DNA of 64,000 nucleotides from a virus. Taxonomy: Duplodnaviria; Caudoviricetes. The position numbers were made by a program, and so were the translations under genes. The notes under the pieces were generated by a model that had not been told where the DNA came from, did not search any database, and saw only the letters and a list, made by a program, of their open reading frames with translations. Positions 1 through 64,000 of this stretch are shown piece after piece; position 1 is the first letter of the stretch; the number at the start of each line of letters is the position of its first letter. The stretch lies in IMG/VR virus record IMGVR_UViG_3300032007_000010; one strand, 5' to 3'.

Positions 1-34
1 TTATATCCTACCAGAAAAGGAGGTTAGCTGATCC

Positions 35-3000
35 ATGCTAATCAATAAACGCAATGGTGCACAAGTTGACTTTGACCGCGAAAAGATTGTACAGGCGATT
101 AAGCGGGCCAATAATTCCGTCGATGTTTCCGAACGGTTAGGCGACGCGGTCATTGATGAGATCGCCAACACCATTGAACACAGATGCCAGAACATTGGGC
201 ACATTCCCACGGTCGAAGAAGTACAGGACATGGTCATCAAGGACATCCAGCGCTACGGTGCCTTCGACCTTGCTACCAGCTACACCATATATCGGTACCA
301 GAGGAGCCTCGTGCGGGCGGGCAACACCATCGACAAGAAGATCTTCAGTATTCTGGAAGGTACCAACGAGGAAGCTCGCACCGAAAACTCCAACAAAAAC
401 ATTGACATCGCACCCGTGCAGAGAGATTATATGGCCGGTGAGGTGAATCGTGACATCACCGAACGCATTCTCCTGCCCAAAGAAATCATCGCCGAACACA
501 AGAAAGGCGCCATCCATTTCCATGACAGCGACTTTTTCGGCCAGAAGATTCACAACTGCGCACTCATCAATATTGACGACATGCTTCAGCATGGGACAGT
601 CATCACGGACACCAAGATCGAGAAACCTCATTCCTTTGCAACAGCCTGTAACATCATGACCCAGATTGTGATGCAGGTTGCTTCCTGCCAGTATGGTGGT
701 CAGACAGTGTCTTTGTCGCATGTGGCCCCATTCGTTGACATTTCCCGTCAGAAGATTCGCAAGAATCTCCTCGCCGAGAACGAAGAGTCTGGTACGACAA
801 TGAATGAAGAGCAGGTTGAAAAGCATGTTCAGATTCGACTCGCGCGTGAGATCGAGGCCGGCGTGCAGACGATTCAGTACCAGCTTTTGACCATGATGAC
901 AACCAACGGGCAAACGCCCTTTGTCTCGGTTGCCGCATATCTCAACGAAGCTGATGATGTGGCTCGGGTAAACGGTCTTGATCCGGTAGTTCTTCGCCAG
1001 GATCTTGCCATGATCATCGAAGAGGTGCTCAAGCAGCGCTACCAGGGCATCAAAAACAAGGAGGGTGTCTGGATCTCTCCGCCGTTCCCGAAGATCCTAT
1101 ACTTCCTCGAGGACGATAACAACAAACCCGGCACCAAGTACTGGTACCTCACCGAACTGGCTGCCAAGTGCTCGATCAAACGTCTGACTCCCGATTACAT
1201 CTCCGAGAAACAGATCAAGGAGCAGAAAATCAATGCGATCGGCCAGCACGACTCATACCCCTGCATAAACAAAACCTGTGCCTGATAATGGTGACATTAT
1301 CAGCAAACTCATCTAAAAGGAGAAAGTCCTGATCATTGTGACATGGATCAGGATCACTTACCTTACTAAATTGATTGATAGCACCAAACCAATCATAAAA
1401 GTCTAACGACTATCGAAAGCATGTATATTCGAGAAATACGGTATTCATAGCAAGTAGAGTAGGGCCGCAAGCTAATGGCGGTACGGCATTGGGAAAGTAA
1501 GTCCGTTCAAATCGAAAAGATGAGACGTCTGGATCACGGTAAACAGTGACCAGCGTGTGATATAGTCTGATATCCCATGGTAACATGGGGAAGTTCATGA
1601 GAGAACTGCGTGATGTTGCGAATCACGTGAACATTTATGGGGATGTCGCAGCTTCTTGACTCCGGATCGAATGGTCGGCACTGGCATCGGTAATGTGGCC
1701 AATGCTGGCAATTACGAGGCTGACCACGGTAAATACTATGGACGGTTGACTACAAAGGTTGAGCCGTCGATAAACCATGTGAACATCCAGATGGATGGTG
1801 TGTGCGATGTTAATATCTGCATGCTAACGGTATCACTTACAATAAGTCGAAAGACGAATGCGGTGACTAAGAGAGCCTGAAGCCTCCGACGAGGCCATAT
1901 GGGAATACCGTGCCAATAACCGGATGGGAACGTCCGGGGACGGGTGTAGAGACTATCGAAAACTATAGAAAGCTTGTCGAGGACTACAATGCGTTAAATC
2001 TATAGTTAGTAGAGTAGGAGTGGTATCAAGACCACATGGTCATCAAATGTCCAATGATGATCACCCAAGCGCATGGATCAGCAAATAGCTGATAAGAGAT
2101 AGTCCAATTATCGACGTCTGATTATCAACCAAGGCGTCGTCACGATCAATCTCCCCTATACCGCAATGGAATCCGACGGTGATATGGATAAGTTCTGGAA
2201 ACTCTTTGATGAGAGACTTGAGCTGTGCCACCGTGCTCTGCGCATTCGCCACGAGAGACTTCTCGGGACTCCGAGTGACATGGCGCCCATCATGTGGCAG
2301 CATGGTGCGCTTGCCCGTCTGAAACCCGGCGAAACCATCGACAAGCTTCTCTACGATGGATACTCCACCATTTCGCTCGGCTATGCCGGACTCTATGAGT
2401 GTGTCAAGTACATGACCGGGGAATCCCACACCAATCCCAATGTTGGCAAGCCCTTTGCGCTCAAGGTCATGAAATACATGAATGATAAGTGCAAGGAATG
2501 GAAGCTCGCCGAGAACATCGACTACTCTTTGTATGGAACACCCATCGAGAGTACGACCTATAAGTTCGCGAAGGCGCTCCAGCGTGATTTCGGCATCGTC
2601 GAAGATGTTTCTGATCACGGATATGTGACCAACAGCTACCATCAACGTTAAGGTGGCAGTGTGTCGTGAGGCATGCTGATAAAATCAAGTGAACCCGTAC
2701 ATGCGGGGTGTGTTCAGGACTGTGAGTTCTGAATGCTAACGGTATCAGCGGAACTAAGACAGGCTATGTGACAATCATAGCCCCCGATTCATAATCGGGT
2801 CCGGGCGAATATGCTGACTAAGAGAGCCTGAAGGTCCTAATAAATAGGATAGCTGGGTGATACCGTGCTAAGGTTCTATTGTACAATAGGACAAAGTGTA
2901 ACGACTAACCGGGGTAGCGCCCGAGAGGAGTCCGGTGAAAGTCCGGCTCCGTAGGACTTGAGGTCTGCATGAGCAGATTGTGAGATAGTCTATTCCCCTA

Positions 3001-3450
3001 ATAAATATCGGGAAACCGAGGGTACTAAAGGTTAACGTTAGAGAGCAGATTTCTGCCTTCGATAAACTGCGTTTTGAGGCCGAGTTCCAGAAGCTCAGTC
3101 CCGGCGGTCAGATTTCCTACGTTGAGGTCCCGAACATGTCGAACAATATCGACGCAGTGCTGGACATCATCCGCTACATCGACGATAACATCATGTATGC
3201 GGAGCTCAACACGAAGTCTGACTACTGTCACGAATGCGGCTTCGATGGAGAGATTCTCATCAAGGAAGACAACGGCCAACTCATCTGGGAGTGTCCACAG
3301 TGTGGTAACCGCGATCAGAAGAAGATGAACGTGGCGAGACGCACGTGCGGATACATCGGAACCCAGTGGTGGAACCAGGGACGCACCGAGGAGATCCGCG
3401 ACCGCGTGCTCCACGTGTCCATCCCTGAGGTTGGCAATCCAAACGAGTAG
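35..3450 (+). CDS. nrdD: Anaerobic (class III) ribonucleoside-triphosphate reductase, spliced: join(35..1266,1640..1746,2125..2642,3031..3450), 758 aa
   Basis: N-terminal ATP cone (KRNG..FDREKI), IHFHD, HNCAL, QYGGQ. Joining the exons restores YPC-M-GCRSFL, YYGR-F-NQGVVTINL and TNSYH-VNV. C-terminal CxxC/CxxC and the RTCGYI glycyl-radical motif are present. Exon lengths sum to 2277 nt, in frame. Confidence 0.95.
1267..1639 (+). ncRNA. Group I intron 1 in nrdD (373 nt, no ORF)
   Basis: 5' exon ends in U (TGC AT|), intron ends in G, and splicing restores ATG GGA TGT (MGC). P7 strands AACGACTA (~1406) and ATAGTCT (~1562). P1 GCAT/GTGC with a U-G pair. Confidence 0.9.
1747..2124 (+). ncRNA. Group I intron 2 in nrdD (378 nt, no ORF), apparent terminal A
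   Basis: P1: exon GACGGT pairs with GCCGTC (U-G at 1746). P10: GGTTGA pairs with 3' exon TCAACC (2125-2130). P7 GAGACTA/TAGTCC. Splicing restores T|TC (Phe) in GRFNQG. Confidence 0.88.
2643..3030 (+). ncRNA. Group I intron 3 in nrdD (388 nt, no ORF)
   Basis: 5' exon ends CAT (U), intron ends G3030. P10 AACGTTAA pairs with TTAACGTT. P7 AACGACTA/ATAGTCT. Splicing restores SYH|VNVREQ. Confidence 0.9.
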
Positions 3451-3461
3451 GTTCAAACAAA

Positions 3462-3497
3462 AGAGATGGAGCTGGGTTATCCCCGGCTCCATCTTTC
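3462..3497 (+). terminator. Hairpin between nrdD and nrdG
   Basis: AGATGGAGCTGGG-ttatc-CCCGGCTCCATCT followed by a short T run. Confidence 0.45.
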
Positions 3498-3517
3498 ATA
3501 TCACAGGAGGTGAAATT

Positions 3518-4057
3518 GTGCACTACGGTCAAATATTCGATGCGGACGTGGCAAATGGTCCCGGCTTCCGGGTGTCGGTCTTTGTGTCAGGTTGTCGCAA
3601 TCATTGTCCCGGATGTTTTCAGCCAGAAACCTGGGACTTCAACTATGGCAAGGAGTGGAACGACGATGTGATGCGGCGGGTTGTGGAGATGCTATGTCCG
3701 GGGCACATCCGCGGGCTCACGGTGCTTGGTGGAGATCCCTTTGAGCCCGAAAACATATTTCAGGTAACCCAGCTCATGACTCATGTGAGAAACGCGTATC
3801 AAAACAAAGACATCTGGGTCTACACCGGCTATACCTATGAATATCTCCGAAACATTCAAAGGTATCATCCGAGCGTCGATCAGTCGCTGGTTGATTCCAT
3901 GCTTTCATGTATTGATGTGCTCGTTGATGGTCCCTTTGTCGAAGCTCAGAAGGATCTCACTCTCACCTTCCGCGGTTCTCGCAATCAGCGTCTCATCAAT
4001 CTACGAGCCATGCGCGAAACAGGCAATCTCAATGAGATTCGTCTCTGGGAAGAGTGA
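3518..4057 (+). CDS. nrdG: Anaerobic RNR activating protein (radical SAM)
   Basis: DVANGPGFRVSVFVSGCRNHCPGC (CxxxCxxC), LGGDP, DVLVDGPF, FRGSRNQR. GTG start after AGGAGG, directly downstream of nrdD. Confidence 0.95.
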   Translation: MHYGQIFDADVANGPGFRVSVFVSGCRNHCPGCFQPETWDFNYGKEWNDDVMRRVVEMLCPGHIRGLTVLGGDPFEPENIFQVTQLMTHVRNAYQNKDIWVYTGYTYEYLRNIQRYHPSVDQSLVDSMLSCIDVLVDGPFVEAQKDLTLTFRGSRNQRLINLRAMRETGNLNEIRLWEE

Positions 4058-4068
4058 ACACCTCTATA
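4057..4068 (+). promoter_or_regulatory. Late-type promoter (A/G/T)ACA-N4-TATA, representative copy
   Basis: Also at 5101, 8275, 12737, 22179(-), 23702, 28406, 28970, 32317, 45954, 46005, 47833, 52719, 54137, all close upstream of gene starts. Confidence 0.7.
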
Positions 4069-4075
4069 ATGTGAG

Positions 4076-4987
4076 GTGATAAAGATTATGCAAACCTTCC
4101 GTCTTGATAAGGAAAAGGCCTATGTTGATGCATATGCGATGGAATACTATGTCCCATATCACATGCTCGACAAGGCCTACCGTGGATACAAGTACTATGA
4201 ACTTGCCGGAACCAAGGTGAAGTTCTTCGGCGTTGGAAATATGCGCTTCTTTGCTTCGGAGAAAGCCATGGAGGATCCTTTTTCTTCCAAGGTGTATACC
4301 CTAGGGGTACCGATGATGCTTGTCTGCGAACCCTCCGACATTTCGGTGCGCGATGTGAAGTTCACCAAGGGTGGCAAACCGCGCAAGAGTGTCGTGCTCA
4401 CCTTCTATCGCAACGATATCTTCGTGGACAATCTCAATCTTCTCCAGAACGGCAACAACGTCATGGTCCTAATGAATCTCATCGAATCTGGAAAACTTGA
4501 CAATGTGCTTCCGGATGATGCGGCGGAAATCTTCCGTGATGTGCAACTCATGAATAAGAGTAAACTGAGGATTCCGCCGGAGGAAGAGGAGATTATGATC
4601 TCCGAGCGCTATCGTGATCCGTCCAACCACATGCGAAAAGCGCGCTATCACGAAGGGCCGTTCGTTTCTCCGGATGAGCTTGTGTCGCTGAACATGCGTC
4701 AGGAGGCCATGTCTTCCACCACATACCAGGCAATCACTCATGAGGATATCAACACATCGTTGATTTCTTCGGTGAATCGAAAGAGGGCCGGCATAGTTGA
4801 TGAACCGACACCGTCCGAGGCTGTGGTTCGTAATATCACAAGCGAGCTCGACCGCATGACCAAGGAACGCGATGAACGCAACGCCGAACGTGAAAAGGTG
4901 GCAAAAGAAAAGGCTGCCGAGAATGCCAAGGATCGAGAGATCCAAGACCAAGAAAAAGAAACGACAAACGAGAAGCAGGAGGGGTGA
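4076..4987 (+). CDS. Hypothetical phage protein (late-type promoter)
   Basis: 303-aa ORF with typical codon usage, preceded by AACA-N6-TA at 4057. Confidence 0.7.
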   Translation: MIKIMQTFRLDKEKAYVDAYAMEYYVPYHMLDKAYRGYKYYELAGTKVKFFGVGNMRFFASEKAMEDPFSSKVYTLGVPMMLVCEPSDISVRDVKFTKGGKPRKSVVLTFYRNDIFVDNLNLLQNGNNVMVLMNLIESGKLDNVLPDDAAEIFRDVQLMNKSKLRIPPEEEEIMISERYRDPSNHMRKARYHEGPFVSPDELVSLNMRQEAMSSTTYQAITHEDINTSLISSVNRKRAGIVDEPTPSEAVVRNITSELDRMTKERDERNAEREKVAKEKAAENAKDREIQDQEKETTNEKQEG

Positions 4988-5238
4988 CCCTCCTGCTTCT
5001 TTTCATCCAATCCACAGCGCTACTCATCAGCCCTCGGTATTCCGTTGACCGGGTACACGTTGGAATATATAAATGTCCTGATGCAGAACAGATTTACGCA
5101 AACATGAGTATAAGGGTATTATGTATCCGGAACAATGAGGGTAACATTGTCTCGGACAACAACCTTCCAGCTCTATATGTTTTCATTTTTTGCAAAGAAT
5201 GAATACCACAAATCTATCAAAAGGAGGTAGACGTAGAA

Positions 5239-7212
5239 ATGCTCGTTTTGTCTTCCGAGAATAGCTCCTATCTGTTTTCGCAGATGAGCGTCAAGGTAAC
5301 CGACAACACCGTCGTGCCTGACGAAGAAACGACTTCCTACACCCAGGTTCCCAACTTCTGCCTTCTCGTGCCGACGGTGCAGGACGCTGGTCCCACTAAC
5401 CAGATGGACCTGTACTATCCCGATGAGCTTGTGCGTTATCAGAAGACCTACGGCAAGCCCAACTGCACGAAGTATGGCTTCGGCCCGGATCTGATCAATG
5501 ATTTGCTTCAGATGAATCTGAACGACATCGGTATCTGGACTGTGAACCTCCGCGATGAGAATGCGCGCAAGGCTAACGCGGTCGTGCTCATGAAATATCG
5601 CGTTGCCGAGAACGAGGCGTACACCGACGCCGATGGTAACCAGTACTACTACGATGAGAATGGTCAGCTCACCACCGAGGAAACAACCGGCGGCAAGGCC
5701 AACACCCCGATCATCCGGGATGTCATGCATGTCAAGTTCTCCACCGCCACAGTGGCGGGCACCGTCAATGCCGATGGCACCGTCAGTGGCGGCATCACCA
5801 AGTGGACCGATCTCATCACCGCCATGAACAACATGGCCACCGAAACTCCCGACGACGATGGCTACAAGACCATTCCGGTCTTTGCGGTCATGTACAACGG
5901 CGCATCCACCTTCGGCAACAACACCTACATGAACCTTGTCCCGAAGATGGCTGAGTACGATGGCAACATGTACTACGACATCACCGCCTTCGATGGTATC
6001 AACACGTCCACTGCTTCTATGCTGTCCCTGGACATCAACAGCGGGGCTGTTTATAATACCACCTACTTCATGGAGACACTCTTTAACAATCAGTTCAAGA
6101 ATCTCCACATGGTGGCGTTCGACGGTATCGAAGAGCTCTATGAGCTTGTCAATAAGTACATGTACACGCTCAACGATTACATCGTTGCGCCGATCGATGA
6201 GGCGACTGGCAAGCGTGTGATCACTCCGTCCAAGAGCTTCACGCAGGTCGACATCTTCAATGCGGCCGAGTTCGCATTCACCGTCGACGAGGGCAGCCTC
6301 AACGTCAAGGCCACCGCCGGCATCAAGCTCGCGAGCGGCACCGATGGCAAGAAGACTCGCGACGAGCTCTTCGCCGACTTCTTCAACGCCAAGATTGTCG
6401 AGGATGTCAACAGCGTCCTTCGCTATCAGTTCAACTATGTGCCGTCGCTCGGCTACGATGCCAACACGAAGCTCTCCATCGTCGAGTTCATCAAGAACCG
6501 CAACAACTTCACCGTCGGCATGCTCGAGATGGGTTCCACCACCGGCACCTTCGAAAGTGCTATCGTGGATCGTCAGGCTAACTTCTACGAAGACATGCCC
6601 GATATCCACATGATCGCCGCTTGCCAGGGCGCGATGATGTTCAACCCCTACATCCGTCGCACGGTTCAGTATCCGGTCGGTTATCTGGATACCATTGCGC
6701 TGATCCGCAACATCCAGGGCTACGGCAATCCGTATAATCCGGGCGCCGGCGCTGACTTCCGCATTACCGGCTACATCGAGGATACCATGAAGTATGCCCC
6801 CGAGAAGGTGGATCTGGCGAATTCTCTCCAGAAGAACCGCATCAACGTCTACATGAAGGACAACCGCGAGGGCGGCTACAAGTCCGATCAGCTCATGAAC
6901 ACGCTGCTGCTCTCGGATCGCACCGAGCTCAACAACTCCTTCATCATCAGTTCGATGCTCTATGACCTGCTCTATCTGGTTCACGTGAATCACTTCAAGT
7001 TCAATGAGGCCGCCGAGGTTCGTCGCTTCAACACCAACGTCGACGAGACGATCAACAAGAAGTATGCCGAATTCTCCGCGTCCATGAGCTGCGAGGTCTA
7101 TCGTGCCGGCACCAGTGGTCGTGCGCGCTATCGGAACAAGATCAAGGTCACCGTTGATCTCAAGGATATCAACAAACAGACCGACGTCGAGATTGTTCTC
7201 GAGGATAACTAA
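5239..7212 (+). CDS. Probable tail sheath protein
   Basis: 657 aa, strongly biased codons, AGGAGG RBS, late promoter at 5101. C-terminus (NRINVY..QLMN..LNN..FNE..IKVTVDL..EIVL) resembles the contractile sheath C-domain, and a tube-sized gene follows. Confidence 0.65.
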   Translation: MLVLSSENSSYLFSQMSVKVTDNTVVPDEETTSYTQVPNFCLLVPTVQDAGPTNQMDLYYPDELVRYQKTYGKPNCTKYGFGPDLINDLLQMNLNDIGIWTVNLRDENARKANAVVLMKYRVAENEAYTDADGNQYYYDENGQLTTEETTGGKANTPIIRDVMHVKFSTATVAGTVNADGTVSGGITKWTDLITAMNNMATETPDDDGYKTIPVFAVMYNGASTFGNNTYMNLVPKMAEYDGNMYYDITAFDGINTSTASMLSLDINSGAVYNTTYFMETLFNNQFKNLHMVAFDGIEELYELVNKYMYTLNDYIVAPIDEATGKRVITPSKSFTQVDIFNAAEFAFTVDEGSLNVKATAGIKLASGTDGKKTRDELFADFFNAKIVEDVNSVLRYQFNYVPSLGYDANTKLSIVEFIKNRNNFTVGMLEMGSTTGTFESAIVDRQANFYEDMPDIHMIAACQGAMMFNPYIRRTVQYPVGYLDTIALIRNIQGYGNPYNPGAGADFRITGYIEDTMKYAPEKVDLANSLQKNRINVYMKDNREGGYKSDQLMNTLLLSDRTELNNSFIISSMLYDLLYLVHVNHFKFNEAAEVRRFNTNVDETINKKYAEFSASMSCEVYRAGTSGRARYRNKIKVTVDLKDINKQTDVEIVLEDN

Positions 7213-7230
7213 GAAAGGAGGACATGACAT

Positions 7231-8211
7231 ATGGCAACAAGAGAAATTGGCCCCAATCCCAATCCGCTCTATACCACCAATGAAGATGGGAAGCTGAAGT
7301 GGGGCGATCGTATTCAGCAGTCCACGATCTATGATGCTGAGTCTCAGCTCATCCGTGGCACCATGTCCTTCTCGAAGGATAAGCTCCAGGAACTCGATCC
7401 CTCCTACACGGGCTACACGCACGTTTTCGTTCTACGTCTTCCCGAGTTCATGACCGCCATCGCAGATGGTCGTCTCATGGAGGGCTACGACGGCTACAAG
7501 ACCGGCAAGGATGACAGTGACAAGCTCTCTGCCACCTCTCCGGTAGCCATCGCCCGTGCGCATTGCCGCAACCTCAAGACCCTCTTCGAGCTCGGCTCCA
7601 CCTCCTACAGTGGTACGCCCGATCTCCAGATGCAGGTTTCCCAGGTTGCGACCGGCTTCAACGAGCGCAACTATCCCGCGCCCACCACCGCGGCCTATGA
7701 CAGCACTTCTTTCACGCTGCGCTGCCTCGAAACCCGTGGTGAGCCCCTGCGCCGCGCTCTCGAGTACTACGTCAACGGTGTTACGGATGCCAACGTCAAG
7801 GCCACCATGCTCCACGGTGCCCTCAACGCGGACAAGACCGCGCCGATGGATCCCACGCTGGCGAACTATACGTTCTCTATCATGGTGGTCCAGACTGACC
7901 AGACGAACCTGCGCATCCAGGATATCTCGGTCTGGCCCATGGCGATCGTCACCAATGTCGAGCGTTCCAACTACCTCGACTGGACCAACGGCGAGATCGA
8001 TATCGTGCAGCCGCAGGATGTTCAGTTCTCTGGCGTCTATCTGCCCGATTCGAACAACGAGTACATCACCGCCAAGGCGATGAAGCTCCTCGGTCGTCGC
8101 ATGCGTCTCTATCGCCGCTTCAAGGATTTGACCGCCGATCAGATCGGCATCGATTCCTGGCAGGATGGTGGCGAGTTCGGCTATAATGGTTCGAGCGCCA
8201 CGAGCGACTAA
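7231..8211 (+). CDS. Probable tail tube protein
   Basis: 326 aa, beta-rich, immediately downstream of the putative sheath, high-expression codon bias, followed by a strong terminator. Confidence 0.55.
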   Translation: MATREIGPNPNPLYTTNEDGKLKWGDRIQQSTIYDAESQLIRGTMSFSKDKLQELDPSYTGYTHVFVLRLPEFMTAIADGRLMEGYDGYKTGKDDSDKLSATSPVAIARAHCRNLKTLFELGSTSYSGTPDLQMQVSQVATGFNERNYPAPTTAAYDSTSFTLRCLETRGEPLRRALEYYVNGVTDANVKATMLHGALNADKTAPMDPTLANYTFSIMVVQTDQTNLRIQDISVWPMAIVTNVERSNYLDWTNGEIDIVQPQDVQFSGVYLPDSNNEYITAKAMKLLGRRMRLYRRFKDLTADQIGIDSWQDGGEFGYNGSSATSD

Positions 8212-8227
8212 TCTCAGCACAATGATG

Positions 8228-8257
8228 AAACCCCGGGGCTTCGGCTCCGGGGTTTTT
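8228..8257 (+). terminator. Rho-independent terminator
   Basis: AAACCCCGGGGC-TTCG-GCTCCGGGGTTTTT. Confidence 0.85.
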
Positions 8258-8318
8258 CATTTTATAATTCGTGCTACATGACTATAATTTCACCAGGTTC
8301 AAAGGAGGAAATAATCTC

Positions 8319-8633
8319 ATGACCATCGAAGAACATGCCAAAGCTGTTACCGTACCGGGCACGGTGGTGTTCCATTTCAAGCGTATGCTCTGCACCGACG
8401 AAGAGCTCGCCCGCGAACCAAACATGTATCTCTATCAGGTCATTGGTGTCACAGAACACACCGAAACCAAGGAGCGTCTTGTGACCTATCGTGCGCTCTA
8501 TGGTGATCGTAAGATCTATGCGCGGCCGTACGATATGTTCGTGTCGCCGATCGATCGCGAGCGATACCCCGATTATGATGGAACGCTATACCGCCTGGAT
8601 GTCTGGAATGGGTCTGTGTTTGAAAACAATTAA
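8319..8633 (+). CDS. DUF1653-family protein
   Basis: FHFK...YQVIGVTEHTETKERLVTYRALYG...YARPYDMF signature, AGGAGG RBS. Confidence 0.8.
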   Translation: MTIEEHAKAVTVPGTVVFHFKRMLCTDEELAREPNMYLYQVIGVTEHTETKERLVTYRALYGDRKIYARPYDMFVSPIDRERYPDYDGTLYRLDVWNGSVFENN

Positions 8634-8639
8634 CGAAAG

Positions 8640-9035
8640 GTGGATACTATTACCATGGAACAGATTAAGAAGAAACCGGCCGAGGAAGAAATGCCATTTG
8701 CGGTCGCAAACATACTAATATCATATGTTAACGGGTTCTACGATCTCAATCAGGCCAACGTTGCTCTCAAAGCTTGTGGAGCAAGTTTCCGGATCATCGA
8801 GGGCGAGAACTCTCTTAGCCAGGAAGAGAAGGATGAGGTCTCAATCGCCGGAGGCCCAGATACCGTCACCGGCTGGGGACTTGTGGAAAGCTCAGACGGG
8901 AAGCTTCGCAAAGTTTTCTGCGAAAACGGAACCCTGCGCGACTTTGCATCGCCGATGAATTCTCCGGTTGTCTCATATTTTCTCATTGCGAACCGCATCT
9001 ATCGTGTGCAGGGAGACCTGATTGCTAACCTGTGA
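8640..9035 (+). CDS. Hypothetical protein
   Basis: ORF in the same operon. Confidence 0.6.
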   Translation: MDTITMEQIKKKPAEEEMPFAVANILISYVNGFYDLNQANVALKACGASFRIIEGENSLSQEEKDEVSIAGGPDTVTGWGLVESSDGKLRKVFCENGTLRDFASPMNSPVVSYFLIANRIYRVQGDLIANL

Positions 9036-9115
9036 TCAAATATATATCATAATTAAGAACGGGAGATCCTTTGGGGTCTCCCGTTTTTCATTTTTAACGA
9101 AAGGAATGAGCTATC

Positions 9116-10399
9116 ATGAAAATTTATATGCATGACAGGATGGCGCACGCGTACGTATCCCGAGGCAATCTTATGGATGATTGTCGTTATGCACATATTC
9201 GACATCCGCAAGATTCGATTAAAGAATACGAGCTCAAATGTTCGCCGGAAGAGGAATCGGATCTGCTTTCTCGCATCGAAGCATGTAGGGACGCGGACGA
9301 AGGACGCTGGATAGGTGAGTATAAACCGGAACTCTTCATCCAAATCTACCCCGATCACTGTGCAGATGCGCTCTTCGGGGCACCGCCAAAGGGGACAACG
9401 TTTTCTCTTACCGATACAGGAGGAGAAGCAGTATCACTCAATCTGTTGACGTATCCCGGAATGCCGGAGGATGCCATCATTAAGAATTCGATGATTTTCA
9501 AGAATGATCGAGGATATTATATCCGTGAAATAGTCAATCCGAATTATGATGGACATGGGGACGGCAAGCTACTATTTCTTGATCGTTCCTATCATGGACA
9601 GATCTTGGTACTAGCGCCTGTCGATGTGAAAGTTACGGCAGACAAGGGAAACTACGGATTTTTCATTCCGCAATTTCCTGACCTGTCCTATGACAATCTT
9701 CCTGCAATTCTCGATTATCTCTGGGAAAGGGATATTGATACATCAACGATGATCAAGAAGATCGAGTCTCCGATTTTGGGAACGTTCTATATTTGGAATG
9801 ATCCAGAAGTTGGAAGCTATTCCAGCACCTATCGCATTTTTGTGGAGGGAGAAGATGGTAAAGCGGTTTCTCAGTTCATACTTCTTCTGGACTATGCCAC
9901 CGTCGGAGAGCATTTGGCCAGTTGCTGCGTCTGGGAGAAGAGTTTCGGCGAATTGTTGCTGGAGGATATGTATCTGGATGACTTGGGTCTCAAAGACGGT
10001 TCGGTGTTGGAAGCAATAGAAAAGCAATTTCATCACTGCAAATTCCTGCACGAGCGTCGCAACGATTCCGGTACCAGTTCTCTTGATATATTCCGGAAAT
10101 ATTATCCGAATGAATCGCACAGAATTCTCGGAGCTTACTGGAAAAAGGATATGGACAAGCGGTTTGGCATTCGTTTTCTTGATGAAGCTATCGTTGATGG
10201 GGCCATCGTTCCGTATGAATGCATTCCTGAGGGGACCGTCGCATTCGGTTTTGAACCGGAGAATTTCACCGCATTCATTCATATTGGAAGGGATGAATTT
10301 TTTAAGCTCATCGGCTATGTTTCTGAGGTAAATGAAAATGCGGAGGAGAATATCCAAAGCAAGATCGATGCGGGTAAAATCAAATTGGCTAAGATCTAA
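9116..10399 (+). CDS. Hypothetical protein (early-type promoter)
   Basis: 427-aa ORF with RBS, TATATATCATA at 9041. Confidence 0.7.
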   Translation: MKIYMHDRMAHAYVSRGNLMDDCRYAHIRHPQDSIKEYELKCSPEEESDLLSRIEACRDADEGRWIGEYKPELFIQIYPDHCADALFGAPPKGTTFSLTDTGGEAVSLNLLTYPGMPEDAIIKNSMIFKNDRGYYIREIVNPNYDGHGDGKLLFLDRSYHGQILVLAPVDVKVTADKGNYGFFIPQFPDLSYDNLPAILDYLWERDIDTSTMIKKIESPILGTFYIWNDPEVGSYSSTYRIFVEGEDGKAVSQFILLLDYATVGEHLASCCVWEKSFGELLLEDMYLDDLGLKDGSVLEAIEKQFHHCKFLHERRNDSGTSSLDIFRKYYPNESHRILGAYWKKDMDKRFGIRFLDEAIVDGAIVPYECIPEGTVAFGFEPENFTAFIHIGRDEFFKLIGYVSEVNENAEENIQSKIDAGKIKLAKI

Positions 10400-10420
10400 T
10401 CTAATATGGGAGGATAAAAT

Positions 10421-11185
10421 ATGAATGACAAAAGGCCGATTGCCTCTCAGTTTGTGCTGAAACTTCTACCAAAACTATACTCACAGCTTGGTGAGGATGA
10501 TCCGTGCAACTGGTCTATGGTTGGACCCGGCAAAGCGAACAATAACATCAATTATATTTCCATCTCTGGACTTGGATACCCTGGAGAATTTCGTTATATC
10601 CCAAGCGATCAGGCAACCAGTCTTTTCTTACGTAATTCGCTCGATCATTTCGATCCTGCTGATTATGTGATAAACAGGCGTGAATACGAGGATCTCTGGA
10701 AGACCAAACGAGGCTTCCACCTCACCGACGAAGCGATTACACGCACATCGCTCGATGGCAACTCGGTACTCAGTATCGGCATTGAGGAATATGACAGCGA
10801 AGATACCAACGACCGCGAAGCTGTCATGGTGTTGATGCCAAACGAAGATAGCAACTTCATAACCTCGCTAAGTCGGCGATATTTCAAAGCCATGTGCAAC
10901 CGAAATCATGCATTACCAATGGATGATTATGGTGAGATTGATACTGGTGGTAATGTGATGTTTGAGCATATCATCGTAAACCCAGACAGATCCATTATTC
11001 GAGGTCGAGATCAATATTGTAATCATATCGAATTTTGGTATCAGGTCAGCAAGCTTATCGATGCCGGTGCTCGCTATCTTGTGACGCAGTATGCACTGCC
11101 GAGCGACATCTATGAGAAGACCGAACGCTACATCGTATGGTTGCTTCACAGAGACTATCCGCTCAGAGAGGAAGATTTTGCATGA
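10421..11185 (+). CDS. Hypothetical protein
   Basis: 254-aa ORF, GGAGG RBS. Confidence 0.7.
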   Translation: MNDKRPIASQFVLKLLPKLYSQLGEDDPCNWSMVGPGKANNNINYISISGLGYPGEFRYIPSDQATSLFLRNSLDHFDPADYVINRREYEDLWKTKRGFHLTDEAITRTSLDGNSVLSIGIEEYDSEDTNDREAVMVLMPNEDSNFITSLSRRYFKAMCNRNHALPMDDYGEIDTGGNVMFEHIIVNPDRSIIRGRDQYCNHIEFWYQVSKLIDAGARYLVTQYALPSDIYEKTERYIVWLLHRDYPLREEDFA

Positions 11186-11646
11186 TAACAGTATACGATC
11201 TTGTGGATCTCATGAACCATGGTGCAGGCGGCGATGGGAAAGGGGTCATCTATGTCGAAGATGATAGTTCCACCGACGATGATCCCATCATCGATCTTGA
11301 CCTGCTCAAGAACGATGAACTTCAGACCGTGATGGATCATCCGGTTCATCGGATCGAGATCGTGAAGGATCCGGACAACAAACTAGCGATACTCTATCAC
11401 ATTGATCTGCATGATGAGTGTCCACATCCCGGAATCAGCGAACCCATATCGATCATGGAGTATCTTGCTCTGATCGACCCATCCACCAACATTGTCATCG
11501 AAGATTTCTTTAACACCGATGAATATCTGGAGCACTTCCTGATCCACTACGCAGAAAATAAGACCGGCACATTTCCGATCATGCGCATACGCACGTCGAT
11601 GAAATCCGTGCGCGTTCGCATTCCGGATTTTAGCGAGGAGGAATGA
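11182..11646 (+). CDS. Hypothetical acidic protein
   Basis: ATGA overlap with the upstream stop codon. Confidence 0.6.
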   Translation: MITVYDLVDLMNHGAGGDGKGVIYVEDDSSTDDDPIIDLDLLKNDELQTVMDHPVHRIEIVKDPDNKLAILYHIDLHDECPHPGISEPISIMEYLALIDPSTNIVIEDFFNTDEYLEHFLIHYAENKTGTFPIMRIRTSMKSVRVRIPDFSEEE

Positions 11647-11650
11647 ACGA

Positions 11651-12184
11651 ATGGACAAACGCATCGCAATCTATCCAGGAACCTTCGACCCATTCCACAA
11701 TGGGCACCTGGACATCGTTCGAAGGGCGGCAAGACTCTTTGATAAGGTCATCATCGTCATGGCCGATAATTCGGCAAAGAAGGAAAGACGCTGGCCAGCA
11801 GGGCTCATGGAAGAGGCCATCGCAGAAACCATAGATGCAGAGATCGATGCATTTTCTGAAATGAACAGAGTTTTCGTGTTGTCATCGAGGGGTATGACAA
11901 CTGCGCAGTTTGCGATCACGCATGATGCGTGCGCCATCATCCGCGGAATTCGCACCGCCAGTGATCTAGACTATGAAAATGCGGTATGTCAGGGAAATAA
12001 GATGTTATATCCCGGGAATGCTGACAAGCTAGAGCACGTGTATCTGTTATCCGATGGAAGTATGACATATCTGTCCTCATCGTTTGTTCGAGAAATGGTG
12101 AGACCGGACATCCCTCTACAGGTCCTCGATAAAATGGTTCCCAGACCGGTATATGAACTTATCGCCAGAGAGGAGTATGGCTGA
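11651..12184 (+). CDS. coaD: Phosphopantetheine adenylyltransferase
   Basis: IAIYPGTFDPFHNGHLDIVRRA (HxGH), IIRGIR...DLDYE, LSSSFVRE. Confidence 0.88.
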   Translation: MDKRIAIYPGTFDPFHNGHLDIVRRAARLFDKVIIVMADNSAKKERRWPAGLMEEAIAETIDAEIDAFSEMNRVFVLSSRGMTTAQFAITHDACAIIRGIRTASDLDYENAVCQGNKMLYPGNADKLEHVYLLSDGSMTYLSSSFVREMVRPDIPLQVLDKMVPRPVYELIAREEYG

Positions 12185-12561
12185 TGAATCATGATATCTT
12201 TGTGTTGCTATGCATGATATTCCTTCATATTCTCGATGACTTCCATCTGCAGGGAATCCTTGCCAAGATGAAGCAGCGTGAGTGGTGGAAACGGCAGGAA
12301 GGATACGACGAGATGTATGCACATGACTGGATTCCGGCTCTCGTGCTTCATTCTTTTAGCTGGACCTTCATGATCATGCTTCCGCTGGCCATGAACAGCG
12401 GCGAACCGATCGACATGGAATTCCTTGGCATCTTCATTGGAAACATGATCGTGCATGCGATCGTTGATCATTGCAAAGCAAATCGCAGAACAATTCCACT
12501 CACGGTTGACCAGAGCATCCACATTGTGCAGATCATCGCAACGTACGTCGCGCTAATTTGA
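12184..12561 (+). CDS. DUF3307-like membrane protein
   Basis: HILDDFHLQ, LVLH, HAIVDHCK, DQSIH motifs with hydrophobic segments. Confidence 0.7.
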   Translation: MNHDIFVLLCMIFLHILDDFHLQGILAKMKQREWWKRQEGYDEMYAHDWIPALVLHSFSWTFMIMLPLAMNSGEPIDMEFLGIFIGNMIVHAIVDHCKANRRTIPLTVDQSIHIVQIIATYVALI

Positions 12562-12786
12562 TAACTGCGCATATCCATGTGTTGTTCAAATTGATTTCTC
12601 AGGGGCCATTATAGTGCCCCTGAGAATCTTTTTGTTTGCAATTTGACTCTTTTTATACCATTACCGCGACTCTATTCGACCAGCATAGAAAATATGACAA
12701 AACATCCGGATTAGAGGCTCCAAGTTGTCGAGGTTTGACATTCATATATAACAGTAACCTTATCCCTGAAAGAGGTGAATGTGCAT

Positions 12787-15006
12787 ATGAAACAATACAA
12801 CTATCAAACTGCCGAAACCTACTATCTTGATCTCGATACGAAAAATGTTTCGGCACTCAAGATGGCTGTCTTGCTCGACAGCCTTGGTGTTTCGAATTTC
12901 TTTTTCCTCGCAGTCAACAACAAGAAACTTCTCACGAAGAACGGAATTGATCCCTATGATCCGGATCTATCTCGCGAAGAGCAGTACATGGTTTTCCGTG
13001 AGTGTGCGGAAAACCGCTGGTATTTCTTCCGAGAGGTGTTCCGCGTGTCCGAGGCCGGTGCCAGCACAGAGGTTGGCGGCGGTACACAGTTCCAGTTCAA
13101 CCGAGGAAATCTCGCATATCTCTGGGCCAACAGTCTAAATTTGTCAACCTACCTCATCATGCCTCGACAGACCGGTAAGACCTGGGCGGCCATCGCCGAT
13201 TGTACCTGGAATCATCAGTTCATTCGTGGATCCAACATTCTGCACTTCAACAAGAATCAGTCGGATGCGAACATGAACCTGCGACGCGTTCGCGATGCGA
13301 TCCAGATGCTTCCGCTCTACATGCAGCATTCCAATCCGGATCTCATCGATCCCTCCGAAAAGCGCAGAATCAAGAACAACGAAAAGACGATTCGCAACAC
13401 GATCAATGCCACCATCGAGGCCATGAGCTCCGCCGGCAACGAGGCAAAGGCAGACTCCATGGCTCGTGGTAAAACTGCGGCGAAGATTTGGTGGGATGAG
13501 ATTGCATTCATATTCTTCAACGAAGCCATGTACGGTGCATCCACGCCTGCCTACGAAAAGGCACGCGAGATCGCCGAAAAGAATGGTATCCCGTACGGCA
13601 TCAGCATCACAACGACGCCCGGTGACCTGGCCACGCCACACGGTGAGTTTGCGCACCGCATGATGGAGTCGGCGATCCCATTCCAGGAAGAGATGTATGA
13701 CTGGAAACGCAAGAAGCTCTACGACATCATCTACAACACACCGGATAAGACCGGCTTCATCTTCATCCAGTTCAGTCATCTGCAGCTCGGCGAAACCGAT
13801 GATTGGTATCTCGAACGCGCGAAGAAGATGGCCAATCCGATCAAGGCGCGTCGTGAGTATCTGCTCGAATGGATCAACTCCAATGGCAATTCACCCTTCG
13901 ATCCGGACGACATCGAGGTCATCGGAGATCTTGCGGGCCAGCGCAAGCTTGGCGTGGAGATCCTCAAGATTAACAAATATTTCAATCTCATGGTGTATTC
14001 CGAGTACCATGGCAAGAAGCCGGTGCTGATCGGCGTCGACGTTTCCGGAGGTCTCGGCCGCGATAGCTCGGCCATCACGGTCATCAACCCCGAGAATCTT
14101 CTGCCCATGGCATTCTTCAGATCGAACATGATCCCTTCGGATCAGCTCAAGAAACTCATCGTGACACTGGTGACAAAGCGCTATCCGAACTGCGTGCTCA
14201 CGATCGAAAATAACTCGGTCGGCACACCGCTCATCAACGAACTTCGCGATACGCCGGTCGGACGCGTGCTCTATCGCGAGCGCAAAAAGAAAGAGATCGA
14301 TCAGGGACCCAACAACGCGACCAAGAAGCGTGTGCGTGATGTGGTCGAATATGGTCACAACACCAACACCACGAGCCGTGCACAGATGATGGAGATGCTC
14401 GAAAGCATCGTGCACAACTCTCCGACACATGTTGGATTCCCAGAACTCTACGACGAGATTCGTTACATGGAACTCAGACACGGTCGCATCGACCACTCGT
14501 CCAGCACCCACGACGACTGCACCATGTCCTATCTCGGTGCTCTCTGGGTTGTGCGCTATGGCAAGGGTCTCAAAGGCAAGGGTATCTACTACAACATCAA
14601 CGAAGGTGACGATGATAGTTCTAGCCTCTACGACTACACAAGCACCCTCAACGCCGCAAAGCGTCTCGTCCTCGATCGTGACAATGCTCGTGGTGAGGAT
14701 GAGCTCGTCGCATGGATGCGCTCCGAACATCCGGTCTATGATGCTGGATCGCTCGGCGAGCGTGAACGTGCCGAGATGTACAAGGCGATGGATCGTGCCG
14801 ATGGCATCGACATCGAAGAGGAGAGTGCATTGGCCGCCATCGACGCCATCCCTGAGGATACGCAGAGATTGCTCCTTCGCAACTACTATGCCATGATCAA
14901 TGGCGGTTCCGATGGAGACGATTTCATGGATCAGCTCATGCAACCAAGCTGGTCTGGCCAGAATAATAATTCTGGCGGCAGCATCTACGATGCCTATAGC
15001 TGGTGA
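12787..15006 (+). CDS. terL: Terminase large subunit
   Basis: Walker A PRQTGKT, Walker B WWDE, coupling motif TTTPG, nuclease GVDVSGG..D, IENN, HDD. Confidence 0.9.
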   Translation: MKQYNYQTAETYYLDLDTKNVSALKMAVLLDSLGVSNFFFLAVNNKKLLTKNGIDPYDPDLSREEQYMVFRECAENRWYFFREVFRVSEAGASTEVGGGTQFQFNRGNLAYLWANSLNLSTYLIMPRQTGKTWAAIADCTWNHQFIRGSNILHFNKNQSDANMNLRRVRDAIQMLPLYMQHSNPDLIDPSEKRRIKNNEKTIRNTINATIEAMSSAGNEAKADSMARGKTAAKIWWDEIAFIFFNEAMYGASTPAYEKAREIAEKNGIPYGISITTTPGDLATPHGEFAHRMMESAIPFQEEMYDWKRKKLYDIIYNTPDKTGFIFIQFSHLQLGETDDWYLERAKKMANPIKARREYLLEWINSNGNSPFDPDDIEVIGDLAGQRKLGVEILKINKYFNLMVYSEYHGKKPVLIGVDVSGGLGRDSSAITVINPENLLPMAFFRSNMIPSDQLKKLIVTLVTKRYPNCVLTIENNSVGTPLINELRDTPVGRVLYRERKKKEIDQGPNNATKKRVRDVVEYGHNTNTTSRAQMMEMLESIVHNSPTHVGFPELYDEIRYMELRHGRIDHSSSTHDDCTMSYLGALWVVRYGKGLKGKGIYYNINEGDDDSSSLYDYTSTLNAAKRLVLDRDNARGEDELVAWMRSEHPVYDAGSLGERERAEMYKAMDRADGIDIEEESALAAIDAIPEDTQRLLLRNYYAMINGGSDGDDFMDQLMQPSWSGQNNNSGGSIYDAYSW

Positions 15007-15188
15007 TAACAAAAATATAATGGGCTCATACTTGCTCGTGGGTTCATTCGCTCAACGTTTATTCTTGTTCGTTCAGTGTTTTTCTCCTTTGTAAAAGATG
15101 GTCCATCCCGGCTGGTCACCGGGATGGATCGTCTTGTCATAAAAACAATATCCCCTCCCAATGTCGGGAGGGGATATTTTCGTTTTTA

Positions 15189-15695
15189 TCAATCACGAAG
15201 AGGGTTGATCATATTAGACTTTACTGCCTGTGAGAAAGTTTCATCGATGTATTTCTGAAAAAGCGCATCGGAATAAAGTGTATTTGAATTCTCTTTCGAC
15301 GGCAAGAATCTCTTCGCGGATGCATAGCAGAATGCCAACAGAGCGGTGCTTGTGTGTAAGGGATACATCGAGACTCTATCGATCGAATCGTCCGTGATTT
15401 TATAGGGTCTGTAGTCATTGCTAAAATCCCAGAAGAGCTGCGCAAGCAACGATGCATACCGAGTTTCATCAAAACCAAGCCGATCGGAGACAATCGTTGT
15501 GAGCTGTCTGATGTCATGGCAAAGCAGATTGCCGGTCTCCATATTCTCGTAGCGCCAGCGGTCTATCATGTCAGGTCTGAGGAATGATTTGTGACTAACA
15601 TTCCACGACACAAAACTGTCGAGACCGGCATCGGCCAGAATTTCGTCGAGAATTCGATAGCAGTATGCCCTCAGCGCAATGGTGTGATAATTCAT
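15189..15695 (-). CDS. Hypothetical protein
   Basis: 168-aa ORF with RBS in the minus-strand operon. Confidence 0.65.
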   Translation of the reverse strand: MNYHTIALRAYCYRILDEILADAGLDSFVSWNVSHKSFLRPDMIDRWRYENMETGNLLCHDIRQLTTIVSDRLGFDETRYASLLAQLFWDFSNDYRPYKITDDSIDRVSMYPLHTSTALLAFCYASAKRFLPSKENSNTLYSDALFQKYIDETFSQAVKSNMINPLRD

Positions 15696-15706
15696 GTCTC
15701 TCCTCC

Positions 15707-16447
15707 CTAAAAATTCTGGATATATCCAACCTGCTGATCTGTCAATCCGTTGACGCTAAGCTGAACTGTGTACAGATAGATTCCGACGAGCCGGGTCTCC
15801 TGGAGAGATATGAAGAACTCGTCGAAGCTCTTCATGTTTAGGAACAGCGATTTGTAGAGTGGTATGCGTATCCGTTTTCCGTTCACCTTGACATCGAAGA
15901 AATAGATCTCCGGTCTGGCAACGGCCAGCTCGTAGAGATTTAGCTTGTTTCCATCGAATTGCAGACAGATTCCACCCGGTTTCACTCGCGAGATCATGGC
16001 ACCATAGGTGTCTTCGATCACCTTGGCCACGGGGTTTGTGGTGGTGATCGGGTAGTCGAGGCTGAGTGTTTCCACGTCAACGAGTTCATCGCGCAGGTAG
16101 AATAGGAACTTCAGGATCGCATGATCGTGTTCGGCTCGGAAATGGAGCTCTTCGCGGAGTTCCTTGGGCTTCACCTTTTCCTTGGAACCCTTCTTAGCCT
16201 CGTTCAGCTTGGCATGACCATTCGAATATGCCGTGCTGATCATCTTCACGTCGAGGAAGAGTGTCTCATCGTAGAAGCTGCCGACATACTCGTCGGTGTC
16301 AGGGATGTGGAGGATGTAGTGCATGCCGATGTCGCTGTCCTCGTCAACGGTGTAGCAATTCATGAGCATTCGATTGTGCATTAAAAACTGATCATAGCGT
16401 GATTTATTCGCTCGCTGGAGCAGTTTAATCAGCGGCTTCGCTTCCAT
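15707..16447 (-). CDS. Hypothetical protein
   Basis: 246-aa ORF with GAGGTG RBS. Confidence 0.7.
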   Translation of the reverse strand: MEAKPLIKLLQRANKSRYDQFLMHNRMLMNCYTVDEDSDIGMHYILHIPDTDEYVGSFYDETLFLDVKMISTAYSNGHAKLNEAKKGSKEKVKPKELREELHFRAEHDHAILKFLFYLRDELVDVETLSLDYPITTTNPVAKVIEDTYGAMISRVKPGGICLQFDGNKLNLYELAVARPEIYFFDVKVNGKRIRIPLYKSLFLNMKSFDEFFISLQETRLVGIYLYTVQLSVNGLTDQQVGYIQNF

Positions 16448-16772
16448 TGGTTATCACCTCTTGTTTGTGACGTCTAACGAAATCGTTGTATTCGGCATTG
16501 AGCAAAGCTAGCTGACGGTCGAGGTCGTTGATCACCGCTCGCAGAAACCAGGCCAGCGACTCTCGGTCGAGCTGACCGATCGAGACGGTGTTGGACCTAT
16601 CATCATCCGGCTCCTCATCGTGCCGTGTGGTGCTGAGAAAGAGCTTCTGGGACTTGGAATGATCCATGAGGATCGATCTATAAATATCACAGTAATATCT
16701 ATGTCTTGCTTTGATTCTCATGATCTCCGCCATGGTTATGCGGATCTGTTCCAATGGCTGGTTCGGCATCAT
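16425..16772 (-). CDS. Hypothetical protein
   Basis: ORF between the polymerase and the next gene, GAGGAGG RBS. Confidence 0.55.
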   Translation of the reverse strand: MMPNQPLEQIRITMAEIMRIKARHRYYCDIYRSILMDHSKSQKLFLSTTRHDEEPDDDRSNTVSIGQLDRESLAWFLRAVINDLDRQLALLNAEYNDFVRRHKQEVITNGSEAAD

Positions 16773-16776
16773 ATGA

Positions 16777-19008
16777 TCAACCCTCCTCACCCAGGTCAAG
16801 TTCCTTGATCCGCTTCTCCGCATCGTCGTAGCTCATACCATCTGCCATCAAATCCACGAGTCTGTTCATCTCATCGGTGAGCGGGAGGTTGAACCATGCC
16901 GCACCGAGAGATAGCCAGTCCTGGGAGATGTAGTCGGATGTGAACTCGGCGCCGGGGATATAATAGCGAGTATCCTCCTTGCGTTTGATCTGTCCGAGCG
17001 GGAGCATGTTCTGATATTTGCTAACCTTGTGCGGAATGATGAGTCTGCCGATCTGAGTTGATCTGGACAGCGATCTCGTATACTTCGCCCAGGGATATTC
17101 TGAGGAATAGTCCTCATCCATGACCTCGTCGAAGAAATGTTTGGAGGGCACACCATCGATGAGCTCGAGTCCATTCGCCGAGTTATTGTTCGGATTTCCC
17201 ACCAAACCGCCCGGCAGCGGAAGCTTACGGTCGATGGAGTCTTCGAACACCGATTGTGCCGCCATGGTTTTCTGCAGAACCTCGGCAGCTTCGGCCTCCA
17301 CCGCATCCTGGACAACGTCATCAACGCTGCCACCGTCCTCGGACAGGACTTCCTCGACCGCAGCATCACCCTCGGCGAGCAGTTCCTCCGCATCATCCTC
17401 GTCCATGCCCATGCGATCGAGCTGGATGCGCAATGCTCTTCGTTTTCTCGCTTCGTTGGCCTTCTCGGCCTCATCATCGGAGCCGAACTGCGTGTAGTTG
17501 ACATTGATGTTGTGACCCGGCACAAATCCTCGACGCATGTATCCGGCATAGTAGATTTGCTTCTGGTATTTGGTCTGTTTGACCAGATGATGCAGCGGGC
17601 ACTGGTGATAGTTCATATCGTAGACCAGGGACATGGTATCATTGGTCACCTGATTGATGAGAACCTGGCACCAGACGTCGCGGATGTTGTAGAGCACGAA
17701 GTTCCAGTAGTCGAGGATGCAGGCGTTGGTGACGTCTATTCCCTTGCGAAACTCCCATTTACCCATGCCGAGTTCAATCTTTGCGATGTTGTCCAGCTTG
17801 TTGGATCCATAGGACTTGCGACCCTTGCGGATGCCAGCATAGTTCTGCATCTGATCAATGTATTGGGTGGTGGATGTCATCCGAATGTATGAATTGCGTT
17901 CGGCGATATCGATAGGTCGGTTGTCGATGTGCCAGTTGATGTGCTGCACCGATTCGTCGAAGAAGTCACCGTCCGACATCTCCTTTATCGGATCCATTCC
18001 GAGATTCTCCATCCGCGCAGCCATCTTCGGCATATCGTATGGCATGTTCCAGAATTCCATGAAATCGGGTTTGTAGCGATTGACGGTCCGGAAGATCTCG
18101 TGGAGGAGCTCCTCCTCGGTATCGAAGAGCCGAATATGATATTCTGCCAGCGTGTCGATGACCTTCTTTTTCCCCTTCTTGATGATGGTTTGATGATCGA
18201 ACTTTTCGTGGCACTCCGCATAGAACTTGTCGAGATTCTTCTCAAAATCCGCCTGCTGGGGGTAGCGCTTGTGGTTGCGCAGCAGATAGGTAAACACCTG
18301 GGTCCCGAGCCTATGATACGGACTCTTCGGATCAAACTGGAATATCATGGTCATGGCATTGACCGGATCGAGGTTCAATGCCTGCTCCGTGGATGTGAGA
18401 CCATAGATGTCATTCTCAATATCCCCGAAGCATATGTCCGTGACCGCGCTCTGCGTCAGATCATAGTGTGTTCCGAGCTGTATCCAATAGTATGAGTCCA
18501 CGGGAATGTCGGCCATGAGCACATAGGGAGTGAGCATGATCTGCTTCCGCATCTTCCAGTTCCCGGTCGCCACGGCATTGTCATATATCTGGCACAGTCG
18601 ATGATCGACGGGATCCGGAAAGGTTCGGATCTCCTTGTACAGTCGGCTCACGATTGCCCTGGCCGGAACCTTGATCGGATAGGTCTTCTCGATCTCGAGA
18701 TACTCGCGCGGCGTGATGAAGTCCTTGCGATACTCTGGTCTCACCGCGTAGAATTCATAGTCAGGATCCTTGATCGCCTGCACATGTTTCTCTCCGTCCG
18801 GTGTGCGATATACGACAAAGAGCTCGTCCTCTTCCTGGACACCGTGACAGCTGAACTTATTGTAGTTCAACACATTGTAGACAGATATGGGGTCGCCCTC
18901 GTGGACGTCCTTCAAAATATTGCGTAATCCGAAATCGACCACTTTCAAAGTCAGATTCCTCCCTTCGTTGGTATATTCTTGTAGTCGAATTTCTCGAAAA
19001 GTAAACAT
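16777..19008 (-). CDS. Family B DNA polymerase, N-terminal/exonuclease subunit (split polymerase)
   Basis: ExoI DIEND, ExoII FWNMPYD, KLDNIA, ExoIII YNIRDV, motif A variant DEDYSSEYP. The ORF ends before motifs B and C. Confidence 0.8.
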   Translation of the reverse strand: MFTFREIRLQEYTNEGRNLTLKVVDFGLRNILKDVHEGDPISVYNVLNYNKFSCHGVQEEDELFVVYRTPDGEKHVQAIKDPDYEFYAVRPEYRKDFITPREYLEIEKTYPIKVPARAIVSRLYKEIRTFPDPVDHRLCQIYDNAVATGNWKMRKQIMLTPYVLMADIPVDSYYWIQLGTHYDLTQSAVTDICFGDIENDIYGLTSTEQALNLDPVNAMTMIFQFDPKSPYHRLGTQVFTYLLRNHKRYPQQADFEKNLDKFYAECHEKFDHQTIIKKGKKKVIDTLAEYHIRLFDTEEELLHEIFRTVNRYKPDFMEFWNMPYDMPKMAARMENLGMDPIKEMSDGDFFDESVQHINWHIDNRPIDIAERNSYIRMTSTTQYIDQMQNYAGIRKGRKSYGSNKLDNIAKIELGMGKWEFRKGIDVTNACILDYWNFVLYNIRDVWCQVLINQVTNDTMSLVYDMNYHQCPLHHLVKQTKYQKQIYYAGYMRRGFVPGHNINVNYTQFGSDDEAEKANEARKRRALRIQLDRMGMDEDDAEELLAEGDAAVEEVLSEDGGSVDDVVQDAVEAEAAEVLQKTMAAQSVFEDSIDRKLPLPGGLVGNPNNNSANGLELIDGVPSKHFFDEVMDEDYSSEYPWAKYTRSLSRSTQIGRLIIPHKVSKYQNMLPLGQIKRKEDTRYYIPGAEFTSDYISQDWLSLGAAWFNLPLTDEMNRLVDLMADGMSYDDAEKRIKELDLGEEG

Positions 19009-19061
19009 GTTCTCCTTTCTCACTTCTATAGTATATTTCCGAATTGCTGTCGATACGAAGC

Positions 19062-19072
19062 TATATACTATA
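19062..19072 (+). promoter_or_regulatory. Early-type promoter TATATA-N-(T/C)ATA, representative copy
   Basis: Also at 9041, 19037(-, one mismatch), 22226, 28020, 38546, 49022, 49590, 54551. Confidence 0.7.
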
Positions 19073-19145
19073 AACATGAAGTTCAACCCGACGATCGGTT
19101 GGATAAAAGATCGTCAAAACGTATACGTAGAAAGGATGAAAGATA

Positions 19146-21002
19146 ATGGAACTTAGACTCACCAAGAAGGAACTCAGCATCGTGCTCAGGAGCATCGAAA
19201 ATCTCTATGATCACCGGGAGAGGTTTTTCGATGATCGCATCGACCATCTCAGCAAGACGCTCGCTGATCACATCGAAAAGCAAACCGAGAACAACAGACA
19301 GTTCATCGCCGAGCAGGCAGAACTCAACCGGCAGGTCAGCGATGAGATCTCCGGACGCATCGACAGTCTTTCCGAAAAACTTCACACGAGGATCAATGAC
19401 CTCTCGGAGCAGGTAGAGGAAATCGGCAACACCGTCGAGGATATCTACGGAATCGTCGAGGATAACGGCACCTCCGACGACGATGATGACGACGACTATC
19501 CGGACGATGATGACTACTATGTCGAAAAACTCATCTCCGAGAACGGCGAGCTCGTCATCGCAATGGTAACCGATGACAACGAGGACGTCCTTGCCTATGA
19601 TATCATCCGAAACGAGAAAAACGTCCCCGTAGACGACCTCGAAGCCGTTGAGAACTTGTACGACGCGATCGACGATGAAAGGTGCAATGACAGAGTCGAA
19701 CTCTGTGGGTATGACTTCTGCGATGTCGCCGAGGCCTGCGATTTCATGACCGATCTGGCAACAGTTTCGAGGAGAATCGATCAGGATGCGAAGACGGATC
19801 AATATGTGGTCTATCTCGCGAAATTCGATACCAATGATCGCCGGGTCCTGGCCGTTGTTACCAACGATATTGCCGGTGATAGGGCCTTCGTTGTTGTCGG
19901 CTATCGATTCGAGGACGGAGCTTTCGTCGACACCGAGTCTCAGTGCTGTGGTAAAATCCTGAATGGCGTCAACCGTAGCATCACAAAGGCCATCATCGAC
20001 GGTACGGCCATGACACTTCATGTTGGTTGCGAGCGCGAATGCGTAGAAGTGGTCAAGGCGTGGGTCGGGGATTGTCATCTCTCCGATGGCAAAGACGCCG
20101 CATATGGGCTTTATCTCATGGTATCCTCCGATAAGAAGTTCGCGGCGCTGACGGTTGCCGATAACAATGACAAGAATAACGTTATCGAAATGTCCATGAT
20201 GCGCAATGAGACCGACGACGAAATTCGCACCGAGGATCTGATCGCAAAGTTTGGAGATTGGATGGATTCCGACAGCATATCTGGCGCACTCGGCAATTAT
20301 GTCTATCGGATTGGAACCGGAGACCTGGCATCCTGCACCGACATGCTTGTGCGCACAAAGGAGCGCTTTGCGGCATCCAAACCCGATCATTTCGACGAGG
20401 TTTTGGACGAGTACGCAAAGGAATATCCGAGGGTAAACATCGAATTTCCCGACGAGCTCGTTGCCACCCGCTACGGCCTCTATGAATACGACTATCACAC
20501 CAAAAGCAACGGGGACCTGAAGTGTACTTTTATCTATGATGGTGAAACCAATAAGATCACCGACAGCGTTAATCGTCCCGGCAACGTCTCTGTCAAGAAG
20601 TTAGTTTCAATGAGCACGCTCATTCGCAGTTTCCGCGAACTCACAGATGCTCAGGAAAGTTTCTATAACCTGAACCAGATCGACAAGAACGCTCTCGATG
20701 CTTTTGTCAACACCACGAAGCAGAACAGCGAGGCCGTTGTCACCGACGATGCGGCCGATAAGATGTGCGTGCTGTCCATGATCAACGTCGATGCCGGAAA
20801 GGTGTTCTATGTCAGGAACGCCGATGGAGAGATCGTTTCCTACGATGTTGTCCGGCGCAACCCGGATGATCAGCGCGATATCTACGACTTCATCGATGCG
20901 AATGCGTCTGTGGCTGAAGAGTGCGGACGCGAACACGATCCTGACATACTTGAGATCAGGATGCGCATCATGGCAGACGATGCGCGCAAGGAAATCAACT
21001 AA
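19146..21002 (+). CDS. Hypothetical acidic protein with N-terminal coiled coil
   Basis: 618-aa ORF, early-type promoter at 19062. Confidence 0.75.
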   Translation: MELRLTKKELSIVLRSIENLYDHRERFFDDRIDHLSKTLADHIEKQTENNRQFIAEQAELNRQVSDEISGRIDSLSEKLHTRINDLSEQVEEIGNTVEDIYGIVEDNGTSDDDDDDDYPDDDDYYVEKLISENGELVIAMVTDDNEDVLAYDIIRNEKNVPVDDLEAVENLYDAIDDERCNDRVELCGYDFCDVAEACDFMTDLATVSRRIDQDAKTDQYVVYLAKFDTNDRRVLAVVTNDIAGDRAFVVVGYRFEDGAFVDTESQCCGKILNGVNRSITKAIIDGTAMTLHVGCERECVEVVKAWVGDCHLSDGKDAAYGLYLMVSSDKKFAALTVADNNDKNNVIEMSMMRNETDDEIRTEDLIAKFGDWMDSDSISGALGNYVYRIGTGDLASCTDMLVRTKERFAASKPDHFDEVLDEYAKEYPRVNIEFPDELVATRYGLYEYDYHTKSNGDLKCTFIYDGETNKITDSVNRPGNVSVKKLVSMSTLIRSFRELTDAQESFYNLNQIDKNALDAFVNTTKQNSEAVVTDDAADKMCVLSMINVDAGKVFYVRNADGEIVSYDVVRRNPDDQRDIYDFIDANASVAEECGREHDPDILEIRMRIMADDARKEIN

Positions 21003-21037
21003 AAGAACGCCCGGGATTACCCGGGCGTTTCTTTTTA
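21001..21037. terminator. Bidirectional terminator
   Basis: AAAAGAACGCCCGGG-atta-CCCGGGCGTTTCTTTTT between convergent genes. Confidence 0.8.
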
Positions 21038-21060
21038 TAGATCCATATGGTATGGTTTTA

Positions 21061-22134
21061 TCACAACGTAAGCATCTTCGCACGACTGGCTGGTCCGAAG
21101 ATCCCATCCGCCGAGAGCCCATACGCTCGCTGCCAATTCATGACACAGGTTCTGGTCCCGGGTCCAAATGAACCGTCACAGAACATTGTCTGGTTCTGTC
21201 CCTTGGTGGCAAAGCCGAGACCATATAGCTGGTACTGGAGCCATTTCACATCATTGCCGGAGTATCCCTTCCTCAGAACCCTGGTCGGAGCCGCATATGG
21301 ATTGGTGCTCACGACAGTTTTCTTCGTGCTAACCGGTATGGTGACAGTTGTGACCGGGGAGACAGGTTGCTCGGTGCCAGATGGACCGAACATCACGATC
21401 GTGTTGATCTGACGATTTTCGGCGGTTTGCATTCTGCTTCCGTTCACATCCATGACGTAGCTCCCGCCACCATCGAGCTTGATCGCGGAGTAGAAACCAT
21501 ATTTCTTGAGCATCCTATAGGCTTCGCCGGAGCTGATCATATTGCCGCTGGTGGAGCGCCATCCGATGATATAGACATTTGTGTCGTTCGGCTTCTTGAT
21601 GGCGAGAATTGTGTGGTATGTTCCATAGAGCTCGGAACCATACCAACCCTGGTTCTTCACATAGTTTGCCCAGCTAACATCGGCTCCGTTTAGCATCAGA
21701 GGAACGCCCATGACAGCGTATTTATAGCTGAGATCCATGGACGTGAGATTGGCGATATTGGCCGCGCCGTTGCGGATGGTAAGCGTGGTGAGAGCTTTGC
21801 CATGAAATTGTTTATTCTGAAAGTTCCAGGCTGTGCCGTCGAACGCCTGCTTTGTTCCATTTCTCGGTCCACGTTCTTTCATATAGTGGTCACACCAGTA
21901 ATCCCTGGCGATAGACGTTTTGAACTGTGGAAGATCCATGTCGCAGACCACGTGACCGATCGGCAGCGTGAAGTGAGCCTTCGGATTGGCTTCGTCATAG
22001 CCCTGGAAAAACGAAGCATTTGCATAGTTCTTTAGACCAGAAACCTTCTTCGGAGCGTTGAGCATCTTGACCTTGAAATCACTGACCGGACAAGTCACAA
22101 TCCAGAGCGTGCTGGAAACCTTTTGCACTTGCAT
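21061..22134 (-). CDS. Phosphodiester glycosidase (NAGPA-like) with C-terminal peptidoglycan-binding domain, lysin-like
   Basis: AIKLDGGGS motif. C-terminal LRKGYSGNDVKWLQ..DGSFGPGT..WQ..GLSADGIFGP (PG_binding_1). Late promoter at 22168-22179 on the minus strand. Confidence 0.75.
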   Translation of the reverse strand: MQVQKVSSTLWIVTCPVSDFKVKMLNAPKKVSGLKNYANASFFQGYDEANPKAHFTLPIGHVVCDMDLPQFKTSIARDYWCDHYMKERGPRNGTKQAFDGTAWNFQNKQFHGKALTTLTIRNGAANIANLTSMDLSYKYAVMGVPLMLNGADVSWANYVKNQGWYGSELYGTYHTILAIKKPNDTNVYIIGWRSTSGNMISSGEAYRMLKKYGFYSAIKLDGGGSYVMDVNGSRMQTAENRQINTIVMFGPSGTEQPVSPVTTVTIPVSTKKTVVSTNPYAAPTRVLRKGYSGNDVKWLQYQLYGLGFATKGQNQTMFCDGSFGPGTRTCVMNWQRAYGLSADGIFGPASRAKMLTL

Positions 22135-22297
22135 GAGTAATTATCCTCCTTTATCATAATAAAACATTATACTCATGTCAGGATTTTTGGTTCCGTGGAT
22201 TTCCGGAAATGATAACCCGCACCGATATATACTATAGATACGAAAGACGATGAATATCTTCCCGACTCTGGGGTCACAAGAGAGAAAGGAAACTATC

Positions 22298-22630
22298 ATG
22301 AGCAAGATTACCTGCGATTCCAAGGTTGTTTGGAATGCGTTCCAGAATCTCTATTCCGGGGATCCTGCACAGACCCTTATTATCCATAACGGAGATGATA
22401 GGTGCGAAATATCAGCAGATTTCATTGAGTGGCTCACCGAGAAGTACCGCTGGTCAATGCCCGAAGATGACGAGACGATCTATGACTTCCTCGAGAAGTT
22501 CTCTGAAAAGAACCCGTCGATGTCCACGTTGCTCCTCCCGTACACAAGGGCAGAGATCGAGAGCGATTCCTTCCGGTCCGTTAGCACCGGTGATTATATC
22601 GAGTGCGATACCATTCACATCTACATCTAA
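22298..22630 (+). CDS. Hypothetical protein
   Basis: RBS, early promoter at 22226. Confidence 0.6.
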   Translation: MSKITCDSKVVWNAFQNLYSGDPAQTLIIHNGDDRCEISADFIEWLTEKYRWSMPEDDETIYDFLEKFSEKNPSMSTLLLPYTRAEIESDSFRSVSTGDYIECDTIHIYI

Positions 22631-22724
22631 CATATCATCGAGCGGAGAGGAATCGGTCTGTGATAGATCGGTTCCTTTTTAATAGTAAAATTGGAAAGAA
22701 ATTGGTATAAGAGAAAGGATAAGG

Positions 22725-23246
22725 ATGAAGATGAAATATACATCATTTGATCAGAAGATCATCGATGTTTTTAACGATAGTGGGCCAGGGGATTACTACA
22801 AAAAATGCGCCATTGTCGGCAGAAGATGTCGTTGTAGCCCATCCAAGGTTTACAAGGTACTGCAACGTGAAGCACGCACGGAATCCATCAGAACGCAATA
22901 TGGTAAATTCAACATTGCCGAGCTGGATCTGCCGTATCAAATCTTCGATACGCTCGATCGCATTGGGGTCTACAGGATCTATGAGGCTATGAACATGAAC
23001 CTCGACTTTTGGAAGCGATATGTGCGTCTCGGCGACCGTCTGTGGAATGTATTCCAGACAGCACTCAATGAATATTTTGGTCGTTGTGATGATCAGGATC
23101 AGCTAGATGCACTGCTCGCAGAGATGGATGCCGAGTATAAAGTATGGCGCCTGGCGAAAGATCGTATGCCAAAGACCAGTCTGGCCGAGACGATCTCAAT
23201 GATGGCCGCAACTCATCTCATGCTGGGGGATCATCCATATGGATAG
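22725..23246 (+). CDS. Hypothetical protein, possibly HTH-containing
   Basis: 173-aa ORF with RBS. Confidence 0.55.
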   Translation: MKMKYTSFDQKIIDVFNDSGPGDYYKKCAIVGRRCRCSPSKVYKVLQREARTESIRTQYGKFNIAELDLPYQIFDTLDRIGVYRIYEAMNMNLDFWKRYVRLGDRLWNVFQTALNEYFGRCDDQDQLDALLAEMDAEYKVWRLAKDRMPKTSLAETISMMAATHLMLGDHPYG

Positions 23247-23649
23247 ACGATTTTATCACGTGAGTGATCCAAAGAATCTTGGATCCATCCTCGAAAAGGG
23301 TCTGCTTCCACGCATCGGGAAACATTCAAAGATCGCTAGCGAATCCTGTAAGCTGGTCTATCTCTTTGGTTCCAAGGATGATCTCTACGACGCGTTGTTG
23401 ACCTGGCTTGGCGAACTCTACGAAGATAAACCTATTCTCATCATCGAGCTAGATCTTGACCAAGAGAAATATGGTATTCAACTGCGCAGCAATGGATATG
23501 AATGGATTAGCGAAAATCGCATACCACCTGAGACCATCGCTGATTATACCGTCTTCGACAAGAAGGGCTATCGATGCTCGGATATGCACAACCGGACCAT
23601 CGCGAAAAACGCCGGTGGTCGATTTCTGATTACGCAATACTTTAGATGA
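23239..23649 (+). CDS. Tpt1/KptA-like ADP-ribosyltransferase-fold protein
   Basis: FYHVS..NLGSILEKGLLP..VYL..EW...IPP pattern. Confidence 0.55.
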   Translation: MDRRFYHVSDPKNLGSILEKGLLPRIGKHSKIASESCKLVYLFGSKDDLYDALLTWLGELYEDKPILIIELDLDQEKYGIQLRSNGYEWISENRIPPETIADYTVFDKKGYRCSDMHNRTIAKNAGGRFLITQYFR

Positions 23650-23745
23650 AAAAAAAAGAAACCCTCCACCAGGGTTTCTCTTTAGGTTTAACAGTACCCG
23701 GAACAATGATATAATCATATTTTAATAGGAAAGGAGACATCTCCT

Positions 23746-24951
23746 ATGATCATGTCAGACAAGGTCAGGGACCTCATCCTGAAGATGGATGTGTTCTGCA
23801 CCAAGAAGGGCAAGGACATCTCCGTCACCAAGGAGCTGGTCGGCCTGATCAACGATATCTTCGGCGACAATGCCTTGGATTCCATCTTCGTGAATACCGA
23901 CGACCAGTTCAACATCCCCGATGTGGCGGTGATTCCGCTCTACAACCAAGAGTTCTCGAGCTTCATCATGACCGATGATTTCGCGAACTGCTGCCCCTAT
24001 GGCTACACCATCGAGATCCACCAGCGCGTCTTTGAGAAGCTCAACCCCGAGGAGCTCACGGCGCTGGTGCTCCATGACGTGCTCCAGAATGTCGAATCCT
24101 GCACCGCCAAGCTGCGTCTGCTCACGGCCTACAACAGTGTGTTTTCGAAGTATCGCAACGAGGATGTGCTGGATCTCTTCGACGACATCAGCACCTCCGA
24201 GGTGATGTTCATGATGTTTGTGGACATCTGCTGCAGACCCTTCCGGGTTCCCGCCTCCGAGGCCGAATATGTGGCCACCGATGCGACGCTCAAGGAGCTG
24301 GGCCTCGCCGACGCCTATGACAGCTATCTCCGGAAGGTGCTGCCCATGTCCAACGATACGGTCGAAACTCGCATGGAGACCGAGACCAAGAACGACTATC
24401 GCACCGTGCGCACCATCATCAAATCCTGCATGGATCGTGACATTCGGCATTACTATGCGGTGTTCAAGAACGCGATTCCGCTGGTCAGCCTCGAGAACAT
24501 CTTCGCGGGAAAGACCACCGTGACCTCGCTCGGCTTCATCTCCCGCAAACGTTCGGTGCGCAACCGTCTCGTGGGCAAAGATGGCTCCATGATCAACGAG
24601 GCAGCCGTGCTCAACGAGACCTACATCAACCCCCGCAATGAAGTAGAGTATCGTTTCCAGGTCGACAAGATCATCGCCGACATTCGTTACTGCGAGACCG
24701 AGGCCGAACGCCAGGTGATCCTCATCAAGATCAAGAACCTGGCTCTCAAGTTTACCAAGGTCAAGGGTCTTCTCGAGAAGGATCTCGAGAAAGATTCCAG
24801 CAGTGAGACGCTGAACCACCAGTATACGTTCATCATGAATCTGCTCGATGAGCTCGACATGCTCCGCAAGAAGACCCTGGAACTGGACCTCACTCGGAAA
24901 CCCTACGGTCTCTGGGTGCGAGGCGCTGGTCCCGACGGTTACACTGGTTGA
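23746..24951 (+). CDS. Probable virion protein with a degenerate zincin-like motif
   Basis: Late promoter at 23702, strong codon bias, ELTALVLHDVLQ resembles ELTAxxLHExGH, INEAAVLNE motif. Confidence 0.55.
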   Translation: MIMSDKVRDLILKMDVFCTKKGKDISVTKELVGLINDIFGDNALDSIFVNTDDQFNIPDVAVIPLYNQEFSSFIMTDDFANCCPYGYTIEIHQRVFEKLNPEELTALVLHDVLQNVESCTAKLRLLTAYNSVFSKYRNEDVLDLFDDISTSEVMFMMFVDICCRPFRVPASEAEYVATDATLKELGLADAYDSYLRKVLPMSNDTVETRMETETKNDYRTVRTIIKSCMDRDIRHYYAVFKNAIPLVSLENIFAGKTTVTSLGFISRKRSVRNRLVGKDGSMINEAAVLNETYINPRNEVEYRFQVDKIIADIRYCETEAERQVILIKIKNLALKFTKVKGLLEKDLEKDSSSETLNHQYTFIMNLLDELDMLRKKTLELDLTRKPYGLWVRGAGPDGYTG

Positions 24952-24967
24952 TGGGAGGAATTATACG

Positions 24968-26152
24968 ATGGAATACACATTAGAAGAACTCCAATTTCTC
25001 TCGGAGACCGGCATCGATCTCCATGCCTGGGAGAAAGACGAGAAACTAGACGAGGCAGCCATCAAGGCTCGCGAAGATATCAAGAAGGGCGAGGCCTATC
25101 AGAAGTTCCTCGAGGCCAAGAAGGCCTATCGTACGGAAAAGGATCCTGCGAAACAGGCTGAGCTTATCCAAGCATGCATCGATCTTCTCGAAGAGGTCAT
25201 CGTAGAGGCCGAGGAGATGCCAGCCGACAACATCCCCGAATGGCTCATCAGCTTCGTGATCGTCAACCTCAAGGCGATTCCGTCCAAGTTATTCTGGTCG
25301 ATTTTTGGTTTCAGCTACACCAAGATTCCCATCTCGGCGCATACCACACGCAATCGCTTCATCTCCGAGCTGCGCGATATGCAGCGCAAGCTCCAGAAGG
25401 AACTCAACAAGGCCGAGAAGAATGCGTCCAAGAAGAGCGTGAACGAAGCATGTGAGAAGGAAAACAAAGATGCACAGAATGAATCGGCCATCGAACCGAT
25501 CAACGAGGGCGTCATCGACGTGGCCAAGACCCTCGCAACCAAGGTGAAGCATCTCTTCAAGCCCGGCGGGAAGGTTGAACAGAAGACCGATGCGCCCGAG
25601 GCCAGGGTTAATGCCATGGCCAAGTTTGCGGATCTCGAACCGAAGAAGGTCAAGAATGCCGATGACAAGGACGAAGAGGTTCCCGACAAGCTGGCCAAGA
25701 AAGCCGCGGACATGAGCGTCTCCATAAATCCGAGCGGTGATTCGGCGGTGTCTCCATCCCGCTACATGGACTACATCACCGATAAAAACAGTGTTATCGA
25801 TGAGCTCGGCTACATTGCGGCATCCTTCTACAAGAGCTATCATGGACCGAAGACCATGTACTTCTTCGGAACCATGAACCCTGACACCGCGGTGTTCATC
25901 GGGATCACCAAGGACGACAGAGTACTCGTCGAAAAGTCTCCATACTCCGGACCCATTGTTTGGGCGCTCCTCAAGGCGGCCAACGATAAGAGTGTCTTCA
26001 GCGAGAAGGAGATCTATGGATATCGCTTCATCGTCGAGGATGATGGCAAGGATGGGCTCGATTTCAGTCTTGGTTTCAAGTATGAAAAGATGACCAAGGC
26101 CGATGCTCTTAAATATGCCACAGACATGCTCAGCTACAAGAACGAAAATTGA
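24968..26152 (+). CDS. Probable internal head protein
   Basis: GGGAGG RBS, repeated LDEA/VNEA/QNES/INEG motifs. Confidence 0.55.
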   Translation: MEYTLEELQFLSETGIDLHAWEKDEKLDEAAIKAREDIKKGEAYQKFLEAKKAYRTEKDPAKQAELIQACIDLLEEVIVEAEEMPADNIPEWLISFVIVNLKAIPSKLFWSIFGFSYTKIPISAHTTRNRFISELRDMQRKLQKELNKAEKNASKKSVNEACEKENKDAQNESAIEPINEGVIDVAKTLATKVKHLFKPGGKVEQKTDAPEARVNAMAKFADLEPKKVKNADDKDEEVPDKLAKKAADMSVSINPSGDSAVSPSRYMDYITDKNSVIDELGYIAASFYKSYHGPKTMYFFGTMNPDTAVFIGITKDDRVLVEKSPYSGPIVWALLKAANDKSVFSEKEIYGYRFIVEDDGKDGLDFSLGFKYEKMTKADALKYATDMLSYKNEN

Positions 26153-26225
26153 CATTCATCACATTCCCACCCGGACCATCAAGGCTCGGGTGGGATTTTA
26201 ATATCAAAGACTGGAGCTGTTTCTC

Positions 26226-26720
26226 ATGGATAAATTTTTGAGCGGTAAAATAACAGATCGCTACAATACAGCATCAGAAACGGAGAGGGACATGGTACAA
26301 CTCAATGAACAGCTGAACCATCTTAATATAAGCACATTACCCACGATACGCCGAGATTTGGAAGAGAAGCTGGATAAGAAGGATTACGAAAAGAGCGAAG
26401 CATTGCTCATGGATCATATCAACGATCGCTTCGATAGGATCGGTTCTCGTATTGACAATGAGATCTTCAAGCAGAGGGAATCATTGTTTTGGATCGTCTA
26501 TCTCATTTGCAATTCCTTATTCATGCGATTTTTCAACTTCTTTGGTCACTGGTATGTGATTGATCACAAGATGAATGGTCTGTGCTGTGAAATCCGTGAG
26601 CCGACCAGCACAGAGGATTTTCGCAATCATTGGAGGTTCTATCGTTCTAGGCGAGGCAAAGAATGGCGCAAAGTCTTCGAGCAAAAACATAAGAAGTCGC
26701 TTAGCTTCAGCTGTATGTAA
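26226..26720 (+). CDS. Hypothetical protein
   Basis: 164-aa ORF. Confidence 0.55.
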   Translation: MDKFLSGKITDRYNTASETERDMVQLNEQLNHLNISTLPTIRRDLEEKLDKKDYEKSEALLMDHINDRFDRIGSRIDNEIFKQRESLFWIVYLICNSLFMRFFNFFGHWYVIDHKMNGLCCEIREPTSTEDFRNHWRFYRSRRGKEWRKVFEQKHKKSLSFSCM

Positions 26721-26754
26721 TGTTCAAAACAACTATTAAAAGGAGGATGCTATA

Positions 26755-27075
26755 ATGACACGCGAAGATGTAAAGAAGGCCACAGAACTCATCGGCAAGA
26801 CCGACCTTGCTGCTCATACCATATACATGATGGATAATAGTACTGATATGACCATCACAATCGCCTACAACGATGTTTCGCTTGACGCAAATCGCTGTGA
26901 GAATTGTCAGATTCATATCACAAGACAACAGTATCGTGATCGGAAGGGAACCATTGAATCGGACAGCGTCGTTCACGATTTGGACAATCGTGACATCAAT
27001 ATCATACGAGAAGGTTTGCGCGATATCTTCGATAAGATTCGTGCCAAGAGCAAGGTTGAATTCGAGAGCATGTGA
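26755..27075 (+). CDS. Hypothetical protein
   Basis: AGGAGG RBS. Confidence 0.6.
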   Translation: MTREDVKKATELIGKTDLAAHTIYMMDNSTDMTITIAYNDVSLDANRCENCQIHITRQQYRDRKGTIESDSVVHDLDNRDINIIREGLRDIFDKIRAKSKVEFESM

Positions 27076-27087
27076 GGTATAATATCT

Positions 27088-27549
27088 ATGGATACAAAAT
27101 TGAATTGGATTCCGTTACTCGTAACCCTTGATCAAACCAAGTCGATCAACGACGAAGATAACATTGTACAGGGTCGCGTCGTGCTCAACGGGAACACTGA
27201 TCGAGTCTTGATTAGAGTTTATCCGATTTCTGCAAATCCCCTGGAAACTCAATACCGAGCCGAGATCTTCGACGACGATGATAAGAATCCGGTACACGCT
27301 TTCAACCTATGTTGTGGATCCATGACAGGCGCTTGCCATACCACAGAAGAGTGGCTCATGCCGCTACTGGGAGAGAAGCTGCAACATATGATGCAATTAT
27401 ATATGAAGCTAAGCTGTTTGATGATAGGATACAATGATGATCATCAGAAACAAAAGATGACAATTAAAATTCCTCCTCCCTGCGATATGACGATTGCAAT
27501 AACCGAAGAAGAGAAGATGGTAGATTATATGGAGAACTTCCCGAAATGA
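27088..27549 (+). CDS. Hypothetical protein
   Basis: GAGGT RBS. Confidence 0.55.
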   Translation: MDTKLNWIPLLVTLDQTKSINDEDNIVQGRVVLNGNTDRVLIRVYPISANPLETQYRAEIFDDDDKNPVHAFNLCCGSMTGACHTTEEWLMPLLGEKLQHMMQLYMKLSCLMIGYNDDHQKQKMTIKIPPPCDMTIAITEEEKMVDYMENFPK

Positions 27550-27817
27550 TGGATATGAATAAGTTTTTCCTTGCTCAACCACACCAACCTGAATGACTAA
27601 ATAAGAGGAAACAAAATGATGAATCGAGGGATTCCTTCATTACCACCAATCTACTCCATAGTAGAGTATTCCAACTATGTTTGTGATAGCGTGACGGTGC
27701 TTTCGCGACAAACAATGCATATACATCACTATTACACAAACCTGAGAATCAAACAACGGTTATGCGAAGATGCAGAACATTTTCTCCAATCCGTTCTGAG
27801 TGAAAGGAGTTGACAGG

Positions 27818-27991
27818 ATGAAGACCGAGATTGATCTTACCGAGGGAGAGCTCAGGATTCTTCAGAACATGTTTGAGCTCTACAATATCATCGCCGAGCA
27901 GGAACGATATTTTAACTACAATGTTCGCAGTGATCTCTTCTATCTAAAAGAAAAGTTGAACAGCGCGTTGGGTCTCAACATCGACTATTAA
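27818..27991 (+). CDS. Small hypothetical protein
   Basis: AAGGAG RBS before MKTEIDL. Confidence 0.5.
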   Translation: MKTEIDLTEGELRILQNMFELYNIIAEQERYFNYNVRSDLFYLKEKLNSALGLNIDY

Positions 27992-28098
27992 AATTTCCGA
28001 TTTCTTCCACATACAGGAATATATATCATAACGGTGAAGGAGAGAAAGTTGGGCCTTTCGCCTTCTAAATTTTATCTACATATGAGGGAGAAATCAAC

Positions 28099-28356
28099 AT
28101 GAAAAAGTCTACCATGGTTTGGATCCAGCGCCTCGTCGGTCTGCTCATGCTCATCATCGGCGCCTACGTCGGCATCTTCCTGAACGAGGTCAATTCGATC
28201 TTGATCACCATCATCTTCTTTGCACTCGGTCTCGATGCACTGCTCAGCACCAAGCTGTCCTGGTTCTGGGACTGCTTCGACGAGGAAGAGTACAAGAAAA
28301 AGCAGGCCGAGAAGGTTGCCAAGCGCACCGAGCGCTACGAGTCCAAGCTCAACTGA
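28099..28356 (+). CDS. Small two-TM membrane protein
   Basis: Two hydrophobic helices and a charged C-terminus, early promoter at 28020. Confidence 0.65.
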   Translation: MKKSTMVWIQRLVGLLMLIIGAYVGIFLNEVNSILITIIFFALGLDALLSTKLSWFWDCFDEEEYKKKQAEKVAKRTERYESKLN

Positions 28357-28459
28357 GCAGAAAAGAATCACCTCGCCCAATCTAGGGCGAGGTTTCTTTT
28401 TCGTTGACATGGTTATAATAAACTCCCGTCGTAATCTTTTTGTAAAGGAGAATGATATC

Positions 28460-28909
28460 ATGAGCGAAGGCTCCATCAATAAGACAGGCTCCATCGTCAC
28501 CTCGGGCAATGACCGTGGCAACTACTCGTCCACGCTCTCCGAAGATGCCCTCGCCGCCATCCGCGCCTCGAGTGGTTCCTCCGATGATTCTGGTTCCGGT
28601 GACTCTACTTCTCCAACCGGCGATGCATACTGGTCCTGCGGTCATCCGAAGACCATCGATCATCGGCACCTCGGCAAGATCGCCATGGGCAAAAAGTTTG
28701 AGATCAATGGAAGCACCGTGAACTCGACCTATGGTGAGTGGGTTGCCAACCTCGATCTGCTCGTGTCCAAGGGATACATCAACGAGTGCATGAAGGTTTC
28801 TTTTTTGCAGCTCAACCTCTACAATCGCGATCATGCGACCGTCGAGGATCCGGATGGTGAGCCCGAGACTCCGTCTCCGATCCGCTGGTGGCCATACTTC
28901 ACAACCTGA
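28460..28909 (+). CDS. Hypothetical late protein
   Basis: GACA-N6-TA at 28406, AAGGAG RBS. Confidence 0.6.
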   Translation: MSEGSINKTGSIVTSGNDRGNYSSTLSEDALAAIRASSGSSDDSGSGDSTSPTGDAYWSCGHPKTIDHRHLGKIAMGKKFEINGSTVNSTYGEWVANLDLLVSKGYINECMKVSFLQLNLYNRDHATVEDPDGEPETPSPIRWWPYFTT

Positions 28910-29013
28910 ACACGCAGTCCCCTCCCGAGATGGGAGGGGAACTCTGTCCTTTCAATCCGGAATCAACTCGACATTTCTATAATCATAATGAATCAAAGGA
29001 TGTGATGATGAAC

Positions 29014-32000
29014 ATGGCCAGAGCCCTTGGACTCTTTGCAAACCTGCTTGACGTGGACAAGTTTGTGTCGATCAATCGACTCCAGAGCTGCGACAATCCG
29101 GTCTACATCGACCGCAACGCGCCGACCGCAGACGGTGTTTTGTCCTATGAGATCTTCGGATCGTCAACCTTCGAACGCCAGAATCGCATGGCATACATCG
29201 ACCTTTCTCCGCATCACTATATGACGCCGCTGGCCGCGGCGACTCTCAATTCATACGATCGAACCCTCAACAAGATACTCTATTCCCAGGGGCGCTACCG
29301 CTTCGAGGATGGGAAGCTCATCGAAGATTTCGTAAATGGTGAATCTGGTCCAGATTTTCTCTATGAGATATGGGGGAAAGTTAAGGTCAAGGACAAGGAG
29401 ACCATCACCACCAAGGAGGTCCAGAAATTCTTCGAGGTGCCGAGGGAACAGCTATTCATCGATAAATTTCCGATCATTCCGGCCTTCTATCGCGATCTCA
29501 ATGTGTCTGGTGAGGGTGCCTACATCAAGAAGAGCTCCAACGTGATCAACTCGCAATATTCATCCATGATTGCCTACACGAAGACGCTGCGCAAATACAC
29601 CGATACCTTCGGTCACATGGCCAACCTCACCCAGAGTCGCATCCAGTCCGTCATGGTCGATATCTACAATGCACTCATGGTCCAGCAGGTCAAGGGCAAA
29701 CCCTCAAAGTTTGGACTTATCCGGAGAGCCATGCAGGGAAAGAATGTCAACTATTCCGCACGTCTGGTCATATCGTCTCCGATCCTTCAGAGATCCTCTT
29801 ATCGTGACGTGATGGTGAAGTTCGGTACGGCTGTGGTGCCACTGGCCTATACGATCACATGTTTCTTCCCGTTTGTTGTTCATCACATGAAGCGCTTCTT
29901 CGATCAGGAATTCTTGCAGGGTGGTAAATATCCGTATCTCGACGATCAAAAACAGCTCAGATATACCACCATCACGCGGTCCTATTCGGAGAATGAAATC
30001 ACCGATATGATCACACACTATCTCAATGTTCCGGCGGATCGTCACAACACCGTGCTTACTCCGGAGGATGTGCAGGGAAGACGCTTCCCCATGCTCATCA
30101 CCGGGAAGTTCGGTCAGGAAAACACCACGATCACGCGCCTGGCAACGATCACCGATATTCTCTACATCGTTGCCAAGATTGCCACCGAGGATAAGCATGT
30201 GTTCATCACACGCTATCCACTCGACAACTACAATGGTCAATGGCCTGGCAGAGTCGAGATTAGCACCACGGTGCGTACGACTCCCGCCATCATCGGAAAC
30301 AAATACTATCCATTCTTTCCGATATGTGAGGGCGATCCTGCCAACAACTTCATCGATACTCTTCAGTTTAGCAACACCATGCTCGGTGCCATGAACGGGG
30401 ATTACGAGATGACAGTGACTCTTCATAGTCCCCTGCGGGAGCGATCCCGTAAGAACAAATCAGTGAACGCTTCACAAGCGGTGTGGGCGCAAGCCTGCTA
30501 ACGGTTTCACTCATAATAAGTCGGGACCAGAGAGTCGTTCAGCCTGGTCACACCAAACCGATGAATGCGGTGACTAAGAGAGCCTGAAGCCTCCGACGAG
30601 GCCATATGGGAATACCGTGCCAATAACCGGATGGGAACGTCCGGGGACGGGTGTAGAGGCCATGGGTTTAATCCCATTAGGATCCGGTTGCGGCCGGACA
30701 CCGAAGTGCTGAGCCTCGGAGAGCAACGGAACCCCGAGGAAAAGAGATGGTCCGGAGTCAGATTAAATCACGCAGATCAATGGTAGGAAGATTCCACTCT
30801 TCACAGAATATATTAACATCAATAAGACCCTGTCGATATCTAACAAGACTCTTCTTTGATAAATTATTACGTGAGGTGCTATGAAGCTTAGCATAAACAA
30901 CTTCTTCTGCGCGCTTACGTCGCTTATTGGCATTCAATTCAAAGAAAAGGTATTGTTCTACTCGCTTTCCAGTCTTCATTGACCTGGATATGTGTGATCT
31001 ATCTTTTGATAGGTATTGACCGGCAGATTTTTTACTGAGTACGACCCAGGTTCCTTTGGTATCTGTATCATACATTATTATCGGGTCTGATTTAGTAAAG
31101 TTCATTATCATCTGTGTACGCTTATCGGTTCCACGTTGAATCGGTGTCATTTTACTATGCCACTGCTTCGACAGCGTATTGTATCCATATCTCGGGTTAT
31201 CTGTTTTGAATTTTGCAATATAATGAGCTTCTCTATCTGCTCGATAATCTTTGTTGAGAAGTCGTACATCGTTATATTCTGATTCGAGAATAATAGGTAC
31301 AAAACATTCTGAACCGATTTGATGTATCGGTGAGTTTGAATCAGTCTTGTGTTCTGTGAGCCTTCTGAGTACATTACCAGATTCGCCTATATACTTCATA
31401 CCATTGACAGTATTGTACAGCATATAGACACCCGCGAAACTTTTGAGCTTACCCATCTAATAATACCACCTTTCTATACGGTATCTCAGTAAATATATGT
31501 TGTACAGTTCATTTAATACGTGACATCGTATGACGGAGTTGACGCCAGGCAAGGTGTCTGTTCGAGGAATGAAATGAGGAAGTAACGTTCCGAAGCATTC
31601 CCTCTAATATCCGGGCAATGGAGCTGGTGACAGCTCGGTTGTAAGACCGGTGAAGTCGCGTCTCGAGCGCGGGAGTCAGATCGACATGGTGAGGAACACG
31701 AACATCCTCACGGATGGCTGGACTTGGACGAGTAGTCTTGTCTCTGTTGCGAAAGTCCTCTTTGGCTCATGGGGCCAATGCTACAGACCAGTCATGTAAT
31801 AGGATGCACCTAAATCGATCTTATGATAGAACAGATGCAACCTGGGAGATCTCATTGTTCCAAATGAACCATGAGAAGTCGGAGGGGTCATAGTACCGAT
31901 GAAGTCGCCAATCACGATGGAGGGAAGGACCCTAGCGGGTGATGTTTATCACCCGGTGAAAGCCGAATATGGGGAAACTCGTACGTTCGGTTTGGCCAGA

Positions 32001-32260
32001 GGAAAGACCAGGAGGGAAGCCGGCTGGTTATACATCTGGAACACACTGTATCTCTGCGTCCAGTTTTTACCAAGGAAGCCAATGCCGAATGCGAAGAACG
32101 TATCAAGAGCATTGCCTACATCCTCAATATCGAGGGTGAAAACATGCGTGAAATGAGCAGAGATTTTAGTCTATGCTGCTACAATCTCACGGTTCCATTC
32201 GGTGACATGCCTATCAGGCTGGCAGATGTCAATGCGACAAAACCAAAGTATTCCATATGA
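29014..32260 (+). CDS. Phage multisubunit RNA polymerase beta' N-terminal subunit, spliced: join(29014..30402,31529..31538,32043..32260), about 538 aa
   Basis: GVLSYEIFG..RMAYIDL, GKNVNYSARLVI, RYP. Splicing gives MNGD|YDG(G|AC)TV = NGDYDGDT, the catalytic DxDGD motif, and an open frame to TGA at 32260. The start could be 29005, 29008 or 29014. Confidence 0.88.
30403..31528 (+). ncRNA. Group I intron in RNAP beta' (1126 nt) containing an antisense homing endonuclease
   Basis: P1 GGGGAT/GTCCCC (U-G at 30402), P10 TCATA/TATGA, terminal G31528, P7 GAGGCCA/TGGTCC. 96 nt are identical to nrdD intron 2. Confidence 0.88.
30758..31456 (-). CDS. GIY-YIG homing endonuclease (intron-encoded, antisense)
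   Basis: AGVYMLYNTVNGMKYIGES..RLTEH..REAHYI..GYN. AT-rich, with its own RBS (AAGGTGG). Confidence 0.85.
   Translation of the reverse strand: MGKLKSFAGVYMLYNTVNGMKYIGESGNVLRRLTEHKTDSNSPIHQIGSECFVPIILESEYNDVRLLNKDYRADREAHYIAKFKTDNPRYGYNTLSKQWHSKMTPIQRGTDKRTQMIMNFTKSDPIIMYDTDTKGTWVVLSKKSAGQYLSKDRSHISRSMKTGKRVEQYLFFELNANKRRKRAEEVVYAKLHSTSRNNLSKKSLVRYRQGLIDVNIFCEEWNLPTIDLRDLI
31539..32042 (+). ncRNA. ORF-less group II intron (504 nt) in RNAP beta'
   Basis: Domain V AAGCCGAATATGGGGAAACTCGTACGTTCGGTTT (~31959-31993). Domain III-like GAGAAGTCGGAGGGGTCATAGTACCGATGAAG...GGAAGGACCCT. 3' end AC. EBS1 CTCTGTT (31742-31748) pairs with exon GACGGAG. Confidence 0.85.
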
Positions 32261-32270
32261 TACACATCAA

Positions 32271-32294
32271 TCCCCTCCCGATCCTGGGAGGGGA
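32271..32294 (+). terminator. CCCTCCC/GGGAGGG hairpin family terminator, representative copy
   Basis: Same stem at 15151, 28918, 48987, 49553, 54511, 55837. Confidence 0.7.
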
Positions 32295-32357
32295 TTTTCA
32301 TTTCACATTTCACGACGACATTTTTATAATGTGAAATGAAAAGAGGAGCTTTCCTTC

Positions 32358-35300
32358 ATGCCTAACATCTGGGTATCCACGGATCTTCATCTGTGGAATA
32401 ATTACACCAAAAAACATTCGCGTCCCTTCCGCAGCGAACGTGAGTTCAAGGAATTGAGGGATGCCTACGCCGAGATCGGAGAATCCGACATTTGGATTTT
32501 CCTCGGAGATCTATGTGACGAACCAACATCACACCGAGAGGAGCTCGGTGACTTCATCCGCAGCATCAACGGTCATCGCATACTCGTCAAGGGGAACCAT
32601 GATGTGCAGACTGATGAGTTCTATCACAGCATCGGCTTCGAATATGTCTGTGATATCTGCGAATATCACGACCTGGTGTTCTCGCACCAGCGTCTCAGGG
32701 TCAGCCCGAACTACATCAATATCCATGGTGATGATCATCTTGAAAAGCACAGACTAAACGATGGATGCCACATCAACGTCTATGCCGATGATCTCGTCGG
32801 CAAACCGATCATGCTCGATGAGCTCCTCGATCTGAGCGGTGCGATCTCCCAGGATCTCGATGCCAAGGATCATCAGATGACCAACACCAAGGGCTGGTCA
32901 TACCCGGATCCCTCGGTGTTGAACCGAGAGGATGGGAAACCGATCGTCCTCGATCTCTGTCTCCTCATCAAACCGTATCCGATGGATGAATCCGTCGATG
33001 AGTGCGATTCCGAGGACGACTACGAGGATCGAATCCTCGACGAGATCCTCTTCCAGGATGTGGAACAGACCAAAGATTTCGAAACCGACGATCACAAAGA
33101 TGAAAAGAAGCCTCATCGGATCCATGGCAAGAATGATGTGGTGGCCGAACGTCCAACCTCCATGGATGATGGTGAGGTGTGTGTTGACGAATCCATCGAT
33201 GGTCTTGCTGACATCTTCAACGAGGCCTTTGGTCACCTCACACAGTATTACCGCGTTGCTCCCGGCAACATGGATGGCGAGACGGTTCACCCGTCCATTC
33301 CTCAAAACTACTTCACCAAGCACGGCTACGAAGACAATGAGACTCCGAGGATATGCTTTTCGACTTCGATCGGCGGATGCCTCACGGCTCTTTCGCGCAA
33401 TCTCACCGACGAGATTCTCTATGTGCATGTGCCAGAGGAACTTCCTCCAGGATGTACCATATATCACCCCACCACGGCACAGGTTCCAGATTGCAAGCTC
33501 ACCGGTGAGGTCTGGCTTGACAAACCGTGCAAACTCTCGTGCATCGGCAAGATCAAGTGTCATCCGACCAGAGGAGTCGGCAAGAAGTTTAGATACGGTG
33601 ATGGTCGAATCGCAACGCTCTACAGCTGGATGTTCGAGTGGCTCGAGCGCTATGACCAGAAGAAGGAAAAGAAGCCGACCAACGAATCGGTCGAACTCAT
33701 CGACGAGGCGGCAAGAACTCGCAGTCTCTGGCGCGATAAGCTCTTCGGCGGAAGGTTGTTTGGCCGTCTGGCTTCGAATCTCTTCGTCAAGGTGACAATC
33801 GAAGATGGACACATCGAGATCCGTGGCATCAACTGCAACCTCTTGCTCCAGCGCATCAAGGAGAAATATGCCGAGGGCAAACTCCGCTACATCTTTGAGT
33901 GCAAATACAACGAGAAATCGTGGAAGGCATTCCAGGCAAAGAAAATCTCTCGTGGGCAAATGAAGATAGACTACGTCTATGCGCCGGAATTTTTCTGTCT
34001 AGAGTTTGTCACGTTGTTTAGAGAGCTTGGCGAAGCCTACGGTGATCGTTCCTATCTGCACATCGCCGAACTCATCTATGAAAATAGCTGGCTTTCGCAC
34101 GCGGATGAGATACGGGTCGACGATCTCAATCTCGAACCGCTCGGTTCCATTCGTCTTGAGCTTCTCGATCATCAGGTCGAGTTCATCCGCCAGTGGAATC
34201 AACTCAAGGCGCAGCTCAACCTCAATGGATATGTGCTCGCTTTCCAACCGGGCAAGGGAAAGACTCTCACCGCGGTTGGGCTGGCCCAGTGTCTGCACGC
34301 AAAACGCATCTACATCGTTTGCCCGAACAACCTCAAGGATAACTGGGCCCTCGAGCTAAGAAAATATTTTCAACGATACCAAAATATGAGAACTTGGATG
34401 GACGAGGTTTGTATTCTCGGCACGCCCAACGCCAAGCCCGAGACCGCGCGCTGGATCATCACGAACAATGAAAATATCAAGCTCATGCAGGCCGTTGCAG
34501 AGAATGATCCCGATGCGATGCTGATTCTCGACGAGTCTCACAATTTCCGCAACTACACCGGTGGTCGTGCGCAGGAGCTCTTCAAGCTCGCCGACACGAT
34601 CGGTTCGCACAACGTGCTCTGCATCTCTGCCACACCGATCAAAGCCGCACCGGCCGAAATTACTCCGGTGTTGAGGCTCATTGACCCCACCTTCACGGAC
34701 GAGGCGGCTTCCATGTACAGTCGCTGTTTCAGTCTCAACGAGACCGAGGCCATGAGCCTTGTGGCCACACGCTTTGGTAAGGTCATATACAGACCGCTCG
34801 ATGTCAATGTCCAACTTCCACCCAAGAATGAGCATGTGCTCGAGTTCTCGGCCGCACAGGAATCTCGCTACTACCTCAGCACCGTGCACGACGAGATCAT
34901 TGCCGATTTCAAGACTCGCCACGGCCAATGGGTCAAAGAATCCCGTGATGATATGGAATGGTTCCAGCAGACCGTGAGAACCTATTCTGATACCGATCGT
35001 CGCACCACAAATGGATATCTCGGATGGGTTATCTGGAGCTCCAATTCGCTGCGCAACGGTGGTGGAGAGGATTACCATGAACTCACGGTGGAGGAATACA
35101 TGCACTTCCTCGAGGACCATGTGCTCAACAACAAATGGTGCATCGGTGAGGATCGCAATCGGCTCATTGAACTGGAGCTCACCTTCCGCAAGGCGGCCAA
35201 GGTCTCCATGGGCAAGGCCATCGGGTCTATCCTTCCTCCGCGTCGCAACGAACTCTACACAAAACTCTTTCGTGAAAACACCGACCAGATTGCCGAGATG

Positions 35301-38300
35301 ATCCGAAATCGCACCAAGAAGACCATCATTTTCTCTACGATGGTGCCGGTTGTCAATGTCATCGCCGCCGGTCTCAATGGACTCGGTATCGGAACCGTGA
35401 AGATCACCGGCGAAACCAAGGACAGACTCTCCACACTCACCAAATTCAAGGAAGATCCTAGCACGCTGGTCATGGTGGCCACCTCCCAGTCACTCGGAGT
35501 GGGTGTTACTCTCACCGAAGCATCTCAGCTCTTCTACTTCGGTACACCCTGGAGATCCACCGACTATGAGCAGGCCTCCGATCGCATCTGGCGCATCGGC
35601 CAGACCGACCCAGTGGATATCTACACGGTGAAGATGAAATCCAAGGAGAAGAACCTCTCCGACCGCATGCAGGATATCCTCGACTGGTCTGCGCGCATGT
35701 TCGGCGTTGCCGTGGATGGTCAGGAACAACAGGAGCTCGTCGAGGCCGTGAACTATGTGCGCTACGTGGATCCCCATGTATGGGAACCCACCGAGGAATA
35801 TCTGGTCGAGAGCATGGTGAAGAGTGTTCCGGACATCTACTACAACAAGGAAGCCTTCGACAAGGGTGAGATCAATCTATGCTTCATCACCGGGCATTCG
35901 GGATCTGGCAAGTCCACCATGGGGAAATCCATGGAATCGAATGATAAGTCCAAGAAAACAGACTGGATCAACATGGATGATTGTCAGGTGGTGGCCGAGA
36001 AGTTCACCATGGACAACCTCAGAGAGTATTCGGGCCTTATCTACAGCTTCTTCGCCGGTCCTGGCAAGGACTTCTACATCAATAACTCCGACGAGCAGTA
36101 TGCCGAACTCTGTCGAAAGCAGCACATCGGAAACGAGGAGGGCGCCTACGAGAAAGCTCTGTTCACCAGATTTGTGGACTACGCGATCACCTATGCCAAC
36201 TCACACAAAGATCAACGATTCGTGCTCGAGGGAATCTGGATGTTTCTCTTCATCGAACCCGGAAAGCTCAAAGACTATGCGGTCTACATCAAGGGGACAT
36301 CCGCTCTGCTATCCAAGTGGAGAGCGGATCGACGTGACATTGCCAATGATGTTAGAAGCGAGAAGGGTGCGGTGAACAAGGTCAAGCGCCTGGCCAAGGA
36401 TATTGTCATGGCCAATCGTCGCAGCAGCTATCTCAGCTACAAGGATTTCGACAAGAAAATCACCGCCTGGCAGAATTACTATGGTCCTCTGGCAACGAAG
36501 CAACTGAACGAAGAAACCATAGAGATTCCGGCCGACACACCGGTGCATATTCTTGACATGAACGACTTCCATCGCATTGCTCGCGATTATGACGCCAGAG
36601 TGCGCCCCATCATCCAGGGTGATCCGATCATCAATGAGAGTACCAACAATGATGTGCGAGACATCAAGACCATCATCTCTAATCTCTCCAAGGAAGAGTC
36701 TGATCATGTCGGAGGCGGTTATTGGGTTGAATCGGATCATGTTATCTATCGCAAGATCGAACGGATCGATTCTAGCCCGGTAGCATTCATCGATGTGTAT
36801 TTGCTTCCGAAGTTCCCGAGAAAGGGGCTCGTGGTACTAGCGGTATCCAAGGATGCTCGCGGCAAGGGAATCGGGAAGAAACTGGTTGCTGGAGCCATCT
36901 CAGCGCTGAAATCCAGCAAAGATATCGATGCCCTGCGCTGGCTCGCGGATAACGACAATGAGGTCAGTCTAAAGATGGCGGTGGCCTGTGGTTTTGTCAA
37001 GACGAAGGTGATGAAGAGCGAGACTGAATTCATATATCAGCTCCACGAACCGATGTCTGAAGATGCGGCGGATCTTAGGGGTTATACTCGTGAGGAACAG
37101 GAGGACTACGCCAAGAAACATGGTATCAAATCCCCTGGTCATGATGTGGAGGCCGACAAGAAGATCAAGGAGTATGAGGATCCGGAGGATAAGCAGCGCA
37201 AACGTTATCAGCAGCAGCTTGACAGTCTCAAGAAGGCACGCAGGGTGAAGAAACACAAGCGTCGCGTGCGCAAGGTCAAGGAATTTTTCGGAATCGGATC
37301 GAAGGACCAGAAGAATACGTCACAGACCCAGAACAAGAATGAGGATGTGACCATGACTGTTCCGGGCAATCGAGGCGAGAACAATTACTTCGACAAGGCT
37401 CTCGCCAACGAGGCGGCGGTTGCATTGCCGGTCAATATCAAGTTCTCGACAAAGCCAGCCACAGATACCACACTCACGTATGGTTTCGTGCTGCTCACCA
37501 GAGAATATATTGGTTATTCCTCGACTTGTCAGCTCAGCAACGGATTTATTATTTCGGCCAAGGATGGAAGCGTTGCACGCCAACTCTACGATATTCGTCC
37601 GGACGGAAATAAGTGGTTTACCATCCACATGGTCCTTCTCACCACCGATGAACTTCGGTGTCTTCGTGATCGTCTCGAGGATTGTCTGTCCCAGAAGGTA
37701 AAACTATCCATCAATGAGAAACTCCTTGATAACGCCGTGGACGAAACCGATGACGATGGCATAGACTTTGTCAAGGGATTCATTGGAGCACTCATCGGTG
37801 CTAACTGTGAAGCCATCCCGGTGTTCGGAGGTCGTGGAAATACGACTAACGTATACTCACCCTTGCACATGTCATCCAGAGCCATTCTGAGACTTGCACG
37901 TCTCGCCAGGAGCAGTATGGAGGCCCGTGAGAACGGAAATTGCATGAATGCGGCCCTGAATCCCTTTGATCTATATCAGGATGACACGCTTTTATACAAA
38001 GCAAGGGTCTGTTCTGATGACGAGTGGGATCGCTACACTGAGAACATCGTGAGCCTAAAACTTCGTTTCCGCAATGGTCGCACCGTCGTCACACGTCACG
38101 AGTACCTGGTGCTGTTTAGGCGCAACGCACTCCTCCGCACCTGCTGCGATAGAGCCCTCGATGCTGAGGATCTCGCAAGGATTCGCGATGCGGTGGAGCA
38201 CTATGGATATTTCACCAACGTGCTCAATCTCTACTTCAGCCCAAACTTTGGTGGAATCCCACAGTTCGAGGATAACATCGTTGCCGCAGACATGGCCAAA

Positions 38301-38459
38301 CTCGTGGTGACGGCCAACGAAGCATTTGCCGGCTACCATCGCAAGCTCGTGGAGCGCGGCGAAACGATCAAAGAACACGGTGATGATCCGTGGATTCTGC
38401 GCTCCAAGAACCTCGTCCAACCATCGGGTGAACTCACACTGCTCGATGTTGTGCTCTGA
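32358..38459 (+). CDS. 2033-aa multidomain protein: metallophosphoesterase, ART-like domain, SNF2 helicase, P-loop kinase, GNAT acetyltransferase, unknown C-terminus
   Basis: DLH/GD/GNHD/H/HG; PRICFSTS..TGEVW; QPGKGKT, DESH, SATP, GVGVTL, QASDRIWRIGQ; GHSGSGKST; LAVSKDARGKGIG..N..S..CGF. Late promoter at 32317. Confidence 0.85.
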   Translation: MPNIWVSTDLHLWNNYTKKHSRPFRSEREFKELRDAYAEIGESDIWIFLGDLCDEPTSHREELGDFIRSINGHRILVKGNHDVQTDEFYHSIGFEYVCDICEYHDLVFSHQRLRVSPNYINIHGDDHLEKHRLNDGCHINVYADDLVGKPIMLDELLDLSGAISQDLDAKDHQMTNTKGWSYPDPSVLNREDGKPIVLDLCLLIKPYPMDESVDECDSEDDYEDRILDEILFQDVEQTKDFETDDHKDEKKPHRIHGKNDVVAERPTSMDDGEVCVDESIDGLADIFNEAFGHLTQYYRVAPGNMDGETVHPSIPQNYFTKHGYEDNETPRICFSTSIGGCLTALSRNLTDEILYVHVPEELPPGCTIYHPTTAQVPDCKLTGEVWLDKPCKLSCIGKIKCHPTRGVGKKFRYGDGRIATLYSWMFEWLERYDQKKEKKPTNESVELIDEAARTRSLWRDKLFGGRLFGRLASNLFVKVTIEDGHIEIRGINCNLLLQRIKEKYAEGKLRYIFECKYNEKSWKAFQAKKISRGQMKIDYVYAPEFFCLEFVTLFRELGEAYGDRSYLHIAELIYENSWLSHADEIRVDDLNLEPLGSIRLELLDHQVEFIRQWNQLKAQLNLNGYVLAFQPGKGKTLTAVGLAQCLHAKRIYIVCPNNLKDNWALELRKYFQRYQNMRTWMDEVCILGTPNAKPETARWIITNNENIKLMQAVAENDPDAMLILDESHNFRNYTGGRAQELFKLADTIGSHNVLCISATPIKAAPAEITPVLRLIDPTFTDEAASMYSRCFSLNETEAMSLVATRFGKVIYRPLDVNVQLPPKNEHVLEFSAAQESRYYLSTVHDEIIADFKTRHGQWVKESRDDMEWFQQTVRTYSDTDRRTTNGYLGWVIWSSNSLRNGGGEDYHELTVEEYMHFLEDHVLNNKWCIGEDRNRLIELELTFRKAAKVSMGKAIGSILPPRRNELYTKLFRENTDQIAEMIRNRTKKTIIFSTMVPVVNVIAAGLNGLGIGTVKITGETKDRLSTLTKFKEDPSTLVMVATSQSLGVGVTLTEASQLFYFGTPWRSTDYEQASDRIWRIGQTDPVDIYTVKMKSKEKNLSDRMQDILDWSARMFGVAVDGQEQQELVEAVNYVRYVDPHVWEPTEEYLVESMVKSVPDIYYNKEAFDKGEINLCFITGHSGSGKSTMGKSMESNDKSKKTDWINMDDCQVVAEKFTMDNLREYSGLIYSFFAGPGKDFYINNSDEQYAELCRKQHIGNEEGAYEKALFTRFVDYAITYANSHKDQRFVLEGIWMFLFIEPGKLKDYAVYIKGTSALLSKWRADRRDIANDVRSEKGAVNKVKRLAKDIVMANRRSSYLSYKDFDKKITAWQNYYGPLATKQLNEETIEIPADTPVHILDMNDFHRIARDYDARVRPIIQGDPIINESTNNDVRDIKTIISNLSKEESDHVGGGYWVESDHVIYRKIERIDSSPVAFIDVYLLPKFPRKGLVVLAVSKDARGKGIGKKLVAGAISALKSSKDIDALRWLADNDNEVSLKMAVACGFVKTKVMKSETEFIYQLHEPMSEDAADLRGYTREEQEDYAKKHGIKSPGHDVEADKKIKEYEDPEDKQRKRYQQQLDSLKKARRVKKHKRRVRKVKEFFGIGSKDQKNTSQTQNKNEDVTMTVPGNRGENNYFDKALANEAAVALPVNIKFSTKPATDTTLTYGFVLLTREYIGYSSTCQLSNGFIISAKDGSVARQLYDIRPDGNKWFTIHMVLLTTDELRCLRDRLEDCLSQKVKLSINEKLLDNAVDETDDDGIDFVKGFIGALIGANCEAIPVFGGRGNTTNVYSPLHMSSRAILRLARLARSSMEARENGNCMNAALNPFDLYQDDTLLYKARVCSDDEWDRYTENIVSLKLRFRNGRTVVTRHEYLVLFRRNALLRTCCDRALDAEDLARIRDAVEHYGYFTNVLNLYFSPNFGGIPQFEDNIVAADMAKLVVTANEAFAGYHRKLVERGETIKEHGDDPWILRSKNLVQPSGELTLLDVVL

Positions 38460-38626
38460 TACCTACCTACTCTCCTTTCAAAGGCACCCGGGGCCCCTTG
38501 TGGTTCCGGGTGTCACCTTTTCCTGACACATAATTCGAAACGGACTATATATTATAGCAATGAAACTCCGAAGGGAGATGGCCAGTCTCTTCGAGGTTAT
38601 CCAATAAACATAGGAGGAAACAAACA

Positions 38627-39508
38627 ATGAGCAACGAAAGCACGAACTTTGAGCAGAATCTCTGGGATAGGATTCTGAGCAAGGCGAGCACCGCACTGCT
38701 GGATAACGGCGATGTGGTGAAGCGCATCACCTTTGATCCCATGGGCACCGATCACACGCTTCAGCAGTTGATCACCGCCCACCTGCACCAGCTCATCGCG
38801 AAGAGCGACTATACGCTGGCCGAGCTCGGCTATCTGCACGCGAGCTCCGTATCCTTTGTGAAGGATCACATCGAAACCAAGATCTACTTTGTGCCGGAGC
38901 TGGCAACGCACAAGAAGCAGTCGAGCTTCCGCAGCACCTCTTCCGACCTGGTCCTGCATCCTGGTTTCAAGGAATTCCAGAACCATGTCTTTCTCGGTGA
39001 TCCCGATGCGGCGATCCGTGTTGGCGGAGCCGTGTTCATGGACATGGCGGTTCCCAAGTATCACATCGATACCGACGACGCCGGGCTCCCCGCCATCGTC
39101 ATCAAGGATGGTCACAAGCTCGACCAGGACGGTGAGACGCTGGCGGTCTATGGCAACATCGACATCATCCTCGCATCCTATCTGAACCTGAGTCTCTTTG
39201 ACCCGAACTTTGCGGTCAGCTATCAGACCATCGGCAACGGCGACAACCAGGACGCCGAACATCCGGCCATCATGATTTCCATGGGCGCCGAAAAGGAATT
39301 CCCGGTCAGGGTCACCGTCCAATGGAGCGCCGACAATGCGATTCCCTACGAGCCGGAGACGGCGGTTGCGTATCTCATCGAACGCGCCAAGAAGGAACAG
39401 ATCGCCGTCGAGTCACGCAAGGAGATCGCCTCCAAGGTCTCCAAGGAGGCCAAGGAGGCAACCAAGCGTCAGCGCAAGAACACCACATCCTGGACCAAGT
39501 TCCGCTGA
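38627..39508 (+). CDS. Hypothetical early protein
   Basis: AGGAGG RBS, promoter at 38546. Confidence 0.75.
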   Translation: MSNESTNFEQNLWDRILSKASTALLDNGDVVKRITFDPMGTDHTLQQLITAHLHQLIAKSDYTLAELGYLHASSVSFVKDHIETKIYFVPELATHKKQSSFRSTSSDLVLHPGFKEFQNHVFLGDPDAAIRVGGAVFMDMAVPKYHIDTDDAGLPAIVIKDGHKLDQDGETLAVYGNIDIILASYLNLSLFDPNFAVSYQTIGNGDNQDAEHPAIMISMGAEKEFPVRVTVQWSADNAIPYEPETAVAYLIERAKKEQIAVESRKEIASKVSKEAKEATKRQRKNTTSWTKFR

Positions 39509-39509
39509 G

Positions 39510-39752
39510 ATGGAAGTGCGCAAGAATCTTCGAATCATCTTCGATTCGACCTCGTCGATGGAGGATTACATCGATGCCTGCAATGCGGATCATGAGCTCA
39601 GAGAGCTGATGAACAACGAGGAGCCGAGCGAGCTGTTCTATGGTAATCCGTTGCATCGTGAGATTGTGATCCATGATGTCACACTTTATCAGACCGACAA
39701 GCTCCTGGACATCTCTCGCGAACATGGCAAGCTCGATTTTGAAATCTACTGA
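39510..39752 (+). CDS. Small hypothetical protein
   Basis: Translationally coupled ORF MEVRKNL. Confidence 0.55.
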   Translation: MEVRKNLRIIFDSTSSMEDYIDACNADHELRELMNNEEPSELFYGNPLHREIVIHDVTLYQTDKLLDISREHGKLDFEIY

Positions 39753-39769
39753 GGAAGGAAGATAATCCA

Positions 39770-39997
39770 ATGGCACAGGTAAATCGCAGTAGCAACTGCT
39801 ATGTGGAGATTCCCGAACATCTGCTCGATGGTCCCAAATCCAAGCCCGAGGCAAAGATGCAGATGTCGGTGAATCTCGTCGTCCCAAAGTGGATGGACGA
39901 CAAGAAAACCAACAAGTTCATCAGCGAACTCATGGAGGATGCGGCCAAGGAGTTCAAGAAGTACATCAAGAAACGCATCGAAAAAGAGGAGGATTGA
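39770..39997 (+). CDS. Small hypothetical protein
   Basis: RBS, operon context. Confidence 0.55.
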   Translation: MAQVNRSSNCYVEIPEHLLDGPKSKPEAKMQMSVNLVVPKWMDDKKTNKFISELMEDAAKEFKKYIKKRIEKEED

Positions 39998-40000
39998 ACC

Positions 40001-40210
40001 ATGAACGGTAATAGAACCACGGTGGCCGATCTCATGCACACGCTGGAGCAGGTCGCCGACAAGTATGGCGATGAAACCGAGGTGCTGATCTCGGTCAAGC
40101 CCGGGCTCGACGAAGGTCATATGACGTTCAGGACCCACATGGTCGGTGAGAACAAGGTCCCGCAGCTGATCCTGAGTCCCAACATCCCCATCCCATCCAT
40201 GCCGACATGA
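40001..40210 (+). CDS. Small hypothetical protein (TVxDL family)
   Basis: GAGGAGG RBS. Confidence 0.55.
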   Translation: MNGNRTTVADLMHTLEQVADKYGDETEVLISVKPGLDEGHMTFRTHMVGENKVPQLILSPNIPIPSMPT

Positions 40211-40372
40211 AAGGGGCATGAGTCATGTACACCGATTATCAATATCGTCCGCCCTACTGGCAGAATCCGAACTACATGATTCCCGATGAAAGCGATCTCA
40301 ACCCGCCAGGATTCTCAGCCATCTTCAGGGCTGAGCTCGAAGCGAATGAGAAGAAAGCGAGGAACAGCCACG

Positions 40373-40612
40373 ATGTCCTTTGATCCGAAACGTCGCAGAA
40401 ACCTCCGGGATCCGCTCACCGGAATACTGAGCGCAGAGCGTCTTGTGGATGAGCTGAGACGTCTTCCGGCCGACACGCCCATCAGCATCTGTGGGGCCAA
40501 CGAAGCATTCATCCACGTGGATGTTGATGATCACAACAATGTGATCGGCGCCACCCTTGATCACGACCCCCTCGACGATGCATATCCCGAGGGATCCTTC
40601 GACGAGGATTAA
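40373..40612 (+). CDS. Small hypothetical protein
   Basis: GAGGA RBS before MSFDPK. Confidence 0.5.
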   Translation: MSFDPKRRRNLRDPLTGILSAERLVDELRRLPADTPISICGANEAFIHVDVDDHNNVIGATLDHDPLDDAYPEGSFDED

Positions 40613-40636
40613 CCAATGGGAAGGGAGGTCAAAACG

Positions 40637-40912
40637 ATGGAGAATAATCTGACCCAATCGGACAGCAGCTTCGAGGAATTATTCCCATATGCCAATGAAG
40701 GCGACAAGATCCAATCCTACGGTCTGCTCTGCACCAAGCAAACCGTACCCTGTAGGGTCTGTGGTAAACCGACACGATTCGTCGAGTGGTGCACCGAATC
40801 CAGGCTCTGCGGAACTGAATGCTATCGGAAACATATGGACATGATCAACAAGATCTGCAACGATTCCGATGCGGAGGAAGATACTGATGGAACAGAACAA
40901 ATGTCTGAGTGA
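40637..40912 (+). CDS. Small Cys-rich (zinc-finger-like) protein
   Basis: CRVCG...C..EC. Confidence 0.55.
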   Translation: MENNLTQSDSSFEELFPYANEGDKIQSYGLLCTKQTVPCRVCGKPTRFVEWCTESRLCGTECYRKHMDMINKICNDSDAEEDTDGTEQMSE

Positions 40913-41201
40913 TTACATCCGTGGGTATAAGGTCATCAGGACACTAAACATCAAGGCCGTATGCCCAAAATGTAATGTGGATATGGTAAAAGCCAAAACA
41001 AACATCGATGCAATGATACATGGCGGTGCACACTGCTATGTGTACGAGTGCCCAGGATGTGGTGATATCATCGAATCTGATGTTGCATTTCCGTTTCAGC
41101 GAATAGAGTTTGATGTCGGAAATCCAATCACCTTCAGCTCAGATGAAGTCGAGACATTCGGTATTCTCAAGAACGAGCATGATATTAAAAAGGAGAATTG
41201 A
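40887..41201 (+). CDS. Zinc-ribbon protein
   Basis: CPKC...CPGC. Confidence 0.55.
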   Translation: MEQNKCLSDYIRGYKVIRTLNIKAVCPKCNVDMVKAKTNIDAMIHGGAHCYVYECPGCGDIIESDVAFPFQRIEFDVGNPITFSSDEVETFGILKNEHDIKKEN

Positions 41202-41202
41202 C

Positions 41203-41715
41203 ATGAACAAAGAAGTGAATCCCATCCGCATCAGCAAGGACCTTGCCGAGAGCATCGTTCATCAGCTGAACGTTGCACTCAACGCGCAGTGCTTCGACGA
41301 GAAGCTCGGCACACATGACGATATCAAACTCTTTGGACACCAGAGCATTTCGTACGAGCGTCTCATCGACATGCTTGAGCTGCTCGAGCATCCGGAGCGC
41401 ACCGAAGAGCACCAGACCGTCGAGGTTGATCACGGTACTCAGCAGATTGTGATCTCACTCATGGATGCTCTCAACCTCAGCGACATGCTCAATCGATGCA
41501 CGATCATGTTCGGCTGGCTCATCGACGTTGACGATGCCGGGGCCCTCGAGGCTCTCCGTAGCCTCAACGAATCTATCGGTAGGTCGCTGGTAGGGTTCGG
41601 TGGATCCGAGGCATATCTCAGAGCAAATGCGCAGTGGGCAAGCTGGCGCGATGGGTGCAAAATCAAGGAGGGTCAAGTCAATGGCAAAGAAGGACAGGGA
41701 AGCTCCGAAGGCTGA
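41203..41715 (+). CDS. Hypothetical protein
   Basis: AAGGAG RBS before MNKEVN. Confidence 0.6.
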   Translation: MNKEVNPIRISKDLAESIVHQLNVALNAQCFDEKLGTHDDIKLFGHQSISYERLIDMLELLEHPERTEEHQTVEVDHGTQQIVISLMDALNLSDMLNRCTIMFGWLIDVDDAGALEALRSLNESIGRSLVGFGGSEAYLRANAQWASWRDGCKIKEGQVNGKEGQGSSEG

Positions 41716-42088
41716 CATCAAGCAAATTCACGGATACCTCAACGAACGTCACAACAAAGTTGTGGCAACCGTTGCCTGGGGTGATGGAGATCCGAAGCTC
41801 AACATCCGTGCCTGCTGGGAGGATGATGACGGCGAGCTCAAGCTCGGCAAGGGCGTCACGCTCACCGCGGAGGAGGTTGATGAGCTCACCGGAATCCTCG
41901 TATCCGCACGCAACACCGGCGAGATTCAGAAGGTGAACAAGGAAGGGCGCAAGGCCGTGAACTTCAACAAGATCTTCGCCGAGGGCCAGGAGGTCCTCGA
42001 CAAGAGGGCTGACGGTCACACCATGACCAAGGACGGTTTCGTGGTGCTCAAGAAGCGTCCCGGAGTGAAGCTTCCCTATGAACAGTGA
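41681..42088 (+). CDS. PC4/YdbC-like ssDNA-binding protein
   Basis: KVVATVAWGDGDPKLNIR.W......KLGKGVTLTAEE. Confidence 0.7.
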   Translation: MAKKDREAPKADIKQIHGYLNERHNKVVATVAWGDGDPKLNIRACWEDDDGELKLGKGVTLTAEEVDELTGILVSARNTGEIQKVNKEGRKAVNFNKIFAEGQEVLDKRADGHTMTKDGFVVLKKRPGVKLPYEQ

Positions 42089-42096
42089 GGTAGAAG

Positions 42097-42600
42097 ATGT
42101 CGATCATGTATCTCATGTCCGGCCCAAGCGGTGCCGGAAAGACAACCTTTGCAAAGAAACTCGCCGAGGATAGGAACCTGCAGTATCTCGGCATCGACGA
42201 TTTCTACGCCGTATTCAACGGCTCTGAGAAGAGACACGAGGATGAATTCGATGTGTGGATGGCCTTCTTTCAGGCCATCCACCTCGCTGAGCTCAAGGGG
42301 CGCAACATCGTCGTGGACACCAATTCTCCGACCAAGAGCAAGCGCACCGAGTTCCTGGATTGGTTCGGCGGATTCGACCAGCACGTGCTAATCTTCGTCA
42401 ATGCTCCCGTGGAACTCTGTGTTGCGAATAACCTGTCCCGCGAGCGTGTAATTCCGGAGGATGCAATGAACGAGATCATTGCCAGCATCGAGCATCCTCT
42501 CATCGAAGATGATCCACGCTGGGACAATGTCCAATGTTACATGAACAGGAACAACACCGGATATGATCTATATCCGACACCGACGAAGAAAGGCAGATAG
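42097..42600 (+). CDS. P-loop kinase (AAA_33 / polynucleotide kinase-like)
   Basis: MSGPSGAGKTT, VVDTN, R.R..P. Confidence 0.8.
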   Translation: MSIMYLMSGPSGAGKTTFAKKLAEDRNLQYLGIDDFYAVFNGSEKRHEDEFDVWMAFFQAIHLAELKGRNIVVDTNSPTKSKRTEFLDWFGGFDQHVLIFVNAPVELCVANNLSRERVIPEDAMNEIIASIEHPLIEDDPRWDNVQCYMNRNNTGYDLYPTPTKKGR

Positions 42601-42602
42601 CT

Positions 42603-42776
42603 ATGAAGATCAGTGAGGTAGTGTATACCCTCAACAAGATCATTGCCGAGCACGGCGATCTCGAGCTGGTCGTGACCAGCGGTGATGGTGACGAGCGCAT
42701 GCCCGTCACCGATGTTGGAATCAGCGAAGCACTGGGCGGTGGAGATCTCGCCGCCTACGTTAGCGCCGACGAATGA
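42603..42776 (+). CDS. Small hypothetical protein MKISEVVYTL (57 aa, absent from the ORF track)
   Basis: Read manually, typical codon usage, fills the gap between neighbours. Confidence 0.55.
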   Translation: MKISEVVYTLNKIIAEHGDLELVVTSGDGDERMPVTDVGISEALGGGDLAAYVSADE

Positions 42777-42788
42777 AGGAGTGGTACC

Positions 42789-43046
42789 ATGAAGGCAGAA
42801 GATATTCGCAATGCCAACAAAAAGGTGATGGAGCTTGACAATCTTGTCAGACTATACAATATCATCAAAACGGATGTGGTGAATGGCGCTCCGAACTACG
42901 ATGGCTACATCCACCGTCACGGGGATTCGTTTCGGATCAATGTTGATGGTATGTACATCAGACCGGACAAAGAATTCATGGATTTTCTGACCGGTTGGAT
43001 CAACGGTAGGATCACCACGATCAAAGCCGAGATCGAGAAACTCTAG
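42789..43046 (+). CDS. Small hypothetical protein
   Basis: AAGGAG RBS. Confidence 0.6.
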   Translation: MKAEDIRNANKKVMELDNLVRLYNIIKTDVVNGAPNYDGYIHRHGDSFRINVDGMYIRPDKEFMDFLTGWINGRITTIKAEIEKL

Positions 43047-43067
43047 ACATTAGGAGGATGAATCAAC

Positions 43068-43313
43068 ATGGAAGTCAAGAAACTCAATGAATTTGCACCC
43101 AGAGTATTTGACATCGTCAGGCAGATCTGCGACGACGCCGCGGCCGCAAAACCCGGCAGCATCGAGTTCCGCTCGGCCATCGACGAGCTCGACGACTGCT
43201 CCAAGGTTCTGCTGAGCCAGTTCGACCCTGACACGGTGCGCGACATCGAGGAGAACACGTGCAATGATAACCTCTGCACACTGTTGGAGGAAGCTGAACC
43301 CTTCCTGCAATGA
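43068..43313 (+). CDS. Small hypothetical protein
   Basis: AGGAGG RBS. Confidence 0.6.
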   Translation: MEVKKLNEFAPRVFDIVRQICDDAAAAKPGSIEFRSAIDELDDCSKVLLSQFDPDTVRDIEENTCNDNLCTLLEEAEPFLQ

Positions 43314-43349
43314 GGTAACGATCATAAAAATATAGGAGGATCAAGAAAT

Positions 43350-43958
43350 ATGGAAGCGGCAAAACTGATCGAAGATGTCACAAGCGCATTTGAGCATCTC
43401 GATACCAATCCCAAGGTGGTCATCGGCAACATGGATCTCATCGGACATCTCGAGATCGACAGCGTCGGTGCCGTTCGCTCCGACGCCGATGAACGCCACG
43501 GCTACATCAACGATGTGATCATCTACGCCAAACTTCCGGAGTCGACGCGCAGCGCATACGATGCAATGCATAATAACATCGCAAAGGTCGTCAACACCAT
43601 CAATGTCCTCGAAAACGCCGCAAGCTCCGAACGGTGCAAGGAAGCGCGCGAGCTTCTCAACGAATTCGAGCTCATTGCGTCCCAACTTGCTTTCGTCTCC
43701 GGCATCACCAGCATCGAACAATATATGGAGAACGTGCCGGACGCTGTTTTCGAGCCCGAGAAAACCCATGCCATGAAGATCAGCGAAGTCATCTCGGCTC
43801 TCGAGGCAATCAAGGTGATTCAGGGTGATATTGAGTGCATGTGCCCGCCCTGTTCCGGCGACAACTTCCGTCCGGTGGAGCGCGTCGGCACCGGTATCTA
43901 CGATGATGGAACCGTCAAGGCCGACATCATGGACGGTGCAGATCCGGAGGAATTGTGA
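43350..43958 (+). CDS. Hypothetical protein with C-terminal MKISE module
   Basis: AGGAGG RBS. Confidence 0.65.
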   Translation: MEAAKLIEDVTSAFEHLDTNPKVVIGNMDLIGHLEIDSVGAVRSDADERHGYINDVIIYAKLPESTRSAYDAMHNNIAKVVNTINVLENAASSERCKEARELLNEFELIASQLAFVSGITSIEQYMENVPDAVFEPEKTHAMKISEVISALEAIKVIQGDIECMCPPCSGDNFRPVERVGTGIYDDGTVKADIMDGADPEEL

Positions 43959-44374
43959 TGCCGAGAAAGAAAGCCTCAACGGAGGCAGATACACAGATGT
44001 CAACCGGTAGGGTTAAGCTGCTCAGCGATGGGGTCCATATTCTCGGCACCGAGTATAAAATAGAGATTCATAGCACAAATAGCGACAAGAAGTTGTTGAC
44101 CTCGGACGGCTACATTACCTATGGCGCTCATGTCATAGTCATCGAGGATATGATGGATTCAGCCTATGATGGCTATACGACCGAATGCATTGCACAACAG
44201 TGGAAGAGCACATTGAGACATGAGATTGTCCACGGTTTTCTCCGCGAGAGCGGATTGGGCTCAGGCTGTGGAAAGTTTGATAGAGGTTGGGCAAACAACG
44301 AGGAAATGGTCGATTGGTTTGCCCTCCAGGGCCCGAAGATCATGGAAGCCTGGAAGGAGTGCGGTTGTCTATGA
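43958..44374 (+). CDS. HExxH metallopeptidase-like phage protein
   Basis: TLRHEIVHGFL..NEEMVDW; start uncertain. Confidence 0.6.
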   Translation: MPRKKASTEADTQMSTGRVKLLSDGVHILGTEYKIEIHSTNSDKKLLTSDGYITYGAHVIVIEDMMDSAYDGYTTECIAQQWKSTLRHEIVHGFLRESGLGSGCGKFDRGWANNEEMVDWFALQGPKIMEAWKECGCL

Positions 44375-44547
44375 GGATCTCCAAACTCATCTCATTCCTC
44401 AAGAAGGTTGAGAAATCAGAAGGCGACATCAAGGTCGGGTTCTATCTCTCGGACTACGGCGAGGATGCCAAACTCGAATCCACCATGATCACCAACGGCA
44501 AGAAACCGAAGCTCCTGATCATGCTTGAACTCAAGAAGGGAGATTAG
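44371..44547 (+). CDS. Small hypothetical protein MRISKLISFL
   Basis: ATGA overlap with the upstream gene. Confidence 0.5.
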   Translation: MRISKLISFLKKVEKSEGDIKVGFYLSDYGEDAKLESTMITNGKKPKLLIMLELKKGD

Positions 44548-44829
44548 AGCCATGGATCAAATGAACCTCACAGATCTCGAGGCAACCAAACAACTTTTTG
44601 ACAGACTGAAGATTCTCTACGCCGAGAGTACAGAAGATCTGGGCAGTGAAGAAAACCCATGGTTTCAGATCATCGGCGTCTCTGGTACCGAGGCTTCATC
44701 CGTCGTCGTGACTATGGCTACATCGAGAAACTCAAGTACGTCAAGATAGCCCGTCGCAGTCTCAGTCGCATCAGAAGAAAGCAGAAGATCCAAAAGAAAA
44801 TACAATCATTATTCAGGAGGTAACACACT

Positions 44830-45678
44830 ATGGCATTCGAACTTATCATCGTCAACAAGACCAGCCTTCCGACCAAGGACCTCGCCGCTAAGATCCACTA
44901 CAGTCTCGTCGGCTGCCCGGCCTACATCGACAGCGACATCCTTCTCCACCAGCCAGACGAAACCGACCCTCAGGACACTATCCTGCTGATGTTGAACGGA
45001 GAGCGTCCCAGTTCCCCGGAGCCGAAGAATCCCCAGGTGACGTTTCGCGCCAATGTCACTGACGCCGACGTCAGCTTCATGGATCTCAATGAGGTCAGAA
45101 AACGCTGGCCCAATGTCAAGGCGGACTGCGACAAACACGATACCGTCAAGGAGAAGCAGGCTAGGCTCCATGACTATGTGGCAGCGTGGCTGACGGAGCA
45201 CTGCGAACATGACCTTGAATCTTCCACTCCGGAGGGAGTGCTCTACGATGGCTACATTGCCAGCCTTAGTGCAACGCCCGACGCAACCATTCCGACCAGG
45301 CTCGAATTCTCCATCGCCTGCATCGACGCTTTCCTGAATCGCGACGTGTTGATATGCGACACCGACGTTGACATCGAGCTCTTCGATACGGATCTGGTGA
45401 ACCGCGTCTGGGAAAGAGTCTTCTATGACGACGGTTCTCTCGACGGGCTCGAATTGACCGCCGTGGTCCGGAATAACGACCATAAGGCCGATTATGAGAC
45501 CATGACCGTCGATGAGCGCTGGGCCACGTTCACCCGTGACATGACCGACGAGGAGAAGGCCATCTGGCTCGACAAAGACGGCAAGCGGAAGGGCTTCGAC
45601 TATCCCATCACCATCGAAGAGGACGACCAGCTCAAGAAGAAGTTCACTGAGCTCCACGCCCTCAGAAAGGAGGACTGA
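44830..45678 (+). CDS. Hypothetical protein
   Basis: AGGAGG RBS, 282 aa. Confidence 0.7.
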   Translation: MAFELIIVNKTSLPTKDLAAKIHYSLVGCPAYIDSDILLHQPDETDPQDTILLMLNGERPSSPEPKNPQVTFRANVTDADVSFMDLNEVRKRWPNVKADCDKHDTVKEKQARLHDYVAAWLTEHCEHDLESSTPEGVLYDGYIASLSATPDATIPTRLEFSIACIDAFLNRDVLICDTDVDIELFDTDLVNRVWERVFYDDGSLDGLELTAVVRNNDHKADYETMTVDERWATFTRDMTDEEKAIWLDKDGKRKGFDYPITIEEDDQLKKKFTELHALRKED

Positions 45679-45682
45679 ACCA

Positions 45683-45899
45683 ATGCTAAAAAATCATATT
45701 CAACAACTGCAGCGGCTTCAAGACCGAAGCCCTCTACGACAAGATGGTCGCAGCGCTCGGCGACGTCTTTGGAGAATTCCGAGAGCACAACCGTTTCGAA
45801 CTCTATCCATGGGACCACGAGGGTCCGATGTCATGGTATCATTGTAACTTCTACTTCAGACCGGACGGAAGCTTTGTGCTGATCGACTACGGTGAATAA
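45683..45899 (+). pseudogene. Small gene with an apparent +1 frameshift in an A6 run
   Basis: AAGGAGG RBS and ATG at 45683. The frame with typical codons (IFNNCSGFKTEALYD...DYGE*) is reached only if A6 at 45688-45693 is A5. Confidence 0.45.
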
Positions 45900-46044
45900 G
45901 AGATGAACCCCGGGATAAAAATCCCGGGGTCTCTTTCTTTTTATACAAGATGCTACAGATCTATAATGGACATCAGATAAAGTATCCCTGATGCTGCCCA
46001 TTTTGACATGGTTATATACCTTGGGAGATGGAAGAAAGGGGTAT

Positions 46045-46533
46045 ATGACAATCATGATACTGTCCGAAAACACCTATATCCGCATCGGTGAGATACCGAA
46101 GGACAAGCACTCCACAATATACTACAACGGTCTTCCGGTCGGCAAGGAGGACGGTCTTGCGGTCTACGACTGCGCCCGAGACAAGGATCTCCATGACTGG
46201 AGAATCGTATTGTCCAAGCCCGTGAATGGTGCAACGGTGCTGATTCTCGCGGATCTGCTCGAGGCTGTCTACGCCGGCGAAGCCAAGGTCTACATCATTG
46301 TTGGCAAACGGATTGGAACCTCCACCGATGGAACACCGCTCATCGATCCGCTCGCCATCATCGAGGATGTGACCGATCAATTCCGGGAACTCCCGGATCT
46401 CGCACAGATGCGAGCAAATGAAGTAGAACCACGCAGCGGCAAGACCTACATGGATCTGGCCGTTGCTAAAGTTGATAAGAAGGAGGATGAACATGCCACC
46501 GAGGAAGAACAGCGCCATCCCGAAGGCGATTGA
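46045..46533 (+). CDS. Hypothetical protein
   Basis: Late promoter at 46005. Confidence 0.6.
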   Translation: MTIMILSENTYIRIGEIPKDKHSTIYYNGLPVGKEDGLAVYDCARDKDLHDWRIVLSKPVNGATVLILADLLEAVYAGEAKVYIIVGKRIGTSTDGTPLIDPLAIIEDVTDQFRELPDLAQMRANEVEPRSGKTYMDLAVAKVDKKEDEHATEEEQRHPEGD

Positions 46534-47776
46534 TACCTCGCTGCTGGAGGTTGGCTATGCGCGCTACAACGCCGCCTCCGGCTGGGACGATCTGGAACGA
46601 GATGACGACGGCTTTGTGATACTTCGTCCGACGGCTTCCCACGTCGATCGTCACATGAATGCTCTGAGCACCGACATCGACACGCTCGAGGCGAAGCTCA
46701 AGAAGTACCGCAAGGAACAGGCCGAAACCGCGAAGTATCAGAAGTCCGAGGAATACAAAGAGTCCAAGAAGAACGAAAACAAGAAGAAGAAAAAGAAGAA
46801 GCGCGAGACCCTCATCAACATGGTCTTCAACACCGCCGATGCGGACAACGCCGACGAAGATGAGGAGCTCTACGATGAGGAGGACGGTTCCGGCTACATC
46901 GAAAAGAAGAAGCGCGGTCGTCCCAAAAAGGTGGGCAACTCGCTCGATACCACCTATGGCATGCGCTTTGCGCCGATCATGGACATGCTCAACCAAAAGT
47001 CCCAGGAGTTTGACCAGATCGCAAAAGACATCGAGGCTGAGCTCGCCGAGAACAAGAACAGTGCCAGATCCATGTATCGATCCTCGCAGATGAGCAACAT
47101 GCTATCGGCCAAGTCATCGTCGCTCTCGGCCATCACCTCCATGGCATCTCTGGCCACGACTCTTTCCAGACTCGAGTATCAAAAGGAGAAAGATAAGCGG
47201 GCCGAGACCGGCAACCAGGATAAGGAAGTTGCCAGCATGGCCGCGAAGTTCCTGCGCGGCAGCCTCGACGACATCGAGGACGAGGACTTCTCCAAGAAAC
47301 GCAAGAAGAAGGACAAGAAGGGAAAGAAGGATAAGAGCACCAGAAATCCCTATGGTAACTTCAAGTCACTCTCTGCCGACGATGACGATGATGACGAGGA
47401 TGTTGCAACCTTCGGAAGCATTAGCAAGTCCGGCGGAAAGAAGGGAAAGGTGTCCGACGAAGAACAGAAGGAGCTTGCCATGGAGTTCGCCAAGACTCTC
47501 AAGAGCCGCAAGGACGAGATCAAGCTCACACCGCACGAGAAGGCGCTCGCGCTCGAGGGAACCTTCCATGTGATGGTGCTCTGTGATCCGCTGGATCCTA
47601 ACGGTACCTGGAAGTATGTTCCGATAGACAATAAGTCCGGCAAGATCCTCAAGGATGATGCATACAAAGATCTTCTTCCCAAAAAGAAGAAGGCTCGCAT
47701 GAGATTTTCGCTCGAAAAGGGGAGAGCGATCGACCTGAACTCGGCTAGAACCTATAAACTGATGTACAAATCATAA
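46493..47776 (+). CDS. Hypothetical highly charged protein, target of an HNH cassette insertion
   Basis: AAGGAGG RBS, K- and D-rich tracts, last 15 codons duplicated at 48882-48926. Confidence 0.75.
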   Translation: MPPRKNSAIPKAIDTSLLEVGYARYNAASGWDDLERDDDGFVILRPTASHVDRHMNALSTDIDTLEAKLKKYRKEQAETAKYQKSEEYKESKKNENKKKKKKKRETLINMVFNTADADNADEDEELYDEEDGSGYIEKKKRGRPKKVGNSLDTTYGMRFAPIMDMLNQKSQEFDQIAKDIEAELAENKNSARSMYRSSQMSNMLSAKSSSLSAITSMASLATTLSRLEYQKEKDKRAETGNQDKEVASMAAKFLRGSLDDIEDEDFSKKRKKKDKKGKKDKSTRNPYGNFKSLSADDDDDDEDVATFGSISKSGGKKGKVSDEEQKELAMEFAKTLKSRKDEIKLTPHEKALALEGTFHVMVLCDPLDPNGTWKYVPIDNKSGKILKDDAYKDLLPKKKKARMRFSLEKGRAIDLNSARTYKLMYKS

Positions 47777-47872
47777 AGAATCCCGGTATACCACACAAAA
47801 CGGTATACCGGGCCTTTATTTTTGAAACGAATAACAGTACTATAGTTTCTTAAATAAAGGAGAGTATTACAG

Positions 47873-48883
47873 ATGAAAACAGTAAAAGAGGGAGAACGTT
47901 TTGGCAGGCTTACTGTTACAGGATACAAAGCAACAGAGCGCTGGTCAAATGGTAAACTCAAGTATGTATATTATTGCAAATGTGATTGCGGAGAGACAGT
48001 AGAAGTTGACGTATACAATCTTTTGAGTGGTCGATCAACAAGTTGTGGGTGTTATGTGCGTGAAATAAAAAAGATTCGAAGAGACAAGGAAATGCTTGGT
48101 AAACGGTTTGGTAAGCTAACCGTTATAGAACCTGTAGAGACTGAAAAGAAAAGCAACGGAAAAGACTATATTGTTCGATACCGTTGCAAATGCGATTGTG
48201 GTAATACATGTATTGTGCGTTATTCTCAATTAGTAGGGGGTCTTACAAAAAGCTGTGGGTGTTTACATCATGAAATACCTGCGGAGAAATATGCTGTCAA
48301 TAAAGATAGCGTGAATAGTAGGCTTTATTGGATCCATGCAGGTATACTAGATCGGACTAAAAATAACCCCGTGTATATTCCACGCGGGATTGCCGCCGAG
48401 TGGGCGCTTCCGAATGGTGTTGGATATAAAAATTTCAAAGAATGGTCATATAAAAACGGCTATTACGAGCAGCCAAAAGAAACCCCTCGAAAGGATAAAT
48501 TAACAATAGATAGATGGCCAGATCCAGAAGGGCCGTATTCACCGGATAATTGTCGGTGGGTTACAATGAAGGAACAATCAAACAATAGATGGACAAATTC
48601 TAAAATACGAATAAATAATAAGATATACAATTACGCTCAAGCCGCTGAAGTATTTGGCCTTGGCGAACATTTCATAAATCATAGAGTGATGGGAGGGTGG
48701 AGTAATTCGGCCATTGCATACGCTATTGAACATCAAGATCTTAGCGTTCATCGTAAAAACCGCGAATATTATGACAAGTGTGGTTTTCGTGTATTGATTC
48801 CGAGAACAAACGAGGATTTTCCAACAGCAAAAGGAACGGGAAGCAATAAAACAAAGCTAAAAGGAACAGATGTTGTGGTATGA
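47873..48883 (+). CDS. Free-standing HNH-type homing endonuclease
   Basis: Two G.RFG.LTV..CKCDCG..SCGC repeats plus LTIDRW.D.EGPYSPDNCRWVT..EQSNNR. AT-rich, with its own late-type promoter (47833) and RBS. Confidence 0.8.
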   Translation: MKTVKEGERFGRLTVTGYKATERWSNGKLKYVYYCKCDCGETVEVDVYNLLSGRSTSCGCYVREIKKIRRDKEMLGKRFGKLTVIEPVETEKKSNGKDYIVRYRCKCDCGNTCIVRYSQLVGGLTKSCGCLHHEIPAEKYAVNKDSVNSRLYWIHAGILDRTKNNPVYIPRGIAAEWALPNGVGYKNFKEWSYKNGYYEQPKETPRKDKLTIDRWPDPEGPYSPDNCRWVTMKEQSNNRWTNSKIRINNKIYNYAQAAEVFGLGEHFINHRVMGGWSNSAIAYAIEHQDLSVHRKNREYYDKCGFRVLIPRTNEDFPTAKGTGSNKTKLKGTDVVV

Positions 48884-48926
48884 TCTGAATAGTGCTCGTA
48901 CCTATAAGCTGATGTACAAGAACTGA
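48882..48926 (+). repeat. Displaced original 3' end of gene 46493..47776 (DLNSARTYKLMYKN*)
   Basis: Synonymously diverged copy of 47732..47776 (DLNSARTYKLMYKS*). Confidence 0.85.
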
Positions 48927-49064
48927 ACATTTATATGATGCTCAGCCGCAGGGTGTCGATTTGTTTCATGATCTTCTCCTTTGAAACCCCTCCCATTTCC
49001 GGGAGGGGTCTTCGTTTTGAATATATAATATAGAGGTAATGATCAAATGATGGGAGGATTTCAC

Positions 49065-49547
49065 ATGAATAACAGATGGGTAAACGGTAGGAAGGTTGAA
49101 CCAACCGAGCGTCAAAACGAAGTTCTTGGATTTTTGGACAAATTCATTCAGCACGGTGTATCCAACGACAAGGCTCACGGAGTTGATGTGTTATACAACC
49201 AATTCATGAGTGGATACTGTCTACACTTCGCATTGATGCTACAGGGGCTATTTCAGCGCGGCAAAGTATGCCTCGCTGCTCCCTTCGGTCACATGGTCTG
49301 GATGGACGACGATGGAACCTGCTATGATTATGGTGGTTTCTATGATGGCGAAGCGTATTACTTCATACCGATTGATATGATTCCGAAATCCATGCTCACA
49401 GATTTCCGTCATGTTCCGAGCGAGGTGCCAACGGCGTACATATCAAAAACTCGGTGTATTTGGCTTATGAAGAGATACTGTGATCTGGCTGGAATCGATT
49501 ACGATGCTGAAGCCGAGCGCTATCTCAAGCCCAGTGCTGTGCGATAG
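49065..49547 (+). CDS. Hypothetical early protein
   Basis: GGGAGG RBS, GYC..FA..GH..YD pattern. Confidence 0.6.
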   Translation: MNNRWVNGRKVEPTERQNEVLGFLDKFIQHGVSNDKAHGVDVLYNQFMSGYCLHFALMLQGLFQRGKVCLAAPFGHMVWMDDDGTCYDYGGFYDGEAYYFIPIDMIPKSMLTDFRHVPSEVPTAYISKTRCIWLMKRYCDLAGIDYDAEAERYLKPSAVR

Positions 49548-49672
49548 GTCGGATCCCTCCCAAATAACCGGGAGGGATTCTTTTTGGTCTATATAATATA
49601 AAAATGAACAATGGTGTCGAACAGCTGACGACATCATTGTAACCATACTATCAAGAAAGGAATTAGTAGACA

Positions 49673-49906
49673 ATGAAAGTTAGAGATCTTATTTCGGTAC
49701 TCGAGAACTTCGACCCTGATCTCGATGTAACCCTGAGCTTTGAGCTCGACAATGAGGGTCATACAGTACACTTTGATCCCCGCTTCGAAGAGATTGAAAC
49801 CAACGACGGCGATGTGATCGACATAGACATCGGTGATATTGAGTGCCAGGATGACTACGATGGCATATCTGATGTGCTCGATGAAGATGACGAAAACGAT
49901 GAGTGA
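49673..49906 (+). CDS. Small acidic protein (MKVRDLI family)
   Basis: RBS, promoter at 49590. Confidence 0.6.
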   Translation: MKVRDLISVLENFDPDLDVTLSFELDNEGHTVHFDPRFEEIETNDGDVIDIDIGDIECQDDYDGISDVLDEDDENDE

Positions 49907-49939
49907 AATACATAATCGGGCATACGACTCAGGAAAGGT

Positions 49940-50428
49940 ATGAACACCATGGATAGAAAACTTGAGAATGAAATCAAACTCGCCGCAGCGTTGCTCAAGC
50001 ATATCGACGGGTCTACTCCCGATGAGATGCGTGAGTATCTCGAGGATCTTGAACCAAAGGATGCGAATGCGCTCTTCGAAGACCTTGACGAACTCAAGCG
50101 GCTGCTGCGACGCATCCATGAGCACTATGACGGAGGGCTGGAGACTCCGGAGCGCATCGATCTCGATCTGCACTTTACCCACATTACCCAGGAGGCAAAG
50201 AACCGTATTCTCGCCATATGTGGGTTCAGCGATCTTTTCAGAATGGGCGACGAACCCGTCATATCGTTTATTGGAAACATGGGCGATGATTTCTTCGGCA
50301 TGAGCGCCAAGATCGAGTGCACATCTCTTCCGACGAGCCAACACGAGGATGATCTGGAGATCGAGGAAGCTCGTAGGAAAGGTGAGCTCATCGAGGAAGA
50401 TGGCGAAGGAGACAATGAAAATGAATAA
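49940..50428 (+). CDS. Hypothetical protein
   Basis: 162-aa ORF. Confidence 0.6.
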   Translation: MNTMDRKLENEIKLAAALLKHIDGSTPDEMREYLEDLEPKDANALFEDLDELKRLLRRIHEHYDGGLETPERIDLDLHFTHITQEAKNRILAICGFSDLFRMGDEPVISFIGNMGDDFFGMSAKIECTSLPTSQHEDDLEIEEARRKGELIEEDGEGDNENE

Positions 50429-50660
50429 CAATAATGAACATCGACCTATCGATACGGAGAGTACCATGGATAGGTTGCAGCGAGAGGATAGATTCCTCGC
50501 CCACGGTCATGTCTATGGAACCATGAGTCCGCAGATATGATCAAAGAGCATTCTGGGGGAGACCCCTGGTATCAGTTCCTAGAGGAACAAACAAGATCCA
50601 TGCATGCGAAGGGTTACTCCGGTGGCCCGCTCATATACACGAAGAACATGGAGGAGAATC

Positions 50661-52022
50661 ATGAATAATCTCACAAAACGCAAGTATCGTTTTACCTACG
50701 GCTATGCCTTTCCCGAGAAACATCCGGAGTGCCCTGATTTCGAGGGTGAGTACTACGTACAGCTCAGCGACACCGACGTGATCGAAGAGGGCGAAACTCC
50801 CAACGAAGCAGGTTTCCTCGTCGTGGCCATGGACCGCTTCGTCGAAGAGCGTAATACCATGGAGCTCAACGAGACTGAGGAGTATGAGCTTCACAGCATC
50901 ACAATCGTTCCCATCACCAGAACGGTTAAGGATCCCAGCGATGTATTGAAAGCACTCATGGATGATTACGTCAATGAGGCGGATTCCATGACTGATCTGA
51001 TCCTCTGCTGGCTCGATGAGGATGAGTCTCATACCCTCACCGACGAGGAGATCCAAACCCTGATCGAGTTTGCCGGGGATGAGAACTATGTGACGGTGGA
51101 AGACATTCGACACATGTCGACGCATGACCCAATGTGCAATGTCGAACCTTACAAGAATGCACAGGCCATGTTTGACGTCATGAAAGAACTCGACGTTGGC
51201 AGCGATCATTTCACCGAGAGACTCAAATATGTTGATAGGCGCATCGAGATTGACACCGAATGTCTCAACACCGCCTGCGGCAATAAAGAAACCAGTCGTT
51301 ATCTGCACCGCATCAATCAGCTTAAGAAATATAAGAAGATGCTCAACATGATTGCGTTCATCGATCGTGTGGAGTCTTCGGATTTGAACGAACGGCTCAT
51401 CATGCTCCGGCTGATCGCGGAACAATTCGGTGTACCGATAATCACGGCTGAACAGGGGAATGAATCTGCAGCCCCTGGTGCATATGGTTCCGGCAAGGTT
51501 GATGGTGTGATTGCCATGGGCGAAACCGTCACATTCGACGGCATCGAATGGATCGTGGTCAATGTGGACAAGGATAGATACACCCTCATGAAGAAGACGA
51601 TCGACAAGATCTCCGCGTTCGGACTCTCCACAAATTATCGCGGTTCGTACATTGCTGATAGATGCGAAGAGTTTCAGGCCCACATGAGCAATGCTGCACT
51701 TTCGATGATCAGCGATAAAACTGTCCAGGGGGTCACTGCCAAGGTATGGATCGCCACCAAGTCCATGATCGAAGAATGGACGGATTCCGACAATCCCACC
51801 AACAACATGTATGGTAGTGTGCGTGTGTGGGATTTCCAAGATACGACGATCGATGCTAAGAAAAACGGTTCCTACTGGTGCCCCGATCCGTCCGACTCCA
51901 ACTATGTCTGGTACGTTAATTGTGGCGGCTACTTCCTCAACTACATTCCGAGCGATGCGCGTGGGTTCCGCCCCTGCATCGAAGTTATTGGGAGGGGCGA
52001 GCATGTATCCAATGTCACCTGA
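50661..52022 (+). CDS. Protein with C-terminal CLec-like (DUF6273-like) domain and DGR-type variable region
   Basis: GGAGG RBS; C-terminal FDGIEWIVV...YWC..VW..GFRPCIEV is paralogous to the 57229-61146 genes. Confidence 0.75.
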   Translation: MNNLTKRKYRFTYGYAFPEKHPECPDFEGEYYVQLSDTDVIEEGETPNEAGFLVVAMDRFVEERNTMELNETEEYELHSITIVPITRTVKDPSDVLKALMDDYVNEADSMTDLILCWLDEDESHTLTDEEIQTLIEFAGDENYVTVEDIRHMSTHDPMCNVEPYKNAQAMFDVMKELDVGSDHFTERLKYVDRRIEIDTECLNTACGNKETSRYLHRINQLKKYKKMLNMIAFIDRVESSDLNERLIMLRLIAEQFGVPIITAEQGNESAAPGAYGSGKVDGVIAMGETVTFDGIEWIVVNVDKDRYTLMKKTIDKISAFGLSTNYRGSYIADRCEEFQAHMSNAALSMISDKTVQGVTAKVWIATKSMIEEWTDSDNPTNNMYGSVRVWDFQDTTIDAKKNGSYWCPDPSDSNYVWYVNCGGYFLNYIPSDARGFRPCIEVIGRGEHVSNVT

Positions 52023-52671
52023 TCAGGAGAATAATATTCAGGCGATGCGGAATTACTGGAATACGCATCCGGAGATTCGAGGCATCAACCCTGTGACTTT
52101 CTGGTTGCACATGTACTATGCATATGCGATGCAGACGTTCATTCCGGGAGTTTCCAAGAATCCGATGTATATCGTATCCGAAGTCAAGCTCATCGAGGAT
52201 ATCGTCGACTATCGATCCAGGACCGAGGAGAACATCACCGATATTGACCAAAAGGCGCAGTTGATCAAGGACTTCATCGATCGCGTGGATGAATACATTA
52301 GATTACACCATTCGGACGTGGTTGACGCCCTCGAGGTTATCGCCGAGAATCCGGACTATCTATCCGCAGTGATCTTCGTGAACGATGGTAGCTTTCGCAC
52401 CAATCGCATTATCCTGTCAGAGGCTGAGTTCGCGTATTGTGCCATCGAAAGGAACGGGGAATGCGTCCTCATCAACACCATCACGCACAATCAAGCTGAA
52501 CCTGCGATAAAACATATCATCGAGGAAGATGGTGTGATATTCGTGCAACTTGTGCCCAAAGCGTACACGGAAAGGATTCTCAGATATAACCGTTTGATGA
52601 GTCAGATCGGCCACTATGGCAGCGAACCATCATACCGTCGCATCGGTCCGTTACCTTCGATCTGGTTCTGA
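52003..52671 (+). CDS. Hypothetical protein
   Basis: GGGAGG RBS before MYPMSP. Confidence 0.65.
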   Translation: MYPMSPDQENNIQAMRNYWNTHPEIRGINPVTFWLHMYYAYAMQTFIPGVSKNPMYIVSEVKLIEDIVDYRSRTEENITDIDQKAQLIKDFIDRVDEYIRLHHSDVVDALEVIAENPDYLSAVIFVNDGSFRTNRIILSEAEFAYCAIERNGECVLINTITHNQAEPAIKHIIEEDGVIFVQLVPKAYTERILRYNRLMSQIGHYGSEPSYRRIGPLPSIWF

Positions 52672-52762
52672 GGAATCAAAGAAACCGCTTCCTTCGTGGG
52701 GCGGTTTCTTTTTGCTCGAACATCCATATATAATAGACATCCCCGAGAAAGGAGACATTCTC

Positions 52763-54094
52763 ATGCTTCATGTAGGACGACCACAGGACTATCCAGATGA
52801 CTACGGGCAGTGGAATAGACTCTATTCCGTGCAAGAATGGCCCGAGGAAGAGGTCATCCAATACGATCGTCATATCCAAAAGACAAGCTATAACCAGGCC
52901 ACCATCACCGGTGCCGTGGTCGACTGGATCAAGTCATTCTTCCCGGCAGGATATTTCAAGCGCACGAGGATCACCACCGAATCTGCGTATGGGGAATTCA
53001 AGAGTTTCATGCGCAACATATACAAGCTCGAAAAACCGTTCATGATCATCGATCCACAATCCATCACCCACGATGATGAGAGCCTCTTTGGTCAGAACAT
53101 GACCGATCGCTACAACTTCTATGATCCGGGGAACGAGGGCATTGGCCCCGCCCTGATCTACTCGCTTCCGATCCTCAAGACGGATTCCATCGAGCTCGTC
53201 TATCGACGCAATCGTTTCCGCTTCGACTTTGACATGATGATCATGGAGCAGAATCTGGATCGTCAGCTCAACACCTACAACATGTTGCTCATGCGCATTC
53301 GGCATAACTCAAAGTTTACGCTGGATCGAACGCTTCCGTATCTGCTGCCGAGCAAGCAGATGAAATTCATCGCCAAGGTGCATGGGTATGAATATGGCAC
53401 CGAGGAGTTCGTGAGATTCCTCAACTCCGTGTCCAAATACTCGATCATCATGCGTGTCACACCCAACGGCGTGGTTCTTCACTACATGCTCGTCCCAACA
53501 CAGCTAATGTGCGAAGTGACCGGCTATCCAAACCGCGACACGCCGGAAACCAGCAATGCCATCGAGTGGGGCGCCAGGCTCACCGAAGAATTCATCTTCA
53601 AGGCTGATGTGCCGTCGGAATTCATTCTCATGATTCCCGAGAAGGCCGACTTTGTCCCCTACGAAGAAATCATCGATGACACGCCGGATCTCATCACCAT
53701 CACTAACCCGGACTATGCGGATCTGGACTGGCCCACCGAGATCAATGGGTACACGGCGGCGGTGAAGTTCGATGTGGAGTTCCAGCAGGGCGACGACAAC
53801 AAAATTGCCATTCTCCCCGAATGCTATCGCACCATCGATCCGGATATTCGCAACGTGATCCTCGAGTGTGTCCAGAAGAAGGGGAAATTATCAGATCTCA
53901 TGCTGGTGCGAGCCTACCCCAACGGTTCCTACATGAATGCGCCGGCCGTGTTTGACGACGAGGGAATCCTGACCATCGGAAACCCGCAGGTCGGGAAGCT
54001 ATACACAATTATGGTTTACATCAACCTCGGAACGATCAATATCATACGCGAGGGGAAAAATAAACAACACATCGGCACCATCGAAAAGTACTGA
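52763..54094 (+). CDS. Probable virion structural protein
   Basis: AACA-N6-TA at 52719, AAGGAG RBS, 443 aa. Confidence 0.55.
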   Translation: MLHVGRPQDYPDDYGQWNRLYSVQEWPEEEVIQYDRHIQKTSYNQATITGAVVDWIKSFFPAGYFKRTRITTESAYGEFKSFMRNIYKLEKPFMIIDPQSITHDDESLFGQNMTDRYNFYDPGNEGIGPALIYSLPILKTDSIELVYRRNRFRFDFDMMIMEQNLDRQLNTYNMLLMRIRHNSKFTLDRTLPYLLPSKQMKFIAKVHGYEYGTEEFVRFLNSVSKYSIIMRVTPNGVVLHYMLVPTQLMCEVTGYPNRDTPETSNAIEWGARLTEEFIFKADVPSEFILMIPEKADFVPYEEIIDDTPDLITITNPDYADLDWPTEINGYTAAVKFDVEFQQGDDNKIAILPECYRTIDPDIRNVILECVQKKGKLSDLMLVRAYPNGSYMNAPAVFDDEGILTIGNPQVGKLYTIMVYINLGTINIIREGKNKQHIGTIEKY

Positions 54095-54178
54095 ATTGCT
54101 TCCTGTTTTCTTTGTGATCGAATTTGAATTTCATCGAACATTAGTATACTTAATGCTTCGGGAAAGGAGGAGGATATC

Positions 54179-54505
54179 ATGGGTCTATTTGATAAGCTCA
54201 GAGCACGCAGCGAGCAGCGCAGGACAGCACAGCTCGAGGCCGAGCACGCATCCGTGGAGCAGCGTCTCCGCGATGAACTCTTTGCCATGTCGATCGAAGA
54301 ACCTGAAAAACGCACGGTTGAATTCAAGAATCGTCGCTATGTGCTCGAGATCACCAAGACCGGCGAGCGCAAGTTCAGCGTGCACGAACCCTTCGAAAAC
54401 AACGGCAAGAAAATGTGGAGATACAACACCGTGATCTACACGGCGGCCGGCGAACAGGGCAGTGCTAGGACGGGAGTCTATCCGGCCTCCTTTGCGAATA
54501 GGTGA
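54179..54505 (+). CDS. Hypothetical protein
   Basis: AGGAGGAGG RBS, late promoter at 54137. Confidence 0.65.
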   Translation: MGLFDKLRARSEQRRTAQLEAEHASVEQRLRDELFAMSIEEPEKRTVEFKNRRYVLEITKTGERKFSVHEPFENNGKKMWRYNTVIYTAAGEQGSARTGVYPASFANR

Positions 54506-54598
54506 TCAAAATCCCCTCCCCAACCATCGGGAGGGGATTTTACTTTGGTCTATATAATATAACCTTGAAGTAACAAACGAAAGGTGGTAGGAATATCC

Positions 54599-54997
54599 AT
54601 GAATCTGATCCTGAGCTATCGCATCGCGCAGCTCGAAGCAACCATCATCAATGATGTGAAGTCGCTCAGAAAGAGTACCAACGAAGCAACCATTGCGACC
54701 CGACGCGACCGTCTCATGCTTGACATCGGAAAGCTGATCCCATTCTATCACGCGACCAGAAACGAGATGATTCGTTGCGAGGCATTGGAATACACCGGTG
54801 CGGTGTTGCTGGGAATCAATCCGAAATACGGCATCAAACTCTATGATCGCGGTCTCGAGCTCATCGGCAACGAAATATCAAGATTCAACCGCGGAAACTA
54901 CACAGCAGAACAATTCATCAACTACAAGCATAATCTCTCGATGACCGGCATGTTCGGCAATGACAGGACGGTCGTAAAAGACGATGTCAAAAATTAA
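54599..54997 (+). CDS. Hypothetical early protein
   Basis: Promoter at 54551. Confidence 0.6.
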   Translation: MNLILSYRIAQLEATIINDVKSLRKSTNEATIATRRDRLMLDIGKLIPFYHATRNEMIRCEALEYTGAVLLGINPKYGIKLYDRGLELIGNEISRFNRGNYTAEQFINYKHNLSMTGMFGNDRTVVKDDVKN

Positions 54998-55015
54998 CAC
55001 ATGGGAGGAAACAAC

Positions 55016-55822
55016 ATGAATCGAATCGTACATCTGGACAGCGGGGAGATCTTTCCCCTCGACCACTATGGCATCGGCACCGAGCCGTTGCGCGACGCTG
55101 TGCGCGATGTCATTGCGCTCTATCTCACCAACACATCTCCGGTGGATGTCGAGAAAGCGTTTATCGACGGATCATCCTTCGTCATCGAAACACACTATGA
55201 CCAGGGTGATCTTACCCACGATGCCGGTGATGTTGACGTCTGCGAGGACTACGCATCCTATATCGTGGCCGGCTCGGTCGTCGACAAGGGCAACGGCCTT
55301 GTCATCGTCACCATGGGCAAGGCTATGAGCGAGAAGGAACAGCTCATCGCCGCGCGCACCATGGAGCGTCGCATCAACAATCTCGAGAAAAGGCTCCGCG
55401 AGATTACAAACTCCTACGAGCAGATCCGGGCCCAGAAGAAGCAGCTCGAATTCGAGAACCTGCGTATCTCCGAGGAATTCAAGGCTCTCCAAGACATGAT
55501 CAACGCCGTGAACAACGCACAGATCATTCCCGAGGGTGAACCGATCGGCGATCCGGACGATCTCTATCCGTCAGACATGCCCGTCGACAGTCTCGAACAG
55601 GATGAGGATCCGATCTATCCGGTCGAAGAGCCGGATCCGATCGATGCTCCTCCGACCGAGGTGGTCCCCGTCGAGGATGTGCCGGTCGTCGAGGAAAAGC
55701 CCAAGAAACCCAAGAAAACCGTGGAAAAGAAGGTCTACAAGCGCAAAACGGCTCCCAAGACCGATGAAAAACCCAAGACCGAGAAGAAAACAACTCGGTC
55801 CAAGAAGAAAAATGCCTTCTAG
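55016..55822 (+). CDS. Hypothetical protein with coiled coil, acidic Pro-rich linker and Lys-rich tail
   Basis: GGGAGG RBS. Confidence 0.7.
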   Translation: MNRIVHLDSGEIFPLDHYGIGTEPLRDAVRDVIALYLTNTSPVDVEKAFIDGSSFVIETHYDQGDLTHDAGDVDVCEDYASYIVAGSVVDKGNGLVIVTMGKAMSEKEQLIAARTMERRINNLEKRLREITNSYEQIRAQKKQLEFENLRISEEFKALQDMINAVNNAQIIPEGEPIGDPDDLYPSDMPVDSLEQDEDPIYPVEEPDPIDAPPTEVVPVEDVPVVEEKPKKPKKTVEKKVYKRKTAPKTDEKPKTEKKTTRSKKKNAF

Positions 55823-56049
55823 GATACCATCAAATACCCCTCCCGGTGATCCGGGAGGGGTTTCTTTTTCCCTCAAAACAACATTTTTACCCCTAAATTT
55901 TGTTGCATCTTAGACCCTACCTTTTGGCAGGTGTCGACATATGGCAGTTTTGGCAGAGATTTCAGCACATCAACTCGCTGCAAACCCTTTATTCATGCGG
56001 GTTTCGGGCGTTTCGTCAAAATATAACAACACCAAGGAGGTGTGATTTA

Positions 56050-57225
56050 GTGGCAGTTCTGAAACAGAGGCTTCACAGGTTCAATGGCGCCTCCTATGAT
56101 ACGATTCACTTCGAGACCGAGGTTGCCTGTGTTGTCGGACTCCCGGAGTGGGTCAAGTCGGCCACCAAGCCGGCCTACACAGCCTCGGAGATCACGTCCA
56201 CCGGTGGCACCGTCCAGTCCGACCTGGATAGCTATCTCCCCGAGGTGCAGGCCACCGACGATGCGCCCGCCGCCACCAAGGAATCCAAGCTCGTGGTTGG
56301 GCCCTCGAGTGCCTGGGTTCATGGAGTGAACATCCTCGATTCCGGATCCCAGGGCGTGTCCCGCAGCGTTGATGTTACCCTCGCTGCCTCGGGCTGGGAG
56401 GGAAGCTCCGCTCCCTACACCCAGCGCATCTTCGTCTCTGGTCTCATGGCGGGCCAGGATGGTGTCATCGGTCCTGGCCAGAGCGCCAGCGATGCTCAGG
56501 CCACGGCCATCGAGGATGCCTGCATGCGCATCAGTGCCCAGGATTCTTCCACGCTCACGATCACGGCAAAGGGCGCGAAACCGAGCATCGATCTTCCGGT
56601 GCAGATTCTCCTCTTCACCACGACCACCGATGAGGGCTATCTCATCGGCTCCTGCCCCCAGGCGATCCCCGTGACGCTCACGGTGGCCGGCTGGGATTCC
56701 ACCGCCAAGACCCAGACCGTGGCGGTACCTGGCATCGTCGCCGACGAACTCAAGCAGAAGATCGAGCCGAACCCCTCCAATGCGTCGAGCGCTGAGTACT
56801 TCGATTGCAACGTGCGTGCCACCGCACAGGCCACGGATTCGCTCACCTTCACCTGCGATGAGATTCCAACCGCAGCGCTGACGGTCTACGTGCTCATCAC
56901 CGCCATCGCCGAGACCACCGGGACCGTTCCAGTCGGGGCAGGCATCGGTGTGCACCAGTACGCTACCATGAAGACGGTGACCACGGGTACAAGCTGGACC
57001 GACAACGGAGACGGCTGGTATCAACAAACGATCACGATTCCCGGGACGACGGAGAATACCCAGGTGGATCTCCAGAACGATGAGGATGTCATCGACCAGA
57101 TGGAGGAGGATGGTTGCAGCAACCTCTTCGTCAAGAACGTGGATGGAACACTGTATCTCATGGCCAAGGATGCTCCGTTGAGTGTTGCGGTGACCCTCCA
57201 GGTCAACCTGAAGGAGGTGTATTGA
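56050..57225 (+). CDS. Tail fibre-associated protein with three repeated beta modules
   Basis: AAGGAGG RBS and GTG start; repeats VTLAASGW..YTQRI.V.G / VTLTVAGW..TQTV.V.G / SWT...YQQTI.I.G. Confidence 0.6.
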   Translation: MAVLKQRLHRFNGASYDTIHFETEVACVVGLPEWVKSATKPAYTASEITSTGGTVQSDLDSYLPEVQATDDAPAATKESKLVVGPSSAWVHGVNILDSGSQGVSRSVDVTLAASGWEGSSAPYTQRIFVSGLMAGQDGVIGPGQSASDAQATAIEDACMRISAQDSSTLTITAKGAKPSIDLPVQILLFTTTTDEGYLIGSCPQAIPVTLTVAGWDSTAKTQTVAVPGIVADELKQKIEPNPSNASSAEYFDCNVRATAQATDSLTFTCDEIPTAALTVYVLITAIAETTGTVPVGAGIGVHQYATMKTVTTGTSWTDNGDGWYQQTITIPGTTENTQVDLQNDEDVIDQMEEDGCSNLFVKNVDGTLYLMAKDAPLSVAVTLQVNLKEVY

Positions 57226-57228
57226 TCC

Positions 57229-57894
57229 ATGGGAACAATCTATGGTGATGCACTCAAATCTGGAGGGAAGTTCGACTTCAGTGGAGCGAATGTAACAGTG
57301 GATGATTTGCCAATCGGTGTATATGCTTGGGATGCTAATGGTACACTGATAGGACGGGAAGCAGATCCTGGTGAATACGGCTCCAATGTCATCTCCGGAA
57401 CTCTTACCAAAGGTTCATATGTACGTTTTGATGGCATCGACTGGATCGTTGCGAATGTCTCCGGCAACACCTACACCCTGATGCTGAAGAAGATGACCGA
57501 GACCACAACCTTCGGTTCGTCGACCAGCTATAGTGGCAGTACCATCACGTCGAAGTGCACGACCTTCCAGAATGCGATGTCGGCGAATGCGCTGTCGGTG
57601 GTCAACTCGAAGACGGTACAGTCGGTTACAGCGGAGGTGTGGATCGCTACGAGATCCGACATCGAATCCTGGACCGATAGCAACGACCAGACCAGTTCTG
57701 CCTGGTCTGGCATTCGCAAGTGGACGGGCTCGTCCGAGGATGACTATGCCGTGAAAGACATCTATAGCTACTGGTGCTCTGATCCGGACGGCTCCGGCCG
57801 TGTCTGGGCCGTCGCTTACATCGGCCTCTTCGTCAACGACAACGGTCCGAGCTATGCGCGTGGGTTCCGCCCTTGTATCGAAGTTGTACAATGA
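57229..57894 (+). CDS. CLec-like (DUF6273-like) receptor-binding protein, DGR-type VR at 57769-57873
   Basis: C-terminal YWC..VW..GFRPCIEV, GC-rich hairpin just downstream. Confidence 0.75.
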   Translation: MGTIYGDALKSGGKFDFSGANVTVDDLPIGVYAWDANGTLIGREADPGEYGSNVISGTLTKGSYVRFDGIDWIVANVSGNTYTLMLKKMTETTTFGSSTSYSGSTITSKCTTFQNAMSANALSVVNSKTVQSVTAEVWIATRSDIESWTDSNDQTSSAWSGIRKWTGSSEDDYAVKDIYSYWCSDPDGSGRVWAVAYIGLFVNDNGPSYARGFRPCIEVVQ

Positions 57895-57956
57895 ACAAAA
57901 GTGACCCGCCCAGGAGCGGGCGGGTCTTCTCATAACAATGAAAGGAGGAATGCTCC

Positions 57957-58670
57957 TTGATTCAGAATCAACCAAATCCCAATACCATATCAGAGCTCCA
58001 GGCTGAGATCAACTACTGGAAAAGGCGGTATGAGGAGAAAACTTTTGACTTTTCTGGGGCCACCGCAACACCGGACGATATTCTCCAGGGGGTTAAGGCT
58101 TGGGATGCCACCGGCACACTGATCACTGGCACTTATGTGTTTCCTGGTGAATATGGTTCTCCCGAGATTGCTGGTACTCTCACAAAGGGCTCATACGTCA
58201 GGTTCGATGGGTTGGATTGGATTATCGCCAAGGTGAACGGTTCCACCTACACACTCATGCTGAAGAAGATGACGGAGACGACGCAGTTTGGCTCGTCGAT
58301 CTACTACAGTGGTTCGACAATCGCATCCAAGTGCACGACCTTCCAGGGTACCATGTCTGCCGAGGCGCTGTCGGTCGTCAACTCCAAGACCGTACAATCT
58401 GTCACGGCCAAAGTGTGGATTGCCCAGAAGACCGACATCGAATCCTGGACTGTCAGCAGCGAACCGTCTTCGTCAGATTGGTCTGGTATTCGCAAATGGA
58501 CCGCCAACGATGGCATCTACGATTCGGTCGGAGCTACCAACTACTGGTGCTCGAATACGAACGACTCCAGTTATGTCTGGATCGTCACTTCCGACGGCTA
58601 CTTCTACGGCCGCAATAGTCCGAGTAAGACGTATGGTTTCCGACCCTGCATCGAAGTCACTCAATCCTGA
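57957..58670 (+). CDS. CLec-like receptor-binding paralog, VR-like segment at 58542-58646
   Basis: Close paralog of 57229..57894. Confidence 0.75.
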   Translation: MIQNQPNPNTISELQAEINYWKRRYEEKTFDFSGATATPDDILQGVKAWDATGTLITGTYVFPGEYGSPEIAGTLTKGSYVRFDGLDWIIAKVNGSTYTLMLKKMTETTQFGSSIYYSGSTIASKCTTFQGTMSAEALSVVNSKTVQSVTAKVWIAQKTDIESWTVSSEPSSSDWSGIRKWTANDGIYDSVGATNYWCSNTNDSSYVWIVTSDGYFYGRNSPSKTYGFRPCIEVTQS

Positions 58671-58749
58671 TCATAGATAACAGCCCCGCCTCCATCAAGG
58701 GGCGGGGCACCCATCGTTTCAAAATCAATCAATAAAGGAGGAATTTCAC

Positions 58750-60075
58750 ATGGGAATCGTATCGGGCTTCGGAGCAAATCCCGGCATCGGAGCCGTGATT
58801 GATCTTAGGAAGAAGGTTGAACTCTGCCCGAGCATCATCGTGAATGTGCCCACCGGCAGCACGGTATCCTGCACGAAGGGTACGATCAGTCTCACCGCAC
58901 TGTCCATCGATGTTGGAGCGGAGACGGATACCCATACCTTCCAACCCACCGAGGAGGGAACCTGGACGCTGAGAGCCACGCTCGGTGAGGACGAGAGTGA
59001 AACCGAGGTGTTGGTCGAGAAGACCAACTACGAAGAGGATCTCGAATACTTCACCAATCCCATCGAGGGAAATGTTGTGCCCGGTCAGGTTGTCACCTTT
59101 GACAACAAGAGCTGGATTGTCCAGCACGTGGATGGAAACATTGCCTATTTGGCATCCAACGGGATTCTGTCCACGGGTGCGTTCAACAGCAACAGCAGAA
59201 ACGCGTACCTTGGCTCGGATCTAGCAGCCAAAGCTGCTGACTACCAAACAAACAACATGAGTGCCAAAGCGCTCAAATATTGTCAGGATGTTACCGTCAA
59301 CGGAGTTACCAGCAAGGTCTTCATTCCCTCTAAAGCTCAGTATGAATCCGAATGGAGCTGGCCGTCTGCCTCGGCGGACAACCGCAAGCAGACCGGCGGC
59401 AACAGCTGGTATTGGACCTCTTCGCCGTATCCCAACGACTCCAGCAATGTGTGGTTCGTGGATGGCAACTTCAACAGCATCATCGCCAACTATGCCGATG
59501 GCGGTTTCCGGCCCGCGGTGGCCGTGAAGTTCCGCAAGGAGATCGGAGACGGTGAATATGGTTCTTCCAAGATCGCCGGCACTCTGGAGAAGGGTCAATT
59601 CGTCAAATTTGATGGGCAGGATTGGATCGTTGCCAATGTATCTGGTTCAACCTATACGTTGATGTTGAAGAAGATGACGGAGACCACTGCATTTGGATCC
59701 AGCACAACATACTCTGGCAGCACCATCGCATCCAAGTGCACGACCTTCCAGAACGCGATGTCGGCCAATGCACTGTCAGTGGTCAACTCGAAGACGGTCC
59801 AGAGCTTCACCGCCAAGGTATGGATTGCAACAAAATCCGACATCGAATCCTGGACCGATACTGCTAATCCGACCAGTTCTGCCTGGTCTGGTATCAGAAA
59901 ATGGTCTGGAACCACTGAAGATGACTATGCCGTGTCGGGTATCTATACCTATTGGTGCTCTGATCTGGACGGTTCCAGCTTTGTCTGGGAGGCCGAGAAT
60001 CAAGGTAATTTCGGCAGCAGCGCTCCGGCTGCTGTGTTTGGCTTCCGTCCCTGTATCGAAGTCACCCAAAGCTAA
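58750..60075 (+). CDS. Protein with two tandem CLec-like domains (VR-like 59410-59514 and 59950-60051)
   Basis: GFRPAV and GFRPCIEV domain ends. Confidence 0.75.
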   Translation: MGIVSGFGANPGIGAVIDLRKKVELCPSIIVNVPTGSTVSCTKGTISLTALSIDVGAETDTHTFQPTEEGTWTLRATLGEDESETEVLVEKTNYEEDLEYFTNPIEGNVVPGQVVTFDNKSWIVQHVDGNIAYLASNGILSTGAFNSNSRNAYLGSDLAAKAADYQTNNMSAKALKYCQDVTVNGVTSKVFIPSKAQYESEWSWPSASADNRKQTGGNSWYWTSSPYPNDSSNVWFVDGNFNSIIANYADGGFRPAVAVKFRKEIGDGEYGSSKIAGTLEKGQFVKFDGQDWIVANVSGSTYTLMLKKMTETTAFGSSTTYSGSTIASKCTTFQNAMSANALSVVNSKTVQSFTAKVWIATKSDIESWTDTANPTSSAWSGIRKWSGTTEDDYAVSGIYTYWCSDLDGSSFVWEAENQGNFGSSAPAAVFGFRPCIEVTQS

Positions 60076-60093
60076 CAAAGGAGGTATATCATC

Positions 60094-61146
60094 ATGGCGT
60101 TTCTGTCTCTCGGTGTTCTCAATCGGAACAAACCAAACATCAGGGATGTCCTCCTGCACAAACCCTCAACATCGTCCCAGCTCGTATATACCGGGGAGTC
60201 GCTCTCCCCGGTCTGGGACAACTATGATCCGGACAAACTCACCATCTCCGGGGATCTCTCCGGGATCAACGCTGGTACCTATACCACGACATTCACTCCG
60301 AAGCTCGGAGTATTCTGGGAGGATGGGACAAGTAACCCGTACAATGTTGGCTGGAGCATCGGCAAGGCCACACCCACCGCAAGCATCGACAAGAGTACCG
60401 TGACCCTGGATGCGAGCAAGACCTCCGACACAATCACGGTGACCACGAATTCGGATGGTGCGGTCAGTGCAAGCAGTGACAACACCGGAGTTGCCACGAC
60501 CAGCGTATCCGGAAAGGTTGTGACCGTTTCTTCGGTCAACGATACCACCGGCAGCGCCAATGTCAGCATCGGTGTCGGTGCCGGAAATAATTACATCGCC
60601 TATCCGAGCGTCATGAGCGTGGCGGTCACCACCAGCTTCTTTGTCAATCCGCTCAACAAGGATACCATGACACTTGGGGATGAAACCGTTTACTTCACCG
60701 CCTATCCGTCCATTACCTGGCAGGTACAGCATCTGGATGGGAATTATGCCTATCTGGCGTTGTATCCGATAACTGAACGGAGTGTATTTGGTTCCAGTAC
60801 AACCTATTCCGGATCCACCATTGCACAGAAGTGCACAGACTATCTGAATAACACCATACCCAATGTTGCTGACTATCTGGAAGAGGTCACTGTGAACGGT
60901 GTCACTGCTAAGGTCTTCATTCCTTCTAAAGCTATGTATCAGACCGAGTGGAATTGGCCGAAGACCAGCGCTTCCAATCGTAGTTGCATGATAAACGGTG
61001 CCTATATAGCATATTGTACATCTACTGCGGCCGACTCCGGCAGTGTGTGGAGCGTGAGTGGCGATGGCAACTTCTACAGCGGCTACGGCCCGTCGGCTGC
61101 GTTCGGCTTCCGTCCAGCGGTTAAAGTTAAATATAAAGCTTTGTAA
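60094..61146 (+). CDS. Ig-like repeats plus CLec-like domain (VR-like 61012-61116)
   Basis: Thr/Ser-rich Ig-like segments (NAGTY, SSDNTGVATTSV) followed by GFRPAVKV. Confidence 0.72.
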   Translation: MAFLSLGVLNRNKPNIRDVLLHKPSTSSQLVYTGESLSPVWDNYDPDKLTISGDLSGINAGTYTTTFTPKLGVFWEDGTSNPYNVGWSIGKATPTASIDKSTVTLDASKTSDTITVTTNSDGAVSASSDNTGVATTSVSGKVVTVSSVNDTTGSANVSIGVGAGNNYIAYPSVMSVAVTTSFFVNPLNKDTMTLGDETVYFTAYPSITWQVQHLDGNYAYLALYPITERSVFGSSTTYSGSTIAQKCTDYLNNTIPNVADYLEEVTVNGVTAKVFIPSKAMYQTEWNWPKTSASNRSCMINGAYIAYCTSTAADSGSVWSVSGDGNFYSGYGPSAAFGFRPAVKVKYKAL

Positions 61147-61532
61147 AGATGATGCTTGTGTGTTTACTCATATATCAATCATTCACGATGTAATTATCAG
61201 CTGAATTTGTCCCAGGGGCCATCATAGTGCTCCTGGGACACGTTTTTGTACAACGGCTATCCATTCTCAATGTTCTCGGCTTTGTCACTGTTCTGGCACC
61301 AAAGAAAGAGATCGGTGATGAGCTGATATATGGATGAGGATGATCCCGGACGTTGTGATATGCTGGAAAAGATGCGTCGCAACATTAAATACAATAACTT
61401 TCATCCGATCAGCAGTCACTATCCGGACTGCTACTATCTTTTGCCACATGCGGCATGCTGGAACATGGACTAGCAACGATTCAAACGAAGAAAAGACGGA
61501 CCCGACCTGGGTCCGTCTCTTTTTTTTTGTTG

Positions 61533-61823
61533 TCAATCGTGTTTTTCGAGCATGTCGTACCCGGAGACCTCACCATTTTCCGCGAGTAGCTCGGAGGCAT
61601 CCTCGTTGAACGGGACTGTTCCAAAGTATTTCTCGCAGTCCTTGTTGGTGCAGAGGAACACAGGCTCACCGCGCAGAAAAATACCAACCTTGGCGCCACA
61701 TTTTGGGCAGACCTCGGGCACATCCTCACCCTTGTCATTCTTGCGTGGGATCTTTTTGTTCGATTTCTCGTTGAGCAACATTCCAGCTGTCTCCAGGAGT
61801 TGCTTCAGTTCGTTATCATTCAT
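61533..61823 (-). CDS. Small zinc-ribbon protein
   Basis: CPKCG..C...C, GAGGAG RBS. Confidence 0.65.
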   Translation of the reverse strand: MNDNELKQLLETAGMLLNEKSNKKIPRKNDKGEDVPEVCPKCGAKVGIFLRGEPVFLCTNKDCEKYFGTVPFNEDASELLAENGEVSGYDMLEKHD

Positions 61824-61836
61824 GGATATTCTCTCC

Positions 61837-63900
61837 TCACATGATGAGTCCAATGAGCGATTCCATTTCAGCACTCACAGACTCGTTGGTGGTCTTTTCC
61901 TGGGATTCGATGAATTTCTCGAGCTCCTCCATGGCCGAGAGCTGCTGCTTCTCGATCTCGGCAAGCTTCTTGGCGATGCTCTCGCAGGCTCTGGAGGATT
62001 GACGTTCGATCTCGGTCAGAGTGTTCACCGAGGATTTGGTGGTGTTCGCGTCCTCGATGATGATCTGATTGAGTTCCACAGAATCCTTGGTTTTGTCGGA
62101 GGAAACATTTTTGTGTCTCTCGAACCATTCCTTGATGCTCTTGATCATGTTTCTGACAATTTCGATGAATCGAGCGAATAGCTTTCTCAGGAAATCGATC
62201 GCCTTCTTGACAGCAGTTTTCACATGACTCCAGAGGGTTGCAACCGTGATTGCCTCCAGCAAGGTTCCCTCGTCGAGCACAGGAACATCGAATTCGTCAT
62301 CCGTCGACTGTGCAAAGTACCATGCCTCGCCGAGCATCTCGGCCGCCTCGTTTAGGTAGCTCTCGGCCGAAGCGTATAGATCAACATCCATCGCATCCTC
62401 GACGATGAGCGAATTCCTGGCATAGTGAACCTTCACACCTTTGATCTTCTTGAACTTCGGATCCAGATTCATATGACCCGGATTGCACATCGAGAGATAG
62501 ATGTTCTTTGAACCATGATCGATTAGACTCTGGAGCAGTTCATTCACATCGGTGAAGGTACCATGTTCGGTGGAAATCGGCTGGCAAGTCCAGACCATAT
62601 CACGATTGGCACGTCGAATCAATTCATTGCCAGCGCGAGCTCCACGATTTGTGATCTTCGACTGATCTGCGATCTCATCCTTGTACTTTTGATAATCAGT
62701 CCAGAGTTTGTGAGCATTCTTCTTATCGGAATCGGTCAGATCATTGTCTGGATAATGTTTGTCAAAATCAACAACATATTTGATTATCTGCCATGAGCAG
62801 TAGGGATTATCGATTGGATCAAGTTCCTTTTCAAAAAACTTATCAAGCGACTTGTTTTGGTTCTGATAGTTGCGCAGAGCCTTCTTCTGCATATCCAATA
62901 TTTTCTTATCAGAATCGGAGGGTTCACCTTTGCTCTCTACTCGTTTGATGGCAGATTCAAGGCCGTCGATCATGTCGTCGTTGGATATGTGTAGATACTC
63001 GAGTGCACTGTTTAGTTCATATGCACCATGCTCGAACGCATCGAAATAATCCTTCACCTTTCGTTTCGAATCAAGCAGATCGATCTCGGTTTTATGCTTA
63101 ATGCGTCTCATTTCTCTGTTGGTCGTATTGGCATCCTTGTATTTGTAGCTACCATGACATGAAACAACGGTATCGTACTCGATGCAATGCTGAATAATAC
63201 GATCGATGGTTTCGGTATGCTCAAAACCCGTTTTCCCCTTGGTTACGTAGAATTTTCCCGCTCCGAGCTTGGAGAAGTCGTAACCGTAGCTCGTCTTGAA
63301 GCTCTTCTCATTGTCCTTGAGGGCATCCTTGATATTCTTCACCGAAAGCGCTCGTACCTGATCATCATTGGACTCGAGTCCACGCATGAGCACCAGTGCC
63401 TCGGCTTCGGTGTATCCGAGTAGCTCATGATTCATGGAAAGCATTGCTCGGAGCGCCGCACAGATCATGTCACAATAGTCGATGCGGCTTTGGATCATGC
63501 GATGAACTTTCTTTGGATCAGTCTCCTTTGTTCCATACCCAACCGAGAGAATCAATTCGCTTGCAAGATTGTCCCAATCACTACGATACTCGGCGTTTTC
63601 TCCGGTATATTCAGCAAAGCGTTCTGCAAAGGTTTTGATCGAAGAGCACATGCGTTCAAAGACGAGCAGGTTATTATTACGCTGAAGCAGTTCTTTGGTA
63701 TCATAGATGCCGGCTCTAACCTTGGTGTTGCGAGAATTTTCTAGGTACTGGTCGATCTTGTTGTACTTGTCGGTTAGTTCATCAAGATGAGCACTCGCCA
63801 TCGCATTGTAAGCACCAACAATGTTCTCGGAGAGCAGGATCGCTTCGTCGCGTTCCTTGTGATAGTCCTCGATGGCGATGTGAATCATGTCATCCAGCAC
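61837..63900 (-). CDS. Probable internal head protein (may extend upstream beyond the window)
   Basis: Long ORF with repeated xxE|S/A/D motifs (LNEA, LLEA, TNES, IVED). Confidence 0.6.
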   Translation of the reverse strand: MLDDMIHIAIEDYHKERDEAILLSENIVGAYNAMASAHLDELTDKYNKIDQYLENSRNTKVRAGIYDTKELLQRNNNLLVFERMCSSIKTFAERFAEYTGENAEYRSDWDNLASELILSVGYGTKETDPKKVHRMIQSRIDYCDMICAALRAMLSMNHELLGYTEAEALVLMRGLESNDDQVRALSVKNIKDALKDNEKSFKTSYGYDFSKLGAGKFYVTKGKTGFEHTETIDRIIQHCIEYDTVVSCHGSYKYKDANTTNREMRRIKHKTEIDLLDSKRKVKDYFDAFEHGAYELNSALEYLHISNDDMIDGLESAIKRVESKGEPSDSDKKILDMQKKALRNYQNQNKSLDKFFEKELDPIDNPYCSWQIIKYVVDFDKHYPDNDLTDSDKKNAHKLWTDYQKYKDEIADQSKITNRGARAGNELIRRANRDMVWTCQPISTEHGTFTDVNELLQSLIDHGSKNIYLSMCNPGHMNLDPKFKKIKGVKVHYARNSLIVEDAMDVDLYASAESYLNEAAEMLGEAWYFAQSTDDEFDVPVLDEGTLLEAITVATLWSHVKTAVKKAIDFLRKLFARFIEIVRNMIKSIKEWFERHKNVSSDKTKDSVELNQIIIEDANTTKSSVNTLTEIERQSSRACESIAKKLAEIEKQQLSAMEELEKFIESQEKTTNESVSAEMESLIGLIM

Positions 63901-64000
63901 ACCACCGTGAACAAAATCGGCTTTTTCCAGATGATCCGGATGTGCAATGTTTGTTCCATTCCACTCGGCACGGAGGCGCTCTTCGTTCCATCCTTTATGT

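Follow-up and report, generated by a model that had tools for sequence, protein, structure and literature searches.

[quoted passage not shown]

In a rumen jumbo phage, a group I intron breaks the DYDGD codons of an RNA polymerase gene, and a group II intron breaks them again 10 bases on. How could an intact catalytic motif be obtained from a gene interrupted twice within so few bases? We addressed this question at positions 29,014 to 32,260 and their flanks in a window of 64,000 nucleotides, the whole stretch of viral DNA analysed (IMG/VR record IMGVR_UViG_3300032007_000010). The reading that we favour, with a probability of roughly 88%, is that the beta'-N gene was invaded at two recurrent homing sites within the 15 bases of DYDGD and that both introns are excised, giving a 540-aa subunit.

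Exon structure of the interrupted gene

Exon 1 (29008..30402, + strand) encodes a virion-type RNAP beta' N-terminal subunit and, by direct reading, its last codons are AAC GGG GAT, so that the product ends in ...AMNGD, the first Asp of DYDGD. Three in-frame ATGs (29005, 29008 and 29014) leave its start codon uncertain. The product matched PHROG 2986 (E 4e-49), and tblastn aligned it at 28-32% identity with beta'-N genes from AR9 (g145), LPJP1, Goe21 and Madawaska, Staphylococcus jumbo phages being among the matches; metagenomic homologues of the subunit numbered 164. A blastn search of 28888-32300 against INPHARED phages gave zero matches. Together, this homology and the DxDGD in the C-terminal region indicate, at the level of sequence, that the interrupted gene is an AR9-type virion RNAP beta'-N subunit.

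The micro-exon TATGACGGAG (10 nt, 31529..31538, + strand), identified by direct reading and by RNA contigs, codes for Tyr, Asp and Gly and contributes the opening G of the third Asp codon. Exon 3 (32043..32260, + strand) reads AC ACT GTA from 32043; its AC finishes the third Asp codon and is followed by TVSLRPVFTKEANAECEERIKS..., a frame of 71 aa that remains open until the TGA at 32258-32260. The initial annotation had implied that the frame 32045-32260 would align with the region past the motif, and the alignments agree: exon 3 matched LPJP1 residues 454-502, immediately past DYDGD (BLASTP E 2e-8), and is nearly the same as the corresponding part of intronless P0006. The uninterrupted homologues LPJP1 and P0006 read GADYDGDTLSIRGVFSAEANKE and GADYDGDTVSVRPVFTKEANAECEQRIKS, respectively, and intronless homologues follow the pattern G(A/G)D-YDGD-T(V/L)S, in which exactly four residues, YDGD, separate the counterparts of exon 1 and exon 3. 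The exon structure is therefore fixed by the homologues, and the proposed splicing would rebuild DYDGD in the beta'-N protein. The three-exon reading with its two intron classes and four splice sites, as first proposed, was borne out by homologue alignment and by RNA structure covariation, and all of the proposed coordinates for exons, introns and micro-exon hold on reading the sequence.

Past the stop codon, an inverted repeat rich in G+C, with a T run behind it (32268..32300, + strand), reads by eye as a putative intrinsic terminator. By-eye reading also found comparable hairpins 3' of the beta'-N gene in two relatives, L005 and L007.

The group I intron and its endonuclease cassette

The segment 30403..31528 (+ strand) matched the HMM of a phage-intron family (E 2e-60) and is assigned as an IA-like group I intron from this match, a consensus fold, covariation and junction rules. 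Around 35 family members were found in IMG/VR, and nearly all of them interrupt RNAP DxDGD motifs at one shared codon boundary. In the covariation analysis, 97.5% of cells were paired in the family fold, compared with 78.6% for shuffles and 32-42% for slid controls, and compensatory changes were present in all of P3 (30459-65 with 30707-13), P7 (30656-62 with 30748-53) and P8 (30715-19 with 30735-39). In this intron the compensated P7 is GGCCA with UGGUC; the G335-C512 pair under its bulged A is invariant in 16/16 sequences, and J8/7 reads GAAGAUAU. An alternative placement of the R element/P7 at GUGACUAAGAGA was rejected, since covariation puts P7 at GAGACUA with UAGUCC. The putative P4 (30501-06 with 30613-18) is a conserved helix; the conserved helices comprise ACGGUA/UACCGU, a P5-like helix next to it and a P6-like helix, with two extra hairpins where J3/4 is expected. 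The labels P4-P6 reflect what we take to be a similarity to T4 td.

The intron boundaries are predicted from pairings with the exons. In P1, GGGGAU (30397-30402) pairs with GUCCCC in the IGS (30428-33), setting U30402.G30428 at the splice site, and across the family this helix covaries with the exon (GGAGAU/GUCUCC, GCGGAU/GUCCGC, GCCGAUU/GGUCGGC). In P10, UCAUA (30423-27) pairs with UAUGA (31529-33), which are bases 1-5 of the micro-exon, and omega-G (31528) adjoins the micro-exon. Omega-G, P10 and P1-exon covariation were seen at ~20 family loci, while omega is apparently A or U, not G, in ~7 other loci, including L015, L026, L088, L129, L131 and L059. Excision of the intron would accordingly fall at 30402|30403 and 31528|31529.

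It had been anticipated that the Infernal Intron_gpI model would recognize this intron; the class assignment stood but the match did not materialize. RF00028 gave zero matches in the window, in 30250-32150 at E<=10 and in 30385-30765 alone, nothing reaching the gathering threshold, and none in 16 loci of the family, yet it does find neighbouring canonical introns (L068, 76 bits; L005, 27 bits). The miss is a limit of the model rather than a structural failure, and because of the covariation analysis we discounted the silence of RF00028 as evidence against group I. Family covariation and homology to the DNA polymerase intron of Enterococcus phage EF1, rather than Rfam, support the assignment. 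Because the Rfam model misses this family, gene calling routinely renders the genes that carry it as truncated ORFs. Of the 120 listed homologues, about 60 are without the DxDGD motif, and most of these have a called ORF that ends at the motif or within it, just as the initial annotation had said that ORF calling would overlook the arrangement.

The EF1 intron (MF001358, annotated 'Phage intron') belongs to the same RNA family (nhmmer 9e-19) and has in common with the phage RNAP intron the blocks GCUAACGGUA...UAAGAGA...AAUACCGUGC and GAAGAUAUAGUC. However, it occupies another host gene and insertion site, and it carries an HNH endonuclease on the sense strand, in a different loop. Presumably it resembles the classical SPO1-type DNA polymerase intron. 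A conserved 350-nt element in L005 and L068 was also considered as a 5' extension of the next canonical group I intron, and was rejected because on its own it is a complete intron in L061, L090, L133 and others.

Inside P9 of the group I intron lies an antisense ORF of 232 aa (30758..31456, - strand) with a Pfam GIY-YIG domain (PF01541, 1e-9) and a PHROG homing endonuclease match. DNA run X3 contains a HEG-less allele in which exactly 30763-31513 is missing (joint 30762>31514), which delimits a mobile endonuclease cassette at ~30763-31513. Both the catalytic domain and the presence/absence polymorphism of the cassette identify the product as a GIY-YIG homing endonuclease. Homologous antisense ORFs were found in L007 and L133.

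The group II intron and its excision from RNA

The initial annotation had placed a group II intron at 31539..32042, and Rfam matches, a four-sequence fold and RNA contigs all confirm it; the intron (+ strand, 504 nt) is ORF-less. RF02004 (group-II-D1D4-5) matched 31549-31683 with 66.4 bits (E 6e-12), in support of a domain I-IV architecture, and RF00029 (Intron_gpII, D5/D6) matched 31958-32031 with 45.5 bits (gathering score 40); both matches are above gathering score. D5 (31960-31993, + strand) starts AAGCCG and contains the AGC triad. D6 (31996-32039, + strand) holds the likely branch point, A32034, a bulged A placed by alignment to three homologues, and the D5/D6 fold has a z-score of -4.4. 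Homologous introns occur at the identical nucleotide position in three relatives (L132, L124 and L125), and when these were aligned and folded with the phage sequence (four sequences), compensatory changes were found in 53/116 pairs.

EBS1 (31742-31749, + strand; CUCUGUUG) pairs with IBS1 (UGACGGAG), which occupies bases 3-10 of the micro-exon and so overlaps the P10 side of the group I intron by 3 nt; P10 and IBS1 share micro-exon bases in L132 as well. The IBS1/EBS1 pairing covaries in L124, L125 and L132 (ACGGAG/CUCUGU, ACGGAG/CUCCGU and AUGGUG/CACCGU). A search for EBS2/IBS2, covering the spliced and the unspliced context, turned up no convincing pairing.

The 5' end of the intron, UUGAC, is off the GUGYG/GWYRG consensus (GWYRG for group II introns: PMC12350094), whereas its 3' end, AAC (AC), fits AY; the homologous introns begin GAGCG, GCGCG and GAGAG. 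No reverse transcriptase or maturase was found, there being no + strand ORF >59 aa within 31539-32042, and 6/20 phage group II introns are likewise ORF-less (PMC12350094). The Rfam alignment of D6 implied 11 extra 3' nucleotides relative to the homologues; this was rejected, as MAFFT/alifold aligns ...ACAUCUGGAAC| with ...CCUAUCAGCAU|. Placing the 3' splice site instead after AU 32031, AC 32033 or AC 32044 would break the frame or conflict with the RNA junction.

That junction was found in two runs, X5 and X7, of one bovine metatranscriptome (Logan contigs from a single sample, which may contain DNA). In contigs X5 rec18 and X7 rec24, TATGACGGAG is joined directly to 32043 onward. Thus, the group II intron is excised precisely from RNA, at the predicted bases, and because of this junction both of its ends are fixed despite the odd 5' end. 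The two edges of the micro-exon, 31529 and 31538, coincide exactly with starts or ends of RNA contigs, and contigs break at 31528|31529; one contig ends at 30404, the last base common to the unspliced (UAC) and spliced (UAU) forms. DNA run X3 is unbroken through the group II intron. The junction of exon 1 and micro-exon was absent from all contigs. Parts of the stretch have no RNA cover, 30340-30607 in X5 for example, and we read nothing into these gaps. Of the two junctions for which spanning RNA had been proposed as a check, that between micro-exon and exon 3 was recovered and that between exon 1 and micro-exon was not, its support being indirect; natural RNA evidence is available for one of the two cuts.

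Alternative explanations, relatives and known systems

In the favoured model, site 1, after the first Asp codon, would have received a member of a widespread phage family of group I introns, in this case with an antisense GIY-YIG cassette in P9. Site 2 splits the third Asp codon into G and AC and would have received a group II intron that is compact and ORF-less. The group I ribozyme would find its 5' site by P1 (GGGGAU with GUCCCC, U.G at the cut) and its 3' site by omega-G (31528) together with P10, which pairs with bases 1-5 of the micro-exon, while the group II ribozyme would grip bases 3-10 by EBS1 (31742-49) and release at AAC|AC. Double excision would yield a 540-aa subunit with the Mg-binding DYDGD intact, and two different self-splicing RNAs would both have to cut precisely for an active enzyme. 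Both introns probably self-splice without proteins, and there is probably no fixed order of splicing.

The introns may not be independent, however: sharing the micro-exon, one ribozyme might have to finish before the other docks, making the splicing order obligatory. The 3-nt overlap of P10 (bases 1-5) and IBS1 (bases 3-10) speaks for this, as do L005 and L007, in which the downstream P1 needs the tail of the upstream intron and the upstream P10 forms only after the downstream intron leaves. We nevertheless consider an obligatory order in this phage rather unlikely, as P10 is non-essential in most group I introns and IBS1 is independent of exon 1. Moreover, X5 rec15 ends at 31538 and both rec16 and rec18 start at 31529, a pattern of breaks that would be expected of a k=31 assembly graph holding all four intermediates, if the assembler behaves as we suppose.

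It is also conceivable that the joint of micro-exon and exon 3 reflects genomic DNA from a co-occurring strain lacking this intron, and not splicing. RNA libraries can carry DNA, so contigs there are no proof of transcription, and relatives such as L133 and L061 have alleles that lack the group II intron. Against this, the junction occurred in none of the DNA runs examined, X3 being continuous through the intron, and contigs in both RNA runs stop exactly at the first micro-exon base, which a simple intron-less allele would not produce. We regard this origin as improbable, and even under it the identity of the element would be unchanged, since the gene encodes DYDGD only once the interruptions are excised. 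Least credible, and in our estimate very improbable, is a decaying pseudogene in which the interruptions stay and the phage depends on its other RNAP genes. The non-consensus ends of the group II intron and the antisense endonuclease within the group I intron could be taken as decay, but exon 3 is open and highly conserved (TVSLRPVFTKEANAECE is nearly identical to P0006, 66% identical), the frame is restored exactly and the ribozyme helices keep compensatory changes. In addition, the phage has been recovered in 13 studies, L132 has the same architecture at 51% protein identity (group I intron, 9-nt micro-exon, group II intron), and the group II junction, TATGACGGAG|ACACTGTA, is present in RNA contigs. 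Taken together, these observations favour invasion at two homing sites followed by excision of both introns.

In other relatives just one intron of the pair is present, inserted at the identical nucleotide, and in some two group I introns are apparently 2 or 8-9 nt apart. The pattern AATGCGGTGACTAAGAGA was found in three known relatives only, plus one chance coding match (L009). In L005 and L007 an apparent 2-nt exon (AU) lies between two group I introns; P1 of the second intron (CAUGGAU with GUCCAUG) consists of the 3' tail of the first intron plus the 2-nt exon, and P10 of the first (GUCAU) matches AU+GAC solely after removal of the second.

Introns in the DxDGD motif have already been published, and so has the coexistence of the two intron classes within this gene. 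In the virion beta'-N gene g145 of AR9/PBS1 (Lavysh 2016; Merk and Eddy, NAR 2025, PMC12350094, Fig. 5A), a group I intron is reported alongside a group II intron (PMC12350094). This orthologous gene also has three exons, with the second intron annotated as splitting the motif DYD|GD. However, its middle exon is 183 nt (61 aa), compared with 10 nt here, only one intron is within the motif, and the introns, which lack a match to the HMM, belong to other families and carry sense-strand Vsr/Hef-like endonucleases. In the beta'-N gene of the Staphylococcus jumbo phage Madawaska (Korn 2021) an intron with a homing endonuclease breaks the same motif at GADFDG|, but this is a single intron of a different family, without a micro-exon. 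Membership of the AR9 and Madawaska introns in the family of 30403-31528 was considered and rejected. Mini-exons in fungal mitochondria, such as Ophiostoma rnl-576/577 (PMC12308204), similarly place one to a few nucleotides between paired self-splicing introns, and stepwise ('ratchet') splicing has been proposed for tandem group I modules there (PMC12308204); in contrast, those pairs are organellar, of one intron class each and outside any enzyme's catalytic motif. The setting is thus more familiar than the initial annotation suggested, AR9 g145 already being annotated as split at DYD|GD, and the novelty lies in a 9-10-nt micro-exon flanked by ribozymes of two classes.

In this phage, two mechanistically unrelated ribozymes would have to recognize a 9-10-nt exon correctly and at once, in a gene indispensable to the phage. 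The locus, which measures ~1.1 kb once the endonuclease is left out, is a compact natural setting in which the interplay and competition of group I and group II splicing could be studied; it includes a group II intron working with U at position 1, and it brings to light a large group I family invisible to Rfam's model. The codons of the catalytic motif of phage RNAPs appear as a homing hotspot with at least five insertion positions. We tentatively extend this, at somewhat less than even odds, to the idea that the DxDGD bases are a multi-intron hotspot where different ribozyme classes share micro-exons of 2-10 nt and may be mutually sequence-dependent, in which case L005 and L007 would provide a viral example, arisen in nature, of 'ratchet' splicing in an obligatory order.

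Division of the catalytic motif over three exons

The reading frame of exon 1 runs from about 29008 to ...ATG AAC GGG GAT at 30402, beyond which it continues as nonsense to a stop at 30501. Its product matched PHROG 2986 (E 4e-49), a family of RNA polymerase subunits, and tblastn aligned it at 28-32% identity to the N-terminal β′ subunits of multisubunit RNAPs from AR9-like jumbo phages, including the virion RNAP subunit AR9 g145. In two uninterrupted homologues, from Listeria phage LPJP1 and the metagenomic protein P0006 (66% identical), the motif region continues ...GADYDGDTLSIRGVFSAEANKE and ...GADYDGDTVSVRPVFTKEANAECEQRIKS, respectively. The frame from 32045 in the window reads TVSLRPVFTKEANAECEERIKS... 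and aligned to LPJP1 immediately after the motif (E 2e-8), indicating that exactly YDGD is missing between exon 1 and exon 3. These residues are supplied by the micro-exon TATGACGGAG (31529-31538) together with AC at 32043-44, and no alternative junction pair in this gene restored both frame and motif. The initial annotation had proposed that DYDGD is split over three exons with a 10-nt micro-exon; frame and alignment to LPJP1 and P0006 confirm this observation, and the accompanying interpretation, that two different ribozymes must splice to yield an active polymerase, is supported. Directly downstream of the gene lies a 2033-aa ORF (32358-38459) with an N-terminus that, by eye, resembles a metallophosphoesterase of the calcineurin type (GDLCDE...GNHD).

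The group II intron and its removal from RNA

The group II intron proposed at 31539-32042 was borne out by two Rfam matches above gathering score (group-II-D1D4-5 at 31549-31683, 66.4 bits; D5/D6 at 31958-32031, 45.5 bits), by covarying homologues and by an exact RNA junction. The intron contains no notable ORF and is thus ORF-less; the eight bases at the 3′ end of the micro-exon pair with its EBS1, CUCUGUUG (31742-49). Three further phage contigs (L124, L125 and L132) have homologous introns of this Rfam class inserted at the identical nucleotide, where G and AY of the third Asp codon meet, and IBS1/EBS1 covaries among these loci (ACGGAG with CUCCGU, AUGGUG with CACCGU). An alignment of the four sequences yields a fold of 116 pairs, with compensatory changes in 53, and sets the window's 3′ end ...ACAUCUGGAAC opposite the homologues' ...CCUAUCAGCAU, and because the 3′ ends align in this way the bulged branch adenosine is predicted to be A32034. 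The 5′ end, UUGAC, is unusual (homologues: GAGCG, GCGCG, GAGAG; consensus GWYRG, PMC12350094).

Ruminant gut metagenomes of 13 studies contain the stretch, as do two metatranscriptomic runs from a single bovine sample; contigs were compared over 29000-33000 for the RNA runs X5 and X7 and the bovine gut DNA run X3. One RNA contig from each run (X5 rec18, 219 nt; X7 rec24, 222 nt) consists of TATGACGGAG followed directly by 32043-32251/4. Because both join the micro-exon to 32043, the group II intron is removed exactly between 31538 and 32043, without one-base slack in the junction. In DNA run X3 this joint was absent and the sequence reads through the group II intron without a break.

Other X5 contigs terminate at the micro-exon borders: rec15 ends exactly at 31538, while rec16 (into the group II intron) and rec18 (into exon 3) both start exactly at 31529. 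If contigs in a k=31 graph share nothing but the 10-nt micro-exon, this would imply branch points on both sides of the micro-exon, and therefore, if the assembler behaved in this way, a second upstream context for the micro-exon besides the group I tail. X7 rec20 ends at 30404, the final base before the unspliced (UAC...) and spliced (UAU...) continuations diverge. Thus, of the two spliced junctions sought in the metatranscriptome, micro-exon/exon 3 was recovered and exon 1/micro-exon was found in none of the contigs of 29000-33000; since no contig joins exon 1 to the micro-exon, the support for group I excision in the window is indirect.

The group I intron family and its loop insertions

Because the Rfam model RF00028 found no match in the intron at 30403-31528, the group I assignment was tested through relatives. 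A homologous 350-nt element lies at the same place in three IMG/VR contigs (exon 1 61% identical), and a conserved-block pattern scan with an HMM gathered ~35 distinct members from phage contigs, nearly all located after the first Asp codon of the RNAP motif (N/G)(A/G)DxDGD. In ~20 members the exon ends in a U whose partner is a G in the guide sequence, which covaries with the exon; in these same members the intron-final G directly precedes the remaining bases of the x codon, with a P10 of 3-6 bp. The 16-sequence consensus fold contains P1, P3, P8, putative P4, P5 and P6 helices, and a pseudoknotted P7 (GAGACUA with UAGUCC). This P7 follows J8/7 GAAGAUAU, contains a bulged A and keeps an invariant G-C pair at the position that binds guanosine. 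In this fold 97.5% of cells are paired, compared with 78.6% in shuffles and 32-42% with slid partners, and double changes occur in 27 pairs; the window's own P7 is compensated (GGCCA with UGGUC). There are hairpins between P7 and P3′, which we take to suggest subgroup IA in Michel and Westhof's scheme, and two extra, atypical hairpins between P3 and P4. Another family member is an intron annotated 'Phage intron' that carries an HNH endonuclease and interrupts the Enterococcus phage EF1 DNA polymerase gene. In the window, P1 is formed by 30397-30402 with 30428-33 and P10 by 30423-27 with 31529-33, and omega-G is 31528. The initial assignment of a group I intron with P1, P10, P7 and terminal G agrees with the family fold and splice-site rules, and the search with the covariance model RF00028 gave no match.

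In some members DxDGD can be restored only if the last intron base is A (L015, L026, L088, L129, L131) or U (L059); these keep the invariant G-C pair in P7. L048, a member on the 187-kb contig that also carries L035, interrupts another RNAP gene behind its third Asp codon (DYDGD), and its guide sequence is adapted (GCGAU with GUCGC). Partial family HMM matches also occur elsewhere in the window, at 1798-1965 (E 1e-26) and 2681-2934 (E 3e-23), and a 96-nt block, 30563-30658, recurs at 1856-1951; this repeat accounts for the breaks between contigs and the depth of 77 seen there in run X3.

The intron carries an antisense GIY-YIG ORF of 232 aa (30758-31456). Since an allele in DNA run X3 has both introns and lacks exactly 30763-31513, the endonuclease cassette was inserted independently into the P9 loop of a ribozyme that itself measures ~375 nt; the allele is a presence/absence polymorphism of the endonuclease alone. 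Homologous antisense ORFs are present in L007 and L133. Small antisense ORFs (117-131 aa) are located in a hairpin between P3 and P4, not in P9, in L129 (5000-5395), L130 (4989-5348) and L131 (4410-4763).

Recurrence at DxDGD

The same architecture is found in L132, a contig from a different metagenome with an exon 1 51% identical to the window's: ...GAC U, a group I intron ending ...UACG, the 9-nt exon ACGACGGAG, a group II intron and AU ACG GUA..., the joined exons giving DYDGDTVSLKPVF. Other loci carry the group I intron alone (L133, L134, L130, L061, L090 and others) or the group II intron alone (L124, L125).

In place of the group II intron, L005, L006 and L007 carry a further group I intron of canonical type (RF00028 27 bits, E 8e-5). 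The frame is restored only with a 2-nt exon, AU, which appears to lie between ...CCAUGG and GAAA.... The two-intron region spans 6378-7099 in L005 and 6372-7833 in L007, relatives at 61% protein identity. In this arrangement P1 of the second intron (CAUGGAU with GUCCAUG) draws on the 3′ tail of the first, and P10 of the first (GUCAU) matches the ligated AU+GAC, which would require the downstream intron to leave before the upstream one. L133, which has a single intron, shows covariation of P10 (GUCAA with UUGAU). In a further jumbo-phage β′-N gene (L068, 3526-4260), a group I intron of the family type, with A or U rather than G as its predicted last base, is followed by an 8-9-nt exon, (U)AUGAUGGU, and then by a canonical one (RF00028 76 bits).

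Parts of this arrangement have precedents. AR9 g145 is likewise annotated with three exons; its second intron separates DYD from GD, and its middle exon encodes 61 aa. In Madawaska an intron follows GADFDG. Group II introns were reported in 20 of 29,015 curated phage genomes and ~9,200 IMG/VR contigs, with splicing lacking experimental confirmation (Merk and Eddy, NAR 2025, PMC12350094), and in fungal mitochondria organellar introns can be separated by mini-exons of one to a few nucleotides, while introns in tandem have been described as splicing stepwise (PMC12308204). Given these, what is new is a 9-10-nt exon within a catalytic motif between ribozymes of two classes, its conservation in two divergent phages (the window and L132), and evidence from natural RNA that a group II intron starting with U is excised exactly.

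DxDGD is missing in ~60 of the 120 listed metagenomic homologues (P0005-P0124), and in most of these the ORF as called ends at the motif or within it. In gut jumbo phages, interruption of DxDGD by introns is thus the rule, and β′-N is systematically mis-annotated by gene callers.

What the first reader, a model, noticed from the sequence alone, without database searches (positions are those of the whole stretch)
57229..61146. Array of CLec-like receptor-binding domains with a DGR-style adenine-mutagenesis signature, and no RT or TR in the window
Seen in sequence: five paralogous domains here (plus one at 51873) end in Y(W/C)..S..VW.V...G.F.....GFRP. Upstream, the paralogs differ largely by synonymous changes. 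In the last ~35 codons they differ at codon positions 1-2 while position 3 stays C or T. Example, 51873 vs 57769: tcc/gac, gac/ggc, aac/ggc, tat/cgt, tac/gcc, aat/gct, ggc/atc, tac/ctc, att/ggt, gat/tat, then identical GCGCGTGGGTTCCGCCC. This back-projects to a template like CCG AAC AAC TCC AAC AAT GTC TGG AAC GTC AAT AAC AAC GGC AAC TTC AAC AAC... Established: diversity-generating retroelements mutate TR adenines in AAY codons within C-terminal CLec folds. Inference: a multi-target, trans-acting DGR diversifies a jumbo-phage adhesin array. Copies at 58542 and 59950 show third-position drift and may be retired targets.
Basis: partly seen in the sequence, partly recalled or inferred. Interest (0 to 1): 0.86.

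Follow-up and report, generated by a model that had tools for sequence, protein, structure and literature searches.

The report
Jumbo-phage DGR target array, mostly retired
A 288-kb gut phage of ruminants carries a row of lectin-like tail-protein domains shaped by a mutagenic reverse-transcriptase system (a DGR) whose genes lie 16-19 kb past the window; one domain in the row is still being rewritten, and the others look like leftovers of a different template that was not found, so this is a known kind of system in an unusually rich layout.

Summary
Six paralogous domains ending in GFRP lie in the window: A, B, C, D1, D2 and E. The window holds no template repeat (TR) and no reverse transcriptase (RT).

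A and B differ at codon positions 1 and 2 but almost never at position 3. In the variable region (VR), 2 of 26 third positions differ, against 65 of 111 in the framework (p = 1.5e-6).

I reached DNA beyond the window through a public contig that is identical to the window over a 4,265-nt overlap. It holds a complete diversity-generating retroelement (DGR):
- a target gene with its own VR (VR0);
- a divergent Avd;
- a 101-nt AAC-rich template, TR1;
- an RT with the IGxxxSQ and YMDD motifs.

TR1 lies 19 kb from the array. It matches VR0 and, within the array, only D1 (11 of 11 mismatches at template adenines). D1 is active. Against its ortholog in another sample, 16 of 30 adenine sites differ but only 1 of 65 other sites.

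It needs a second template, and I found none in the 79.7 kb I could read. A and C are static between strains, and D2 has drifted. They are probably orphaned targets.

This is a new member of a known kind. Other first-stage notes on overlapping windows of this same genome had already flagged the cassette.

The parts
50661..52022 (+). Gene A: acidic N-terminal part plus one C-terminal CLec-like domain (class 2, ends GFRPCIEV)
   Evidence: ORF and alignment. The gene call starts at 50661. The ortholog in a 95.5%-identical phage is L171 920-2320.
51885..51974 (+). VR of A (class 2): carries a DGR footprint but is static between strains, so probably retired
   Evidence: Only 2 of 26 third-position differences to B, against 65 of 111 in the framework. 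Twenty adenine-site and 19 non-adenine mismatches to TR1. Only 5 differences to the L171 ortholog, 4 of them synonymous third-position transitions, against a 4.5% background. Contigs of three other samples align straight through it (table 8).
57229..57894 (+). Gene B: short N-terminal adaptor plus a CLec-like domain (class 2)
   Evidence: ORF. AlphaFold2 model with pLDDT 85.4. VIA-align Z = 13.1 to 9qa6 (N-terminal part), 8.9 to the Lcl C-terminal domain, 7.3 to TvpA, 6.0 to Mtd, plus many C-type lectin domains.
57781..57873 (+). VR of B (class 2): the best-preserved footprint of the unseen template TR2; status open
   Evidence: Third-position differences in the VR are 0 of 27 to P0005, 2 of 27 to P0002 and 2 of 26 to P0004. 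In the frameworks they are 45 of 111, 28 of 110 and 50 of 111. Twenty-six non-adenine mismatches to TR1. A contig of another sample matches both flanks but not 57756-57845 (table 5).
57957..58670 (+). Gene C: coiled N-terminal part plus a CLec-like domain (class 2)
   Evidence: ORF and alignment.
58554..58646 (+). VR of C (class 2): static, partly drifted
   Evidence: Identical in all but one base (58643, a synonymous third position in the conserved 3' tail) to L173 from another sample; on the same pair of contigs, D1 differs at 16 of 30 adenine sites. Contains an AAG (Lys) codon. Twenty-three non-adenine mismatches to TR1.
58750..60075 (+). Gene D: one protein with two CLec-like domains, D1 (class 1) and D2 (class 2)
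   Evidence: ORF. Pfam DUF6273 at 20.4 bits, below the 23.5 cut-off, on residues 182-260. The ortholog in L173 keeps D1 but has a different D2.
59421..59515 (+). VR of D1: an internal VR and an active, non-adjacent target of TR1, about 19 kb from the template
   Evidence: Eleven of 11 mismatches to TR1 are at TR adenines, with a 6-nt in-frame gap (p = 7e-7). Against the L173 ortholog, 16 of 30 adenine sites differ but 1 of 65 other sites. Identity upstream is 95.8%.
59962..60051 (+). VR of D2 (class 2): drifted, retired
   Evidence: Third-position differences to B are 8 of 26, against 48 of 112 in the framework, not significant. Has Glu and Gln codons that AAY mutagenesis cannot give. Thirty non-adenine mismatches to TR1.
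60094..61146 (+). Gene E: N-terminal Ig-like part (phrog_37900) plus a CLec-like domain ending GFRPAVKV
   Evidence: PHROG hit at 2.8e-35 on residues 22-180. Alignment.
61027..61116 (+). VR of E: a hybrid. The 5' 54 nt (61034-61087) fit TR1; the 3' part does not
   Evidence: Twelve of 12 mismatches are at TR1 adenines over 54 nt. Over the whole VR there are 16 non-adenine mismatches. The 3' part resembles the class-2 tail.

Best explanation
The array is a set of phage surface or tail proteins whose C-terminal C-type-lectin-like (CLec) domains were each written by DGR mutagenic retrohoming.

The phage has one visible DGR cassette. It lies on the minus strand just past the window, in the order target(VR0) - Avd - TR1 - RT. 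TR1 sits at window-equivalent 78,493-78,593. Transcribed TR1 is reverse-transcribed with random bases opposite adenines, and the cDNA replaces a homologous VR. In this genome that happens at the cassette's own target (VR0) and, in trans over about 19 kb and on the opposite strand, at D1 inside gene D.

The other copies (A, B, C, D2, and a further paralog about 96 kb before the window) carry the footprint of a different, closely related template, which I call TR2. E is a hybrid. No TR2 lies in the 79.7 kb I could read, and A and C do not change between strains. These are therefore most likely orphaned targets, either brought in by the modular recombination that reshuffles this array or left behind after loss of their template.

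Shown: the cassette, the TR1-VR0 and TR1-D1 pairs, D1's hypervariability between strains, and the stasis of A and C. Inferred: receptor binding, orphan status, and the origin by recombination.
For: Reaching the cassette: contig L040 is identical to the window over a 4,265-nt overlap.

The cassette:
- RT: RVT_1 at 52.8 bits against a cut-off of 29.6. It has the IGFQTSQ and YMDD motifs. Its best solved relative is 8ub7_A, the Bordetella phage DGR RT, at E = 1.5e-28.
- The 190-aa protein between the target and TR1 is a divergent Avd. Thirteen of 28 homologs hit Pfam bAvd. Its model (pLDDT 89.7) matches the Avd chains of 8ub7/8ub8 at TM 0.78-0.80.

Template-target pairs:
- TR1 vs VR0: 18 of 19 mismatches at adenines.
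- TR1 vs D1: 11 of 11.

Activity:
- D1 vs its ortholog in another sample: 16 of 30 adenine sites differ, 1 of 65 other sites.
- C, 750 nt away on the same pair of contigs, is identical across the variable part of its VR.
- A differs from its ortholog in a 95.5%-identical phage only by ordinary drift.

Class 2 (A, B, C, D2):
- 19-30 non-adenine mismatches to TR1.
- No other template in the window or L040.
- VR scaffolds are nearly identical across paralogs and samples, although third positions of the frameworks differ by 25-59%.

Array content differs between 95.5%-identical phages.

Fold: CLec-like.
Against: About 208 kb of the 288-kb genome could not be read, so a TR2 there is not excluded.

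B's VR shows no third-position drift against its relatives (0 of 27 to P0005). In one other sample B's flanks align but the VR core does not. Both would fit recent or ongoing homing at B.

Stasis of A and C could also reflect selection for one variant, or loss of cis elements, while TR2 is still present.

Activity at D1 is shown between samples, not within one population. Only assembled contigs, not raw reads, were available.

No assay shows that any of these proteins binds a receptor.
Confidence: 0.7

Rival explanations
1. A second template (TR2), perhaps with further ones, lies in the unread part of the genome. The same RT uses it to keep diversifying the class-2 copies, at least B and perhaps the paralog about 96 kb before the window. 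The whole array would then be a live network with several templates and several targets.
For: Class-2 VR scaffolds are almost free of third-position change between paralogs and between samples. The counts are 2 of 26 for A-B, 0 of 27 for B-P0005 and 2 of 27 for B-P0002, while the frameworks differ at 25-59% of third positions. So a conserved TR2 has written them repeatedly and recently. B's VR core cannot be aligned in a related strain whose flanks do align. A contig end from another sample reads like a nearly unmutated class-2 repeat (table 7).
Against: No TR2 within 18 kb on one side of the RT or 1.5 kb on the other, nor anywhere in the window. A is static in the strains compared and C is identical in another. 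D2 has drifted. First-stage notes on all eight windows of the genome list only one cassette; those notes are unverified.
Confidence: 0.2
2. Diversifying selection on the ligand-binding loops, together with gene conversion among paralogs, produced the class-2 pattern without any retroelement.
For: The paralogs recombine freely: array content is mosaic between close relatives. Receptor-binding loops are common targets of positive selection.
Against: Selection does not hold third positions at C or T while changing both first and second positions in about half of 26 codons. The same motif layout is demonstrably templated by TR1 in D1 and VR0. Of 180 residues in the variable codons, 165 are ones that AAY mutagenesis can give.
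Confidence: 0.04
3. All copies in the array, D1 included, are relics, and the cassette acts only on its adjacent target or is dead.
For: D1 is 6 nt shorter than TR1 and VR0 is 3 nt longer, which could be read as decay.
Against: D1 and its ortholog differ at 16 of 30 TR1 adenine sites and at 1 of 65 other sites, in an otherwise 96-100% identical gene. The ortholog's VR still matches TR1 at every internal non-adenine position. All genes of the cassette are intact. In-frame indels inside AAC runs are a reported DGR by-product (PMC12875486).
Confidence: 0.03

Closest known systems
Bordetella phage BPP-1 DGR (mtd - avd - TR - brt)
   Same: Same gene order: target, accessory protein, TR, RT. The RT is its closest solved relative (8ub7_A, E = 1.5e-28). 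Both have an Avd-like helical bundle and adenine-only TR/VR mismatches. In both, the VR sits in a CLec fold of a phage surface protein; Mtd scores Z = 6.0.
   Different: This RT has 470 aa against 328, with a basic C-terminal extension. The Avd has 190 aa and does not itself reach a Pfam Avd model. There are at least two TR1 targets, one of them 19 kb away, on the other strand and internal to its protein. The genome is about 288 kb and holds at least eight CLec domains in three VR classes.
DGRs with several or non-adjacent targets (survey of Wu et al. 2018, PMC5758913; Treponema denticola TvpA as the extreme case)
   Same: [quoted passage not shown] Phage-associated DGRs often have non-adjacent targets within 50 kb of the RT. 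D1 at 19 kb fits that pattern. TvpA is a structural neighbour at Z = 7.3.
   Different: Here most look-alike VRs do not fit the resident TR. A class-2 paralog lies about 175 kb from the cassette within the same phage genome. The survey found such distances almost only in DGRs without phage association (all but one), and this copy is not shown to be a target.
DUF6273 (PF19789) and DUF1566-type CLec domains: Legionella Lcl C-terminal domain, N-terminal region of the Thomasclavelia ramosa IgA peptidase
   Same: These are the best structural matches: 9qa6_A at Z = 13.1 with 152 residues aligned, and 8q4e_A at Z = 8.9. Several relatives carry a precomputed DUF6273 hit.
   Different: The window's own proteins stay below the Pfam cut-off (20.4 against 23.5 bits). 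None of those solved proteins is known to me as a DGR target (own knowledge, not tested).

Membership tests
Diversity-generating retroelement (DGR) | Reverse transcriptase of the DGR type (RVT_1 with the [I/L]GxxxSQ motif and YxDD) | tested here: met
   L040 1517-2929: RVT_1 at 52.8 bits, above the 29.6 cut-off. IGFQTSQ and YMDD are present. The best PDB match is the Bordetella DGR RT 8ub7_A at 1.5e-28. It lies outside the window, on a contig identical to the window over 4,265 nt.
Diversity-generating retroelement (DGR) | A TR/VR pair whose mismatches fall essentially only at TR adenines | tested here: met
   TR1 vs VR0: 18 of 19. TR1 vs D1: 11 of 11 (p = 7e-7). TR1 vs the 5' 54 nt of E: 12 of 12. 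Not met for A, B, C and D2 against TR1: 19-30 non-adenine mismatches.
Diversity-generating retroelement (DGR) | Accessory protein (Avd or HRDC) next to the TR | tested here: met
   The 190-aa protein itself has no Pfam hit. Thirteen of 28 homologs hit bAvd PF22296 and 3 hit PF05635. The model's best Foldseek rows are members of the 23S rRNA IVP family and the Avd chains of 8ub7/8ub8 (TM 0.78-0.80, E = 0.02-0.4). The support is indirect but consistent.
Diversity-generating retroelement (DGR) | Hypervariability of the VR in natural populations, confined to TR-adenine positions | tested here: met
   D1 vs its L173 ortholog: 16 of 30 adenine sites, 1 of 65 other sites. Not met for A or C. Within-sample read data could not be had, because all runs were kept as contigs.
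Diversity-generating retroelement (DGR) | Target-recognition elements at the 3' end of the VR (GC-rich IMH and a nearby hairpin) | tested here: inconclusive
   All VRs end in a GC-rich GGN-TTC-CGN-CC tail. GC-rich hairpins follow B (57903-57926) and C (58683-58708), but none follows D1, which is internal to its gene. The hairpins may simply be terminators.
C-type-lectin-like (CLec / FGE-sulfatase) fold of DGR variable proteins | Predicted fold superposes on solved CLec-fold variable proteins, with the VR forming the C-terminal face | tested here: met
   Model of B: pLDDT 85.4, pTM 0.78. Most of the 50 VIA-align rows shown are CLec or FGE-type folds, including TvpA at Z = 7.3 and Mtd at Z = 6.0. 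Foldseek E-values are weak, at least 0.013.
Pfam DUF6273 (PF19789) | Score at or above the family's gathering cut-off | tested here: not met
   The best score is gene D at 20.4 bits against 23.5. The other five proteins have no hit. Some relatives have precomputed hits. The domain is therefore a distant relative, not a scored member.

The most novel reading that the evidence does not exclude
One RT serves several template classes spread over a 288-kb phage genome. On this reading an unseen TR2 keeps B and a paralog about 175 kb from the cassette diversifying. That would make this a phage with a genome-wide network of several templates and several targets, with a phage-borne target more than 100 km of sequence scale beyond what surveys report, that is, more than 100 kb from the RT, a distance seen almost only in DGRs without phage association.
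Probability: 0.15. Interest if true: 0.65.

Novelty: new member of a known kind. Interest (0 to 1): 0.45.

Why it matters
DGRs are the only known natural system of targeted protein hypermutation in prokaryotes and their viruses.

This phage offers a natural side-by-side comparison within one locus:
- one target that is being rewritten (D1);
- neighbours of the same fold that are not (A, C);
- a hybrid (E).

That is useful material for working out which cis features make a VR a live target, and how receptor-binding modules are swapped between phages and then lose their template.

The related RTs sit on many 200-330 kb contigs from gut samples. This suggests that DGRs are common equipment of gut and rumen jumbo phages. 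The literature searches run here did not surface a study of DGRs in jumbo phages; in the jumbo-phage review read the term occurs only in the reference list.

Tried and rejected
Searches for the genome or its relatives:
- GenBank phage megablast of the array: no match.
- IMG/VR by peptide patterns, by the VR pattern and by the family alignment: nothing.
- JGI metagenome scan with a degenerate VR/TR pattern: 38 loci, none from this contig. Only three are family members (L018, L031, L034), and none of those holds a TR.
The listed loci are mostly from GC-rich genomes such as Streptomyces, and the three loci inspected (L088, L138, L148) were chance matches.
- No whole genome is held for this window.
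- The 287,669-nt ENA contig is listed but gives no DNA.
- A related 236-kb RT contig is withheld.
- The rest of the genome, about 208 kb, therefore stayed unread.

Search for TR2:
- A virtual TR2 built from nine class-2 VRs found only TR1 and the VRs themselves in all held DNA.
- It found nothing in the scan's index of earlier findings.

Laid contigs:
- The apparent variants at D1 in the source sample come from VR0 of contig L040 cross-mapping onto D1. They are not polymorphism.
- Unitig breaks near VRs can be explained by the paralog repeats.

Other:
- The RT homolog list did not show the window's own contig, so it cannot say whether a second RT exists.
- The hairpin search after each VR was inconclusive.
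- Length differences between TR1 and its VRs (+3, -6, +6 nt in the AAC run) looked novel at first. Such indels, explained by slippage in multiples of three within AAC repeats, are already described (PMC12875486).


Full report
**What is in the window.** Genes on the + strand between 50.6 and 61.1 kb encode six copies of one domain of about 165 residues. They are A (gene 50661-52022), B (57229-57894), C (57957-58670), D1 and D2 (both in gene 58750-60075) and E (60094-61146). Pfam gives only a sub-threshold DUF6273 hit on gene D: 20.4 bits against a cut-off of 23.5. The N-terminal part of E matches phrog_37900, a family of unknown function.

The wider window holds a large terminase subunit, a phage RNA polymerase beta subunit, a helicase and an HNH endonuclease. 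The proteins sit on a contig of about 287.7 kb from a bovine gut metagenome. The jumbo-phage setting is therefore right.

**The observation.** Differences at codon positions 1/2/3 are:
- A vs B, framework: 45/46/65 of 111 codons.
- A vs B, last 26 aligned VR codons: 12/11/2.

Third positions are almost frozen while first and second positions vary (Fisher p = 1.5e-6). B vs C shows the same inversion more weakly: 4 of 27 against 55 of 111. B vs D2 does not show it (8 of 26 against 48 of 112).

The window has no template. An adenine-tolerant scan with each VR finds nothing better than the paralogs. It also has no RT motif.

**Finding the retroelement.** No whole genome is held for this window, and the ENA contig gives no DNA. 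Notes from other first-stage readers placed a cassette 12.7-17 kb beyond the window's end. I treated that as a lead only.

Two exact-protein look-ups led to a 19,998-nt Logan contig of run SRR9008756, locus L040. Its last 4,265 nt are identical to window 59736-64000. The coordinate mapping is: window-equivalent = 79734 minus the L040 position. On the window's minus strand it holds, in order:

| Element | L040 position | Window-equivalent | Notes |
|---|---|---|---|
| End of a target gene with VR0 | 42-143 | 79,591-79,692 | the cassette's own target |
| 190-aa protein (Avd) | 459-1031 | 78,703-79,275 | divergent Avd |
| Template TR1 (101 nt, AAC-rich) | 1141-1241 | 78,493-78,593 | |
| RT (470 aa) | 1517-2929 | 76,805-78,217 | |

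The RT passes Pfam RVT_1 and has the IGFQTSQ and YMDD motifs. Its best solved relative is the Bordetella phage DGR RT (8ub7_A, E = 1.5e-28).

The 190-aa protein has no Pfam hit of its own. However, 13 of 28 homologs hit the bAvd model. Its confident model (pLDDT 89.7) is a helical bundle. Its best Foldseek rows are members of the 23S rRNA IVP family and the Avd chains of the DGR ribonucleoprotein structures, at TM 0.78-0.80.

**Which copies does TR1 fit?**

| VR | Mismatches to TR1 | Length against TR1 |
|---|---|---|
| VR0 | 18 of 19 at adenines; the exception is at the 5' edge | +3 nt |
| D1 (59421-59515) | 11 of 11 at adenines, p = 7e-7 | -6 nt |
| E, 5' 54 nt (61034-61087) | 12 of 12 at adenines | 3' half unlike TR1, resembles the class-2 tail |
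| A, B, C, D2 | 19-30 non-adenine mismatches | cannot be TR1 products |

It describes a sister template, which I call TR2.

**Is anything active?** Contig L173, from another sample, carries the ortholog of gene D.
- The 664 nt upstream of D1's VR are 95.8% identical.
- Inside the VR, the two copies differ at 16 of 30 TR1-adenine sites and at 1 of 65 other sites.
- The ortholog's VR still agrees with this genome's TR1 at every internal non-adenine position, and it carries a 6-nt in-frame insertion in the AAC run.

This is the expected trace of repeated mutagenic homing since the strains split. D1 is thus a live, non-adjacent target: 19 kb from the template, on the opposite strand, and internal to its protein.

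On the same pair of contigs, C's VR, 750 nt upstream of D1's, is identical across its whole variable part.

A's VR differs from its ortholog in a 95.5%-identical phage (L171) at 5 sites. Four are synonymous third-position transitions, which matches the background rate. Contigs from three more samples align straight through A's VR (table 8). A and C therefore evolve like ordinary sequence.

**What the class-2 copies are.** Their footprint is real. Across nine class-2 domains from this and other samples, mean pairwise difference per codon position (positions 1/2/3) is:
- VR codons: 0.48 / 0.47 / 0.26.
- Framework codons: 0.26 / 0.26 / 0.51.

B's VR has 0 of 27, 2 of 27 and 2 of 26 third-position differences to three relatives, whose frameworks differ at 41%, 25% and 45% of third positions. 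So a conserved TR2 has written these VRs after the domains diverged.

TR2 is not in the window or in L040, and a virtual TR2 finds nothing in any locus fetched.

Array content is mosaic between close relatives. L171 has five CLec genes, all with tails ending GFRP(A/E)V, as in D1 and E. It has no counterpart of B, C or D2. L173 has a different D2.

The simplest reading is this. Recombination moves receptor-binding modules between phages that carry different templates. Modules that land in a genome without their template become orphans. B remains open, because its VR shows no drift and because in one other sample its flanks align while its VR core does not.

**Fold and function.** The model of B (pLDDT 85.4) matches CLec-type folds in most of the 50 rows shown:
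- the N-terminal region of a Thomasclavelia ramosa IgA peptidase, Z = 13.1;
- the Legionella Lcl C-terminal domain, Z = 8.9;
- TvpA, Z = 7.3;
- Mtd, Z = 6.0;
- many animal C-type lectin domains, Z about 6.

Foldseek E-values are weak. Receptor binding is inferred by analogy with Mtd. It was not tested.

**Comparison with what is known.**
- Multi-target and non-adjacent targets are documented. In phage-linked DGRs they lie mostly within 50 kb of the RT (PMC5758913).
- In-frame indels in AAC runs have been ascribed to slippage (PMC12875486).
- DGRs are very common in gut phages (PMC8241571).

The system is thus a new member of a known kind. Its less usual traits are:
- the number of CLec domains: at least eight in the genome, counting VR0 and a class-2 paralog (P0003) that first-stage notes place about 96 kb before the window;
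- three VR classes against one visible template;
- a long RT with a C-terminal extension;
- a divergent, long Avd.

RTs 40-54% identical to this one sit on many 200-330 kb contigs.

**Limits.** About 208 kb of the genome could not be read, and only assembled contigs, not raw reads, were available. The absence of TR2 and the orphan status of class 2 therefore remain inferences.

Noticed in passing
L040:1141-1241 against L040:42-143, window:59421-59515 and L173:901-1005: VRs templated by TR1 differ from it in length by +3, -6 and +6 nt. The +3 and +6 lie inside the (AAC)4 run; the -6 removes the adjacent AAT-AAC codons. All are in frame. Class-2 VRs likewise carry 4 to 6 codons at the equivalent run. 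This fits the slippage in multiples of three reported for DGR RTs (PMC12875486).
   Followed up: partly
L040:1517-2929: The RT has 470 aa, against 328 for the Bordetella phage enzyme. The extra 130 residues or so at the C-terminus are rich in Lys and Arg. The Avd-like protein (190 aa) also has a C-terminal extension; both extensions contain a short D-x-[DN]-G-F-[VI]-[IV]-L motif.
   Followed up: no
P0020-P0139: RTs 40-54% identical to this one sit on many contigs of 200-330 kb. Several are filed as MAGs of Ruminococcus, Lachnospiraceae or Muribaculaceae. This DGR clade seems widespread in gut and rumen jumbo phages, some of them binned as bacteria.
   Followed up: no
L041:8225-10270, and L042-L046: A class-2 CLec protein (P0011, 147 aa) is identical on eight contigs from several samples. 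It sits next to two DUF6273 proteins in what looks like a bacterial integrative element (integrase, SLH-domain protein, resolvase, ParA/ParB, large methylase-helicase). No RT lies within 10 kb. This may be a hint to the host lineage, or a case of module transfer.
   Followed up: partly
L171 (ena:ERZ27274630:k141_487253, record 7305-28096): A 169.7-kb contig of a 95.5%-identical phage is syntenic with window 49-64 kb but has a different set of five CLec genes. By synteny, the contig ends just where the RT gene would begin, which suggests the assembly broke at the DGR.
   Followed up: partly
window:61837-64000 and L040:9712-17897: Three large tandem paralogs (760, 763 and 1061 aa) with no family hit lie between the array and the DGR cassette. 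They are followed by a 796-aa protein with an acetyltransferase domain.
   Followed up: no
window:47873-48883: An HNH endonuclease gene (phrog_374, E = 6.7e-55) lies just upstream of the operon that holds gene A.
   Followed up: no
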